Below are positions 1 through 64,000 of a stretch of 64,000 nt of DNA, one piece after another (the first letter of the stretch is position 1; every line of letters begins with the position of its first letter). The position numbers and the translations under genes were made by a program. The notes under the pieces are model-generated. The model did no database searches. It was given only the letters and a program-made list of their open reading frames with translations, and had not been told where the DNA came from. Origin of the DNA: Candidatus Latescibacterota bacterium (GTDB lineage: Bacteria > Latescibacterota > UBA2968 > UBA8231); contig OZ241889.1 in the NCBI GenBank assembly GCA_965203355.1, positions 3,232,001 to 3,296,000 on the forward strand. Reading direction: 5' to 3'.

Positions 1-281
1 CCGCCAATGGCAACCGAGTGCTTGGTAAAGGTGTGCGGAAAGGCCACGATCTTTTCCAACCGTTTTAAAAAATCCTGCAAGCGTGTAACGGCCAACGCCT
101 CGTTTGCCAACGACGACTCCTTGCCGGCAAACTCCATAAAGTCCTCCTCGAAAGTCCGCTTAAAATGCTCAAAAGCCTCATTCTCACTCGGCTTCTTGCT
201 GAGCAGATTGGTAATCAAGGCGTACTTTTGCTGCAAAACCTCCAAGTCTGCTTTGGTGCGCTCGTACTCTGTGCGGCTCAT
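1..281 (-). CDS. Third dynamin-like GTPase of the operon, N-terminal part only (runs off the window edge)
   Basis: Not in the ORF track. ATG at 281-279 overlaps the TGA of 278..2524 (ATGA coupling). Translates MSRTEYERTKADLEVLQQKYALITNLL...FPHTFTKHSVAIGG, open to the edge; the last residues look like the beta-strand entering a G1 P-loop. Confidence 0.7.
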   Translation of the reverse strand, partial: MSRTEYERTKADLEVLQQKYALITNLLSKKPSENEAFEHFKRTFEEDFMEFAGKESSLANEALAVTRLQDFLKRLEKIVAFPHTFTKHSVAIG

Positions 282-2524
282 GGGTTCACCTCCATATTAT
301 CCAGTTCGCCTTTAACAGCACTAATTCTCTTTAGCTCCATTTCCTTGTTTTTAACGGAGTTCTCAAGCGAGACCAGCTCTCTTTGGTATCGCTCTAGTAG
401 CTGCTCTGCCAAGGAATATTTGCTCATTTCTTCTTCTAGAGATTTGACGTATTTATTTATCTCACCCCTCAATTCATCTACGAATTCACCGATATAGACA
501 TTCGCCTCATTAATAAATTTTTCCGCGGCTTTTTCTTTCAACAAGCCTTGGGACCGTAGAGATTTCGGCAGCTCTTTTGAGTAACTAAACTCTGAGATAG
601 TTATGGCGTTGACAGTGCGCCTGGCCACTCTCCTTATCATCGCGGCATCCAACTGATCTTCGTCAAAACTCTCTCGCAACTCTTTGGTAGCGGATTTGAG
701 GACATCGCTACGCCACTCTTCCTTTTTTTGTTCTGCCAATTCACCGAGAGAATCCGTCAAGTTTTGGTGGAATTCCGACAGCCCACTTAAAAAGGTACCT
801 GTGCGGATGGTTTTATATTCCACCTGTTTGTATTCAGGGCTTCCCCAGAACTTCCACCAAGGCTTCTCTATTTCCACCCGTCCTTTACCTATACCTGTCG
901 CCTTATCAAGAGCCTCCTCCAAAGCTTCTTTGCTGAGTTTACGCAAGGCTTCCTTTTTCAACTCGCTTATAACCTTCTGAATAGACTCTTGATATCCCAA
1001 GCTGACGTCCTCAGAAGCATTGCTGAGATTAGTTTTCAAAGCCTCTCTCTTCTTCTTAATGGTCTGAACATCTTCGCGTTCAATGTTATTTTGCATCTCC
1101 TCGACATGGTCGGACAAACCAGTGCGTAGAGCGCGAAGAGAACGGTGTTTGCCCTGGACGTAATTGCCAATCCGATTCTTGAGAATCTCCTCTTTCTTCG
1201 CCCGCACCTGTTCGACGATCGCCTGAATCGTCGACATATTGGCCAGCTTGTCCAAATTGCTCTTCGCCGATTGCTCATTCGAGAAATAATCTGGATACTC
1301 CCTCTGCAAACTGCTCCACACATGAACCATCCCTTCGTCCCAGCCCTCCTGCTGTCCAAAGCGTTGCTTCATACTTTCGCAAAGCCCCGCCGAGTGGATA
1401 ACCCTGCTCTGACCTTCAATCAACTGGTCATAGGCATCTTTCACCTCGGGATTACTTTCTTTGAGATCCTCGATAACCTTTTTCAAGTGGTGCCCAAGTT
1501 CTTGGGTGATAGCGTTCAACACGCGATCTAGCTGTCCGTCGTTTTCTACCTTCATATTGCTAAACATTTGGGTATCTACTTGGGCCGCCACGACATATAG
1601 CTCTCGGACGCCCTCCTTGCTGGTAATTCGGTCCATCAGTTCCATATCTTCGTGAGAAATAAACTGACCCGCCGGACTGACGACTAGCACCACGTCGCAT
1701 TTGCTTAAATACTCGCGGGTGCGCGCCTCACGCGACTGAATCGGATCGTTGATCCCGGGGGTATCTACGATCTGTATGTCCTTTAGGTTGTCTTGCGGCA
1801 GCAGGATGTTGACGCTCTTGGTAAAAGGCATGTATGGACCATCGGCACCCACGTACTCCGCCAGTTGGCTTTGCAAATCCGCCAGACCGCCCGACAAATT
1901 CAGCACCTTACTTTTGCCCAAACTCCCAATGGACGTATTGCTGTTGTCGATTTTCTCGCATTGCTCGTAAGACGACGCGAGAACGGGATTTTTATCGCGT
2001 ATCTCCCTTGTTGCTCGACGCTGCGCCTTTTCCTTGTCCTCAGTTGTGTGGCCTGCTACTTTTCTCACCGCCTTCCCAAGTCTGCTCTCTCCTTTCTCCA
2101 AAAGCTCATCTAAAAGATCACGCACGCGCTCCTGCACTTGCTTTTCGTAATCCCGAGCCTGAGCCTTCATATCCTCAATATCCGCAGGAGTAAAAAACTC
2201 CACTTCCGCCTGTACCGAATCCCCGTGCGAAAGGGTCGTCAAAGCAGCCGTCATTGGGGTCGCCGCCTTGGGCAAAATGCTCTGTCCCTCGAAGACCAAG
2301 GCGTTCAAAAGCGAGGACTTCCCCGACTTGACCCGCCCGACAATACCAATCCTCAGCAACCGTTCATCATCTTCAATCTCGGCCAATTCGGCTTGCAGTT
2401 TCTTGGCTGAGGGGATGCTGTGCGTTTGGTCCAAACTTGTTGCTTCATCGCCGAGAAGATCGCTGTACTTATCAACGACCTGATCCAGCTTTTCGCGGTA
2501 TGCTACAATGCCAATATGTTCCAT
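278..2524 (-). CDS. Dynamin-like GTPase (bacterial DLP), 748 aa
   Basis: G1 IGIVGRVKSGKS, G2 TPMT, G3 DTPG, long helical/coiled-coil C-terminus; RBS AGGAG upstream. Confidence 0.9.
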   Translation of the reverse strand: MEHIGIVAYREKLDQVVDKYSDLLGDEATSLDQTHSIPSAKKLQAELAEIEDDERLLRIGIVGRVKSGKSSLLNALVFEGQSILPKAATPMTAALTTLSHGDSVQAEVEFFTPADIEDMKAQARDYEKQVQERVRDLLDELLEKGESRLGKAVRKVAGHTTEDKEKAQRRATREIRDKNPVLASSYEQCEKIDNSNTSIGSLGKSKVLNLSGGLADLQSQLAEYVGADGPYMPFTKSVNILLPQDNLKDIQIVDTPGINDPIQSREARTREYLSKCDVVLVVSPAGQFISHEDMELMDRITSKEGVRELYVVAAQVDTQMFSNMKVENDGQLDRVLNAITQELGHHLKKVIEDLKESNPEVKDAYDQLIEGQSRVIHSAGLCESMKQRFGQQEGWDEGMVHVWSSLQREYPDYFSNEQSAKSNLDKLANMSTIQAIVEQVRAKKEEILKNRIGNYVQGKHRSLRALRTGLSDHVEEMQNNIEREDVQTIKKKREALKTNLSNASEDVSLGYQESIQKVISELKKEALRKLSKEALEEALDKATGIGKGRVEIEKPWWKFWGSPEYKQVEYKTIRTGTFLSGLSEFHQNLTDSLGELAEQKKEEWRSDVLKSATKELRESFDEDQLDAAMIRRVARRTVNAITISEFSYSKELPKSLRSQGLLKEKAAEKFINEANVYIGEFVDELRGEINKYVKSLEEEMSKYSLAEQLLERYQRELVSLENSVKNKEMELKRISAVKGELDNMEVNP

Positions 2525-2598
2525 TTTACTTCTCCTTTTAGATAACGTCTGGTACTCTCTTGAGTGGGAGATGCTTCGCTGCGTTCAGCATCGCTGGT

Positions 2599-4296
2599 TT
2601 AGGTGAAAATCGCTTGCTGGGCCTGTGAGCGAATGGTATCGCGAATGGTGGTAAGCTCGGCGATGGTCTGCTCCGTATTGCTCTTTTCGTCTTGCTTGGC
2701 TTGCTCGGCCGCGGCGATTTGGCTCCGCCTCTCTTGGATATGCGAATCCAATGCCTTGGCCTGCTCGTCGATCAAAAGGCTCACCTGCTCCTCGAAATGC
2801 TTGGGCAGTTCGCTGCGAATTTTGCTCTTGACATCCGGGATTACCGTTCCAATCAACTGGTCTCGGATTTGCTGCTCTTGCTTCCTCTTCTGAAAGCGGC
2901 CAATAATTTCGGGCAAGAAGAACAAAGCGAGCCCCAAGATGGGTTGTAAGAGGGTAATGGTCAGCGTGGTGACCACAGCGCGGTACATCCACTTTGTTTG
3001 TGAACTGGTGCCTCTCCCGAGGATTTTGTCCACCTCAGGCAACCCTCCAACTTTCGCCGCCAACTCTTCAGAGTTTGCGCCCGAGTACTGGCCCAAAACC
3101 GAGTCCATATTGAGACGGCCGACCAAATCCTCCTCAATTTGCCGGTGTAGCCGATCCATCGCCTCCTCCGTATGTCTCACAAGCGATGTGCGGACGATTT
3201 CCGACACTTCACGGTTTAGCGCACTTTGGGCGTTTTCTCCGCTGGACATAGCCAGCTTCGTTAGGTCTTCTACGGCCGCTTCCAAATCCGCGCCGACCCC
3301 TTCCACAATGGTGTTGACCCGGCTGGTGGAATACCGCGTGCGAATGTCTCGAATCATCTCTTCCTTTTGGCTCTGCAATTTCTGTAGATCGGCGGCAAGT
3401 TCGTCGATGGCCTCTTGGTTTTCCCGTGAGTCCCGTTGCAGTGCGCTGATACACGTGTTCAGGCTGCCATCGAGTTCCAAAGAGTGCGACTCCAAGCGGG
3501 AACCCCACCGCTCGGCGAACAGCTTTTCTGGATCGATGGCCTTGAGCATCTTGGCCAAGGTCTCCCCGCCATCCATGCCCAAAGTCTCAACAGGCGCGGA
3601 AAGCTCAAAGTCATCCTTTAGCCGATCCTGGATCTTGGTGGCAATCTCTTGGACCTCGGTGGGCGCACGCAGATTCGCCTTGCTTAGGAACACGGAGAAC
3701 TCCTTGCCGACCTGGTGGATTTCGGATAGCTGCCGCTCGATGGAGCGCGTGAGAGTCCCCTCCTCCACGCTGGTCAAGCCCACGTAGTAGCTTCCTTTAT
3801 TGAGGTAGGTCAAAATGGCGCGGTGATGTAAATCCCACGGCGCGTCAAAACCCGGCATATCTACCAGCACCAAGGGGAGAATCCTGTGCAGGGACTCGCT
3901 ATTGAGAAAGACCCGCACATATTGGTATTGGCGGGCGCGCGCTTCGTCGTTGTGAATCGCATCCAGCTCCTCAAGGGCGAAGCGGTCCGCCTCCCCATCC
4001 TCCTTGACCGCCTCGATATACTCGCTTGCCGAATGCCGCAGCTCGGTCGCCAACGCAGTCTTCGGGTTAATGCCCACTGGCAGGCACTCAGAGCCTAAAA
4101 AGGAATTGATCAAGGTACTCTTGCCCGCACTAAAAGCCCCGACCACCGGCACGATCAGCTCGGCCTCGGCCAAGTTTTGCTTTAATGGCTCTATCGACTG
4201 GATGTTCTTTTCTATCGCCTCCATAGAGCGGGCTTTGCTCAATTCGGCTTTGACTCCATCGAGATAAGCGAGAAACTGTTGTTGCGTCTGTAGCAT
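2599..4296 (-). CDS. Dynamin-like GTPase (bacterial DLP), 565 aa, with hydrophobic membrane paddle
   Basis: G1 VVGAFSAGKS, G3 DMPG, G4-like SKAN; hydrophobic segment AVVTTLTITLLQPILGLALFFLP; RBS GGGAGG upstream. Confidence 0.9.
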   Translation of the reverse strand: MLQTQQQFLAYLDGVKAELSKARSMEAIEKNIQSIEPLKQNLAEAELIVPVVGAFSAGKSTLINSFLGSECLPVGINPKTALATELRHSASEYIEAVKEDGEADRFALEELDAIHNDEARARQYQYVRVFLNSESLHRILPLVLVDMPGFDAPWDLHHRAILTYLNKGSYYVGLTSVEEGTLTRSIERQLSEIHQVGKEFSVFLSKANLRAPTEVQEIATKIQDRLKDDFELSAPVETLGMDGGETLAKMLKAIDPEKLFAERWGSRLESHSLELDGSLNTCISALQRDSRENQEAIDELAADLQKLQSQKEEMIRDIRTRYSTSRVNTIVEGVGADLEAAVEDLTKLAMSSGENAQSALNREVSEIVRTSLVRHTEEAMDRLHRQIEEDLVGRLNMDSVLGQYSGANSEELAAKVGGLPEVDKILGRGTSSQTKWMYRAVVTTLTITLLQPILGLALFFLPEIIGRFQKRKQEQQIRDQLIGTVIPDVKSKIRSELPKHFEEQVSLLIDEQAKALDSHIQERRSQIAAAEQAKQDEKSNTEQTIAELTTIRDTIRSQAQQAIFT

Positions 4297-4438
4297 GTTG
4301 ATACCTCCCTAGGTGGTGATGTGCAGACCCGGACATGGCGCACAAAGCAACCAAACGACGACTTTGCCGGATGGAGCACACGGGTACGCTACGGTGCCGC
4401 GAAAAATTCGGTTTTCTTGGGGTTAAGTTTTGCAGCGA

Positions 4439-4628
4439 TCCCGCATCTTCTCTTAAACGAGGTTGACGTTGCAGCCCCCTCGGGGGCCGGGCAGTGTCTA
4501 ACTCACGCAAGTTTTGATGCGGGAAGTTCCTACTTATTCGCAGAGCGGTTAGGAGCTACCTAGCCACTTTGCATAGGCTATTGTATTCAGCAGGCCACCC
4601 GACATGGGGGGCTTGCATGAGTTAGACG
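4439..4628 (-). ncRNA. Candidate structured leader RNA upstream of the dynamin operon (family unassigned)
   Basis: 16-bp inverted repeat 4496-4511/4612-4627 enclosing three hairpins, plus 9-bp perfect pairing 4516-4524/4439-4447 crossing that stem; begins just downstream of a predicted promoter. Confidence 0.45.
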
Positions 4629-4634
4629 GGCTTA

Positions 4635-4663
4635 AAGATATATAAGCCATTGCAGGAATACAA
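4635..4663 (-). promoter_or_regulatory. Predicted sigma70 promoter of the dynamin operon
   Basis: -35 TTGTAT (4663-4658), 17-bp spacer, -10 TATCTT (4640-4635) in an AT-rich intergenic region. Confidence 0.5.
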
Positions 4664-4784
4664 TAGGAAGACAAGAAGATTTTAGTTCGGAGAGGCACTT
4701 CGCAAGAGCTTCAAAACGCACCGCTAGCTAAATCATTATAGATGATATATGGCGGGCTGGGACTGTGGCCCAAGTCTAAAGCCA

Positions 4785-5780
4785 CTAAGCCTTGGGCACC
4801 TTCACCACCTGCCCGGTTTCCCAGCTTTCGATGAGTGCTTCAATCACGAGCTGCACCCGCAAGGCGTCCGCCCCTTTGGCATCCACCTGCTCAGGTGGAA
4901 CTTGGTTTAGCAAATCGTCGATCCACGCGTTGATCCGCGCCGGAAAGGTATCCGCAAAACCGCCCATGCCCCCGAGGTGATCGTAGCTTTCCACCTCGCG
5001 TGAAAAGCGCGGGTAAAACGTCAGCTTCTCGCAGGCTTCGTTGATGATGATCCGCCCCTCCGAGCCGACCAATTCCAAGGTCTCCAAGCCGTAGCTTCCG
5101 CCGGCGTCGTACGACCCCGTTAAATGCCCGATGACGCCATCCTCGTACAGCAGATTCGCCTGCACATTGGACCAAATTTGCCGACCTTTGCCTTTCTTAA
5201 AAAAGGCGTGTACCCGATCCACCCCGCCAGCGAAATAGCTCATCACGTCCAGTGAATGGGGATGCAGGGCGCGGATGTGGAACCACGGACTTGATTCGTT
5301 GGGATTGTTGATCCACATGGTCATGTTGACCATCTGCAACGCGCCGAGCCGCCCGTTAGTCAGCCATTCCTTGGCTTTGACGGCCGCCGGCGTAAAGCGG
5401 TGGTTCAGGTTGATTCCGTAGGGCAACTCTTTTTCGGCGGCCAAGGCCACCATCTGGCGCGCCTTGGGAATTTCATTGGAAATCGGCTTCTCGCCCAACA
5501 CCGGAATGCCGGCCTGCAAAAGCGCCATCGTCGGCTCGTAGTGATCGCCCCCGTTCTCCACCCCCGCCGTGGTCACCGAGCAGGCGTCGAGCCGCAGGCC
5601 GCTGGCGACCATTTCCTCGACCGAGTAAAAGGCCCGCGCCCCATAGGACGCAGCCGCTTGGTCCGCTTGTTCTTTAATCATATCGCACACGGCGACGACC
5701 TTTGCGTTTTCGTGTGCCGTGTAGCAACGGGCGTGATTATTGCCAATTCCACCCATGCCGACAATCCCAATGTGCAGCAT
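4785..5780 (-). CDS. Gfo/Idh/MocA family oxidoreductase
   Basis: Start refined to ATG 5780 (MLHIGIVGMGGIG, Rossmann) with GGAG RBS; EKP motif. Confidence 0.9.
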   Translation of the reverse strand: MLHIGIVGMGGIGNNHARCYTAHENAKVVAVCDMIKEQADQAAASYGARAFYSVEEMVASGLRLDACSVTTAGVENGGDHYEPTMALLQAGIPVLGEKPISNEIPKARQMVALAAEKELPYGINLNHRFTPAAVKAKEWLTNGRLGALQMVNMTMWINNPNESSPWFHIRALHPHSLDVMSYFAGGVDRVHAFFKKGKGRQIWSNVQANLLYEDGVIGHLTGSYDAGGSYGLETLELVGSEGRIIINEACEKLTFYPRFSREVESYDHLGGMGGFADTFPARINAWIDDLLNQVPPEQVDAKGADALRVQLVIEALIESWETGQVVKVPKA

Positions 5781-5815
5781 TGCAAACTCCTTGTTGATTT
5801 TGAATTGCGAAACTT

Positions 5816-6880
5816 CTAGCCGGCCACCGGCCTGGGCAGTTCCACGCCCAGCTCGGCCGCCAAGGCCCGGATCTCGGCCCAAGCCGTCTCATCCACGTAC
5901 AGACCATCGCGCCGCCGCGCCTGCAACCGCTGGTGCGCCCGCTCGCCCGGCAGCCAGACCTCGGCCACGCCGGGCGCGGGCGGACACGACTTGACCCATT
6001 CGACAAAGGCCGCGACCTCGGCGTAAAATTCGTCCAACGGCAAAAAAGCCGCAACATTGAGCACGGCGATAAACAGCGCGTTCCCGGTGCGCTCGGGCGC
6101 TTCTTGCGTCATCCCAGCCCCGGAAAGCGACCCGGCCAAAACATCGACTAGCGCGGCAAGCCCGTAGCCCTTATGCCCGCTCTGCGGGAAACCGAGCGGC
6201 AAAATGGCACCAGCGGGCGGGCCGTAGTACGCATCCACACTCGTCGTCGGGCGGCCTGCTGAGTCGATCAGCATTCCGGGCGGGGCATCCTCGCCCCGGT
6301 TGTGCCAAAGCCGCATATCGCCGCCGGAAATCATGCTCGTCGTCATGTCGAGAATTACCGGCCACGGGCCGCTGGTGGGAATGCCGCAGCAGATCGGATT
6401 CGTCGGCAGGCGACGGCTGCGGCCACCAAAGGGCGCCACCGCCCCATCGCCACCGTGCCCGTTAGCCGCGATGAGCGCAATGCAGCCGACGCGCGTAGCG
6501 ATTTCGGCGAAACGCCCCAGCCGCGCTACGTGATTGCAGTCGCGCACCCCGACGACCGCCACCGCACCGTCGCCGAGCTTGTCCAGCGCCCAGCGCACGG
6601 CCTCGGTGGCGGTCACCGGACCGTAGTTCCACTGGCCGCTCAGCCGCCCGCCGCACTGGCTCTCGTCCAGCACGACCAACTCGGCTCCAGGCTCGACTTG
6701 GCCCTCGCGCACCATGTTCGCGTATTGGGGCAACCGCAACACGCTGTGGGTATCGTGCCCCATCAGCCCAGCTTCGACCAAGTGCTCGGCTACCAACGCC
6801 GCATCGTCCGCCGGGACGCCGACCCGCCGCAAGCAAGCGTGCGCCAGCGCATCGAGGTCTTCAGCCCGCAACGTGGGCAC
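5816..6880 (-). CDS. Ldh_2 family (malate/L-lactate/sulfolactate) dehydrogenase
   Basis: GHDTHSVLRL, TNPI, LDMTTS and GHKGYGL motifs. Confidence 0.9.
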   Translation of the reverse strand: MPTLRAEDLDALAHACLRRVGVPADDAALVAEHLVEAGLMGHDTHSVLRLPQYANMVREGQVEPGAELVVLDESQCGGRLSGQWNYGPVTATEAVRWALDKLGDGAVAVVGVRDCNHVARLGRFAEIATRVGCIALIAANGHGGDGAVAPFGGRSRRLPTNPICCGIPTSGPWPVILDMTTSMISGGDMRLWHNRGEDAPPGMLIDSAGRPTTSVDAYYGPPAGAILPLGFPQSGHKGYGLAALVDVLAGSLSGAGMTQEAPERTGNALFIAVLNVAAFLPLDEFYAEVAAFVEWVKSCPPAPGVAEVWLPGERAHQRLQARRRDGLYVDETAWAEIRALAAELGVELPRPVAG

Positions 6881-8067
6881 TAGGGCAACTCCTCGTTCCA
6901 GACATCCGCCACGATCAACAGCGCGTTGACCACGGGCCGTTCGCCCGTGGGATCAGAGGGCTTGTTGACCACCTGCTCGCTGACGACCATCGTCGTCGAG
7001 CCGCCGCCGTCGAGGTTCAGGCCCTGATAGGCATTGACCTTGGCCGGGGAAAATTCGGCCAAGCGCGTCCGCATAAACTCGGCTAGCTCGGGCAAACTCA
7101 TGCCAACGCTGTACCCTGGCTGCCGCCCATCGACCGCAATCAGAAAAAGCACCTGCTCGTCTTGAGAATACCCAATGGCCGTGCGCGGGTGCCGCTTGTC
7201 GGCAAAACGGCGGCTGAGCCGCTCTTGTTCCACTTCGATGGAAACTTCGCCATCGCGCAAGATGCGCGGCCCACCGCCAATGGCCTCCATCAGCTTGGCA
7301 TGGGCCGGCGACAGCCGACAAAATAGCTGCACGGTGTCGCCCAAGGCGATCCGCTCGGTCGCCTCGTACTCGGCACCAGCGGCCAACAGCCACTGGTCGC
7401 GCTGGAGGGAAAGCGGCCAAGCCTGCCGCCGGATTTGTTGGACCCAGACGGGAATCGTGTCGTTGGCGATCGAGGTGCGGCCCAATCCTTGCAGCAGGAA
7501 GCCCGTGCCCGCTTGCAGCGAATCCCCCTGCACCGGTGCGCGATCGTTGAACACGGACAGCTCCCCTAGCGCTGGCTTGCGGTTAAAACCCGCGATGGGC
7601 AACTGTTCGCCCTCGGCCGTCAACAGCCCCAATTCCATCTTGAATACTGCGATCAAGGGCTGGCCGGCCTCGGTAATGGCAAAGGCCGCGCGCCGCTGGG
7701 GGAGGCGGATGAGATGGCCGGATTCAATGTACAATCCGGCGGGTTGGCTGGATTCGCCGGGAAACAAAAAATCCCCATTTATGGCCGCTAAGGCACCAGC
7801 GGCCAAACTACTGGTCCTGCGCGCCTCTCCCCGCTTGGTGGTGCGCACTCGAATGCCCGCCGCCCAAGAGCGCGGCAAATCCACTTCCACCACATGGATC
7901 CGCCACGGCCCTTCGGGCACGTGAATCTCGTGATACACCACCCCGGGCGCTATTTCTTCGGTGTTTTCCTCGGCGCAACTCCAACTCAGGGACCACGCGA
8001 GCAGCGCGAGCAAGAGACGGGTAGAAGCCCTAGGCGATAGAGTCAAAAGTAGTGAACCTCGGAACAA
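6880..8067 (-). CDS. Phosphodiester glycosidase (NAGPA-like) family exported protein
   Basis: AAINGDF, RHPRTAIG, VDGRQPGYSVGM, NLDGGGS; N-terminal signal/lipoprotein-like segment. Confidence 0.88.
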   Translation of the reverse strand: MFRGSLLLTLSPRASTRLLLALLAWSLSWSCAEENTEEIAPGVVYHEIHVPEGPWRIHVVEVDLPRSWAAGIRVRTTKRGEARRTSSLAAGALAAINGDFLFPGESSQPAGLYIESGHLIRLPQRRAAFAITEAGQPLIAVFKMELGLLTAEGEQLPIAGFNRKPALGELSVFNDRAPVQGDSLQAGTGFLLQGLGRTSIANDTIPVWVQQIRRQAWPLSLQRDQWLLAAGAEYEATERIALGDTVQLFCRLSPAHAKLMEAIGGGPRILRDGEVSIEVEQERLSRRFADKRHPRTAIGYSQDEQVLFLIAVDGRQPGYSVGMSLPELAEFMRTRLAEFSPAKVNAYQGLNLDGGGSTTMVVSEQVVNKPSDPTGERPVVNALLIVADVWNEELP

Positions 8068-8189
8068 GGAGACTGGTATCTCTCGCTAAAGAAGTACTCC
8101 TGCGCTCAAACCGTGTCAATCTTCTCTGGCGACTGGCAAGGCCGCCGATCAAGTCCTTTATTTAGAGAAAATAAAGAGGAAGGACGCCC

Positions 8190-9197
8190 ATGAAAGCCAT
8201 ACTCGTAGGGTTGGGCGGCAGAGGCCGCTATTGGCTTAGTCAGTGCCAACAGCAGGCCGGTGTCGAGGTAGCCGCTTGCGTCGAGCCTTTCGCGCCCAAC
8301 CGCCAGCGCGCGACCGCCGAACACGGCTTTGCTGCCGACCAGATATACGACGACCTCGGCCAAGCGCTCGACGCCGTGCAAGCCGACTTCGTGCTCGACG
8401 TAACTCCGCCCGCTATGCACGAAGCGATCGCCGTGCAAACCTTTGCCGCCGGCCTGCCCCTGCTTGGCGAAAAGCCCCTCAGCGACGATTTCCAAGCGGC
8501 CCGGCGCGTAGTGGAGGCTGGCACTCAAGCCAATGTAGCGCACATGATCACCCAGAATTACCGCTTCAACCCCCTGCCGCGCACGACGCGCCGCCTGCTG
8601 GCCGAGGACCGCATCGGCCCGGTTGGCCAGCTCGATGTCTCGCTCTATGTCAACTGGGCAGACTCGCCCGGCTCGCATTATGTCACCGAGCCGTATATGT
8701 TCCTCACCGACATGGGCATTCACCACTTTGACATGATGCGCTACACCCTCGGCCAAGACCCGGTGAGTGCCCACGCCCTCACTTGGAACCTCCCTTGGGG
8801 ATGGCACCAAGGCGACGCCGCCCAGCTAATCCTCTTCCGCTTTGCCAACGGCACAATCGCCACCCATCGCGGCCTGGGCTGCACGGTCGGCCACGTGCCA
8901 GCCGGGCACAACGGCGAGTGGCGCTACGAAGGCCCGCACGGCACCCTGACGTGGGAGGGCTTTGACTTGTACCACACCCACTCGCACCGCGCCGATCCCA
9001 AAATCAGGCGGCAACTCCCGCTTGACGACGACCGCAGCCCAGGCCAAAATCCCGTGCTGCGGGAATTCGTCGCCGCCCTGGAGGAAGGCCGGGTGCCCGA
9101 GTGCAACGCGGCCGACAACCTCAAGTCCATGGCCATGGTTTTCGCCGCCGTCCAAAGCGCGATGGAAGGACGCGAAGTAGCCCTTGCCGAGTTATAG
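8190..9197 (+). CDS. Gfo/Idh/MocA family oxidoreductase
   Basis: VGLGGRG Rossmann, EKPL, DMGIHHFD. Confidence 0.9.
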   Translation: MKAILVGLGGRGRYWLSQCQQQAGVEVAACVEPFAPNRQRATAEHGFAADQIYDDLGQALDAVQADFVLDVTPPAMHEAIAVQTFAAGLPLLGEKPLSDDFQAARRVVEAGTQANVAHMITQNYRFNPLPRTTRRLLAEDRIGPVGQLDVSLYVNWADSPGSHYVTEPYMFLTDMGIHHFDMMRYTLGQDPVSAHALTWNLPWGWHQGDAAQLILFRFANGTIATHRGLGCTVGHVPAGHNGEWRYEGPHGTLTWEGFDLYHTHSHRADPKIRRQLPLDDDRSPGQNPVLREFVAALEEGRVPECNAADNLKSMAMVFAAVQSAMEGREVALAEL

Positions 9198-9240
9198 TTT
9201 GGTTCTTGCTCCATCCTGCTAACCCTTCTTTAATGGCCTT

Positions 9241-10620
9241 ATGACCCTGCATCTTTTTGACACCCATGCCCGCCAAGAGCGCCCTTTTGCGCCGCTCGCG
9301 CCGCCCCAAGTCCGCCTGTACGCCTGCGGCCCGACTGTGTATAACTACCAGCACATCGGCAACTTGCGCACCTATATCTTCGAGGACATCCTGCGGCGCA
9401 CCCTCGAATACAGCGGCTATGCGGTCCATCACGTCGTCAACATCACCGACGTGGGGCACCTGACCTCGGACGCGGACACCGGCGAGGACAAGATGGAAGC
9501 CGGCGCACAGCGCACCGGCCTGACGGCTTGGGAAATCGCCGAGCGTTACACCGCGGACTTCCAAGAAAAGCTCGACTGGCTCAACATCCGTGCGCCCCAT
9601 GTCTGGTGCCGGGCCACCGACCACATCGCCGAGCAGATTGCGGCCATCGCCGCCATCGAGGAAAAAGGCTATGCGTACCGCACGGACGACGGCCTGTACT
9701 TCGACACCTCGCGTCTGAGCGACTACGGCCACCTCGCCCGCCTCGACATCGCCGGCTTGCAAGGCGGCCAGCGCGTCGATCTGGGGCAGAAGCGCCGCGT
9801 CACAGACTTTGCACTGTGGAAGTTCAGCCCAGCCCAGCCAAAGCGGCAGATGGAGTGGGATAGCCCCTGGGGGCGCGGCTTTCCCGGCTGGCACATCGAA
9901 TGCACGGCGATGGCAGCCAAGTACTTGGGGCCGTACTTCGATATCCACTGCGGCGGCGAGGATCACATTCCGGTCCACCACACCAACGAGATCGCCCAAG
10001 CCCAAGCCTGTTACGACACGCGGCTGGCCGAATTCTGGCTGCACGGCGCGTTTTTACAGCTCGATGGCGAAAAGATGTCCAAATCGAGCGGCGATTTCCT
10101 GCGTCTTGAATCCCTCGTCGCCGCCGGCTACGACCCGCTCGCCTATCGCTTTTTTTGCCTCGGAGCGCGCTACCGCGCCAAGCTCTCCTTTAGCTGGGAG
10201 AGCCTGGCCAGCGCGGCCACGGCCTTCAACCGGCTGCGCGCCGCCGCCCACGCTTGGGGCGCACCGGCTGAACCCGACGACCGCTACGTGGCTGCGTTCA
10301 AGGAGCGCGTCGAGGACGACCTCAACATGCCGCGCGTCCTCGCCCTGTGCTGGGCGCTCGTGGCCGACGATCTCCCGGACGCCGCCAAAAAGGCCACGCT
10401 TTTGCACTTCGACCAAGTCATGGGCTTGGGGCTGGCCGATTGGACGCCACAAGAGGCGACCATACCCGACGCGATTGTTGCCCTCGCCGCCCAGCGGCAA
10501 CACGCCCGCGACGCCAAAGACTGGGCTACAGCCGATGCCCTGCGCGGCGAAATCACCGCGGCCGGCTACGAAATCGAAGACACCCCCCAAGGCCCCAACA
10601 TTCGCCCGCTCACAACCTAA
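9241..10620 (+). CDS. cysS: Cysteine--tRNA ligase
   Basis: CGPTVY, HIGN, PGWHIEC, DIHCGGEDH, KMSKS. Confidence 0.97.
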   Translation: MTLHLFDTHARQERPFAPLAPPQVRLYACGPTVYNYQHIGNLRTYIFEDILRRTLEYSGYAVHHVVNITDVGHLTSDADTGEDKMEAGAQRTGLTAWEIAERYTADFQEKLDWLNIRAPHVWCRATDHIAEQIAAIAAIEEKGYAYRTDDGLYFDTSRLSDYGHLARLDIAGLQGGQRVDLGQKRRVTDFALWKFSPAQPKRQMEWDSPWGRGFPGWHIECTAMAAKYLGPYFDIHCGGEDHIPVHHTNEIAQAQACYDTRLAEFWLHGAFLQLDGEKMSKSSGDFLRLESLVAAGYDPLAYRFFCLGARYRAKLSFSWESLASAATAFNRLRAAAHAWGAPAEPDDRYVAAFKERVEDDLNMPRVLALCWALVADDLPDAAKKATLLHFDQVMGLGLADWTPQEATIPDAIVALAAQRQHARDAKDWATADALRGEITAAGYEIEDTPQGPNIRPLTT

Positions 10621-10634
10621 CCGGACGGACGCGC

Positions 10635-12122
10635 ATGTCCCGCATTATCGTCGCCGAGTGCAAGCAAGAAATCTCCTCTTTCAACCCGGTCGTCGGCACG
10701 TACGACAACTTCTCCGTTCACCGCGGCCCGGACCTGCTCGCCTATCACCAAGGCCGCGAGACCGAGCTGTGCGGTGCTTTGCAGGTTTTCGCCGACAGCC
10801 ACTTTGACGTCGTACCGACCTATGGGGCTGTCGCCCCCTCGGCCGGGCCTTTAGACCAACCGGACTTTGACCGCCTGGCCGCCGAGTTGCTCGACGCGGT
10901 CACACCACACCTAGCCGACGCCGACGGCATGTACCTCTGTCTCCACGGCGCTATGGGCTGCACCCAAGAGTTGGACCCGGAGGGCTACTTGCTGCAAGCG
11001 ATTCGCCACCGCGCCGGCCCCAACTTCCCCATCGCGATCTCGCAAGACCTGCACGGCATCCTCACCCGCCGCATGTTGGAGCATTCAAACGGCCTCGCCA
11101 TGTACCACACCTATCCGCACGTTGATCTGGCCGACACCGGTCGCCGCGCCGCGTATTTGCTCCTCCAAGTCCTCGCTGGCGCGCAGCCCGTGGTGGCCCG
11201 CGTGCGGGTGCCCGCGCTCGTGCGCGGCAACGAGCTTATCACCGCCTCCGGCGTGTACGGCGAATCCATTCGCTATTGTCAAGCCTTAGAAGAGCAGCCC
11301 GACATTCTCGCGGCCGGTGTGATGATCGGCAATCCGTTCACCGACGTGCCCGAGTTGTGCTCCCAAGCCATCGTCGTCGCCGATGCCGACCCGGACCTCG
11401 CCCGCAGCGAGGCCCTGCACCTCGCCGCTGAATTCTGGGAGCACCGCGCCCGCATGCAGCCCGAGCTCGCGTCGGTCGAAGACGCCGTAGCCCAAGCCGC
11501 CCAATACAGCGGCCCGGTGCTTTTCACCGACGCGGCCGACGCCCCTTCTTCGGGTGCGACCGGCGACAGCAACGTGCTGCTCCAAGCCTTGCACACCAGT
11601 GGCTATGCCGGCCAAGTGCTCGCGCCGCTGGTGGATGCACCCGCCGCGTACATGGCCCACGACGCTGGACTCGGCGCGCACATTCGCGTGGTCTTGGGTG
11701 GCTCGCTCGACTCGCGCTTTGCTCCGCTCGAACTCGCGGTCGAAGTCTCCCAGCTCGGCGACGGCGAATATCTCGACGAATCTTGGAACACGCCCCAACG
11801 CGCCGGGCCTACGGCCGTGCTAAAAAGCGACAACCTCACCATCGTCTGCGTCAGCCGCTCCGTGCCTTTTATCGACCGCTCGGTCTTTATCGCCCACGAC
11901 ATAAACCCCAAGGACTACGACCTCATCGTCATCAAGTCGCCGCACTGCCAGTCGCACTTTTTTGACGAATGGGCCGAGAAAAACTTCAACGTCGATGCCC
12001 TTGGCTCAACCAGCGCGAACTTACCCACCCTCGGGCACCGCGTCTGCCAGCGGCCCATGTACCCCCTCGAACTCGACACCCCTTTTACCCCAGTCGCCGA
12101 AATGTTCGGCACGGGAGCCTAA
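10635..12122 (+). CDS. M81 family metallopeptidase (MlrC-like)
   Basis: Start refined to ATG 10635 (MSRIIVAECKQEISSFNP); LHGAM, DLHG, YPHVD, IKSPH motifs. Confidence 0.88.
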   Translation: MSRIIVAECKQEISSFNPVVGTYDNFSVHRGPDLLAYHQGRETELCGALQVFADSHFDVVPTYGAVAPSAGPLDQPDFDRLAAELLDAVTPHLADADGMYLCLHGAMGCTQELDPEGYLLQAIRHRAGPNFPIAISQDLHGILTRRMLEHSNGLAMYHTYPHVDLADTGRRAAYLLLQVLAGAQPVVARVRVPALVRGNELITASGVYGESIRYCQALEEQPDILAAGVMIGNPFTDVPELCSQAIVVADADPDLARSEALHLAAEFWEHRARMQPELASVEDAVAQAAQYSGPVLFTDAADAPSSGATGDSNVLLQALHTSGYAGQVLAPLVDAPAAYMAHDAGLGAHIRVVLGGSLDSRFAPLELAVEVSQLGDGEYLDESWNTPQRAGPTAVLKSDNLTIVCVSRSVPFIDRSVFIAHDINPKDYDLIVIKSPHCQSHFFDEWAEKNFNVDALGSTSANLPTLGHRVCQRPMYPLELDTPFTPVAEMFGTGA

Positions 12123-12127
12123 GCTTT

Positions 12128-12306
12128 ATGCCTGCCATCAAACAATCCGTCTGCTTCAATCCCTTCACCGGCAGCGGCCTCAGCCCGCGGGAACTCGTCG
12201 CGGCGGCCGCCCGCATCGGCTATCAATCCGTCGAGATGGCGGCCCGAGACCACTGGCCGCTGATCCAAGATCACGGCCTCGCCATCGCCATTGTCGCCGG
12301 CCACGC
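12128..12306 (+). pseudogene. N-terminal fragment of a hydroxypyruvate isomerase-like TIM-barrel gene
   Basis: MPAIKQSVCF...AAARIGYQSVEM...DHGLAIAIVAGH resembles the Hyi/AP_endonuc_2 N-terminus; resemblance ends after ~59 codons and the frame stops at 12409. Confidence 0.7.
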
Positions 12307-12747
12307 TTTGCGGACCGAGCTTTTGCAGGAGAAGGAGCGCGGCTTTTCGGGGGACGTTGGAATCGCCGCGGCACCCCTATCATCTATACGGCGGAATCGC
12401 TGTCGTTAGCCATGCTCGAAATCCTCGTCAACCTCGACTCTCCTGCAACCCTTGATCGATATATGAGCATTCCAGTCGAATTTGACGACAGCCTGTGCAA
12501 GGTGCTGTCTTTGGAAGCCTTGCCCGACAATTGGTCGCCCGATCCGGTGCCATCGAACGTTCAAGAGATAGGCTCTAGCTGGGCCTCTGCTCGTCAATCA
12601 GCCGTGCTCGTCGTTCCTAGTGCCGTCGTTCCACAGGAACACAATTTCCTCTTAAATCCACAGCATCCCGATTTCGCACAAATACGCATCGGCCCCTCCA
12701 CCGAATTCGATTTTGATCCGAGGCTAATTAAGGTACATTGCGGCTAA
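12301..12747 (+). pseudogene. RES-domain toxin (NAD+ phosphorylase family), 5'-truncated, no antitoxin
   Basis: GEGARLFGGRWN, YTAESLSLAMLE, VPSAVVP, NFLLNPQHPDF, FDPRL; no plausible start codon before the conserved region and no Xre/MbcA gene upstream. Confidence 0.8.
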
Positions 12748-13707
12748 TGCGGTCGAGTTTGCGGATTTCAAACTCTGGTCTGCCCGGAGATCGGAAAACA
12801 CGCTGTGCGCCGACTAACAACAGCCGCGTCCTACGGCGCAAAGGCGTATTAATTACTGCGAGGATCGGACCACCGCGCATCGCCCCTGCCCTCCCAACCG
12901 AAAGGACCTGCCATGCGTAGCCTCTTCGTGCTGATCGGCATCTCGTTGATGATCGCTTGTGGAGAGCGCCAGCCACCCCCGCTCGCTCCAGCCGATTCAC
13001 ACCCAATTCAACGGGGCCAGATTGTAACAGCCGAGGGCGCGGCCGTGTCGGGCGCTCAGGTGGTTATCATAGACCCGGAGCGTCTCAAGGTCTTGGCGCG
13101 GGCGGCGGGGAATGCAAACGGGCACTTTGTCGTTTCCGTGCCCTATCGACCCAGCTACTATGTGGGCGTTACCGCGCCTTACATGCCAACGCACCTTGAC
13201 ACGGCGTTTGCTTTTACGGGCGACGTCATCACCGTCGATGGGTCGCTCGGTCGTATCGCGGGCAAGGCCGCACAAGCGGCGCGCCGGCTGGGCGACGTCA
13301 ACAACGATGCTAAAGTCGATATAGCGGATGCCCTGTTCGTGCTGCTCTATACCTTAGACCGCGCGTCTTTCGTCGCTCCCAATCAAGGCGACATTACTTT
13401 GGGGGATGTCAACCAGGATGGCGCGATAGACCAAGTAGATGTCCTGCTTATTATGACCTATATAATGAACCCGCTGGACCCGGCGTTGCCGGATGGAATC
13501 GGTTCAGTCCTTGAGACATCTGTTGAATCCGATCGAGAAGTGTTGCTCGCTTTCTATGAGGCAACGGGCGGCGACTGGGCGAATCGCACCCACTGGCGCA
13601 GCGACGTCCCGCTGAGCCAATGGCAGGGCGTTAGAACCGATGACCAAGGGCATGTCACTCGCTTGTACCTCAGCCATCGCGGGTTGACCGGAACAATTCC
13701 CGCTGCC

Positions 13708-14420
13708 TTGGGAAAACTCGAAAACCTGCAAACCCTAGACCTCGCCCACAACCAATTGACCGGCGAGATTCCCGAACAACTGGGACAACTCAAAAACCTG
13801 CGAGAGCTATACCTCGACGGCAACCAATTGACCGGAGAAATTCCCATCACTTTGGGACTACTCGAAAACCTGCAAATCCTATACCTACAAGAAAACAAAT
13901 TGACCGGAGAAATTCCTACCACTTTGGGACAACTCGAAAACCTGTTATACCTATACCTACAAGAAAACGAACTGACCGGAGAAATTCCTACCACTTTGGG
14001 ACAACTCGAAAACTTGCAAATCCTAGACTTACAAGAAAACAAGTTGACCGGAGAAATCCCCGTCGCCCTGGGACAACTCAAAAACCTGTTATACCTATAT
14101 CTACGAGAAAACGAACTGACCGGAGAAATCCCCGTCGCCCTGGGACAACTCGAAAACCTGCGAGAGCTGTACCTCGGCGGCAACGAACTGACCGGAGAAA
14201 TTCCCGTCGCCCTGGAACGACTCAAAAACCTGCAAACCCTAGACCTACGAGAAAACAAATTGACCGGAAAAATTCCCGTCGCCTTGGGACAACTCGAAAA
14301 CCTGCGAGAGCTATACCTCGCCGACAATCAATTGACCGGAGAAATTCCCGAACATTGGGGACACCTACAACACCTATACCTCGCTGGCAACCAATTGACC
14401 GGGTGTATCCCCTTCGCTTT
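13708..14420 (+). repeat. 72-bp tandem coding repeats, LRR module 1 (~10 units)
   Basis: Recurring ttgggacaactcgaaaacctg...ttgaccggagaaattccc with 72-nt period. Confidence 0.9.
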
Positions 14421-14670
14421 GCGAGGGGTAGCGTACAATGACTTTGGCTCCTTAGGGCTGGACTCCTGTCCCCATCCCTCGTTTGAATCCTATTGGACGG
14501 CGTTGATCGCTTTCTATGAGGCGACCGGAGGCGACGGCTGGTGGAATCGCACCCACTGGCGCAGTGACGCCCCGCTAGGTGAATGGTACGGCGTGACCAT
14601 GGATAAACGAGAGGACATCACTGGCTTGGAACTATCCGACAACGGGTTGACCGGAGAAATTCCCAAAGAA

Positions 14671-15462
14671 TTAGGGCAACTCGAAAACCTGCAAGTCCTA
14701 AGTCTCAGCCAAAACAAATTGACCGGCCAGATCTCCAAAGAATTGGGACAACTCGAAAGATTGGGAGCGCTATACCTGCAAGAAAACGAATTAACCGGGG
14801 AAATTCCAGAACAACTAGGACAACTCGAAAGATTGGGAGCACTATACCTGCAAGAAAACGAATTAACCGGAGAAATTCCAAAACAACTAGGATAACTCAA
14901 AAACCTACAACACTTACACTTACAAAAAAACAAATTGACCGGAGAAATTCCAGAACAACTAGGACAACTCGAAAATCTGCTATACCTATACTTACAAGAA
15001 AACGAATTAACCGGAGAAATTCCAAAAGAATTGGGACGACTCGAAAACCTGCAAGTCCTAAGCCTCAGCCAAAACGAACTAACCGGGGAAATTCCAAAAG
15101 AATTAGGTCAACTCGAAAACCTGCAAGTCCTAAGCCTCAGCCAAAACGAACTAACCGGAGAAATTCCAAAAGAAATGGGACAACTCGAAAACCTGCCATA
15201 CCTATACCTGCAAGAAAACGAACTGATCGGCCAGATCCCAAAAGAATTAGGACAACTCGAAAACCTGCTATACCTATACCTGCAAGAAAACAAATTGGCG
15301 GGCCAGATCCCAAAAGAATTAGGTCAACTCGAAAACCTGCAACTCCTAAACCTCAGCCAAAACAAATTGACCGGGGAAATTCCCAAACAACTGGAACGAC
15401 TCGAAAACCTGCGAGCACTATACCTCGCCGGCAACGAATTGACCGGGTGTATCCCCGCCGCT
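14671..15462 (+). repeat. 72-bp tandem coding repeats, LRR module 2 (11 units)
   Basis: Same 72-nt period; unit 4 carries the stop codon. Confidence 0.9.
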
Positions 15463-15563
15463 TTGCAAGCGATACCGAACAATGACTTAGACAAACTAGG
15501 GTTGGCCTTCTGCCAGTGAACGTCGTTTGCGCTCCTTAGCCGACCTTATTTAGTATAAGAACC

Positions 15564-16538
15564 ATGTTCAAAGCACTCGTCTTACATGAGCACACTACGG
15601 CTGTCGAAAATCTCGACGAAAGCCGCCTGCCCGCCGGCGACATAGAAATAGCCGTGGCGTACTCCTCGCTCAACTACAAAGACGGAATGATCCTCAACGG
15701 CTTGGGCGGCTTGGTCAAAACCTATCCCCACGTCCCCGGCCTCGACCTCGCTGGCACCGTCGTTCACAGCCAGAGCGACTCGTTCCAGCCCGGCGACCAA
15801 GTTGTATGCACTGGCTGGCGCGTCGGCGAAATCCACTGGGGTGGCTACGCGCAAAAGGCGCGACTCAAAGCCGATTGGCTCGTCCCCCTACCCGCCGGCC
15901 TCACGTTGCGCACCGCCATGGGCTTGGGGGCGGCGGGCCTGACCACAGCTATCTCCCTCGAAGCCCTCGAAGCCCACGGGCTCGCGCCCGACAAAGGCGA
16001 AGTCCTGGTCACTGGCGCGGCCGGCGGCGTTGGTTCGCTCTCGGTTTTGCTGCTCTCCGCGTTGGGCTACCAAGTCGCCGCATCCACTGGCCGCCCCGAA
16101 CTCGCACCCTATCTAAAAGATCTCGGTGCTCAAACCATCATCCCGCGCCGCGAGCTCGCCGAGCCATCCAACAAACCCTTGGAAAGTGCGCGCTGGGCCG
16201 CCTGCATCGACTCGGTCGGCGGCACCGCGCTAGCCCGCGTCTTGGCCCAGATGAACTACGGAGCCTCGGTCGCCGCGGTGGGCTTAGCCGGCGGCGCCCA
16301 ACTCACAACCACCGTCATCCCCTTTTTGCTGCGCGGCGTCAACCTCCTCGGCATCGACTCGGTATTCTACCCAGCCGAGCGCCGCGTTGCCGTTTGGACG
16401 CGCTTGGCCACGGAACTGCCCTTAGAAAAATTAGAGCGGATCTGCACGGAGGTCGGTTTAGCCGACATCCCCGGCCTCGGCAAGGACATCTTAGCCGGCA
16501 AAGTGCAAGGCCGCGTCATCGTCAACCCCAATCAGTGA
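15564..16538 (+). CDS. acuI: Acryloyl-CoA reductase AcuI / YhdH-family MDR oxidoreductase
   Basis: YSSLNYKDG, PHVPGLDLAG, VTGAAGGVGS, PFLLRGVNLLGIDSV. Confidence 0.85.
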   Translation: MFKALVLHEHTTAVENLDESRLPAGDIEIAVAYSSLNYKDGMILNGLGGLVKTYPHVPGLDLAGTVVHSQSDSFQPGDQVVCTGWRVGEIHWGGYAQKARLKADWLVPLPAGLTLRTAMGLGAAGLTTAISLEALEAHGLAPDKGEVLVTGAAGGVGSLSVLLLSALGYQVAASTGRPELAPYLKDLGAQTIIPRRELAEPSNKPLESARWAACIDSVGGTALARVLAQMNYGASVAAVGLAGGAQLTTTVIPFLLRGVNLLGIDSVFYPAERRVAVWTRLATELPLEKLERICTEVGLADIPGLGKDILAGKVQGRVIVNPNQ

Positions 16539-16611
16539 AAGAAGTGGAACGAGGAGTGGTCAGTGGTCAGTGGTCATCGTCAACCTCAATCAGTGAAAGA
16601 AGTGGAACGAG
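16515..16611 (+). repeat. 39-bp direct repeat of the acuI 3' end flanking (AGTGGTC)x3
   Basis: 16515-16553 and 16573-16611 differ at one base; heptamer array at 16555-16575. Confidence 0.9.
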
Positions 16612-16627
16612 AAGCGCGCTGAATATG

Positions 16628-16662
16628 AAAAACCGCCGCTAACTTACGGCGTTAGCGGCGGT
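16628..16662. terminator. Intrinsic terminator-like hairpin
   Basis: Perfect 12-bp stem ACCGCCGCTAAC (16632-16643)/GTTAGCGGCGGT (16651-16662); the U-tract is present only on the minus strand. Confidence 0.65.
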
Positions 16663-16715
16663 CGATCTGCTGCCCTCGGTCCACATCCCCCTCCTGGCAG
16701 TTTCGTCGTCGTCTT

Positions 16716-17654
16716 ATGTGCTTCTTTACACACCTTATGCCGCCTTCCGCGCCCCTTTTCCCTCGGTTCGCTGAGCACCGCATCGCCCTCGCCGACCAAG
16801 TTGAGATGGCCTATATCGACAATGGTCGCAGCGGCAACCGCCCCCCTTTAGTACTCCTGCACGGCATCTTTGACAACAAGGCCACTTGGTTCCGCTTGAC
16901 CGCTCGCCTGCCCGACCATCGCATCATCGCCCCGGACTTGATCGGCCACGGCCACAGCAGCAAGCCGACCTTGGCCACCCGCCCCACGCACGAGTGCTAC
17001 TCGCCAGACATGCAGGTTAGCTACCTCGCGGCCTTTATCGCCGCGCTGGACTTAGACGACGCGATTCTCTTGGGCAACTCGCTCGGTGGCGGCTTGGCTC
17101 TGCGCTTGTACCTCGACTTTCCCGCGCTCGCAGCTAAGGTGCGCGGGCTAGTGCTCATCGACGCAGCCGGCTATCCACACAAACTTCCCGTACCCATGCG
17201 GACCCTCGGCGGCCGGCTAGGCAAGCTGCTGACCCATGCCCCGCTCCACGCCCTAGCGCGCACCTGCGGTCTGTTGCGCTTGGCCGCTTGGCGCACCTTC
17301 CGGCACTGCTTCCACGACCGCCGCAAAATCCCCCCCGAACTCGCAGCCACCGCCCGCGCCGCGCTCAAAACCCCGAACGCCGCGTACGCCTATCACTACT
17401 CAGCGCGCAACCTCGTCCCCCCCGACATAGCAACGTTCCACCAGCGCTTTGGCGACATCGCCTGCCCGGCCTTGGTTTTGTGGGGGCAGCAGGACCGCGT
17501 CTTACCCGTGCAATCGGCCCGGCGCTTCGCCGCCGACCTGCCCGGCGCCGATCTACACATCTTCCCTAATTGCGGACACGCGCCCCACCTCGAATACCCG
17601 GACGAGACAGCCGACTGCATCAAACGATGGATAAAAAAGCGCGATATTAAATGA
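16716..17654 (+). CDS. Alpha/beta-fold hydrolase
   Basis: LLHG, PDLIGHGHS, GNSLGG nucleophile, WGQQD, CGHAPHLE; true start may be ATG 16737. Confidence 0.9.
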   Translation: MCFFTHLMPPSAPLFPRFAEHRIALADQVEMAYIDNGRSGNRPPLVLLHGIFDNKATWFRLTARLPDHRIIAPDLIGHGHSSKPTLATRPTHECYSPDMQVSYLAAFIAALDLDDAILLGNSLGGGLALRLYLDFPALAAKVRGLVLIDAAGYPHKLPVPMRTLGGRLGKLLTHAPLHALARTCGLLRLAAWRTFRHCFHDRRKIPPELAATARAALKTPNAAYAYHYSARNLVPPDIATFHQRFGDIACPALVLWGQQDRVLPVQSARRFAADLPGADLHIFPNCGHAPHLEYPDETADCIKRWIKKRDIK

Positions 17655-17754
17655 TTTTTGGATAAAATTTTGCCCTCCCCGTGCATAGGTCGGCAACTAT
17701 TGCCCAGGACCGGCGTCTAAACTGCATAGAACTTAATTATTTAGGAGGGACAAT

Positions 17755-17982
17755 ATGCCACTCTATCGCCACCTAGAAGCCTCGGGAGATTCAGACGATA
17801 TCCTCGTAATCGAGGATCGGGGCATGCTCGAGCAGGACCAGCCCGGTTTTGAGTTTATCGACTCGCACACCATCAAAGCCCATCCCCTCATCATCGAAGC
17901 CTTAATCGCTGACTCTGAGCGTTTGTGGACTCTTGAAGAGATACTCGCCGATGTAGAGCAGGGACCGGTGGCACCTCCCTGA
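17755..17982 (+). CDS. Small acidic hypothetical protein, 75 aa
   Basis: Strong RBS AGGAGG before the ATG, AT-rich upstream region; no family recognised. Confidence 0.65.
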   Translation: MPLYRHLEASGDSDDILVIEDRGMLEQDQPGFEFIDSHTIKAHPLIIEALIADSERLWTLEEILADVEQGPVAPP

Positions 17983-18146
17983 GCCGCTTCGCAGGCCAGA
18001 TAGCATGGTCCACCCGGCTACAGTGCGTCCTTTACCACTTTAGGTCCTGTGCATAGGCTGCGAAAGCCCCGGTGACCAAATCTCCCACTGGATGCTAGGA
18101 CGCCGGGTGGGCCAGCCACCTGAACTCCTCTTCTCCTCCGGTCTCT
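17960..18146. ncRNA. Candidate structured RNA between convergent genes (family unassigned)
   Basis: Nested stems 17960-17968/18138-18146, 18006-18018/18102-18114, 18044-18054/18092-18101 and two terminal hairpins. Confidence 0.4.
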
Positions 18147-18166
18147 TCACGCGACAGCGGCAGCGA

Positions 18167-19558
18167 TCAGTTGTAATCCGGCCCGCCGACCGGCCCCAGT
18201 AATGCGCGATTTTCCGCGGGCGTCTCCACCGCATTGAGAAAGTCCGCCAAGGCTTGCTGCATCCGCCGGGCTTCCGCTCGATACTCGCCGATCACATTCG
18301 TCTGCTGCCCCGGATCGGCCTGCATGTCGTACAACTCGGGTGCGCCGCCGTGTTCGCCATGCGCCAAGTAGGTCCAGTGCGCGTCGGTCACGGTCGGCCC
18401 GCCGTTGCGGATAAAAGTCGAACTGAAGGCGTATTGCCGCGGCCACGCAACCGAGCCGCTTAGCAGCGGCATCAGCGAGTGTCCGTGCATGGCTAGGTCG
18501 CTCTTTTCCACGCCAGTCAAAGCCATTAACGTCGGCAGCAAATCCACCGATTGCGTCAATGCGCTCACCCGCTGTCCGCCCGCAATCTCGGGGGCGGCGA
18601 TCAGCAGCGGGATGTGGCTGATCTCTTCGTATAGCGGCCAGACGCGCTCGTCCTCGGGGTGGATGTTGGACTTGCCCGTGCGGTTGTGCTCGCCGACGAA
18701 CATGCCGTGATCCGAGGTAAATACCACCACGCTGTTGTCGAACAGCCCAAGCTCTTCAATTTTGTCCAACACGTAGCCGATCCACTTGTTGACCAAGTAA
18801 ATTTCGGCCGCGTAATGGGCCTGGAGGTTGGTCAATTCCTCTTGGGTATAGGCGGTCGCCGGGCCGTAGTTCGGGTGGATCATCGGCGGGCCATCGTAGC
18901 CAGAGCTATCATAGCGGCCCACCAGATGTTCCGGCGGGTCCCACGGCTCGTGCGCGTCAAAGAAATCCACCCATAGTAAAAACGGCTCGCAGCCGCGATT
19001 TTCCTCCAGCCAGCGGCTCGCGGTCTGCGCCGTGCGCACACAGAAGCGGTCTTCTTCCCACGCCCAGTCGCGGTTGGTCCACGAGTGCAGAGTCGCCAAA
19101 TTGCCAAAGCGCGTGTTCGCTATATGCCGATCGACGCGCGTCTTCGCTCCGTCCACCTTTAGGCGCGGCCGCAGGTTGCCTTTCAACAGCGGTTTGTCGC
19201 CCTCTTGCCCGCGAATCCAGTACGCCCCGTCAAACCCCCGGTCAAAATGGTGGATGCCTTTCATCAGATGCGGCGTGTCGCAGATAAGCTGACTCTGGTA
19301 GCCAGCCGCCGCAAAAATCGCGCTCAGCACCGGGATGCCAGCGTCCAGTGGTTTCCAGCCGTGGAAAGGAAAGCTGTAGCGGCCAGTAAAGAGATCGGTG
19401 CGGTTGGGGATGGTCGGAAAACTCGACAAATAGTGTCGGTCAAAGCACACCGCCCGCTCGGCAAAGCGATCGAGCGCCGCCGTGCCGATCCACGCATTGC
19501 CGTTGCACCCCAGATAGTCGTAGCGAAAGGTGTCGCTGACCAAGACGATGATGTTCAT
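18167..19558 (-). CDS. Sulfatase-like hydrolase with Thr at the formylglycine position
   Basis: SDTFRYD, TIPNRTDLFTGR, DAHEPW, TSDHG. Confidence 0.88.
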   Translation of the reverse strand: MNIIVLVSDTFRYDYLGCNGNAWIGTAALDRFAERAVCFDRHYLSSFPTIPNRTDLFTGRYSFPFHGWKPLDAGIPVLSAIFAAAGYQSQLICDTPHLMKGIHHFDRGFDGAYWIRGQEGDKPLLKGNLRPRLKVDGAKTRVDRHIANTRFGNLATLHSWTNRDWAWEEDRFCVRTAQTASRWLEENRGCEPFLLWVDFFDAHEPWDPPEHLVGRYDSSGYDGPPMIHPNYGPATAYTQEELTNLQAHYAAEIYLVNKWIGYVLDKIEELGLFDNSVVVFTSDHGMFVGEHNRTGKSNIHPEDERVWPLYEEISHIPLLIAAPEIAGGQRVSALTQSVDLLPTLMALTGVEKSDLAMHGHSLMPLLSGSVAWPRQYAFSSTFIRNGGPTVTDAHWTYLAHGEHGGAPELYDMQADPGQQTNVIGEYRAEARRMQQALADFLNAVETPAENRALLGPVGGPDYN

Positions 19559-19567
19559 AAGACGCTC

Positions 19568-20596
19568 CTACTCTCGCCGAATTTCATACTCGGCCTTTTC
19601 TGAAGCGATTGAAACGGACTTTTCGCCCCAGGACAGATTGAGACTCAAAGGGATTCTATTGTCAACTGCTCCTATGGCATCTATCGGTGGGCGTATGTAC
19701 TTCTTCACATAAACCGATAGAATTTGTCCTGCGTTAGACGCTACGTGTTCCCACGCTTCTTCTCCGGCCATAGCAAGGCCACCGGAACTTGTAAACTCTT
19801 CGGTTAGTTCTGTAAGGCGCGATGATGAAGTTGGATCTAATACAAGAAGAATAGGAGTAAATCCCGCTGCTCTACATTCTCTTGGAAAAGACAACTCCGC
19901 GGAAAAGCGACCTTGACCGCTTGCCGCAGTTGTAACTCTGAGTTTGAACTCATAGGCTAGGTTTCCGGCGGCTACAAAACAGTCGATTTGGCGACCGTTT
20001 GGGGTCGGCTTTCCATTTTCATCTAGGCGTTTTACCGGCGAATTTCGCGCACCGATAGGTTCGCCACCCAAGCAACTCGCCAGAATGGGTTCAAATAAAT
20101 ACCCTGTTTCTTGTGCAGATCGATTATCAATATCGTATATCCACTTACGCCAAGTCATCCAGCTAAACAAAAGTTCAAGATCGCATGAGCCGAATTCAAG
20201 GAGACTGCGGGGGCCAATTTGATCTGCTTGTGCAAGGGGTTGTGTCTCTAAGATTCGCCCGTACTTCACTCGTCGTCTGTGTAAAGCGCATAGATTTTGA
20301 ACATAGAGCGCAAAGTCGGGATGTTTTCTGACTGCATTGTCAAGTACCTGCAAAAGCAAACCTGAGTTTGCATGAGACACTTCGCTCGTAGCAAACCACT
20401 TCACGGGAATCTGATAGTAGTCTTTACCGGGCACTTCTATGTCAGATAACCCCAACTCAGTAGAGTTCCATTTGAGGTCCCACATGCTGATCAACAAAAG
20501 AACATATAACTCAGAATCGGAGAGAATAACCTGTGCATCCCCTGTGCCGTGAACCTTGCACTTACTCAGCAAATGTCGGATTGAAGCATTAGGCAC
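19568..20596 (-). CDS. Type II restriction endonuclease, ApaLI-like
   Basis: YDIDNRSAQETGYLFEPILA, GRQIDC, AYEFKLRVTTAASGQGRF (PD-(D/E)XK) match R.ApaLI as I recall it; adjacent to a C5 methylase in an AT-rich island. Confidence 0.82.
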   Translation of the reverse strand: MPNASIRHLLSKCKVHGTGDAQVILSDSELYVLLLISMWDLKWNSTELGLSDIEVPGKDYYQIPVKWFATSEVSHANSGLLLQVLDNAVRKHPDFALYVQNLCALHRRRVKYGRILETQPLAQADQIGPRSLLEFGSCDLELLFSWMTWRKWIYDIDNRSAQETGYLFEPILASCLGGEPIGARNSPVKRLDENGKPTPNGRQIDCFVAAGNLAYEFKLRVTTAASGQGRFSAELSFPRECRAAGFTPILLVLDPTSSSRLTELTEEFTSSGGLAMAGEEAWEHVASNAGQILSVYVKKYIRPPIDAIGAVDNRIPLSLNLSWGEKSVSIASEKAEYEIRRE

Positions 20597-20603
20597 AGAA
20601 ATT

Positions 20604-21908
20604 CTATCCGAATAAGGTTAGTTGTGGTTTATCGTTTTTTTTAAGACGCTCTAGTAACAGTGCTGTCTTTCTGAGCACAGGACTCATTGCAGACGCTTTT
20701 GTCAAGGTGAATCCTATCAATGTTCCATTTTCTATTATTTTATTTGGTAAAAATCCGTAACTCTTGATGTGTTCGGCAAAAATTAATGCGAGCTTTGGCG
20801 GAATTGCATTACCGATATGACGTACCTTCTCAGACGTATTTCCCAAAAAGACAAACGAGTCTGGGAACGTTTGGATCCTAGCGCATTCTCTAATCGTCAA
20901 GGGCCTGTCTTCAACAGGGTGGATAAACTCTCGACACGCAGCCCCGGTAATCGTTAGACAAGGCTCATCAAAGCGCAGCCTTTTTAGACCAGAAGGCGCT
21001 CCACCTCTTCTATCTGAGGGCGTTCCGTCCATTACCCGTCTGTAGGCTCTTCGCCTAAAGGAGCCGTGCTGTAACTCTGCGGGAAGATCCTTCATGGTTT
21101 GCCCAGGTTTTAATACGCGAATTCGCTCTGTCTGTATATCGTGGAGCAATGGCCTAAAGTGATCCTTTATTTCTTTAGTACCATCTCTTACTTCATCTTT
21201 CCAAGTACCACTATATCTTACTGTTTGGTCCTTATTGCTAGATGGTTCCGGCAAATCACCTATTGCATGTCTAAGAGTCGAACTGGATTTTCTAAAAATA
21301 GCTCCATGGATATGCAGCACGGGCTGGGGCAAATCAAAGTCGTGCCCCAAGCGGTTGCCGATTACCAAAACGCGCTTCCTTCTCTGCGGAACTCCATACT
21401 CGTGTGCGTAGATTTTATCGACGCGTACTCTATAGCCCAAGTCTATAAATGCTTTAGTCGCTTCGTATATGTATTCTCCATTCTTCGCTGTTAAAAGCCC
21501 TTCTACATTTTCCATGATAAACCACTTTGGCAGTATTATCTCTAGGGATTTAATATAGCTTTTTAACAGGCTATTTCTCGGATCATCCCAAAATTTAGTG
21601 CCAGCGGTACTAAAACCCTGACAGGGCGGCCCGCCGATCAAAATATCCAACTCACCTGCTTTGATTTTTAAGTCGTTGAGCAACATACCAAAATCAAACT
21701 CTCGCACATCGCCCTGGACGCAGTTAGTACCTGAAAAGTTGGCTCTATAGGTTTCAACGGCCTTGGGATCGCTGTCCAGGGCATACAGGATTTGATAACC
21801 AGCTTTCTTGAATCCCAATGAGCAGCCACCTACTCCAGCGAAAAGACTAACTGCACTCGGCACCGATGCTGCCATTTTGCATGTTGGGTCCATGAGGCCG
21901 CTAAACAT
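20604..21908 (-). CDS. C5-cytosine DNA methyltransferase (cognate of the ApaLI-like nuclease)
   Basis: LFAGVGG, GGPPCQGFS, MENV, QRRKR, RIQTFPD, IGNAIPP; true start probably slightly downstream of 21908. Confidence 0.95.
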   Translation of the reverse strand: MFSGLMDPTCKMAASVPSAVSLFAGVGGCSLGFKKAGYQILYALDSDPKAVETYRANFSGTNCVQGDVREFDFGMLLNDLKIKAGELDILIGGPPCQGFSTAGTKFWDDPRNSLLKSYIKSLEIILPKWFIMENVEGLLTAKNGEYIYEATKAFIDLGYRVRVDKIYAHEYGVPQRRKRVLVIGNRLGHDFDLPQPVLHIHGAIFRKSSSTLRHAIGDLPEPSSNKDQTVRYSGTWKDEVRDGTKEIKDHFRPLLHDIQTERIRVLKPGQTMKDLPAELQHGSFRRRAYRRVMDGTPSDRRGGAPSGLKRLRFDEPCLTITGAACREFIHPVEDRPLTIRECARIQTFPDSFVFLGNTSEKVRHIGNAIPPKLALIFAEHIKSYGFLPNKIIENGTLIGFTLTKASAMSPVLRKTALLLERLKKNDKPQLTLFG

Positions 21909-21911
21909 CCT

Positions 21912-22805
21912 TCACCGCGCTAAGATGCGCCGCAACGCACCCTCCAATTCGGGACACGCAAACTCGAAACCCGCTTCCAACAGCCGCTTTGGCAGCACCC
22001 GCTGGCTGGCCAGCAACCCCTCCTCAGCCAATTCGCCCAAGACCAATTTGGCCGCCAACGCCGGCAGCGGCAGCAGCGTCGGTCGCCGCAACACGCGCCC
22101 CAACGTCTGCGTCAACTCGGCATTGGTCACCGGCTGCGGCGCGGTCAGGTTCACCGGCCCGCGCAAGGCGTCGTTTTCCACCGCATAGATCAACGCTGAC
22201 ACCGCGTCCTCCAAGCTAATCCAGCTAACGTACTGCCGCCCGTCGCCGATTTTGCCACCCATCCCCAAGCGGAAGGGCAACAGCATCTTGGCCAGTGCCC
22301 CCCCCCGACGACTGAGGACGATCCCCAAGCGGGCCTGCACGACGCGGATACCAGCCTCGGCCGCTACGGCACTCGCCCCTTCCCACGCTCGGCCCAACTC
22401 AGCCAAAAACCCCTCGCCCGTGTCGCTTTCTTCGTCCAACGCCTCGGCACGCCGATGGCCGTAAATGCCGACAGCCGACGCGCAGACCAACACCCTCGGC
22501 CGCACGGCCAATCCGGCCAAGCACTCAGCGAGTAACCGCGTCGTCTGCACCCGGCTCTGGCGCAGTTGCGCCTTGACGGTGGCAGTCCAACGCCCGGCCG
22601 TGATGTTCCGCCCCCCCAAATGCACGGCCCCATCTATCCCTTCCAGCACCGCTTGTTCCAGCTCGCCAGCTTCCGGATCCCAGCGCAACTCCCCGTGTGC
22701 CGGCGGTCGCCGCACCAAGCGCACCACCGCGTGCCCTTCGCGCTCCAGCCGGTTACAGAGTGCCGTGCCGATCAAGCCGCTGCTGCCCGCTACCAATATC
22801 TTCAC
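21912..22805 (-). CDS. TIGR01777 (YfcH-like) NAD-dependent epimerase family protein
   Basis: GSSGLIG, ASAVGIYG, GGKIGDGRQYVSWI, GPVNLTAP, SQRVLPKRL. Confidence 0.92.
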   Translation of the reverse strand: MKILVAGSSGLIGTALCNRLEREGHAVVRLVRRPPAHGELRWDPEAGELEQAVLEGIDGAVHLGGRNITAGRWTATVKAQLRQSRVQTTRLLAECLAGLAVRPRVLVCASAVGIYGHRRAEALDEESDTGEGFLAELGRAWEGASAVAAEAGIRVVQARLGIVLSRRGGALAKMLLPFRLGMGGKIGDGRQYVSWISLEDAVSALIYAVENDALRGPVNLTAPQPVTNAELTQTLGRVLRRPTLLPLPALAAKLVLGELAEEGLLASQRVLPKRLLEAGFEFACPELEGALRRILAR

Positions 22806-22956
22806 TAGCGACTCCTATTGAGAATCCTCTGCTACTAAAACGCATCCCCGCACTCGACACAAGGGCGCTTGACCCGGTTTTTTCCTCTTGTTTTTCTCTT
22901 AAAAAGCGAATCCCAGCCGGCGTAGCATCGGCCCCGCGACCCAGAAAGTACGCATC

Positions 22957-24405
22957 ATGCCCGATGATTACAGCATCGCCACCACTCCGAGCAGCTTCAA
23001 TGGACATGTCTGTGATAAACAAACCAATGCCTTTAACGCAGCAGATTGGATCGGTCGGCTAGCCGCAGCGCTTGAAGACGTGGCGGCACAGGCGCGACCC
23101 GCTTTAGAAATCCCACACTACGGCCCGCTAGACGAATACTGGCCGAGTATCCACCGGCAATACCGAGCACTCGCCGCCCGCGCCAATCGCGATCCCGCGG
23201 CCGCGCAGCGCTTCGCAGAATCCCCCCTCTGGCTCAAATCCGATCCGGTCGCAGCAAGGGCGATCCTGCGGGAGCATCCCTTGCTGCGACCGGGGCTGAT
23301 CGGTTGGGGCCAGCGCGAAGGGATCGGCTTCATGCTAGCCGAGCGCGACTGGTTCCACGTCGAGCTAAAGTCCCTCATATCCCACCTAGCCAAACGCTCG
23401 CTGAAAGATAGCGGCGGGCAGGCGGCGCAACTGCTGCACCGCTATCTAACGGCCGGGGCGGAGGCCAATCTTCCGGCCTGCGAGATCACGCTCTTGCACG
23501 GCTTAACACTCGACCGGCGCTTCGACCTTGGCCGCGACGCCTACTTGGCTCCCTACGCGGAAGTCAAGGCAACCTACGGCCTGCCCGGCCAACCCGACAG
23601 CGCGAGTCCGCAGCCAAGTCCCGAGCGCACGACCGCACTCGTGCGCAGCCTGCGGTGGGGGCCAGGCGTCGCACCGCCCCCGGACAGCGGCGGCTTTGCC
23701 CATAAGTCCGGTCGCGCTTGCGTCCCGAAAGTAAAGTACCGCTTCCCCGGCGACTACGAGATCGACCTTGCCGACCGATTGCCAGACGACAACAAAGTCC
23801 TCGTTGATCTGCTGTCGATTACAACAAGGACGCCGCTGATCTCCTACGCGAGCTTGGTCCGCGTCGCCCGGTGGATCGAGGAAATCGATCCCAACTTCGC
23901 TTGCAATTTTCGCCTCGCCGCGGCCTACTTGCCCGAAGCAACGCCCAAAGAACACCCATTCAGCCAGCAGGACGCGGCGGCTTTCGCGGCTCTGGCGAGC
24001 CGCTGGTGTACCTATCGCGGCCAGCGCGATGTCATGAACCTGGCGATCCGCCGCCTCGCCGCCTCTTTCGCGCGCGGCGGCAGCCCCTTTAGCGCCGAGG
24101 ATTGCATCCTCGATGTCTCCATCGCCTTGGAGATCATGTACGGTCCGACTAAACACAAGCTAGGCCACCAACTGGCGGCCCGAGCAGAACGGCTGCTTGG
24201 CCAAGGCGCGGATAAACGCGGCTGGATAGCCAACCGAGTGAAGTCCTTTTATAGAGTTCGCTCGGCCATCGTGCATGGGCAAAAGAAGATCAAAGGCGGG
24301 CGCGAGACGATCGACAAAGCACTGGCGGACGGACGCGATCTAGCCTGCCGCTCGCTCGCGGAATTCCTGTCCCGGGGGCCGATACGGAATTGGGAACACC
24401 CATGA
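22957..24405 (+). CDS. Apea-like HEPN domain protein
   Basis: C-terminal DVSIALE...KLGHQLAARA...FYRVRSAIVHG (Rx4H); N-terminal region not recognised. Confidence 0.75.
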   Translation: MPDDYSIATTPSSFNGHVCDKQTNAFNAADWIGRLAAALEDVAAQARPALEIPHYGPLDEYWPSIHRQYRALAARANRDPAAAQRFAESPLWLKSDPVAARAILREHPLLRPGLIGWGQREGIGFMLAERDWFHVELKSLISHLAKRSLKDSGGQAAQLLHRYLTAGAEANLPACEITLLHGLTLDRRFDLGRDAYLAPYAEVKATYGLPGQPDSASPQPSPERTTALVRSLRWGPGVAPPPDSGGFAHKSGRACVPKVKYRFPGDYEIDLADRLPDDNKVLVDLLSITTRTPLISYASLVRVARWIEEIDPNFACNFRLAAAYLPEATPKEHPFSQQDAAAFAALASRWCTYRGQRDVMNLAIRRLAASFARGGSPFSAEDCILDVSIALEIMYGPTKHKLGHQLAARAERLLGQGADKRGWIANRVKSFYRVRSAIVHGQKKIKGGRETIDKALADGRDLACRSLAEFLSRGPIRNWEHP

Positions 24406-24474
24406 CTCGGCGCGATTTTCCTGTTGTCGTCGTTTTCGCGCGCTTTGGTCTGGTCGGCGACGGGCGTATCGCGA

Positions 24475-25578
24475 TCATCGATCCTCGTCTAATTGCGGCA
24501 ACACCGCGCGCAACACCTTGGCCAAGGCTTGCCGCTCGGCGGCCGGTCCTACCGTCAGCCGAACACAGCGGTCGAGCGGAGCCACGCCCGGCATCCGCAC
24601 AAAAACCCCATGCTGCAAAAGCACCTGTAGCAGACGCCGGGCGCGGTCGCCACTACCCACATCAAGCGCCACGAAATTCGTCGCCGAGGGCACCGTTTTC
24701 AGCCCAAGTTCCGCCGCTAACTGCGCGTATTCCCGCCGGCCTTGCTCCACTTGCCGCACCACCGAACGCACGAACTCATCGTCGCCCAGCGAAGCGAGTG
24801 CCCCAGCTTGGGCGATGCGGTTGACGCCAAAGTGATTGCGCACCTTGTCGAGCGCGGCCACCACATCGCGGTGCGCCAGCGCATAGCCGACCCTGGCGCC
24901 CGCCATGCCGTGCGCCTTGGAAAACGTCCGTAGCCGCACCATCTGTTGCCGTTCCACGGCTAGCGGCAACAAGGCATCCGCTGGCGCGAAGTCGATGTAC
25001 GCCTCGTCGAGCAGCAACACGCAATCCAGCGGCAATTCCGCCATAAAATCCCGCAACTCGTCAGCCCGCTGATACGTGCCCATTGGATTGTCGGGATTGG
25101 CCACGTAAATCAGCTTGGGGCGCACTTGCCGCGCCTTGGCCAACAGGGCGGTCAAATCCTCCCGGTCCGCGCGATAGGGCACCTTGTGCAACACCGCCCC
25201 ATGCCCCTCAACGTGGTAGTTAAACGTGGGATAAGCCCCCAGCGACGTCACCACCGCATCGCCCGGTTCGGCAAAAAGGCGCACCAAAAGCCCCAAAATT
25301 TCATCTATGCCCGCCCCCAAGGCGACCTCTTCCCGCGCCACCCGGTGCTGCACGGCCAACGCCGAGCGCAACTCGTATCCCTCCGGGTCGTTGTACCAAT
25401 GCACCTGATCCACCGCTTTCACCATGGCCTGCCGCGCCCGCGGCGAGATGCCAAAATTGCTCTCATTGGCCCCAACCCGCAGGGCGAGCGGCTGTCCCTG
25501 CTCTCGCTCCAAGGCTTCGGGCGGCACAAAGGGAATCGTCGCGGGTAGAGCGCGGACGATGCGCGCAAACGGCAGCAC
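24475..25578 (-). CDS. PLP-dependent class I/II aminotransferase (HisC-like)
   Basis: GANE, NPDNPMG, LDEAY, RTFSKAHGMAGARVGY. Confidence 0.9.
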   Translation of the reverse strand: MLPFARIVRALPATIPFVPPEALEREQGQPLALRVGANESNFGISPRARQAMVKAVDQVHWYNDPEGYELRSALAVQHRVAREEVALGAGIDEILGLLVRLFAEPGDAVVTSLGAYPTFNYHVEGHGAVLHKVPYRADREDLTALLAKARQVRPKLIYVANPDNPMGTYQRADELRDFMAELPLDCVLLLDEAYIDFAPADALLPLAVERQQMVRLRTFSKAHGMAGARVGYALAHRDVVAALDKVRNHFGVNRIAQAGALASLGDDEFVRSVVRQVEQGRREYAQLAAELGLKTVPSATNFVALDVGSGDRARRLLQVLLQHGVFVRMPGVAPLDRCVRLTVGPAAERQALAKVLRAVLPQLDEDR

Positions 25579-25581
25579 GGC

Positions 25582-26409
25582 CTAAGACCACACGTAGATT
25601 TCGTCGTCGCCTTCGGCATAGCCAATGAAGACGGCGAGCACCACTCGTGGATCGTCCCCCTGCACGGCCGGGACCTCGTGGATGCAGCGCGTATTGAAGA
25701 AATACAAATCGCCCGGCGCGAGCGCGACCTCGCAGTGCTCCACGCCCTGAGCAGCCGCATACTCGTGAAAACGGCCCGCGGCGATATGCGGCTGTATCGC
25801 TTCGGTCCACAAGCAGCGATGCAACACCGCCTGCACGCCAGGGCCCGCGGAATTCGCGTTCTGCACGCACAGCACTCCGGCAAATTGATGGGTAAAACGC
25901 GCCACCTCGTAGTTGAACCGCTTTTCGCGCAGCACTACGTGGTCAATGTGCGGACGATAGGCGTGCGTGTCGTAGTGGATGCGAAAGATGGCGGGGCCGT
26001 ACAAGCGCCCATCGCGCTCGCGCGCCGTCTTGACCGCCTTGTCGGGTGCCAACGCCTGCAAGTGCCGATAGAGCAACTGCACCGGGTCGATCAAACCGGC
26101 AAAAAGACCGGCAAAAAGCGCGTGCGTCTCCTCCGCATGCGCCAAGAATGCCTCTTGGTCGCTGCCTAGGTTGCCAAGACTAGTACCAATATCGATGCGC
26201 GTGCGCTCGTCGCCCGCCGCACGCAGCAACCCGCGCTCGGCAAAGCGTTCCATCAGCCGCTGGCAATCGGTCGGCGTACAGACTTGGGGCAGCAAGATCG
26301 CTGGTATCGCCGCCCGAGCCAAGGCGCGGAGCGGGTCGGCGCATTCGTCCGGCCCCACGGGTCGCCACAAGGCCCGCGTGGCCTTTTCTTCGTGCGTTGT
26401 TTTTTGCAA
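25582..26409 (-). CDS. Putative 2OG-Fe(II) oxygenase superfamily protein
   Basis: PHID (HxD), GDLYFFNTRCIHEV, distal Arg; start codon uncertain. Confidence 0.7.
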   Translation of the reverse strand: MQKTTHEEKATRALWRPVGPDECADPLRALARAAIPAILLPQVCTPTDCQRLMERFAERGLLRAAGDERTRIDIGTSLGNLGSDQEAFLAHAEETHALFAGLFAGLIDPVQLLYRHLQALAPDKAVKTARERDGRLYGPAIFRIHYDTHAYRPHIDHVVLREKRFNYEVARFTHQFAGVLCVQNANSAGPGVQAVLHRCLWTEAIQPHIAAGRFHEYAAAQGVEHCEVALAPGDLYFFNTRCIHEVPAVQGDDPRVVLAVFIGYAEGDDEIYVWS

Positions 26410-26727
26410 AGCTAAAACTCCTGTACGTTACTGACGGCTAAAGCCCGTCCGCTTTTTGCCGGAGCACACTTGACAAAGGCGGCGTCTACGTTCTGCTCCG
26501 CAGGCCCGCATCGGGCCTTGTTTACGAGATCGCGTTACGCAAAACGCTATAATCCCCACGCCTGATCGACATCGCGCTGGTACGCGTCGATCCGGCCCGC
26601 CAGCACATCGGCGACCTGTACCACCTGCCAGAGATAGCCCCGCTGACCGCCTTCCTCCGCGTCGGTTTCCACTGGCCGTCCTTTGCTCATGGGACGACCG
26701 CGCCCTTCTTACGTCAAATCCCCTCCA

Positions 26728-27567
26728 TCACCACCCTAGCACCTCGGTCAAGAACGCCTCTACCCCCGCTTCGTACGCGGCCGCGTCCTCGCTAAAGGCC
26801 GTGCTGTGGCCACCCCGCAACTCGATAAACGCCTTGGGCTGGGCTGCGGCCTCGTACAGCCGTTGGCCGTGTGCGAATGCAATCAACTCGTCGTCGCGGC
26901 TGTGGCTCACCAGCACCGGGCAGCGGATCTGCTTTAGGTACTCCAGCGTGGGATATTCGTAGCGGGCCAGCAGACCGATCGGAAAAATCGGATACAGCTC
27001 TTGGCCCAGTGCGGGCATAGCGGTAAAGGTCGCTTCCAAAAAAAGAGCGGCCGGCGTCTTGTCCTGTACTAGCTGCGCGGCGATCGGCCCGCCCAGCGAG
27101 CGCCCCACGACGACGATGCGCTCCGGGGATACGCCCGCCTCAGCGACCAGATAGTCCCACGCGGCCGCCACGTCCCCATAGGTTCCTTCCTCAGAGGGCG
27201 TCCCCTCGCTCTGACCATAGCCGCGATAGTCAAACAACAAAATCCCCAAGCCCAACCGGTGCGCATCCTCGGCTACGCCAAGCAAATTTGATATGTTGCC
27301 CGCATTCCCATGGCAAAAAAGCACTGTGCCGCACGCATCGGCCAACGGCAGGTACCACCCGGTCAGCCGCACTCCATCGCCGGCGACGAGCGCGACTTCT
27401 TCATAGTCCATCCCCACCGAGGCTGGCGTACCTTCAATGCGAGCACTCGGCGCATAGATGAACTTTTCCTGAAAAAAATAAAGATAGGCCGCGGCCAAAA
27501 CGTAGCCCACCACAGCGAGCACCGCGATTCCCAGCACCAAGCGTCCTATGAGCGGCATTAAGGGCAT
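26728..27567 (-). CDS. Alpha/beta hydrolase (ABHD13/BEM46-like), N-terminal membrane anchor
   Basis: HGNAGN, DYRGYGQSEG, GRSLGG, HSRDDE, GGH. Confidence 0.92.
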   Translation of the reverse strand: MPLMPLIGRLVLGIAVLAVVGYVLAAAYLYFFQEKFIYAPSARIEGTPASVGMDYEEVALVAGDGVRLTGWYLPLADACGTVLFCHGNAGNISNLLGVAEDAHRLGLGILLFDYRGYGQSEGTPSEEGTYGDVAAAWDYLVAEAGVSPERIVVVGRSLGGPIAAQLVQDKTPAALFLEATFTAMPALGQELYPIFPIGLLARYEYPTLEYLKQIRCPVLVSHSRDDELIAFAHGQRLYEAAAQPKAFIELRGGHSTAFSEDAAAYEAGVEAFLTEVLGW

Positions 27568-27786
27568 CCGCGCAAGGTCCTCCGTCTAAGTGAAAGTTAG
27601 AATTATTGACACGTCTAACACAAAAAATGCTAATTGTAGAGCCAAATCCATACCAACCCAAAAGATCGCCCATGCCCGTTGTTCTCTCATTCGGCGCCCG
27701 CGGTCCGCGCCTCGTCGTCGATCGCCGCAACGCCAAAATGTATCCAAGCGCACGAGTTGTTCCCATTGCGCTGGGCCCCTAGCCTC

Positions 27787-30111
27787 ATGTCCACCATCCT
27801 CTTGTTGCTCTGCTTGGTCGCCGCCGCTGACGCCGACCAACTGCGCTTCAGTTCGGAGCGCGATTGGCGCGATTGGCAACGGCCCTTCGGCGCAGTCAAG
27901 GTGGCACCCAATGGCTCGATTCAGCCGATGCGCGTTACAAAAAACACCGATGCCGTGCGCGATGCCCTCCAGTTCGGCGGTGGTATCCGCCGGGCCGGCT
28001 CCAATCCCGGGGACGCCGTTGCGCTGCTCGACGGCAATCCAGCGACCGGTTGGGCACCGCGCCCAAGCGACGATCCGGCCGACTGGTTCGTGGAAATCGA
28101 CCTGGGCCGCAGCGTCTCGGCGCACAGCATCGCCTTGGTTTTCGCGGCCGACGCCCCTCCCTTTGAGCTGTTCGACCTCTTGCTCTCCTCAGGCGAGCCC
28201 CAGCTCGACCAAGTAGCCAATCCGATTGCCGGCTCCCTGCTCTACCGCATTAAGGAACGCTTCAAAGAAAACACGCGCCACCGCGTCACATTCGCTCCGG
28301 GCGACGCGCTCTATCTAACGCCGATCCGCTACCTGCAAATCCGCAACCTCAAACACGTTCCCGATGCCCGGCTCGTCGCAGTCCAAGTCGAGAGCATCGG
28401 CGACAATCTCACCCTCAACCTGCTCGAGCGCGGCGGCGTCATAGACGTAGTCATCGATGCCTTTTTCCGCGCCGAAGAAGTCGCTTTGGGCAACGCGCTC
28501 AACCTAGTCGATGGCTCGATCTTCGATCGCTGGCGCAACGGGCGCGAGCCGCGCAACACCTACAATACTTGGAGCCACATCACCATCGACTTGGGGGCCG
28601 TCTATCCGGTGGACTTCGTACGCCTGATTACCGGCGTGGCCATCCGCGGCGGCTTTGGCGAACACCTGCTGCGCACCCGGGCCGGAGCCAGCGGGTCGCG
28701 CTCCTTCAGCTACAAGACCTACGAAGTCCTCACCTCGGACGGCACCATAGCCCCGGACGGCACCCGCATCTGGACGCGGCACTTTACCGGGTCCGCGGGC
28801 AGCGAAAACCACAGCGCCGGGTTGGCCGACCACCAGTTTCCCACCCTGCCAGCCCGCTACGTCCGCATCGCTTGGCTGATCTGGGACGCCACCTGCGCCG
28901 CGACCCTGCCCGACGCTTCCTCGCGCTGGGCCTGCTACGCCAACGGCTCAGCCGAGGAGATCCAAGTGTACGGCGAAGGCTATCCCCTTTCGGTCGATCT
29001 CCGCTCGCCGCTGATCGACCTAGGCACCGGCAAGAATCTCAATTCGCTTGAGTGGCAAGCCCAGACTCCCTTGGGCACCCATATCGAAGTCCGCTCTCGC
29101 ACCGGCAACGAGGTCGTCGAGCAATACACTTTTCACGACAAAAATGGCAAGGAAGTGACCGAGAAGCGCTACGACAAACTGATCCCCAGTTTTAAGGGCA
29201 AGATCGACACCACGCGCATCCCCGGAGCAGACTGGAGCCCCTGGAGCAATATGTACAGCGCGTCGGGTGCGGCCTTCCAATCGCCTTCTCCGCGCCGCTT
29301 TATGGAACTCGATGTGCGCTTGGCGTCCGACAGCCCGACGCAAGCACCCCACTTTAACGGGCTGGCCGTCCACTTCAGCGATCCCCTCGCGTCCGGGGTC
29401 GTCGGCGAAGTGTTCCCTCTCCAAGCCGCTCCCGGCCAAGCGACCCAGTTTTCCTACTTCTTGCGGCCCGCGACAACCCGCGATGGTTTCGACCAGATCG
29501 CCATTGAAGCCACCCCCATCCCTCGCTTTGACGCCGCCTGGGTCGATGGCGATCCGGTCGCGGTGGCCACCGACCCCCTCGCGCAGGGCTTTCGCGCCAC
29601 GTTCCCGCGCCGCATTCGCAGTCGCCAACTCGTCGAACTGCGCTTTACCGCCCCCATTTATCTACAGGCGACCCGCTTCAACGCCTTTCTCGAAGACAGT
29701 CAAAAGGCGCAAACGCGGCAACTCGTGGACCCAGGCGACGCGGCCCCTCAAGTCGAGAGCAGTTCCAACATCGTGCGCTTGCCCGTGGCCACCCCACTCT
29801 TTGCCGGCCTCTCGTTTAGCCCCGCGCTCATTACGCCCAATGGCGACGGGATCAACGATCAACTCCTCATCTCCTTCGATCTCATCAACGTGCTCTCGGC
29901 CCGCCCCTTACACCTGCGGCTCTACGACTTGTCCGGTCGGCTGCTTTTTACCCAAGAGCGGGCCGCCCAAGCCGGCCACATCGCCTGGCACTGGGACGGG
30001 CGCGACCTAAACGGCCAGCGCACACCGCCCGGCCTCTACCTAGCCGAACTACACGTCGCGGGCGATGCGGGGAATCGCAGTGTGCGACGGATCGTAGCCG
30101 TGGCCTACTAG
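27787..30111 (+). CDS. Secreted protein with discoidin-like repeats and C-terminal FlgD-Ig domain (paralog 1)
   Basis: Start refined to ATG 27787 (signal peptide MSTILLLLCLVAAADA); DGNPATGW...IDLG motifs; ITPNGDGIND and WDGRDLNG...PGLY. Confidence 0.8.
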   Translation: MSTILLLLCLVAAADADQLRFSSERDWRDWQRPFGAVKVAPNGSIQPMRVTKNTDAVRDALQFGGGIRRAGSNPGDAVALLDGNPATGWAPRPSDDPADWFVEIDLGRSVSAHSIALVFAADAPPFELFDLLLSSGEPQLDQVANPIAGSLLYRIKERFKENTRHRVTFAPGDALYLTPIRYLQIRNLKHVPDARLVAVQVESIGDNLTLNLLERGGVIDVVIDAFFRAEEVALGNALNLVDGSIFDRWRNGREPRNTYNTWSHITIDLGAVYPVDFVRLITGVAIRGGFGEHLLRTRAGASGSRSFSYKTYEVLTSDGTIAPDGTRIWTRHFTGSAGSENHSAGLADHQFPTLPARYVRIAWLIWDATCAATLPDASSRWACYANGSAEEIQVYGEGYPLSVDLRSPLIDLGTGKNLNSLEWQAQTPLGTHIEVRSRTGNEVVEQYTFHDKNGKEVTEKRYDKLIPSFKGKIDTTRIPGADWSPWSNMYSASGAAFQSPSPRRFMELDVRLASDSPTQAPHFNGLAVHFSDPLASGVVGEVFPLQAAPGQATQFSYFLRPATTRDGFDQIAIEATPIPRFDAAWVDGDPVAVATDPLAQGFRATFPRRIRSRQLVELRFTAPIYLQATRFNAFLEDSQKAQTRQLVDPGDAAPQVESSSNIVRLPVATPLFAGLSFSPALITPNGDGINDQLLISFDLINVLSARPLHLRLYDLSGRLLFTQERAAQAGHIAWHWDGRDLNGQRTPPGLYLAELHVAGDAGNRSVRRIVAVAY

Positions 30112-30181
30112 GATTGCACAGAGGACGATGGAGAAGCTAATCACGCTTGATTCAGCTTCTATGTATGGCTACTTTGGAAGT

Positions 30182-30385
30182 ATGAAAACTACGGTTGATA
30201 TTCCTGAAGATGAGCTTGAGGATGCCATCAGGTTCACGAAAGCGAAGACCAAACGCGAGGCCATTGTCGGAGCCATCGCAGACTTCAACCGCCGCAGGCG
30301 CATGGCGGAACTCGTCCAATATGCTGGCACTTGCCCGGATCTGATCACGCCGCAGGAGCTACAGGCCGGGCGGCGGCAAGGCTGA
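30182..30385 (+). CDS. vapB: VapB-family antitoxin
   Basis: MKTTVDIPEDELEDAIRFTKAKTKREAI pattern, directly upstream of a PIN N-terminus. Confidence 0.8.
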   Translation: MKTTVDIPEDELEDAIRFTKAKTKREAIVGAIADFNRRRRMAELVQYAGTCPDLITPQELQAGRRQG

Positions 30386-30389
30386 GCCG

Positions 30390-30473
30390 ATGATCCTCGT
30401 CGATACCTCCTCTTGGATACACATGCTCCGGCCGAGCGGCGATCCCACGGTCCGCGCTCGCGTCGAAGCGGCA
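30390..30473 (+). pseudogene. vapC: VapC PIN toxin, truncated after ~28 codons
   Basis: MILVDTSSWI is a PIN start; the ORF then continues as antisense of the convergent gene and lacks the other acidic residues. Confidence 0.78.
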
Positions 30474-30509
30474 CCCGCCCACCGCGCTGCGGATGCGGAT
30501 TTCGAGCCC

Positions 30510-31103
30510 TCACCCCCACAAAAAAAACGCACCCAACAGCGCAACCCACACCACTTCGAGGAAATGCCAATACGCGGCGCAGGCCCGCACTGAGAGCAAA
30601 TGCTCGCTGTCGAGCCGGTTCAAGCGCGCCTTCCACGCCAGCATTGACAACGGCACCATGCCACCTACCACGTGCAGCGCATGAATCGCGATCAGCGCGA
30701 ACGCAATGCCATAGCCCCGCCCCTCCAAGGCCCGGTGGCGGTCGAGCAGCTGTATCAGCGCCGGTATCTGTACCGCGATAAACAACGCGCTCGTCACCCA
30801 AGCCCGGGCCAACCACCGTCGCAAAAGCGGGAAGTGCCCGCGCTTGGCGTTCTGCGTGGCCTGGTACACTGCCAACCCAGCCCCCAACAGCACCGCCGTG
30901 GAAACGATAAGCACCAGCGGCAGCTCAATGCGCTCGCTCCCCGGCAGCCCCGGGCTGGTCAGCCGCAGGTAGGCAAAAGCCGCGATGCTGGCCCCAAACA
31001 GCATCGCGAGCGAGATCAAAAACAGGGCCAGCCCCAACTGGCGACGACCGCGTAGATCGGGCGAGTTCCAGTTCATCCGCAGCGGCACTCCGGCAAAGGC
31101 CAT
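30510..31103 (-). CDS. Heme-copper oxidase subunit III family protein (stand-alone)
   Basis: Five hydrophobic helices, HALHVVGG and YWHFLEVVW. Confidence 0.85.
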   Translation of the reverse strand: MAFAGVPLRMNWNSPDLRGRRQLGLALFLISLAMLFGASIAAFAYLRLTSPGLPGSERIELPLVLIVSTAVLLGAGLAVYQATQNAKRGHFPLLRRWLARAWVTSALFIAVQIPALIQLLDRHRALEGRGYGIAFALIAIHALHVVGGMVPLSMLAWKARLNRLDSEHLLSVRACAAYWHFLEVVWVALLGAFFLWG

Positions 31104-31110
31104 CCCCGTC

Positions 31111-32130
31111 TCACGGCGTCGGCGCAGCCTCTGGCAGCAACCCTTCGGCCTTCAACTCCGCCCACAGAGCCGCCGGAATCTCCACCTGCATCACGCGCGC
31201 ATTGTCCTCCAGCTCGGCCACCGACGCCGCGCCGGGCACCGCTGAAATCACGGCCTCGTGCCCAAAGGGAAATTGCAAGGCCGCGGCCCGCAGTTCAACG
31301 CCGTGTCGGTCGCAGACGGCCTTGAGTGCCTTGGCCTGTTGCACCAGCGGCTCAGACGCGGGTTGGTAATCAAAAGAGACCGCCTGGTTCAAATCGCGGG
31401 CGAGGATGCCGCTGTTGTACGGCCCACCCATGGTCAGCTTTACTCCGCGCGCTAGGCACAGCGGCAAAAACTCGGGCAAGGCCGACTGGTCCAGCAGCGT
31501 GTAACGCCCGGCTAGCAGGATAAAATCCAAATCAAAGCGCTCAACCATCCGCCCAGTGCGCTCCCACTCGTTCATGCCCAGGCCAATGGCCTTGACCGCG
31601 CCGGTTGCCCGCAACTCGACCGCGGCCGCCAGTGCCTCGATAAAGTCCTCGTCCGCGTGCTGCCCCTTGAAGTCGCTGTCGTGGACAAAAAAAATATCCA
31701 CCGCCGCCAAGCCCAGCCGTTCCAAGCTCGCAGCGAGCGAGGCTTTCAGGCCCGCCGCACTGAAGTCAAAATCGCAGATGTAGCGCGGGATCCCGTCCTC
31801 GCTGTAAGGAGCCAAGTCGTCCGGGTTTTCAGGCCGCAACACCCGCGATCCCTTGGTCGAGATGGCAAATGACGCACGCGGGAACTCACCGAGCACCCGC
31901 CCATAGCGCACCTCGCTGCGGCCATTGCCGTACAGGGGCGCGGTGTCAAAATAGCGCACGCCCATTTCGTAGGCCCGGCCGATGATGGCCAACGCTTCGT
32001 CGTAGCCGCTGCCGACAAAAATCCCATCGGCCAGAACCATTCCGCCCAACGGCGCACCGCCTAACCCCAACCGCGTCACCTCCACGCCCGTACTGCCAAT
32101 CGCTACCTTTTCAAAAGGGTTCATGCTCAC
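31111..32130 (-). CDS. Aldo/keto reductase (D-threo-aldose dehydrogenase-like)
   Basis: FDTAPLYGNGRSE, STK, SLERLG, HD, GRYTLLDQ, GGPYNSGIL. Confidence 0.9.
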   Translation of the reverse strand: MSMNPFEKVAIGSTGVEVTRLGLGGAPLGGMVLADGIFVGSGYDEALAIIGRAYEMGVRYFDTAPLYGNGRSEVRYGRVLGEFPRASFAISTKGSRVLRPENPDDLAPYSEDGIPRYICDFDFSAAGLKASLAASLERLGLAAVDIFFVHDSDFKGQHADEDFIEALAAAVELRATGAVKAIGLGMNEWERTGRMVERFDLDFILLAGRYTLLDQSALPEFLPLCLARGVKLTMGGPYNSGILARDLNQAVSFDYQPASEPLVQQAKALKAVCDRHGVELRAAALQFPFGHEAVISAVPGAASVAELEDNARVMQVEIPAALWAELKAEGLLPEAAPTP

Positions 32131-33023
32131 TCCAGTCCGTAGAGCCGCTCGGCATTGCCGGCGAACAACTTAGCCTGCTCTTCCGCTAGCCGCCCGGCGA
32201 CAATCTCCCGCAGCGCCGCCACCCAGGCCCCCAAACTCGCCCCAAAGTTGCACACCGGCCAGTCGCCGCCGAACACCACCCGGTCCGGCCCAAAGCGGTC
32301 CAAGCAGTGATTGACCGTCGGCGCCAGCGCATCGGCATTCCACCCGGCGGAGGCCCGGGCGACGATCCCGGATATTTTGCAGACTACGTGTTCCCAGGCG
32401 CCCAATGCGGCTATATCGCCCTGCCACTGCGCTTTGGTGTGGCTGAAGGGATTGGCTGGCTCGGGTGTTGCCGTGCCATTGACGATCTGGGGATCGGCGT
32501 TGCCGCAGTGATCGACGATGAAGCGCGTGTCCGGGCACTGCTCCACCAAGCGGACCGCGTCCCCTAACTCGCTCGGCCGCAGACACAAATCAAAGCTCAG
32601 GCCGATCTCGCCCAGATACTGCACATCCCGCACGAAACGCTCCTGCAAGCATCGGCCCGGCTCGGCGTCGGGCACGTGCAATACCTGCCGCACACCCTTG
32701 ATAAAATCGCGGTCCTTGAAACGGTCGATATAGGCGCGGAAACCCTCCTCCCCCGGGCTACCGCCGATCACCGCGCCAGTCATTGGGTTGTCGTCGGCAC
32801 CGCACAGGCCGATGACAAACTCCGCTTCCGCCGTGCGCTGCTCAGCGGCGACGTCGACTTCCATGTAAATGGTGCGGGCCATACCAGCCCCCGCGCTCGC
32901 TGCCAAGTAATCGCTCATCAGGTAATTTTTCCGCAGCGACTCCATGCCCTCGCCCTCCAGCCACGGCAGGGTGAATCGCGCCAAGTCCCACAGGTGTTGA
33001 TGCGTATCGACGATAGGTAGCAT
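32127..33023 (-). CDS. Amidohydrolase_2 family protein (L-fuconolactonase-like)
   Basis: DTHQHLW, DHCG, CKISG, FGGDWPV; overlaps the AKR gene start. Confidence 0.88.
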   Translation of the reverse strand: MLPIVDTHQHLWDLARFTLPWLEGEGMESLRKNYLMSDYLAASAGAGMARTIYMEVDVAAEQRTAEAEFVIGLCGADDNPMTGAVIGGSPGEEGFRAYIDRFKDRDFIKGVRQVLHVPDAEPGRCLQERFVRDVQYLGEIGLSFDLCLRPSELGDAVRLVEQCPDTRFIVDHCGNADPQIVNGTATPEPANPFSHTKAQWQGDIAALGAWEHVVCKISGIVARASAGWNADALAPTVNHCLDRFGPDRVVFGGDWPVCNFGASLGAWVAALREIVAGRLAEEQAKLFAGNAERLYGLE

Positions 33024-33036
33024 AATCCTTCCTTTT

Positions 33037-34539
33037 TTACGCTTCGCGTTTCAACGATGCGAAGACGGCTTCTATCCACTCCGGCAACGCTCCGTTCTCC
33101 TCCAGCGACCGGATTGCGGCGGCAACTTCTTCTTTGGCTAGGGTATCGAAAAAAGCCGTCGTCGGCACGAGGGCTTCGTTCAGATCATTGGGTTCAAACT
33201 TGTCCAGCGACCGACCGTATTGGCGCCTAGCGCGTGCGACGATCTGTCGGCCCATTTGCGATGCCAGATAGACGAACAAGTGCTCTACGTATGCGGCACC
33301 CAACAAGTTGGGTTGGAATCCATGATAGCAAGTCAAGTTCAATGCCTCGGTCTTGTTTAACACGACCTTGTAGCCGTTGCGCGAGAACACGCCGAACAAA
33401 AGGGGCGCCGGACTTCGCTGCTCGGTTTTGTACCACGGCGTTCTGTTTTTTGTCAAAAATCGCTCGTGATAGCCCGCGTTCTCCCCAAACCGGATGTAAT
33501 CCGCAGCGGCCTTGGAGGGCTTGCCAAGGACCGAGAACAGGAAAACGGGATTATCCGCAAAATCCTCACCCCTAAAAACGGCCGTGTTAATCTGCGAACT
33601 CTTGGCGATACAAGGTACGCACTCGGTCGGGCCGAGGCGTCTTGCTGCCACAAGCGCAGGATGTAGGACGAAAAACGCATTCGCACCGGTGGCAATGCCG
33701 CGGCCAAACCTGCCAAAGTGTGCGAGCGGGGTCGTCTTTTGGCGATCGACGCGGAACGCTGTTCCCGCGAAATGAGGCAACCACTTGGCTTGCGGATCCA
33801 AGGCCGAGCAAGGAACTTCAGCCACGGGTTGCAGGCTCTCGAATGCGGCGAGTTCGTCTATGGATTGCAAGCGGAAAAACCGGACGGCGACACGACAAAC
33901 CGCTTTGTCGTATAAAATGATGCCCACAGACGTAGTGGCATCCGGGAAAATGTCTTGCTCGCAATCAAAGCTGATAAGGCTGCACAAGTGCCCGGATTCA
34001 ACGAGTTTTTGCTTTACCAATGTGCCGTATCCCGCGTTCAAAAACTCGAGCGGCATGATATACGCCAAGCGACCGCGCTCAGCAAGTTCAGCAAGGGACT
34101 TGAGCAAAAAGGCCGAAGCGGTGTTCGTATAGCCAGAAAGCTGGATGCCGATCTTTTGCTCAAACGCTCGAATGACCCCATCTCTGTTGAGAAACTTCTG
34201 AAAACGCATATACGGTGGGTTACAAACGATATTAGCGTATTGGCCCCCCCAAGCAAGCAAATAGTCTTCAACTGCAACAAAATCCGCACGTTCCTCTGTG
34301 TTGCGTTCCCAGAACTCGACGATGGTAGCATCCACTTCACATCCCGTGAACCGAACGTCAGCGCGATCGCCAATCGCCGCTCGAAATGCACCTAACCCAA
34401 ACGCTGGATCAAACACCGCATTCGCCCCTGAATCCAACACCCAATTCACCATAAAAGCGGCGACTGCATCGGGCGTGAAAAACTGCCCAAACCGCTTCTG
34501 GTGCTTCTCGCCAACTGCTTGCAGGTAATCAAGCCCCAT
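33037..34539 (-). CDS. N6-adenine DNA methyltransferase (gamma class)
   Basis: GQFFTP, DPAFGLGAF, CNPPY, C-terminal target-recognition region. Confidence 0.9.
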   Translation of the reverse strand: MGLDYLQAVGEKHQKRFGQFFTPDAVAAFMVNWVLDSGANAVFDPAFGLGAFRAAIGDRADVRFTGCEVDATIVEFWERNTEERADFVAVEDYLLAWGGQYANIVCNPPYMRFQKFLNRDGVIRAFEQKIGIQLSGYTNTASAFLLKSLAELAERGRLAYIMPLEFLNAGYGTLVKQKLVESGHLCSLISFDCEQDIFPDATTSVGIILYDKAVCRVAVRFFRLQSIDELAAFESLQPVAEVPCSALDPQAKWLPHFAGTAFRVDRQKTTPLAHFGRFGRGIATGANAFFVLHPALVAARRLGPTECVPCIAKSSQINTAVFRGEDFADNPVFLFSVLGKPSKAAADYIRFGENAGYHERFLTKNRTPWYKTEQRSPAPLLFGVFSRNGYKVVLNKTEALNLTCYHGFQPNLLGAAYVEHLFVYLASQMGRQIVARARRQYGRSLDKFEPNDLNEALVPTTAFFDTLAKEEVAAAIRSLEENGALPEWIEAVFASLKREA

Positions 34540-34750
34540 TTCGACTTAGTTGCGCGGAACTAAACGCTACCAAACGATTCCAGTCTATACGCCCATCGCC
34601 GGTGCAGAATTTTTTAGAGAACTCTATCGCTAGTCGGTTGACAACTGCTGCGCGACCCAACTCAAAGTCATCGTTCCGTTTCTTGGCACCGTGTCCTAGC
34701 GGCTCCATGATGCGAGTAAAGAAATCGGCCGCATTGGTGATAAGGTTCAC
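34529..34750 (-). pseudogene. Internally deleted PmeII/EcoO109I-family restriction endonuclease (C-terminal remnant)
   Basis: IMEPLGHGAKKRNDDF...VNRLAIEFSKKFC..DGRIDWNRLVAFSS resembles that family's C-terminus as I recall it; only 73 aa; overlaps both methylase genes. Confidence 0.68.
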
Positions 34751-35703
34751 AATGCCAACCGCAAATTCCGGGATTCTTGGTCGAGTTGCTGCCGGAGACT
34801 CTCGTAATACGGCTCGTGCATCTCAATGCCGATAACGTGCCGCCCTTTAGCAAGCGCGACAAACGCCGTCGTCCCCGAGCCAACAAACGGATCCAACACC
34901 ATATCGCCGGGGTCGGTGAACAAATCTATAAACCACGCCGGCAACCAACGCGGAAAAGCCGCACTATGGCTGCGATTGGCACATTCCGTAGCGCGATGCA
35001 GCACGTTGGTAGGATACACCTTATCGCGTCCCAGCCAGTTTTCCACCTTCTTGCCAAAGCCACTGCCGACTTTGGACTCGTCGCGCTGGCGATCGGCCGC
35101 GCTCAGGTTGTGCATCCGATGCTCATACCAGTCGCCCATAGGAACCATCACGGCTTCTTGGTTCATCTTGAATTTGCGCTGCTTGTTGAACTGCAATAGC
35201 CGCTCCCAAGAATCCCGGAAGCGATTCGGCCACTTGCCGGGATAGCAGTTTTTCTTGTGCCACACAAATTCCTCCGTCCACAGCCAACCTTGCTGCCGCA
35301 GGGCCAAGATCAATTCCAGCACATAAGTGTGCCGCTCCCCTTTAACGGCGCATTCCTTGATGTTTAGAACAAAGGTGCCGCTCGGCTTGAGGACGCGCTG
35401 CAGTTGCTCGGCAATCGGCAAAAACCAAGCCACGTAATCGTCCGGCTTCACTCCGCCATACGTGCTGGAACGCTGATTGGCATAAGGCGGCGACGTAACG
35501 ATCAGATCGACAGAGGCCGACTCGACACAGCCGAGCTCGGTGCGGCAATCACCTAACAAAATGGTAGAAGTAGGCAACGATCCATCTCCTTCAAATACAT
35601 TCCATTCATACACCCACTCCACTCCGACGCAAAGAACACCGAGCGATAGATTGCGGCGGCAGAACAGTTGCGGCGTACCGACGTTGGGATCAACGTATCT
35701 CAA
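34747..35703 (-). CDS. Beta-class amino (N4-C/N6-A) DNA methyltransferase
   Basis: TSPPY precedes HSAAFP and LDPFVGSGTT; real start probably near 35620-35580. Confidence 0.92.
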   Translation of the reverse strand: MRYVDPNVGTPQLFCRRNLSLGVLCVGVEWVYEWNVFEGDGSLPTSTILLGDCRTELGCVESASVDLIVTSPPYANQRSSTYGGVKPDDYVAWFLPIAEQLQRVLKPSGTFVLNIKECAVKGERHTYVLELILALRQQGWLWTEEFVWHKKNCYPGKWPNRFRDSWERLLQFNKQRKFKMNQEAVMVPMGDWYEHRMHNLSAADRQRDESKVGSGFGKKVENWLGRDKVYPTNVLHRATECANRSHSAAFPRWLPAWFIDLFTDPGDMVLDPFVGSGTTAFVALAKGRHVIGIEMHEPYYESLRQQLDQESRNLRLAL

Positions 35704-35799
35704 CTAAGAGAGGGGCTTTTAGCCCGTCAAGCAGCCGCGCCTTGCCCGCCCGCCTGCATCCCCTATATTCAGCCTCGCAGCGGATAACGCTGCGCCACC

Positions 35800-35824
35800 C
35801 TTTAAGCACAGTCCTGCGAGGCTG
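35800..35824 (+). promoter_or_regulatory. PyrR-binding RNA loop
   Basis: CTTTAA (35800-35805) followed by AGTCCTGCGAGGCT (35810-35823), an exact match to the ARUCCNGNGAGGYU consensus, ~60 nt upstream of pyrR. Confidence 0.85.
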
Positions 35825-35885
35825 GCAACGCCGCAAGGCGCGGCTGCTAAACCCCACCCTCCCCCACAGCCCGGAGGCCCACTCA

Positions 35886-36440
35886 ATGACCACCGAACTC
35901 CGAATCCTCGACGCCGACGATATGCGGCGCAGCATCGTCCGCATATCCCACGAAATCATCGAGCGCAACCCAAACCCCGCAGGACTCGTCCTCGTCGGCA
36001 TCCTCCGACGAGGCGTCCCCATCGCCAACCGCATCAGTTCCTGCGTCCAGGAATTCGAGCGCACACCCATTCCCGTCGGCGCGCTCGACATCAACCTCTA
36101 CCGCGACGACCTCTCCCGTCTCCCCCAGCCCGTCGTCCGGCGAACCGACATCCCCGTCGACCTCGACGCCAAAACCGTCATCCTCGTCGACGACGTCTTC
36201 TGCTCAGGACACACAGCCCGCGCCGCCCTCAACGCCCTCATGGACCTCGGAAGACCACGCGCCGTCCAACTCGCCGTCCTCGTCGACCGCGGACACCACG
36301 AACTCCCCATCCGCGCCGACTATGTCGGCAAGAACATCCCCACATCCAGCAGCGAGGAAATCCAGGTCCGCATCGCCGAAATCGACAGCACCGAGGAAGT
36401 CGCCCTCATCCGCCACGACCGGAATCTCTTGCCTTGCTGA
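35886..36440 (+). CDS. pyrR: Pyrimidine regulatory protein / UPRTase PyrR
   Basis: Start refined to ATG 35886 (GGAGG RBS); RISHEIIERN, LDINLYRDD, LVDRGHHELPIRADYVGKN. Confidence 0.93.
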   Translation: MTTELRILDADDMRRSIVRISHEIIERNPNPAGLVLVGILRRGVPIANRISSCVQEFERTPIPVGALDINLYRDDLSRLPQPVVRRTDIPVDLDAKTVILVDDVFCSGHTARAALNALMDLGRPRAVQLAVLVDRGHHELPIRADYVGKNIPTSSSEEIQVRIAEIDSTEEVALIRHDRNLLPC

Positions 36441-36505
36441 CCGCCGAATGAGGCGACCTTACGCGGCCGCTGCTTCACGGCGATAGCGACGGCTAGGACA
36501 GACGC

Positions 36506-36634
36506 TTACAGATAATTCGCAATCCGCTTGGGCTGCGTCGTCTCCATCGCCGCAATCACCAACGCAAAGCTCGGCAAATTATCTTCAATCCGCGTTGCCG
36601 ACGCCTCGCCGCCCTCCAGCCAATCTACAAACTC
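36506..36634 (-). pseudogene. C-terminal remnant of a Gfo/Idh/MocA oxidoreductase
   Basis: EFVDWLEGGEASATRIEDNLPSFALVIAAMETTQPKRIANYL* aligns by eye with the C-terminus of 8190..9197 (EFVAALEEG...ADNLKSMAMVFAA); no start. Confidence 0.55.
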
Positions 36635-36685
36635 CTTTTAACAGCCATAAAGAATCTCCGAGAGCCTGATGGCTTTAGCCGTTCA

Positions 36686-36783
36686 GTGGCCTGTGGCCTG
36701 TGGCCTGTGGCCTGTCCCCGGCTCCCCCGCTCGGCGCGAAACTAACCACTGACCACTGACCACTGACCACTGACCACTGACCA
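36686..36783. repeat. Two opposed heptamer arrays: (GTGGCCT)x4 and (ACCACTG)x5.6
   Basis: Arrays at 36686-36713 and 36745-36783, read directly. Confidence 0.92.
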
Positions 36784-36787
36784 AAGA

Positions 36788-39130
36788 CTAATAAGCCAAG
36801 GCGAGCGGCCGCAAAATCGCCGCGCTACCGCTCGCGGTCCCCGGGTCGATCCGGCAGAGGTACATCCCCGGTAACGCCAACGCGCCGTCCGCAACCCGCC
36901 CGGACCAGCGAAAGTGCCAACGTCCAACGCCCGCACGCCCCGCAAGCTGCGCCACCAACCGACCCGCGACATCGAAAATCTGCACGCGCGGCTGGATGCC
37001 CTCGGCCTTGAAAACCACAAAGCTGATCTCCGCTGCGTCGTTGATCCCATCGCCGTTGGGCGTAAACGCCACCGGCGCAATCTCCACGTCGCCGACGAGC
37101 GCAGACTGGACGGGCAGATCGGGCAACAACACGATATTGGCCCGCCGCGCGCTCGGCACGACCGATTGCCAGATCCCGGGACGCGCACCCAGCCCTAAAT
37201 CGAGCGCGAACAGCGCAGCATTGTCCCAGAGCCGCGCCGTAAAATCCACCTCCACCGAATCGGCGACCACGATGCGCGGCAACAAAACCAACAGGGTATC
37301 GCCGTTTAATCGCACGGCCTCGGGGGCTACCTCCTCCCCGCCGATCCGCAGGGCCACCTGGCCCGTGGTCGCGCCGGGAATGCGCAAGCGCAGGCGGTCG
37401 AAGCCGCTGTCCTGCCCGTCCGTGCTCGACCACAGCGCGTAGGTAAAGCGCGTATCCTCGTTGAGCCGGGCCTGGCGCGGCCAGATTTGCCCCCGCGCCT
37501 CTTGCACCAGCGCGTCGACAAATTCTATCGCCAGCGCCCGGGCAGTCGGCGCGACGTGCGGGGCGTCGGTCGCGAGGATCATCTCCAATTGTACGAAGCG
37601 GCGCGGACTCGCCGACTGGAACACCTCGCCCGAAGCCTGATACACATTGCTCCAAGCGTCCCAATCTTCGCCAACGACCCAAGTCGTATCAATCGGGCCT
37701 TTCAACACCTTGGGCAAGCTGTTCCACTGTTCCTCGGTGACCACATCGCCTTTGCGGTCGGAAAAAGTGTACCTCTCCCGTAGTGCATTGCCCGAGCGCG
37801 AGCGCAGTTGGATGCTAGTCTGCGGCGGCAGCTCGGCATCCCACGTCAGCCGCTCGATCACTTTGGGCCGCCCGTCGCCAGCGGCCGCCGCTACATTGAC
37901 AAAGCCCGAGCGCAGCTCCACCCGCGCCGGGTAGCCCGCCGAAAAGAGCATGGTCTCCAAGCCCCAACCAAAGCCTTGGGCGGTCCCGTCAATCTCGTGC
38001 CACAGCAGATAGCGGACTTTGCGCGGGGCGAATAAGTAGCGCTGATGAAAAATCCGCCCCAAACACTGGGGCCGGCAGCGATCTTCGACGAGCACCTCGT
38101 AATCGACCTGTTCGGGCACGGGCAACCCCGCCCCCGCGGCCGGGCGACCATCGGAAACCAAGAAAAGCCCACCCGCCGCCGAAGGATTGCCGCCTTGAAC
38201 CTGACTGCGCAGTCCCTCGCCTAACTGGCTGAAGTAGATGAAAAGTTCGTCGAGAAAAAACACCGCCCCCAAGTCCACCCGCCACCACACCCCGGCCTCG
38301 CGCCAGCCGCCTTCAGCGCTAGTCAACAGGGCAAAGCTGTCCATGTTGCCATCGAACATCCGGGCCGCGCCCGTGGTGCGGCCTCCCTCGAGAAAGCTGC
38401 CGCCGCGCTCGGCCGTGCCCAAGCTCACGTTATCCCCTACGGCCAGCACCTCGATTTCGGCGAGGGCCGCGTCTGAATGCTGCTCGTCGGCTTCGACGAT
38501 GATGTACTGGATCACCCGATAGCCACGCACGCGCTCCAGGTCCAAAGACGCATCCAACACATACGTGCTGTCCGTGCCCAAATACTCCAACGGAATAACC
38601 AACTCGGTCGCGGTGTTGGGCTTGGACGTGCGATAGATCGCTTCAAACTTGAACACATCGGCGAGCGCTTGGATCCGCGCACCCGAGGAGACAAAGACGC
38701 TAAATTGCCGCAAGGGCCGCGCCCCCTCGCGGTTGGGAAAGACGAGGCGGATTTGGTGTGCCAGCACCGGACGGCCCAAATCGATCTGCACCGACCACTG
38801 GTCGGGCGCGTCGTCGAGATCTGGCTGCCAGTAGGTGGTAAGATCGCCATCGATGACAAAGGCGGCGGTCTGCGGGCTGCTCTTGGCTTCCCAAATCCCG
38901 CCTACGACCTCGCCGCGCTCCTGCGTCGCATGGCGGAAGTCGCCGGCGTTGGCCACGGCGTTGATCTCCTTGCGGAATTTCCGCAGCCGCAGCCCGCCAT
39001 CGGCCCCGATCTGCACCAGATCCGCTGGCATTTGCCACGACTGCCACGCTGCGGCCCGGTCGAAGCGCAGTTCATCGGCCCAGACCGCGCCGATTCCCAA
39101 TAGCAGCGCGTACAACAAGCGCAGCGCCAT
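36788..39130 (-). CDS. Secreted discoidin-like / FlgD-Ig protein (paralog 2)
   Basis: Signal peptide; collinear with 27787..30111 (LRF..W..W, IDLG, RSRSGN, WSNVY, SPRRF, FTPNGDGIND). Confidence 0.82.
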   Translation of the reverse strand: MALRLLYALLLGIGAVWADELRFDRAAAWQSWQMPADLVQIGADGGLRLRKFRKEINAVANAGDFRHATQERGEVVGGIWEAKSSPQTAAFVIDGDLTTYWQPDLDDAPDQWSVQIDLGRPVLAHQIRLVFPNREGARPLRQFSVFVSSGARIQALADVFKFEAIYRTSKPNTATELVIPLEYLGTDSTYVLDASLDLERVRGYRVIQYIIVEADEQHSDAALAEIEVLAVGDNVSLGTAERGGSFLEGGRTTGAARMFDGNMDSFALLTSAEGGWREAGVWWRVDLGAVFFLDELFIYFSQLGEGLRSQVQGGNPSAAGGLFLVSDGRPAAGAGLPVPEQVDYEVLVEDRCRPQCLGRIFHQRYLFAPRKVRYLLWHEIDGTAQGFGWGLETMLFSAGYPARVELRSGFVNVAAAAGDGRPKVIERLTWDAELPPQTSIQLRSRSGNALRERYTFSDRKGDVVTEEQWNSLPKVLKGPIDTTWVVGEDWDAWSNVYQASGEVFQSASPRRFVQLEMILATDAPHVAPTARALAIEFVDALVQEARGQIWPRQARLNEDTRFTYALWSSTDGQDSGFDRLRLRIPGATTGQVALRIGGEEVAPEAVRLNGDTLLVLLPRIVVADSVEVDFTARLWDNAALFALDLGLGARPGIWQSVVPSARRANIVLLPDLPVQSALVGDVEIAPVAFTPNGDGINDAAEISFVVFKAEGIQPRVQIFDVAGRLVAQLAGRAGVGRWHFRWSGRVADGALALPGMYLCRIDPGTASGSAAILRPLALAY

Positions 39131-39134
39131 CTTC

Positions 39135-41153
39135 TCAGTAGATCAGGGTCAACGGGCGCAATCGACGCGCTCCGGCCCACTCGGCTTCAGGTGCGACTTC
39201 AACCAAGTAGATTCCCGGCGACAATAAAACCCCGCCCTCATCGCGCCCATCCCAGCGCACCCGCTGCGCCCCGAAGCGCTGCACACCCAAGGACCGCTTG
39301 GCTACTCGCCTCCCGTCGAGCGAATACACCTTGAACACCACGGGAACAGCCTCGGGCAACCCCACCAGTGCATAGCCGATGTCAACCTCATCGTGTACTC
39401 CGTCGCCATTGGGCGTCAGCACCCTAGTGGAAAAATCCAATCCCACCACCGGCCCGGCGCCTTGCCCGGCCATCCCCAAGACCCGCAGACCATTGGTCCC
39501 CAGCGCGGCACTGGCATCGCCCGGCTCAACGGGCTGGGGCAGCGCATCGCCGCCGTCATTATAGACCTCGCCCGAGAACGTCCAAGCCAGCGAGAACACA
39601 TCGGCGACAAAGACGACGCGCGCGCCTTGCCCGGCCCCGGGCCCGATCCGCTCCGGCAACACCACCGCTAGCTCCTCGTCGCCCTCGACCACGGCCAGCG
39701 GCGCGACCATCCGCCGGGGATTCCCCAACTCCAGCCGGATAAACCGAGCCTGCGTCCCGGTGCGGATCCGCAGCGCGTCAAAGCCCGCCTCCTCACCGGT
39801 AAATTCCCCGCGAATATCGTAGGCAAACTCGGCCGCTTGCCCCAGTGGCACCGCAACCAATCCTCCCGCTGGCTGGACCTCGGCCAACAGCGCGACCTCG
39901 GCCAAAACCCGGCGGGCCAAAAGCGGCGCGGTCTCAATCCACAGCGAGTCGAGCCGCACCCAGGCGGCAAAGTCCTCGCTTTTGAGCGTAATCCGCAACT
40001 GGAAATGGCTCCCCCCCTTGAGGTCCATGGCCTGCCCGGACTCGGCAAAGGGCCGCGACCAAAAAGACCAATGGTCGCTATCGTATTGTATAGAGGCGCG
40101 CATCCCCGGCCGGGGGTCGCGCAGGCGGCCAGCGCGCCAGCGCGGCTGTAGCTCCAAATCGTAGCGGCGGCGCGACACTACTTCCTCGCCGCCGCGGTCG
40201 GTGTACTCGTGGTAGATGTTCGGATCTCGGTCGCGCCCGGTCCGCACTTCCACCGCTACCCCCACCTCGGCATTGGCCGCCTCCACCAGTGCGCCATCGA
40301 CCACGCGCAACCGCGTCGCCGCCCAAGATAAGCGACCGAAGTTGCGGGGCGCACCTAAGTCGAAAATCCGCGAGCGGTACACCACCCGGCGCGGCACCCC
40401 CTCGCCAAAAAGCTCAAAATCCCCGATCGAGCCTTTGAAAGCCGCCCCAGAGCCCGCGCTATAGGTCTGCCCCTCGGCCGCATCCAACAGCGACGTCTTC
40501 CGCTTGTAGCGCACAAAGCGCACGTATTGCTTGGGGAACTCAATTTGCACCCGGGCGGCAAAGTTTTCGGCCACATCGGCAATGAGCGGGCCAATGCGCC
40601 GATACGGCTGACTGCCCACCAGCCAACTCGGGTCGCCTTCGGCCGCGATGGAGACCTCGTAGGCCGGCACGGCATCTTGGGCAAAGGGAAGGCCGTCGGC
40701 GCGAAAGCCGTGCGGCGGCGTAAAAAAACCAAAGCGATGGGCCGGTACCGGCACGGCCAGATCAATGGTGTACCAAACCGATTCGGGATTGGACGACACC
40801 GGCGGGTTAAAGGTCGTGCTGTCGCCATCGACCATATACGTGCCATTGTGAGCGGTGGTCTCGTTGCCTTGCGCCCCCTTCCAAACCCGGGGCGTCTCTC
40901 CTTCGACATAGGTCAACTCGCGTGGCTCTTTGAGCGGTTCCCAGCCGGTAAACAGCGCGAACAAGCTCTTGTCAGGCTCGATATAGACCGGCTGAATCGC
41001 GCCGGGGGCCGAGTCAAAATCGACGAGCACGACCAAGGAATCGCCTTCGCTCCAAGCCAAGCCCGCGCCGCCGATTTGCCAGCTCTGTCGCTGGGCATGG
41101 CCAGCCGTAGCCCAGCCAATCAGACCCAGCCACGCGCACGTCTTAATCGCCAT
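39135..41153 (-). CDS. Secreted FlgD-Ig protein (paralog 3, divergent subtype)
   Basis: Probable start ATG 41153 (MAIKTCAWLGLIGWATAGHA); EVRTG, WSFWS, LTPNGDGVHD, WDGRDEGG..PGIY. Confidence 0.8.
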   Translation of the reverse strand: MAIKTCAWLGLIGWATAGHAQRQSWQIGGAGLAWSEGDSLVVLVDFDSAPGAIQPVYIEPDKSLFALFTGWEPLKEPRELTYVEGETPRVWKGAQGNETTAHNGTYMVDGDSTTFNPPVSSNPESVWYTIDLAVPVPAHRFGFFTPPHGFRADGLPFAQDAVPAYEVSIAAEGDPSWLVGSQPYRRIGPLIADVAENFAARVQIEFPKQYVRFVRYKRKTSLLDAAEGQTYSAGSGAAFKGSIGDFELFGEGVPRRVVYRSRIFDLGAPRNFGRLSWAATRLRVVDGALVEAANAEVGVAVEVRTGRDRDPNIYHEYTDRGGEEVVSRRRYDLELQPRWRAGRLRDPRPGMRASIQYDSDHWSFWSRPFAESGQAMDLKGGSHFQLRITLKSEDFAAWVRLDSLWIETAPLLARRVLAEVALLAEVQPAGGLVAVPLGQAAEFAYDIRGEFTGEEAGFDALRIRTGTQARFIRLELGNPRRMVAPLAVVEGDEELAVVLPERIGPGAGQGARVVFVADVFSLAWTFSGEVYNDGGDALPQPVEPGDASAALGTNGLRVLGMAGQGAGPVVGLDFSTRVLTPNGDGVHDEVDIGYALVGLPEAVPVVFKVYSLDGRRVAKRSLGVQRFGAQRVRWDGRDEGGVLLSPGIYLVEVAPEAEWAGARRLRPLTLIY

Positions 41154-41271
41154 GTAACACAATGGCCCGATGAATTTAAGGTCCGACAAATGATGCAAAA
41201 TTCCTTATACTAAGTGTTTATTTGTAAAAATACCTCTTTTGTCCACATCCCCAACATTAAACGGCAAACCC

Positions 41272-42558
41272 ATGCGACAGCGCGCCATTGAACAAGGCAT
41301 CTTGGTCTTTCCCCCGGGCGCGGCAACCAAGGTACAGGTTGCTGGCCGCACCCTCCTCCAGCGCGGGGTTCGCACCTTGGCCCGCGTGGGCATCAAGCGC
41401 GTCTTGGTCGTGCTTCCCCCGGGCCACGTTCCCAGCGACCCCGCCCTAGCCCCGGACCTCGACATCCAAATAGAGCAAACCACCCCGGCAGCCGCCCGCC
41501 TACCCAATGCCCCCTTGCTGCTGCTCAGGGGCGATTGCGTCCACCACCACTCCTCGCTGCAAGCGCTCATCGACGCGGGCCTACAGCGAGACGCCCTCGT
41601 CGCCCAAGCCAGCGAAGGCGTCAGCAGCGGGGCGTTCCTCTGCGCGGCGGGCACACTGACCGCGGACGCGCTGACCGGCGACCTTTGGCGGGCACTCGCA
41701 GCGCGTCCGCAGCGGCGCGAGGACATCGCACCGCATCTGTGGCAACCCGTGACCGACAAGCGCAGTGCCCGCGCCGCTAAGAACATGCTCTTCGACCAAG
41801 TGAGCAAGGCCACCAGCGGCACCGTAGCACGCCTACTCAACGTGCGCATCTCCGTGCCCATCAGCAAGCGCATCGTCGATACCGGCATCTCGCCCAACAT
41901 GGTGACCTTTTTCATGGTCCTGTGTCCGGGCCTAATCGCCGCCTATCTGGCGACGCGGCCGGACGACCCCCTGCGGCTCGTCTGCGCCGGCCTCCTCTGG
42001 CAACTCGCCTCTATCCTCGACGGCTGCGACGGCGAAATAGCCCGCGTCAAGCTGGCCGAGACCCAATTCGGCGCTTGGTTCGACACCATCACCGACAACC
42101 TCGCCTATCTCGTCGGCTACGCCAGCCTGATGGCCGGTATGTGGCACCTTTATCCCGGCAGCTACCTGCCCATCTGCGCCGGGATATCCGCCATCTTCTC
42201 GCTGGTCTTAACCCTAGCCCTGCTCTACCGATATGCCCTAAAAACCGGCACTGGCAGTTTACAGTACTACCTCGGCGACTTGGGCAACAAGGTGCCCGAT
42301 GGCGACAAGGACTGGAGCTATCGGTTCTTAGAGCGCACCGGCTTTGTTGCGAAGCGGGATTTCCTCTCGTTGTTCATTGCCACTGGCTTGGTAGCCAATC
42401 TGTTGGCCGTCGTTTACTGGCTCCTCGTCGTCCTGCTGCACATAGCGGCACTGGGCGTCTTGACCACCCACTATCGACTGGTGGGCCATCAGCGCGCGGC
42501 CGAGCGACCGATGGCCACGCAGCCGGCCCCGGCCGTCAACCGGGAGGAGGACGAGTGA
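41272..42558 (+). CDS. CDP-alcohol phosphatidyltransferase with degenerate N-terminal nucleotidyltransferase-like domain
   Basis: SPNMVT and DGCDGEIAR...GAWFDTITD signature; N-terminal VAGRTLLQR. Confidence 0.85.
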   Translation: MRQRAIEQGILVFPPGAATKVQVAGRTLLQRGVRTLARVGIKRVLVVLPPGHVPSDPALAPDLDIQIEQTTPAAARLPNAPLLLLRGDCVHHHSSLQALIDAGLQRDALVAQASEGVSSGAFLCAAGTLTADALTGDLWRALAARPQRREDIAPHLWQPVTDKRSARAAKNMLFDQVSKATSGTVARLLNVRISVPISKRIVDTGISPNMVTFFMVLCPGLIAAYLATRPDDPLRLVCAGLLWQLASILDGCDGEIARVKLAETQFGAWFDTITDNLAYLVGYASLMAGMWHLYPGSYLPICAGISAIFSLVLTLALLYRYALKTGTGSLQYYLGDLGNKVPDGDKDWSYRFLERTGFVAKRDFLSLFIATGLVANLLAVVYWLLVVLLHIAALGVLTTHYRLVGHQRAAERPMATQPAPAVNREEDE

Positions 42559-43586
42559 GAGTCTTGCAAATCTTCATGGTGGCCTTGGGCTTACTGCTGC
42601 TGGGCTATCTCGTCGGCGAGCTCGGGGTTGATGAGGTCCTCCGCCACTTAGATGCGATCAAGTGGACGTTCCCCTTGCTGTTGCTGCCCTCGTGCGCTTG
42701 GCATCTTTCCAATACCATCGCCTGGAACTTCGCCTTTCCGCCCGACGCCTTCAAACCGCGGCTACCCACCCTTTTTGCCGCCAAGCTGGCCGGCGAGGCC
42801 GTCAATCAACTCACGCCGCTGGCCAATCTGGGCGGCGAGCCGATCAAGGCTTATTTGCTCACGCACCGGACGCCCGGCCCACGCGGCATGGCTTCGGTGG
42901 TCGTTGATAAAACCGCGCAAATTGCGGTCGGCCTGTCCTTTACCATTCTCGGGCTGGGGCTGTTGTTTTACTACCACGACGTGTCCGAGCTTATTCCCTT
43001 GGAGTACCGGGCTTTTTTCGCCGGTTTGCTCCTGGTCAGCCTAGCGGCCTTCTGGCTCTTCTACAAGCGTCAAGAGCGCCTGTTCACGTCCCTGCTCAAG
43101 CTGCTCCGCTCGGCCGGCCTGCGCACCGACCTTATCGAGCGCAATATGGGGCGCGCGGCGCGCATCGACACCAACATCGGCTCCTTTTACCGCACCCACC
43201 GCACCCGCTTCCTCCGCGCCTTATTCTTTCAGAGCATCGGCTGGTTTATGGGCACCTGTGAGACCTACGCCATCCTCTGGGCACTAGACGCGGGTGTTGG
43301 CTTTTGGTTTTGTTTTTTGCTCAACGCCTTGGGCGCGGTCATCAACGGCCTGTTCTTCTTCATGCCCTCCAATATCGGGGTCATGGAAGGCAGCCTCGTA
43401 TTTCTATTTTCCAGCTTGGGGTTGGATCCGTCGCTCGGCCTGTCCTTGGGCATTACGCGCCGCATGCGGCGCGTATGTTGGATTTTTGTTGGCTGGACCT
43501 GCCTCAGCTATATGAGTCGCACCGCGATCCAGCACCGTCCCGCAACGGCCTCAACCAAGTTGCAGGAACGAGAAAACCTGCGCTAA
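42555..43586 (+). CDS. Lysylphosphatidylglycerol synthase TM / flippase-like membrane protein
   Basis: GTG at 42555 overlaps the upstream TGA; NQLTPLANLGGEPIK, PSNIGVMEG. Confidence 0.82.
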   Translation: MRVLQIFMVALGLLLLGYLVGELGVDEVLRHLDAIKWTFPLLLLPSCAWHLSNTIAWNFAFPPDAFKPRLPTLFAAKLAGEAVNQLTPLANLGGEPIKAYLLTHRTPGPRGMASVVVDKTAQIAVGLSFTILGLGLLFYYHDVSELIPLEYRAFFAGLLLVSLAAFWLFYKRQERLFTSLLKLLRSAGLRTDLIERNMGRAARIDTNIGSFYRTHRTRFLRALFFQSIGWFMGTCETYAILWALDAGVGFWFCFLLNALGAVINGLFFFMPSNIGVMEGSLVFLFSSLGLDPSLGLSLGITRRMRRVCWIFVGWTCLSYMSRTAIQHRPATASTKLQERENLR

Positions 43587-43608
43587 CGGACCGACCAAAG
43601 GTAGAGCA

Positions 43609-44358
43609 ATGCGCCGCCACCAACTTGCTTGCCTCGTAGGCTACTGCGTCCTATCTTTCTACCCGGCCTCGGCCCAAGACGCGCCGCCGGATCGAGGCGA
43701 GCGCGACATCCCCCCTTACATCGTCCTCGAAGATTTTGCCACCACGCCCCTAGACAGCTTGCCCCGCGACTGGCACTGGCGCCGCAAGGACGACGACAAA
43801 CCCAAGCTCTACGCCGTCCGCGAGACCAACGGTCGTCGCTACCTAGCCGCACAGGACACCGGCCACTCGGTCGTCCTCATGAAGCGATTCCGCTGGGACC
43901 CCCGGCAATACCCGATTATGACTTGGTGCTGGCGCGCCGACGCCCTGCCACGCGGCGGCGACGAGCGCTACACCGAGACCAACGACAGCGCGGCCGGGGT
44001 ACACGTCATCTTTTCGCACAACTTCCTCGGCATTCCGCGACAGATCAAATACGTGTGGAGCACGACCTTAGCCCCGGGTACCTTCGCCCACCGCAAGGGC
44101 ATTGCCCGCCCTTGGGTTGTCGTCTTGGAAAGCGGCGCGGAGAAACTGGGGCAATGGCTCCAAGCGCAAGTCGATTTGGAGCAGGATCACGAGCGTCTTT
44201 TGTCGTCTGAGTTGCCGCAAAAAACCATGGGCATCGCCTTGCTAACCGATGCCAATTCAACGCAGGGGTACGCGGCCGCCGCCTATGCTGACTTCCGGGT
44301 CTGGCCGCGGGCCGCGCTGGCCCACATCCCCCACTACTGCGCCGACCTCGCCCCATGA
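43609..44358 (+). CDS. DUF3047 family exported protein
   Basis: Signal peptide; YPIMTWCWR, DSAAGV, KYVWS, IALLTDANST. Confidence 0.75.
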   Translation: MRRHQLACLVGYCVLSFYPASAQDAPPDRGERDIPPYIVLEDFATTPLDSLPRDWHWRRKDDDKPKLYAVRETNGRRYLAAQDTGHSVVLMKRFRWDPRQYPIMTWCWRADALPRGGDERYTETNDSAAGVHVIFSHNFLGIPRQIKYVWSTTLAPGTFAHRKGIARPWVVVLESGAEKLGQWLQAQVDLEQDHERLLSSELPQKTMGIALLTDANSTQGYAAAAYADFRVWPRAALAHIPHYCADLAP

Positions 44359-45476
44359 GGATCTGCATTGACGCGCGATCCCTGCGCGACGTGCCCACCA
44401 GCCTCGGCCGCTACGCCGCCGATCTCGTCAGCCATATCGCCCAATTGGACCGCACAAACGAGTACATCGTCGTCCGGCGGCCCTCGCGGCACGGCCCCAT
44501 CGCCGATCAGGCCAATTTTAGGGAGATTTTCGCCCCACACGACATTGCCTCACCCCACAACATCCTCGCCGGGGCCCGAGTCATCAACGCCCTCGACGCC
44601 GACGTGTACCACGCCCTGTTCCACTTTCTGCCCATCGGCGTACGCGCCCGGCGCGTGGTCATCACCCTGCACGATCTGATCTGGGTCGATCATCCCCACC
44701 TCGCCGATGGCCGACGCTGGCGGCGGTGGGTCAAAGGGTCGCTGGGCCGCTTCGGCATTGGCCGGGCCATGGCAGCCGCCGACCACATAATCGCCGTCTC
44801 CGCCAGTACGCGCCAAGCCGCGATCGACCGCGGCGTCCCCCCCGACAAAGTGACAACCGTTCGCCACGGCGTAGCATCCGCCTGGCACTCGGGCAACTCG
44901 GAGCCAGCCCTGTTTAACACCACCGCTCCAGACCGCATTGACGCGCTTGCAGCGCGGCCGTTTGTCTTTGGCTTGGGCAACAGCTTGCCGTACAAGAACC
45001 TGCCTCGGCTGGTGCACGCCTTTGCCCAAGTCGCCCCGGCCCATCCCGAGCTCGCGCTGGTGTTGGCCGGCCGCGGCGAGGGCCATCCCGCGCTCGTGCG
45101 GCTGGCGCGTCAACTCGGCTTGAGCGACCGGGTGTTCCTCGTCGGCCCGCTCAGCGACGAGCAAATCCGCACCTGTTTTGCCCGCGCCCGCTTTTTCGCC
45201 TTTCCGTCGCTGATAGAAGGATTTGGGCTGCCGGTGCTCGAAGCCATGGCCAGCGGCTGTCCAGTGCTTACGTCGAACCGTTCGTCGCTGGCCGAAATCG
45301 CCGGAGCCGATGCGGTACTCGTGGATCCGCTCGACACCGCGGCCATCGCCGCCGGGATGCAGCGCCTGCTGGCCGATTCCGCGCTCCGCCAACGGCTAGC
45401 TGGCCGAGGACGCCAACGGGCCGCGACCTTCACCTGGGAAGACGCGGCCCAGCAAACCATTCAACTGTACAAGTAA
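44355..45476 (+). CDS. GT4 family glycosyltransferase
   Basis: TLHDL, YKNL, FPSLIEGFGLPVLEAMASG. Confidence 0.93.
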   Translation: MRICIDARSLRDVPTSLGRYAADLVSHIAQLDRTNEYIVVRRPSRHGPIADQANFREIFAPHDIASPHNILAGARVINALDADVYHALFHFLPIGVRARRVVITLHDLIWVDHPHLADGRRWRRWVKGSLGRFGIGRAMAAADHIIAVSASTRQAAIDRGVPPDKVTTVRHGVASAWHSGNSEPALFNTTAPDRIDALAARPFVFGLGNSLPYKNLPRLVHAFAQVAPAHPELALVLAGRGEGHPALVRLARQLGLSDRVFLVGPLSDEQIRTCFARARFFAFPSLIEGFGLPVLEAMASGCPVLTSNRSSLAEIAGADAVLVDPLDTAAIAAGMQRLLADSALRQRLAGRGRQRAATFTWEDAAQQTIQLYK

Positions 45477-45663
45477 TTTCGCCGTCGTGCTGCCGCTCCG
45501 CAGGAGAGCGTGGCCCCGGAACACTTGCAAGCGGTCGTTCAAAATAGCATCGGCCAATTTGACCCCTTAATAATAATGCCTATTTATTTTTCTGTCCGCG
45601 CAGACCAAAGCTAAACACGGTCAGCACTGGCGACGCAACTTCGAGTAGAAGGAGAGAACCTCA

Positions 45664-46047
45664 ATGCGACTATTTTTGCTTGTCTCATGCGCTTTAGCCA
45701 ACACCGCATTTGCTCAATTAGACGTAGCCACACATCAGACGACAACGCTACCATCGGACGCACGGTACGAGATTGTACAATCCCAACTGGCAGCGAAATA
45801 TACCTTCCGGTTGGATAGATACACAGGCAAAGTCCATCAGTTGGTCAAGACGGAAAATGACGATTTCGCTTGGGAGGCGATGCTGGTAGAGGGACACGAC
45901 GCATTGTATCCTAAAAGACCCAGATTTGTCATTTTCAGTTCAGGAATTGCCGCACGTTTTACTTTTCTCATGGACTCTGATACAGGACAAACTTGGGTGC
46001 TGGGGGAGTATCTTGAGACGGCTGGATGGTGGAAGTTAAAGAATTAA
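45664..46047 (+). CDS. Small exported hypothetical protein
   Basis: RBS AGGAG, signal peptide, twofold internal motif ([10 protein letters not shown] / [11 protein letters not shown]). Confidence 0.7.
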
Positions 46048-46079
46048 TTTTAAAACTGATACACTATCGAGGACCTTTC

Positions 46080-47635
<1,556 letters not shown>

Positions 47636-47639
<4 letters not shown>

Positions 47640-47872
47640 GCATGACAGTCGCTGAATGGATCGAGTTTCTTGGCAGCTATCCATCTGAGTTGCGTGTCGT
47701 GGTGGACGGCTATGAAGATGGTTACGACGATCTATCGCCCGATCGCATGATCATGGAGCAGATCAGCCTCAATACGGGAACGGAGTCTTGGGAGGGCATG
47801 CACGGCGACCCGAAAGCACCAGACGCGGCCAGAATTGTCGACGCACTGATCTTGCGCCGCGCATCCCATTGA
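47636..47872 (+). CDS. Small acidic hypothetical protein, 78 aa
   Basis: ATGA-coupled to hsdM; [12 protein letters not shown]; no family recognised. Confidence 0.7.
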
Positions 47873-47891
47873 GCGCGGTAAGGATTGTTGC

Positions 47892-48308
47892 ATGATTGAC
47901 TATGGGAAGTTTCGGTTGTCGCTCAGACGCTTGGCCGAGCAGCATGACAATTATCGGACGCTGGACGAATCCTTGGACGAACTGATCCGCGAGGGAATCG
48001 CCGAATCCGTTATCCAGCGTTTCGAGACCTGCTATGACTGCTTGTGGAAGGTGTTGAAGAGACATCTTAACGAGGAATTGGGTATCGCCGATCTGCCCAA
48101 CAGCCCCAAACCCGTATTCCGCATCGCGCATGAAAACCTGCCGTTCCCGGCACCGCTGGACCAGTGGCTGGGTTACGCCGAGGCGCGTATAAATACGTCG
48201 CACGATTATGATGGCGAGAAAGCCGAGGCCTGTCTGGAACTCGTGCCCGCTTTCATCGCCGACGCCCGCGATCTCTACGAAACCATGAGCGGTGCAACAT
48301 GGCAGTAG
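47892..48308 (+). CDS. HEPN toxin / nucleotidyltransferase substrate-binding protein (HI0074 family)
   Basis: IQRFETCYDCLWK and RINTSHDY (Rx4HxY). Confidence 0.88.
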   Translation: MIDYGKFRLSLRRLAEQHDNYRTLDESLDELIREGIAESVIQRFETCYDCLWKVLKRHLNEELGIADLPNSPKPVFRIAHENLPFPAPLDQWLGYAEARINTSHDYDGEKAEACLELVPAFIADARDLYETMSGATWQ

Positions 48309-49855
48309 AGCACGCTATCGACCTGTCGGCTAAACAGCGCGAGACGGTCTTAACACTGTTGCAACGCCATCTGCCCGGAACGGCCGCTTGGGTCTATGGC
48401 TCCCGCGCAAAATGGACATCCCGCCCTCATTCCGATCTGGACTTGGTGGTGTTTGCCACGCCCGGCCAGCAGCGTGCCGTGTCCGATCTCCGGGAAGCGT
48501 TTGAGGAAAGCAACTTGCCGTTTCGGGTGGACTTGTTTGTGTGGGACGAAGTGCCGGAATCGTTTCGCAAGCAGATGGAGCGGGAGCATGTGGTGTTGGT
48601 GGAGGAGGGCTATTCTTCGGCCAAATCTCAGACTGCTTCATTGGACGAAATCGCCAAACTTACTTTGAGCAGCGTGGACAAAAAAACCAAACAAGGAGAA
48701 TTCAACGTACTACTCTGCAATTATATGGACGTTTATTCAAGGCGATTTATTCGAGCCGATATTCCGTTCATGGCAGCGACTGCTACCAAGCGGGAGATTG
48801 AACGTTGTAGATTACAAATCGAAGACGTTGTTATCACTAAAGATTCGGAAAAACACGATGATATTGGAGTGCCCGCACTCATTCGTGAGGATGTCGAAGG
48901 GCTTGTGTGTGGTTATCACCTCGCCATTCTTCGTCCATCAAAAGATAAACTTCATGGTCCTTATCTGTACTACGCACTTCAAACAGAAGAGGCCCGGCAC
49001 CAATTCCACTCATACGCCAACGGTGTAACGCGATTCGGTTTGCGTAGAGACGACATTCTTCGCGTCAAGATTCCGCTCCCTCCCCTCCCCGAACAACGCG
49101 CCATCGCCCACATCCTCGGCACACTCGACGACAAAATTGAACTCAACCGGCGGATGAACGAGACGCTAGAGGCGATGGCCCGCGCCTTGTTCAAATCTTG
49201 GTTCGTCGATTTCGATCCCGTCCGCGCCAAAATGGAAGGCCGCGACACCGGATTGCCCCAAGAAATCGCCGATCTGTTTCCCGACCGGCTGGTGGAATCG
49301 GCGTTGGGGGAGATTCCGGAGGGGTGGACAGTCAGGACGTTAGGCGAACTAATCCAACTCAACTATGGCAAATCACTGAGGAAAGACAAGCGTGTACCCG
49401 GGGATTTTCCGGTTTATGGATCGGGCGGAAGCGAGACCACTCATTCGGAGCCGCTGGTTCGACATCCCACCGTGATTGTTGGCCGAAAGGGAACCATAGG
49501 TAGCGTCTTTTGGGCTCCGCACGGGTGTTGGCCCATTGATACCACTTACTTCGTTACGAGCGAGTTGCCCATGGCGTTTGTCTATCGCCTGTTGCAGCAC
49601 CTACCGTTGACCGACATGAATACTGACGCAGCGGTTCCAGGCCTAAACAGATCCAACACATATCGGCTTGAGGTCCCCTATTCCGACATCAAACTGGTGC
49701 ATACATTCGCAGAGTATTCGGACCGGCTACAGTCTCGAATTGACGCGAGCGGGCGTGAGGCAAAATTGTCGGCATACATCCGCGACACCCTCCTCCCCAA
49801 GCTCATCTCCGGCGAAATCCGCGTCCAGTTCGGTTCCGGTCGAGGAGACACCTGA
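48299..49855 (+). CDS. hsdS: MNT nucleotidyltransferase fused to Type I RM specificity subunit
   Basis: First ~100 aa: YGSRA..SDLDL..LPFRVDL (MNT). Then TRD1, LPPLPEQRAIAHILGTLDDKIELN, TRD2, RDTLLPKLISGEIR. Confidence 0.92.
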   Translation: MAVEHAIDLSAKQRETVLTLLQRHLPGTAAWVYGSRAKWTSRPHSDLDLVVFATPGQQRAVSDLREAFEESNLPFRVDLFVWDEVPESFRKQMEREHVVLVEEGYSSAKSQTASLDEIAKLTLSSVDKKTKQGEFNVLLCNYMDVYSRRFIRADIPFMAATATKREIERCRLQIEDVVITKDSEKHDDIGVPALIREDVEGLVCGYHLAILRPSKDKLHGPYLYYALQTEEARHQFHSYANGVTRFGLRRDDILRVKIPLPPLPEQRAIAHILGTLDDKIELNRRMNETLEAMARALFKSWFVDFDPVRAKMEGRDTGLPQEIADLFPDRLVESALGEIPEGWTVRTLGELIQLNYGKSLRKDKRVPGDFPVYGSGGSETTHSEPLVRHPTVIVGRKGTIGSVFWAPHGCWPIDTTYFVTSELPMAFVYRLLQHLPLTDMNTDAAVPGLNRSNTYRLEVPYSDIKLVHTFAEYSDRLQSRIDASGREAKLSAYIRDTLLPKLISGEIRVQFGSGRGDT

Positions 49856-51594
49856 TGCTCACCAGACTCACCGCGCGCAATTTCAAACGCTTTGCAGAAG
49901 TCGAAGTCGAATTGGGCAACCCGGTCGTGTTCATCGGTCCGAACAACTCAGGCAAGACTTCGGCCATGCAGGCGCTGGCCCTGTGGGACCTCGGCGTAAA
50001 GCGATGGAACGAGAAGCGCGCCGGCAAGAGCGCCCCAGAAAAACGCCCCGGCGTGACAGTCAATCGCCGGGACCTGTTCGCTATCCCCCATCCGAGCGCC
50101 GCACACTTGTGGAACGACTTGCATGTGCGGAATGTTCAGCGAATCAATGGCAAGCAGCAGACGAACAATGTGCGGATCGACCTCATCGTCGAGGGAATCA
50201 ACGAAGGCAAGGCCTGGCAGTGCGGCCTGGAGTTCGACTACGCCAACGAGGAATCGTTCTACTGTCGCCCCTTGCGGCTCGACGAAGGCAAGCCCCGCAA
50301 GAGAATGCCCATCCCGCACGAAGCCGGCTCCGTCCGCGTTGCCTTTCTCCCCCCCATGTCCGGCCTTGCCGCCACCGAAACCCGGCTCGACGGAGGCGCT
50401 CTTAACGTGAGAATTGGCGAAGGCCGCACGGCCGAGGTCCTCCGCAACTTGTGCTTCCGCATCGTGGAAAAGAACCCCGATCAGTGGAACGCATTAGTGG
50501 AGCGGATGGAGTTCCTCTTCGGAGTAGAACTCGACAAACCCCGCTATGTGGAGCAGCGGGGCGAGATCGCGATGGGGTATCGAGAACGCGGCTCGGTCGC
50601 GCTCGACCTCTCGTCGAGCGGGCGCGGATTGCAACAGACGCTGCTGATTCTCGCCTACATGTACGCCAATCCCGGCGCAGTCATCCTGCTCGACGAACCC
50701 GACGCACATCTCGAAATCCTGCGCCAGCGCCAGATCTACAACCTGATAACCGAAGTCGCCAAAGACAGCGGCAATCAGATCATCGCGGCAAGCCATTCGG
50801 AAGTGCTCCTGAACGAGGCCGCCGACAAGGACCTCGTCATCGCCTTCGTCGGCCGTCCGCACCGGATCGGAGACGAACAAAGCCAAGTGCGCAAGGCACT
50901 GGCCGAAATCGGATTCGATCAGTACTACCAAGCCGAACAGACCGGCTGGGTGCTCTACCTCGAAGGCGCGACCGATCTGGCGATCTTGCGGGCCTTCGCC
51001 AGACGCCTCGGCAAGGACGCGGCCTGTCGGGCTTTGGAAAGGCCCTTTGTGCATTATGTCGGGAATCAGCCTGTGGCCGCTGCGCGTCACTTCCACGGCC
51101 TCAGAGAAGCAAGCCGCCATCTCAAGGGCATTGCGCTTTTCGATCACCTAGAAAGCGGCATACCGGACAACCCGTCTTTCCCGCACCTACTCTGGAAACG
51201 GCGAGAGATCGAAAACTATCTGTGTACGGAATCAACGCTCGAAAACTACGTGCGCACCTCCGCGACAGCCGCAGAACCATTGCCTCTGTTCGCGCCGGCG
51301 GAAGTCGAAAGGCGGCTGACCGCCATGCGGGCGGCAATCCGCGAGGTCAGCGAAGCACTGGACAGATTGGGCAAGGGGTCGCCTTGGGACGCTGGCTTTA
51401 AGGCGAGCGATGAATTCCTGAAGCCGCTTTTTCGGTCCTACTTCCTGAAGCTCGGCATACCCAATCTCATGGCGAAGAAGCATTTCCACGAACTGGCCGA
51501 CTGCGTCCCAGCCAGCGAGATCGACCCCGAAATTGGCGAGAAACTGGACGCCATTGCTGCCGTCGCCGAGCGGGCCGCGCCGTTTGCACCGTGA
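49855..51594 (+). CDS. OLD-like ABC ATPase + TOPRIM protein
   Basis: GPNNSGKT, SSGRG signature, LLDEPD, SHS, then YLEGATD and REIENY. Confidence 0.8.
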   Translation: MLTRLTARNFKRFAEVEVELGNPVVFIGPNNSGKTSAMQALALWDLGVKRWNEKRAGKSAPEKRPGVTVNRRDLFAIPHPSAAHLWNDLHVRNVQRINGKQQTNNVRIDLIVEGINEGKAWQCGLEFDYANEESFYCRPLRLDEGKPRKRMPIPHEAGSVRVAFLPPMSGLAATETRLDGGALNVRIGEGRTAEVLRNLCFRIVEKNPDQWNALVERMEFLFGVELDKPRYVEQRGEIAMGYRERGSVALDLSSSGRGLQQTLLILAYMYANPGAVILLDEPDAHLEILRQRQIYNLITEVAKDSGNQIIAASHSEVLLNEAADKDLVIAFVGRPHRIGDEQSQVRKALAEIGFDQYYQAEQTGWVLYLEGATDLAILRAFARRLGKDAACRALERPFVHYVGNQPVAAARHFHGLREASRHLKGIALFDHLESGIPDNPSFPHLLWKRREIENYLCTESTLENYVRTSATAAEPLPLFAPAEVERRLTAMRAAIREVSEALDRLGKGSPWDAGFKASDEFLKPLFRSYFLKLGIPNLMAKKHFHELADCVPASEIDPEIGEKLDAIAAVAERAAPFAP

Positions 51595-51691
51595 CCCGCT
51601 TTAGCGAATCAACCCTCGGCAGGCACACCCCCCCGGACACGCCGGGCGCGAGGCGACGTGTGCGACCTTTTGAAACGTACGGAGGCATAAG

Positions 51692-52963
51692 ATGAACAAG
51701 ACATCTCCGCCCAGTACTGCGCCATCGCGCATCGAACGCCTCAAGGTGAGGAATTTCCGCGCACTGCGCGAGGTCGAGCTAAAAAACCTGACGCCGCTTA
51801 CCGTGCTGCTCGGTCCAAACGGCAGCGGAAAATCCACAGTGTTCGACGTGTTCGCCTTTCTCGCCGAATGCTTCGAGAGCGGTTTGCGCCGGGCCTGGGA
51901 AAAACGCGGGCGGGCGCGGGAGTTGAAATCGCGCGGCGGAGCGGGACCCATCCTGATCGAGCTCGCCTACCGCGAACAAGAGAACAAGCCCCTGATCACC
52001 TATCACCTCGAATTGGACGAGAGAAACGGGCGACCCGTTGTCGTGCGGGAATGGCTCCAATGGAGGCGAGGGAGCTATGGAGCACCCTTCCGCTTTCTCG
52101 ACTACGCCAATGGCACCGGGCGCGTCGTTTCGGGCGAACTGCCGGACGCGCAGGACAAGCGAATTGACGTTCCCTTGAGTTCTTCCGACACGCTCGCAGT
52201 CAACGCGCTCGGCCAGTTGGCCGAGAATCCCCGCGTCGTCGCCCTGCGCAATTTCATCATGGGCTGGCATGTGTCCTATCTCTCTTCCGAGGATGCGAGG
52301 GGACAGCCCGAAGTAGGGCCGCAGGAACGCCTGAGCAAGACCGGCGACAACCTCGCCAACGTGATCCAGCACCTGTCCGAAGAGCATCCCGAACGCCTGC
52401 AATCCATTTTCGGCCAGCTCCGGGAAAGGGTTCCCAAGATCGAGAAAGTGACGGCGGATCCAATGCCGGACGGCAGGCTGCTGCTGCAAATCAAGGACGC
52501 CCCGTTTGCCAAGCCGGTCATGGCCCGTTTCGCATCCGACGGTACGATCAAGATGCTCGCCTATCTGACCTTGCTGCACGACCCGGTTCCGCCTCCGTTT
52601 ATCGGCATTGAGGAGCCGGAAAACTTCCTGCATCCTCGCCTGCTGTACGGGCTGGCCGAGGAATGCCGAGAGGCGACCGGGGCCACGCAAATCCTCGTAA
52701 CCACGCATTCGCCGTTCTTCCTCAACGCGCTGCGGCCCCGTGAAGTGCGGGTACTGTGGCGCGACGAATTCGGCTACACCCGGTGTCACTCGCTGGATCA
52801 AAACGAAAAGGTCAAGGCGTTCATGGACGCCGGTGCTCAACTGGGCGACCTCTGGATGGAGGGGCATTTTGAGGTGGGAGACCCGCTGACTGCCGGCGGC
52901 ATGCCAATAGAGGTGCAGGGCACGGGTGCCATAACGGCGGCGCGAGAAGAAAGCGGTACCTGA
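51692..52963 (+). CDS. AAA_21 / AbiEii-type ABC ATPase
   Basis: [32 protein letters not shown]. Confidence 0.88.
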
Positions 52964-52964
52964 T

Positions 52965-53189
52965 ATGCCCGCCTCCCATCTCGAGTTTCACGTGGAAGAA
53001 CGTTCCATGGAAGCATTTCTCACCGCCTGGTTGCCGCGCATCGAACGCCTCAAGGTGCGGAATTTCCGCGCACGGCGCGAGGTCGAGCTAAAAAACCTGA
53101 CGCCGCTTACAACAGGCGGTGCAAGCAGCCGCATGAGCTGCGTACATCATAGTCTTGCGTACCTTAGCGTACGCAAGCGAGGGTACTAA
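52965..53189 (+). pseudogene. DUF4276-like gene truncated after ~25 codons and fused to a duplicated ATPase fragment
   Basis: HLEFHVEERSMEAFLTAWLPR (DUF4276-type start), then a 76-bp copy of 51726-51801. Confidence 0.72.
53035..53110 (+). repeat. 76-bp direct repeat of 51726-51801
   Basis: Two mismatches between the copies. Confidence 0.93.
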
Positions 53190-53192
53190 CCC

Positions 53193-54932
53193 ATGACGAT
53201 CAGCGACGAGGACATTCGCCGACAGTTGCGGTTGGGTGAAGATAGCCGCTGGGAATTCAAGCAGATCGAATTCAACGGCGACACCCCCACCAGCCCCCGC
53301 CGAGACGATCTGGCCGATGAACTGGCCGCGTTCGCCAACGCGAATGGGGGCGTGCTCCTGTGCGGCGTATCCGACGACGGACGAGTCAAGGGCATGTCCC
53401 GAAAACAAATAGAAGCGCTCGACCGCCTGTTGGTGGAAGTCAGCACCGACGCCATCGAACCCGCTCTCCGCATCCAAGTTTACCATCGGGAGCTCGATAA
53501 AAGAGCCTTCGTGCTCGCGGAAGTGCCGCGAGGCGACGCTGTTTACGAACGGGACGGGCGCGCGTTCATCCGGGTTGGTTCAACCAAGCGCCGCCTTGAA
53601 GGCAACGAACGCCTGCGGCTGGCACAGAACCGCGCCCAGAGCCGCTATTTGTGGTTCGACAAGCAGGTCGTGCCGCAGACGGGCTTCGAGACGTTTAGCG
53701 AGCGTCTGTGGGAACCGCTGCTCAGCGTGTCTGGAGCGACGGACCCTCGCCGGGGATTGCTGAACCTTCGCCTGTTGGCGCAGGATGAAGCCGGTGTGGT
53801 CCGAGCAACGGTTGCCGGCGTATTGCTTTGTGCCCAGTCGCCGCAAGAATGGTTGCCGCAAGCCACCATTGTGGCAACACACTATCGTGGAGCCGATCGG
53901 GCCTCCGGTCAGTTGGACGCACAGGAAATTGTCGGGCCATTACCCGCCCAGATCACCGACGCGGTGAAGTTCGTCGCACGCAATATGCGCGTTGCTGCGC
54001 GCAAGGTGCCGCAACGCGAGGACCTGCCCCAGTATAGTACAGCCGCGGTGTTTGAAGCGGTAGTGAACGCAGTTGCACACCGCGACTACTCCATGTCCTC
54101 ACGGCGGATCAGACTTTCGATGTTTAAGGACCGCCTCGAGATCGACTCGCCCGGTCAACTTCCCAATGGCATGACCCTAGAAGGCATGGAAGTAAGCCAA
54201 GCCACCCGCAACGAAGTGATCGCTTCCGTATTCGGCAGAATTCCCGTTGGCGAGGTGCCCGGATCAAACCATCGCCGGTACTTGATGGAACGTCGGGGAG
54301 ACGGGGTCTCGATCATCCACAAGGAGACCCGGGAAACCGCCGGTGTCCGGCCGGCATACAAAGTCGTTGACGCATCCAACGTCGTGCTGAGCATCCCCGC
54401 TGCCAAACTCGAACTCACCCCCGCCGACGCAACGGTCGCGGTCCACTCCAAAGGAGTGCCTCTACCCGGAGTCGAGGTTTTGGCCCTCTTTCCGAACAAG
54501 ACGTGGCAGCGGTCCACTACCGACGAGGCTGGCGAAGCAGCCCTTGAGCTGCATACGACGCATCTGCCGATGACCGTTTACGCGGCGGCTCCGGGGTATG
54601 CGGCGGGGCTTGAACGGGAGTGGAGTCCGCACAAGGGCGGTCTGCGGCTGGAACTCGGGCCGCTCCCGGCCGGAGGTGCGGCCATATTCCCCCAAGCCAC
54701 CGGGCACCTCCCCGGCCTGCGCGGGCGGCTAAACCCAATACGCGATACGTCCGACCGGACTTATCTGTACGCAGACAATATCGCCATTGAGGAGGGCCGA
54801 CAGCAGCCGGTGCCTTTTCGGCTCGGCAAGGCAATGCAGCTTACGGACGCTTATGGTGCTGAATTGTCGATAACCATCATTGACATCGTCGGACATTCCG
54901 CATTGGTGGAATATCGGTCGCTCAAGCCATGA
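53193..54932 (+). CDS. Schlafen/AlbA_2 + HATPase_c_4 protein with beta-rich C-terminal extension
   Basis: [24 protein letters not shown]; [22 protein letters not shown]; last ~170 aa beta-rich, with no wHTH recognised. Confidence 0.85.
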
Positions 54933-55071
54933 GGCGGTTGTTTGCAGTGCTGGGGATCGGGCTGCCCGGTTTGTCGCCGAGCGCAGAGGCGGGAATGGTC
55001 CCCACCGCGTCCATTCGCAAGCACGTTCCGCACGTGGCCGCGCTTCCTCGGCTGCAACCCAAAGGTTAGAC

Positions 55072-58209
<3,138 letters not shown>

Positions 58210-58244
58210 CGCCAGCGCGATCACACCCCAAAGAAAGGAATCCC

Positions 58245-59048
58245 ATGCGCGTCATTCTCTTTGTCATCGACGGACTGCGGCCCGACGGTCTCCAACAGGC
58301 CGCCACCCCCTGCATGGACCGCTTAATCCGCCAAGGAGCCAGCACCTATACCGCCCGCACGGTGATGCCTTCGGCCACCTTGCCCTGCCACACCTCCATG
58401 TTTCGCGGCGTTCCCCCACAGCGGCACGGCATCATCACCAACACCTATGTGCCCCAAGTCAGACCCGTGCCCAGCCTAGTCGACGTGCTGCACCAAGCGG
58501 GCAAGCGCACGGCGTTCTTCTACAACTGGGAGCCATTGCGCGATCTGGCGGACCCAGGCTCGCTGGACCGCTCGTACTATATGAACAACTGCCACGAGCC
58601 AGATGGCGATGGGGAACTGGCCCGTTTGGCCGCGGCGACGCTGCGCCAATGGACGCCCGATTTCGCCTTTGTCTATCTAGGCGGCACCGATGTAGCAGGG
58701 CACGACCACGGCTGGATGTCGGCCCAATATCTGGCCGCTGTTGGGCGGGCCGATGCGGCCATTGGCGCGGTGTTGGCAGCGGTTGACCCCGCCGAGACCA
58801 CCGTCATCGTCACCAGCGATCACGGCGGGCACGAGCGCACCCACGGCACGGAAATGGACGAGGACATGACCATTCCATGGGTGATCGCCGGGCCGCCAGT
58901 ACCCACCGGGCGGCCCTTGCAAGAGCCGGTGAACATCATCGACAACCCGACGACCATTGCCGCTTTGCTCGCCGTGGCACCGGCGCGGGACTGGGCCGGA
59001 CGAGTCGTGCGGGAAGCCATAAGCGGCGACAGCCGTCAACGAACTTGA
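58245..59048 (+). CDS. Alkaline phosphatase superfamily (NPP-type) phosphodiesterase
   Basis: IDGLRPD, PSATLPCH, DVAGH, TSDHGG. Confidence 0.88.
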   Translation: MRVILFVIDGLRPDGLQQAATPCMDRLIRQGASTYTARTVMPSATLPCHTSMFRGVPPQRHGIITNTYVPQVRPVPSLVDVLHQAGKRTAFFYNWEPLRDLADPGSLDRSYYMNNCHEPDGDGELARLAAATLRQWTPDFAFVYLGGTDVAGHDHGWMSAQYLAAVGRADAAIGAVLAAVDPAETTVIVTSDHGGHERTHGTEMDEDMTIPWVIAGPPVPTGRPLQEPVNIIDNPTTIAALLAVAPARDWAGRVVREAISGDSRQRT

Positions 59049-59112
59049 CCCACGATCAACAAAGGCCCTTTATTGTGCCGTCCATCCCGACCCCATGCTA
59101 GGCGGTAACTGT

Positions 59113-60387
59113 ATGAGAGCAATGACGCGGCGCATGCTGCTCCGTGCCGGCCTTAGCGGTTGCTTGGTTGCCCCTTGGTGGTACGCCGTGCGGGCCTTTG
59201 CCGACCGCCCCGCATCGGGCGTGACCGACACCGAGATCCTCCTCGGCATGTCGGCCGCGTTCTCCGGCCCGTCCCGGGGCTTGGGCATCGAACTCTATCG
59301 AGGGGCCGGCGCGTATTTTACCCACGTAAATCAGCAAGGCGGCATAGCGGGCCGCACCGTACAGGTCAAAGCCTATGACGATGGCTATCAGCCTGGCCCT
59401 TCGGTCAAAAACACCATGAAGCTGATGCTCGACGATCAGGTGTTTCTGCTGTTCGGTTACGTTGGTACGCCCACGGTGACGCGGGTATTGCCCATCCTCA
59501 AAAAATTCCAAGACCGGAATATCCTGCTGTTTTTCCCTTTCACCGGTGCCCAACCCCAACGCGAACCACCCTATGGCACCTTCGCCTTTAATCTGCGCGC
59601 CTCCTACCGCCAAGAGACAGCCGGTCTAGTCGATAATTTCGTGCGCATCAACCGGCGGCGCATTGCCGTGTTCTATCAAGCCGATGCGTACGGCCGCAGT
59701 GGCTGGGCCGGGGTGCGCAGCGCCCTGAAAAAGCACGGCGAACAAATCGTCGGCGAAGCCACGTATCGGCGCGGCGAGCGATTCACCAGCACCATGCGCC
59801 AACAGGTCGAAATCCTCAAGGAAGCCAAGCCCCAAGCGGTAATCTGCATCGGTGCCTATGCGGCCTGCGCGGCCTTTGCCCGCGATGCCGTCGATCTCGG
59901 TCTAGCGGTGCCTTTTGCCAACCTGTCCTTCGTTGGCAGCGAAAATCTCCTCAAGCTGCTTACCGAAGGCCGCGACGACGACCAGCGCTACACCGAGTGG
60001 CTGGTAAACTCCCAAGTGGTGCCCAGTTACGAGGATACCTCTATACCCGCGGTCCAAGAGTACCGCGGCCTGATGGACCGCTACGCCCCACAGCCGCCAG
60101 CCGAACTGTTGCAAGACCCCTATACGCCTTTTGACTACAGCTTCGTCAGCCTCGAAGGCTTTCTCAACGCCAAGCTCATGGTCGAAATTTTGCACCGGCT
60201 CGGGGCCGAGCCACAGCGCGGTCAACTCGAAGAGGCCGTGTTCTCGGTCGCGGACTTCGATCTGGGCCTTGGCGAACAGGTCTCCTTTGGTCCCGCCCGG
60301 CGCCAAGGCCTCCAGCGAGTGTACTACACGGTGGTCGATGCCGGTCGTTTTGTCCCCTTAGACGATTGGCACGCTCGGTTTGCCTGA
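59113..60387 (+). CDS. Periplasmic binding protein (LIV / Peripla_BP_6 type), Tat-like signal
   Basis: TRRMLL; GMSAAFSGP, YDDGYQP, GYVGTPT, NLRASY; start uncertain between 59095 and 59122. Confidence 0.85.
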   Translation: MRAMTRRMLLRAGLSGCLVAPWWYAVRAFADRPASGVTDTEILLGMSAAFSGPSRGLGIELYRGAGAYFTHVNQQGGIAGRTVQVKAYDDGYQPGPSVKNTMKLMLDDQVFLLFGYVGTPTVTRVLPILKKFQDRNILLFFPFTGAQPQREPPYGTFAFNLRASYRQETAGLVDNFVRINRRRIAVFYQADAYGRSGWAGVRSALKKHGEQIVGEATYRRGERFTSTMRQQVEILKEAKPQAVICIGAYAACAAFARDAVDLGLAVPFANLSFVGSENLLKLLTEGRDDDQRYTEWLVNSQVVPSYEDTSIPAVQEYRGLMDRYAPQPPAELLQDPYTPFDYSFVSLEGFLNAKLMVEILHRLGAEPQRGQLEEAVFSVADFDLGLGEQVSFGPARRQGLQRVYYTVVDAGRFVPLDDWHARFA

Positions 60388-61100
60388 TGGTGATAAAAGT
60401 CCAAAAGCTCTTTAAGAAAACCCTGTTCGGCGTCTTTGCCCTATTCGGCTTGATCGGCCTATCGACCTCCATTCTGTGCGTCTATACCGTGGATACGCAC
60501 CTATCGGCCGAATACGAGAGCAACAGCCGCGACATTGCCAAGACCATCGCCGATTCCAGCGTGGACATTCTCTTAAATCGCGACTTGTCGGCGTTGCAGT
60601 CGCTCATCGACCAGTTCGTCGAGATTCAGGGCATCAAGTACATCTACATCACCGACGAATCCGGCGAATTTATCGCCCACACTTTTGTGCCCGGCATTCC
60701 CGCAGAAATTCGCGCCAGCGATCCGTTTAACATGGAAACGGTGGAGCGCAGCCTGCCTAAAATGGGCGATTTCGTCGAAGTGGGCAGCCCGATTCTCGCC
60801 GGCGTGGCCGGCACGGTCCACGTGGGTATGGACACTGGTTTGATCGCGCTAAAAATTCAACGCGCCATTGGCCAGCAGGTTTACCTGTTCTCCATCATCC
60901 TCGTCGTCGGCGTCTTTGCGGCCATCTGGTTGGTGAACCTAGCGGCCAAGCCGCTGGGCGCACTCTTGGGCTACGCCGTGCGCGTAGCTCGCGATGAGCA
61001 ACCTGCGGACGACGACCTGCTGACGCGCGACGACGAAGCCGGACACCTAGCGCGACTCTTCCGCTACGTTGCCGACAAAGAGCGGAGTAGATCCGATTGA
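60387..61100 (+). CDS. Two-TM sensor-like protein ending in a HAMP domain, no output domain
   Basis: ATG overlaps the upstream TGA; TM-periplasmic-TM, then KPLGAL...DDEAGHLARLF and a stop. Confidence 0.75.
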   Translation: MVIKVQKLFKKTLFGVFALFGLIGLSTSILCVYTVDTHLSAEYESNSRDIAKTIADSSVDILLNRDLSALQSLIDQFVEIQGIKYIYITDESGEFIAHTFVPGIPAEIRASDPFNMETVERSLPKMGDFVEVGSPILAGVAGTVHVGMDTGLIALKIQRAIGQQVYLFSIILVVGVFAAIWLVNLAAKPLGALLGYAVRVARDEQPADDDLLTRDDEAGHLARLFRYVADKERSRSD

Positions 61101-62407
61101 GATCTAGGGAACATGGCGCAACAATGCCGCGCGTGCTTATGGTGCTGTTCTGCACGGTCCTGCAGGTCTGTTTTGGCACGGTGTACGCGTGGAGCTTCTT
61201 CCAGACGCTCTTGGTGCGGCAGTTGGGCTGGTCATTCACCGAGACGGCTTGGGCTTTCAGCCTGACGATCCTCTCGCTCGGCACTTCGGCGGCTTGGGCC
61301 GGCGCCCGGCTACCAAAGGTCGGGCCGCGGCGCTTGGCCGTGACCGGCAGCGTCCTGTTCTCGGCTGGCTATATGCTGGCGAGTCTGGCCCTGCGCTGGG
61401 ACGCGCTCGCGCTGTTTTACGTGGGATACGGCGTCATTGGCGGGGCGGGCATTGGCCTGGGCTACGTCACGCCCGTGGCGACGGTGGCCAAGTGGTTCCC
61501 GGACAAAAAGGGCTTGGCGACCGGCATTGTCGTCATGGGGTTCGGGGTGGGGGCTTTGCTGTTGAGTAAGGGCCTAGCCCCCCTGCTAGTCTCCCACTTA
61601 GAAGGCGATCTGTCCCGCGTCTTCTTGGGGCTTGGGATAATTTTCGCCATCGTCCTCATCCCTTGCAGCTTGCTGTTGAGCAATCCCCCGGCCGCCGCTG
61701 AAGCGGTCGCCGCACAAACGCCCGCCGACGAGTCCGCCTCGGTCGCGCCGTACCTGCGCTCCTCTGAGTTCGCCCTCATGTGGATCGTCTTCTTCTTCAA
61801 CATCGCCGCGGGCATCTCGGTCATCAGCTTTCAGTCGGAACTCCTGCAAGAGGTTTGGGGGTTGGCCGATCCAACCGTCGAGCCGGCCACGCTGGCCGAC
61901 TATGGCGCCACGCTGATCGCCGTCAGTTCGCTGTGCAATGGCGTGGGGCGGCTGTTCTGGGGCTTGCTCTCGGATCGGTTGGGGCGCGTCCAAGTCTTCA
62001 GGATTCTGCTCGCCAGCCAAATGGTCGTGTTTGGCATTTTGATGACCGAGCGCAACCCTTGGGTCTTTTCGGTTCTCATTTGTTACGTCCTCTTGTGCTT
62101 TGGCGGCGGCTTTGCCACCATGCCCTCTTTCGTGCTCGACGTTTTTGGCCCGCAAAAGATGTCGACGATGTACGGGACCATTTTGACGGCTTGGGCCGCG
62201 GCCGGGATTTGCGGGCCCCTGTACGTGGGGTATCTCAAGGATCAATATCCCGACCGGGCGTTCATCTATTGCTTCCTAATCGGCATTCTGATGCTTGGGC
62301 TTGGCTACGTATTCTCGTATTTGTTAAGCGACGATCGCATTCGCCTCCGTCGGCCCACCGCCGAGGATACGCTGCGCCAGTATGGCATTTTGCCCCAAGG
62401 TAGCTGA
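61097..62407 (+). CDS. OFA-family MFS transporter (oxalate/formate antiporter-like)
   Basis: GTVYAWS, GLGYVTPV..KWFPDKKGLATG, NGVGRLFWG.LSDRLGR, GGGFATMP; start may be ATG 61124. Confidence 0.9.
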   Translation: MRSREHGATMPRVLMVLFCTVLQVCFGTVYAWSFFQTLLVRQLGWSFTETAWAFSLTILSLGTSAAWAGARLPKVGPRRLAVTGSVLFSAGYMLASLALRWDALALFYVGYGVIGGAGIGLGYVTPVATVAKWFPDKKGLATGIVVMGFGVGALLLSKGLAPLLVSHLEGDLSRVFLGLGIIFAIVLIPCSLLLSNPPAAAEAVAAQTPADESASVAPYLRSSEFALMWIVFFFNIAAGISVISFQSELLQEVWGLADPTVEPATLADYGATLIAVSSLCNGVGRLFWGLLSDRLGRVQVFRILLASQMVVFGILMTERNPWVFSVLICYVLLCFGGGFATMPSFVLDVFGPQKMSTMYGTILTAWAAAGICGPLYVGYLKDQYPDRAFIYCFLIGILMLGLGYVFSYLLSDDRIRLRRPTAEDTLRQYGILPQGS

Positions 62408-62420
62408 ACGGCGGGCCACT

Positions 62421-63599
62421 TCACGCCACCGTCTGAAACCGCTCCCACGCCTCGCCCGCGGCCGCTGCACGGCGCTCCAGCTCGCTGCGCCAACCCGCGA
62501 CTTCCCCGGCTTTAATGCGCTGGATATCAAACCCCGCGTACCGATCTTCGAGCGTGTCCCCTAACTTTTGGGTCTCGGCCCAACGCTCCCACGCGGTCTT
62601 CATCCACTCGTGCGGCAAGGCATCGCGCACCGCTGGATCGAGTTGCCACGCATTGCGCGCGTCCGCCACGGACGGCTCTCCAGTGAACGGACCCGACCAC
62701 TTGGACCAGCCGATAGACAAGGTGTTGCGCTCGCGCTCGGGGACCGTGTGCCCGGTGTGGATCGCGACCCCATTGCGGATGAGGGCTTCCCCGGGCTTGA
62801 GCCGGATCGCCACCTGGCCCGGCAAGGGGTCCTTCCCGTTCCAACTCGGCGTGTGCGGCACCCCTTGGTCCTTCATGGATTGCGGCAAGAGCACATCGTG
62901 CTCAAACGGCGTGCGCCAGCGCTCGTGGCTGCCCGGGATGAGTTCGTGGCACTCGTCGTCCACCAGCGCCAAGAACATGCTCACGCCGTTCCGCTCGGCG
63001 AGCGACCGGGCGTTGTTGGCGCGAATTGCTGCCCAGCGAACCTTTTCGACTTCTTCGGAAAAATCCGCCGGGCGGTCCCCGCGGTTGTCCTGTTGCGAAA
63101 AATAGGGCTTGCCCGTGCCCCACCACGTCACATCGCGGTGCCAACTCGGCCCATTCTCGTGCCGCCGCGGATTGCACCACAGCAGCATACCGCTCATCAC
63201 CATATCCTCAGGCCCAAGCCCATGACACCACGAGGCCACGAAATCGAGGAAATCGTCCGAGCCGTGGAACTCGGCAAAGCAAGGCTCCTTAAAAGCGGGA
63301 TGGACCAGGCCGCGAATCGCCCACGGCTCATGGCCAGCCGCGCGATGCACGTAGCCTCTTGAGCAGTCGATCTGGCTGTAGCCGTGCTCGGGGGCGCAGG
63401 CCTCGGTGACGCGGCGACCGGCCGCGCGCAGAATGGGGATCCACGGGCTATCGACAAAGTCGGTGATGATGACGAAACCATGCTCCCGCAAGTGTTCCAA
63501 CCGCTCGGGCGTGGCCCCGCGAGCGGCGAGTTCGGGCTTGGCGTCGGCAAAAGCTGTGGCGCGGTAGGTCTGCTGGGACGGAGCTTGATCGGTCGTCAT
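62421..63599 (-). CDS. Phytanoyl-CoA dioxygenase (PhyH) family protein
   Basis: WHRD, LIPGSH, LKPGE...IHTG...R. Confidence 0.8.
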   Translation of the reverse strand: MTTDQAPSQQTYRATAFADAKPELAARGATPERLEHLREHGFVIITDFVDSPWIPILRAAGRRVTEACAPEHGYSQIDCSRGYVHRAAGHEPWAIRGLVHPAFKEPCFAEFHGSDDFLDFVASWCHGLGPEDMVMSGMLLWCNPRRHENGPSWHRDVTWWGTGKPYFSQQDNRGDRPADFSEEVEKVRWAAIRANNARSLAERNGVSMFLALVDDECHELIPGSHERWRTPFEHDVLLPQSMKDQGVPHTPSWNGKDPLPGQVAIRLKPGEALIRNGVAIHTGHTVPERERNTLSIGWSKWSGPFTGEPSVADARNAWQLDPAVRDALPHEWMKTAWERWAETQKLGDTLEDRYAGFDIQRIKAGEVAGWRSELERRAAAAGEAWERFQTVA

Positions 63600-63769
63600 G
63601 TTGCACTCTCTCTTTCGGCGGATGGGAAGGTTGGCCTTGTTGGCGGACCTAAGCTACGTTTGGCCTCATTGGCTTGTCAATGGACTTTAGGTAGTGGAAC
63701 TTCCTGCGTTATATTTCGTTATATTCTCAAAATTCAAACCATGCAGGCGACCATTTCCCCTCCGTGCCC

Positions 63770-64000
63770 ATGCCAGCTCCCAACATCGTCTATATCCACT
63801 CGCACGACACCGGCCGCTACGTCCAGCCCTACGGCCATGCCATACCCACGCCGCACATCCAGCAGCTAGCCGAGGAAGGCGTCCTCTTCCGCCAAGCCTT
63901 TTGCGCCAACCCCACCTGCTCGCCTAGCCGCGCCTGCCTACTCACCGGCCAGTGGGCCCATTCCTGCGGCATGACCGGCTTGGTCAATCGCGGCTGGACC
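63770..64000 (+). CDS. Sulfatase, N-terminal part (runs off the window edge)
   Basis: Not in the ORF track: MPAPNIVYIHSHDTGRYVQPYG...PTCSPSRACLLTG, canonical CxPxR. Confidence 0.9.
   Translation, partial: MPAPNIVYIHSHDTGRYVQPYGHAIPTPHIQQLAEEGVLFRQAFCANPTCSPSRACLLTGQWAHSCGMTGLVNRGWT

Follow-up and report, generated by a model that had tools for sequence, protein, structure and literature searches.

The c-di-GMP-I (GEMM) riboswitches carry their aptamer domain in the 5′ leader and occur in several to many copies per genome, ahead of varied genes whose products are often exported or placed at the cell surface. GEMM-type riboswitches have conserved unpaired nucleotides and form alternative pairings with the sequence that follows the aptamer. 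Orphan riboswitch candidates and structured leaders found by comparative genomics (Weinberg et al. 2017, PMC5737381; Narunsky et al. 2024, PMC11109978) are recognized by covariation and by their position upstream of genes, and have no known ligand. A literature search found no publication on noncoding RNA of Latescibacterota and no regulatory RNA described for this phylum. A motif from Latescibacterota was not found in the riboswitch and structured-RNA literature outside its supplements, where such a motif could be listed, and the main text of a 2026 preprint on noncoding families (10.64898/2026.10.21.760802) has no occurrence of 'Latescibacter'.

The RNA described here lies in a Latescibacterota genome, within a stretch of 64,000 nt that was analysed as a whole and is called the window (contig OZ241889.1, positions 3,232,001 to 3,296,000). 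It lies in the gap that separates an oxidoreductase gene from a run of three dynamin-like genes, and its conserved extent is ~148 nt plus a 3′ hairpin, window 4628–4472 on the minus strand. This segment is probably one copy of a new family of structured 5′-leader RNAs that is present in part of the Latescibacterota. The family was previously uncatalogued and is well supported. The features of the locus are collected in Table 1.

Table 1. Features of the locus, listed from upstream to downstream on the minus strand; positions are those of the window.
Feature	Position	Strand	Description
GFO/IDH/MocA oxidoreductase gene, upstream	4785..5882	−	In L001 and L002 the orthologue lies immediately next to dynamin gene 1
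Gap upstream of dynamin gene 1	4297..4784 (488 nt)	−	Holds the structured RNA
−35-like TTGTAT	4658..4663	−	Family motif position; putative promoter
−10-like TATCTT (TAnnnT)	4635..4640	−	17 nt after TTGTAT; putative; start expected near 4627–4630
Conserved RNA core, model R1 positions 1–148	4482..4628	−	130.2 bits, E 1.4e-31
P1 5′ strand	4613..4627	−	11/11 outer and 4/4 inner P1 pairs compensatory in 98 distinct copies
Segment X (GUCGGGUGG), pseudoknot 5′ strand	4595..4603	−	Nearly invariant; CGGG can alternatively pair with Y, giving P2
J3/4, conserved internal-loop strand (UGAAUACAAUA)	4579..4589	−	7 columns at least 95% conserved, 98 copies
P6 hairpin UAGG-UAGCU-CCUA	4550..4562	−	4/4 pairs compensatory
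J4/3, conserved internal-loop strand (GAAUAA)	4534..4539	−	4 columns at least 95% conserved
Segment Y (CCCGCAU), P2 3′ strand	4517..4523	−	Inside the 9-mer 4524–4516
P1 3′ strand	4496..4510	−	Inverted repeat and R1 mapping
Segment Z (CUGCCCGGC), 3′ tail, pseudoknot 3′ strand	4486..4494	−	Last 4 nt also form the base of the next hairpin
Hairpin Z:W	4472..4489	−	7 bp, loop CGAG, no U-tract behind
Decayed translation-start region of the module	4436..4471	−	Aligns with the ribosome site and ATG of L114 and L115
Spacer to dynamin start	4297..4435 (139 nt)	−	Without family conservation and without unusual fold
Dynamin gene 1 ribosome-binding site AGGGAGG	4304..4310	−	Read from the sequence
Dynamin-like gene 1	2599..4296	−	565 aa; Dynamin_N E 7.5e-19; ATG at 4296–4294
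Dynamin-like gene 2	278..2524	−	748 aa; Dynamin_N E 9.8e-22
Dynamin-like gene 3, start only, leaves the window	3..281	−	Over 86 aa, 67% identical to the N-terminal part of the third L001 gene

Among 31 homologues of dynamin gene 1 the residue M1 is invariant, and the closest homologues, ~61% identical, are from Latescibacterota. PADLOC models gave weak, partial matches to this gene (LeoA, E 1.2e-11; LeoBC, E 3.9e-10), and the LeoA and LeoBC models gave no match to dynamin gene 2. The third dynamin-like gene of L001 (L001:7944–10022) combines Dynamin_N with C-terminal ankyrin repeats. A paralogue of dynamin gene 1, P0059, is 47% identical to it and suggests a second dynamin locus in the genome of the window.

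The fold of the window copy is framed by a 16-nt inverted repeat, 4496–4511 with 4612–4627, the arms of which lie 100 nt apart and are 94% complementary; the sole mismatch is a G–U pair on the minus strand. This repeat, identified as a 16-bp stem in the preliminary description, is helix P1 of the family. In the family fold a 15-bp P1 closes the structure, and nested helices P3–P6 are arranged around a highly conserved internal loop. A 351-nt stretch folds more stably than its shuffled versions on both strands (minus strand, z −3.50; plus strand, z −2.97), in keeping with the comparison to shuffled controls that had been proposed. The earlier proposal of a multi-stem leader of ~330 nt was borne out for its structured part, which is real but measures ~160 nt; the stretch 4290–4500 folds like its shuffles (z 0.06). 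The GC hairpin at ~4472–4489 is present. Other details of that proposal have to be given up. The hairpin placed at 4525–4557 conflicts with the covarying helix P3, which in the window pairs 4590–4594 with 4529–4533. The local hairpin placed at 4594–4611 is not conserved, its segment pairing instead with 4517–4523 or, with covariation, with 4486–4494. The supposed repeat ACCC(G)GACATGG is a 10-nt, two-copy match of 90% (4329–4338 and 4598–4607), of which, by our own estimate, ~5 such pairs are expected by chance per 600 nt.

Compared with the family fold, the window copy has two mismatches in P4. In a contig ~95% identical to it, found in another run, one of these mismatches is a standard pair, the order oxidoreductase, RNA, dynamin is kept and the hairpin is strengthened. 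Other contigs match only the conserved segments 4474–4492 and 4576–4603 and have different flanks, a sign that one further copy may exist. An 11-nt perfect inverted repeat (4578–4588 with 4656–4666), which is possibly due to chance, has as one arm the conserved loop strand GAAUACAAUAG; its other arm, 4656–4666, overlaps the −35-like TTGTAT and therefore probably lies outside the transcript.

Relatives of the gap sequence were found by BLAST in the five genomes behind loci L001–L005, as stretches of 122–151 nt with 72–79% identity. They lie at one to three other places in each genome and cover the interior of the long stem and the GC hairpin. A MAFFT alignment of nine copies yielded the nested fold, with compensatory changes in 15 of 38 pairs. 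A covariance model, R1, was built from the window copy and eight relatives. With R1, copies were detected in 61 of 150 sampled Latescibacterota genomes, at 1–14 per genome and mostly full length, and matches occurred in 34 of the 75 genomes of the family to which G001 belongs. The 64-kb window holds exactly one copy. Three other phyla gave no match: those of G152 (86 sampled genomes), G153 (101) and G154 (151), whose loci bear the titles Calditrichia, Fibrobacteraceae and Bacteroidales, respectively. A search of window 3800–5300 against Rfam 15 gave nothing beyond two hits at chance level, with E 8.1 and 9.4, which both fall on the GC hairpin. For eight diverse members of the family, no Rfam match with an E of 1 or below covered the RNA.

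For enlarged alignments, 108 further copies were fetched. In the first 35 copies, 96.8% of the cells were paired and 21 of 38 pairs showed compensatory changes. In 98 distinct copies the paired fraction was 93.6%, compared with 38–51% when the partners were slid, and compensatory changes were seen in 34 of the 38 nested pairs; none of 500 shuffles reached the observed values. Because these two alignments (A5 and A6) were fitted to the structure of the model, they favour it. The MAFFT result and the pseudoknot described below were not fitted to R1 and are therefore independent of it. G–U pairs are frequent, and this fixes the strand of the RNA, which in the window is the minus strand. Together with the Rfam result, the covariation upholds the earlier suggestion of an undescribed structured minus-strand RNA with a pseudoknot or switch.

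The pseudoknot consists of 9 bp between GUCGGGUNN in segment X (window 4603–4595) and NNGCCCGGC in segment Z (4494–4486). The invariant part of X is GUCGGGU. Across the family, 97.3% of the pseudoknot cells are paired, versus 26–46% with the partners slid, and double changes number 54 at one of its pairs (six pair types) and 39 at another (five pair types). R1 was built without the pseudoknot, so that the covariation of X with Z is independent evidence for this pairing. The alternative partner of X is segment Y, and the X:Y pairing (helix P2) and the X:Z pairing are mutually exclusive. The four core pairs of P2 are 93.7% paired in the 98 copies and show zero double changes, since X never varies; P2 may not form. 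Of the 28 columns that are at least 95% conserved, 19 are unpaired in the nested model and lie in X, in Z and in both loop strands. Segment Z is in turn shared with the 3′ hairpin, by at least 3 nt in 115 of 125 copies.

Segment Y has a second potential partner. The 9-mer 4524–4516 is perfectly complementary to 4447–4439, as had been noticed before, and this complement falls inside the decayed start region 4436–4471. The duplex of the window Y segment with the 90 nt downstream reaches −18.1 kcal/mol (z −5.6 against 30 shuffles). Over 131 copies, duplexes of Y and the joint behind it with the 90 nt past the hairpin give a mean z of −1.39 against shuffles of these 90 nt, and 34% of the copies lie below −2. 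In a test for downstream mimicry of the P1 5′ strand, the 3′ strand of P1 was moderately complementary to the sequence behind it (mean z −1.09; median rank 35 of 131), a weaker signal than that of Y, and in the window copy this strand is at random level (rank 89). For both strands, the complementarity to the start region is a statistical signal. There was no sign in the window that the ribosome site of the dynamin gene is sequestered, as judged from the fold of 4290–4500.

Promoter-like motifs precede the RNA at a fixed distance. Of 137 distinct copies, 109 have a TTG that begins at −35 to −33 and 113 have a TAnnnT that begins at −12 or −11, so that the transcript would begin at the first base of P1. 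A generic sigma-70 promoter scan returned 0 sites, and the family-wide motif positions were used instead. They agree with the start near 4628 that had been predicted for the window. At the other end of the RNA, a 3′ hairpin of at least 5 bp is found in 125 of 137 copies, and one of at least 7 bp in 92 of 137 copies versus a shuffle mean of 12.3 (maximum 20). A U-tract, defined as at least 5 U in the next 8 nt, follows the hairpin in 0 of the 125 copies, and an attenuator based on an intrinsic terminator was therefore rejected. A scan for the terminator consensus found no site in the 4297–4784 gap, both hits lying outside it. As no terminator is present, attenuation is a less likely mode of action than an effect on message stability or on the start of translation.

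The first downstream ORF is co-oriented with the RNA in 122 of 145 R1 hits and mostly starts 35–70 nt past the end of the model. Among downstream ORFs of at least 150 aa, 73 of 75 are co-oriented. The first downstream ORF lies on the opposite strand in 23 of the 145 hits, and most of these ORFs are short and may not be genes. This arrangement bears on the reading of the RNA as a stand-alone small RNA gene, which would be driven by a promoter of its own, terminate at the GC hairpin and work in trans, its position ahead of the dynamin operon being incidental. The promoter-like motifs and the stable 3′ hairpin would suit such a gene, as would the U-run found ~70 nt further on in the orthologous group L094–L111. 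However, none of the hairpins is followed directly by a U-tract, the confident downstream genes share the orientation of the RNA almost throughout, and the clustering of their starts so close behind it leaves little room for a second promoter. No terminator-type hairpin precedes the U-run of the L094 group, which for the same reason was also rejected as the terminator of an attenuator. We regard a separate small RNA gene as unlikely.

The genes behind the RNA are of many kinds. Of 140 non-duplicate first-downstream ORFs, 45 have Pfam matches, and these are very mixed. They include repeat proteins (WD40, LRR, Sel1) and peptidases (S8, M8), nucleases and DNA enzymes (MunI restriction enzyme in three cases, UDG-like, HNH), as well as dockerin, collagen, fn3, CsgG, outer-membrane barrel, Rce1-like, DUF1232 and BtrH_N-like domains. 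Dynamin_N occurs once among the 140, in the window only. The only trend comes from a crude hydropathy test, in which a hydrophobic N-terminus was seen in 45 of 64 proteins encoded close behind the RNA and in 42 of 151 neighbouring ones. No common metabolic theme that would point to a ligand was seen among the 140 ORFs. The genes for MunI-type restriction endonucleases in L085, L087 and L118, from three genomes, begin ~20 nt behind the RNA hairpin. In five copies from different genomes (L080:1700–1740, L081, L086, L088 and L093), the RNA is followed by a tiny conserved ORF of 7–9 codons, MF(MF)KN.F.-stop, preceded by the ribosome site AAAGGAGAG. It may encode a leader peptide. The main genes beyond it differ, among them UDG-like, outer-membrane barrel and DUF7424 genes.

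Many copies ahead of unrelated genes would also be expected of a self-cleaving ribozyme or another catalytic RNA that processes the 5′ ends of many messages. The pseudoknot and the very conserved unpaired nucleotides fit such an RNA, and so does its occasional location on mobile DNA. Against it, no Rfam ribozyme family matches, and the complementarity of the Y segment to downstream sequence, which resembles an expression platform, is not expected of a ribozyme. A catalytic RNA is thus a distinctly improbable reading.

An association with mobile DNA is seen in single cases. In G071, four copies of the RNA (L139–L142) lie within a repeat of 2,766–2,768 nt (locus positions 535–3302) that is 100% identical between the copies; besides the RNA, this repeat contains an IS1-family transposase gene and an unknown ORF of 210 aa. 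In L080, 120 nt separate the end of an IS110-family transposase gene from the RNA downstream of it. These two cases indicate that the module can ride on mobile DNA. A bridge RNA of the IS110 type was considered and rejected, as an IS110 transposase, that of L080, accounts for just one of the 16 proteins flanking the first eight loci (8 upstream, 8 downstream) and the loops of the RNA are conserved, not variable.

A different matter is whether the sequence is itself nothing but a mobile DNA element, such as a MITE, a REP or a mobile promoter cassette, with inverted repeats that mimic a stem and no function as RNA. Such an element would account for the multiple copies, for the absence of the sequence at the syntenic site of L001 and L002, and for the G071 repeat. 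Yet copies that are just 72–79% identical have kept 34 of 38 pairs by compensatory changes, many of the pairs are G–U, which would be mismatches in DNA, and the internal pseudoknot covaries. No target-site duplication is seen beside the arms, and the window holds no second copy. Covariation rules out a mere DNA repeat, and recurrence as a MITE or REP, which the preliminary description had named as a possible refutation, was not what we found; we consider a purely mobile element very improbable.

Comparison with related dynamin loci suggests how the RNA came to its present place. L001 and L002 have the same gene order as the window, namely Ldh_2, GFO oxidoreductase and three dynamin-like genes, but in both loci the dynamin ATG follows the oxidoreductase stop after only ~36 nt. 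R1 matched in none of eight related Latescibacterota dynamin loci, and the gap sequence showed no similarity to any of 79 dynamin loci. In L004 (L004:3390–4000), a gap of ~600 nt before the dynamin gene consists of sequence that is GC-rich, palindromic and repeat-like and has no relation to the RNA family. In L003 (L003:3431–3847), a DUF6883 gene of opposite orientation immediately precedes the dynamin gene. A search of the PLSDB plasmids with the gap sequence returned no match.

Downstream of the RNA, the window retains what appears to be the module's own start region. In an alignment of four sequences, judged by eye, 4436–4471 reads GAAG...ATCG where L114 and L115 have a ribosome site and an ATG, which implies that the start region has decayed. 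A blastn comparison of the window's downstream region with L115 gave a match of 21 nt (95%, E 0.013). When both flanks of the RNA (4297–4481 and 4629–4784) were searched by BLAST against all fetched loci, the single match was one of 21 nt to L115; tblastx of both flanks was empty, and there is thus no trace of a decayed protein gene. The spacer 4297–4435 has no blastn or tblastx relatives among all fetched loci. The window RNA sits 185 nt from the dynamin ATG.

The RNA precedes many kinds of genes in many copies and is therefore not a dynamin-specific part. The idea that it serves a dynamin defence system, either as an RNA component or as a dedicated regulator and perhaps in the manner of a retron, is scarcely credible: it draws on the position directly ahead of three dynamin-like genes, on the weak resemblance of dynamin gene 1 to PADLOC LeoA/LeoBC and on a long end-pairing reminiscent of retron RNAs, but the RNA is missing from all 8 related dynamin loci, only 1 of 140 first-downstream ORFs is a dynamin gene and no reverse transcriptase is encoded among the window genes or the neighbours scanned. 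A component of LeoA/LeoBC-type dynamin defence was rejected on the same counts. The specific link to dynamins and defence drawn in the preliminary description, and with it the likeness to retrons, accordingly falls; the conservation upstream of homologous operons on which that link depended is lacking, and L001 and L002 have only their short gap at this site. Covariation across the family copies and the search of Rfam, on the other hand, both came out in favour of a new RNA.

The most likely reading is that the dynamin operon of this lineage received, by insertion upstream of it, a new switch-like leader RNA that acts in cis. The promoter-like motifs and the orientation of the genes suggest that each copy has a promoter of its own and that the RNA makes up the first ~160 nt of the message it precedes. 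The switch would consist in a competition of the pseudoknot X:Z with P2 (X:Y) and with the hairpin Z:W. Strands set free in this way (Y, W or the 3′ side of P1) could pair with the region of the ribosome-binding site and set translation or message stability, and the trigger would be a ligand or a protein. In the window, a module of ~450 nt, comprising the promoter, the RNA and the remains of its own start region, appears to have been inserted between the oxidoreductase gene and dynamin gene 1. Judged from the sequence, the inserted module now probably supplies the promoter and a ~330-nt leader of the dynamin operon, so that the earlier designation of the RNA as the 5′ leader of this operon probably holds for this genome.

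What the leader RNA senses can be stated only with reserve. A ligand-sensing riboswitch is possible, if doubtful, and a leader bound by a protein is about equally tentative. In a wider proposal, which we likewise offer as speculative, the family is a riboswitch class or the target of a dedicated regulator, and one signal acts through the toggle between pseudoknot and hairpin to co-regulate exported and repeat proteins and some nucleases, with the dynamin operon recruited by insertion. If this were true, the regulon would comprise WD40, LRR, ankyrin and Sel1 proteins, secreted peptidases and outer-membrane proteins.

To our knowledge, no member of the Latescibacterota is both cultured and genetically tractable. 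The RNA family marks a set of genes that is probably under common control, many of them for exported or repeat proteins, and it offers an aptamer candidate for ligand screens together with a regulon to read. It also corrects the idea of a dedicated RNA in dynamin defence-like operons, and the window provides a case of a regulatory module that has moved ahead of a new operon.

Among known systems, retron msr-msd RNAs resemble the window RNA in that a long pairing of the RNA ends encloses internal hairpins. The window RNA differs from them in that no reverse transcriptase gene is adjacent to it, in the window or among the neighbours scanned, and in that its internal fold and pseudoknot are conserved as in an aptamer. 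It resembles the orphan riboswitch candidates cited above in that the Latescibacterota RNA is likewise defined by covariation, by its upstream position and by having no known ligand. In comparison with the GEMM riboswitches, the family has no match in Rfam 15, where such classes are included, and no terminator, and among the sampled phyla it was found in one only. In its general design it resembles them, being an aptamer-like leader domain that has conserved unpaired nucleotides, is present in many copies, precedes varied downstream genes and may form alternative pairings.
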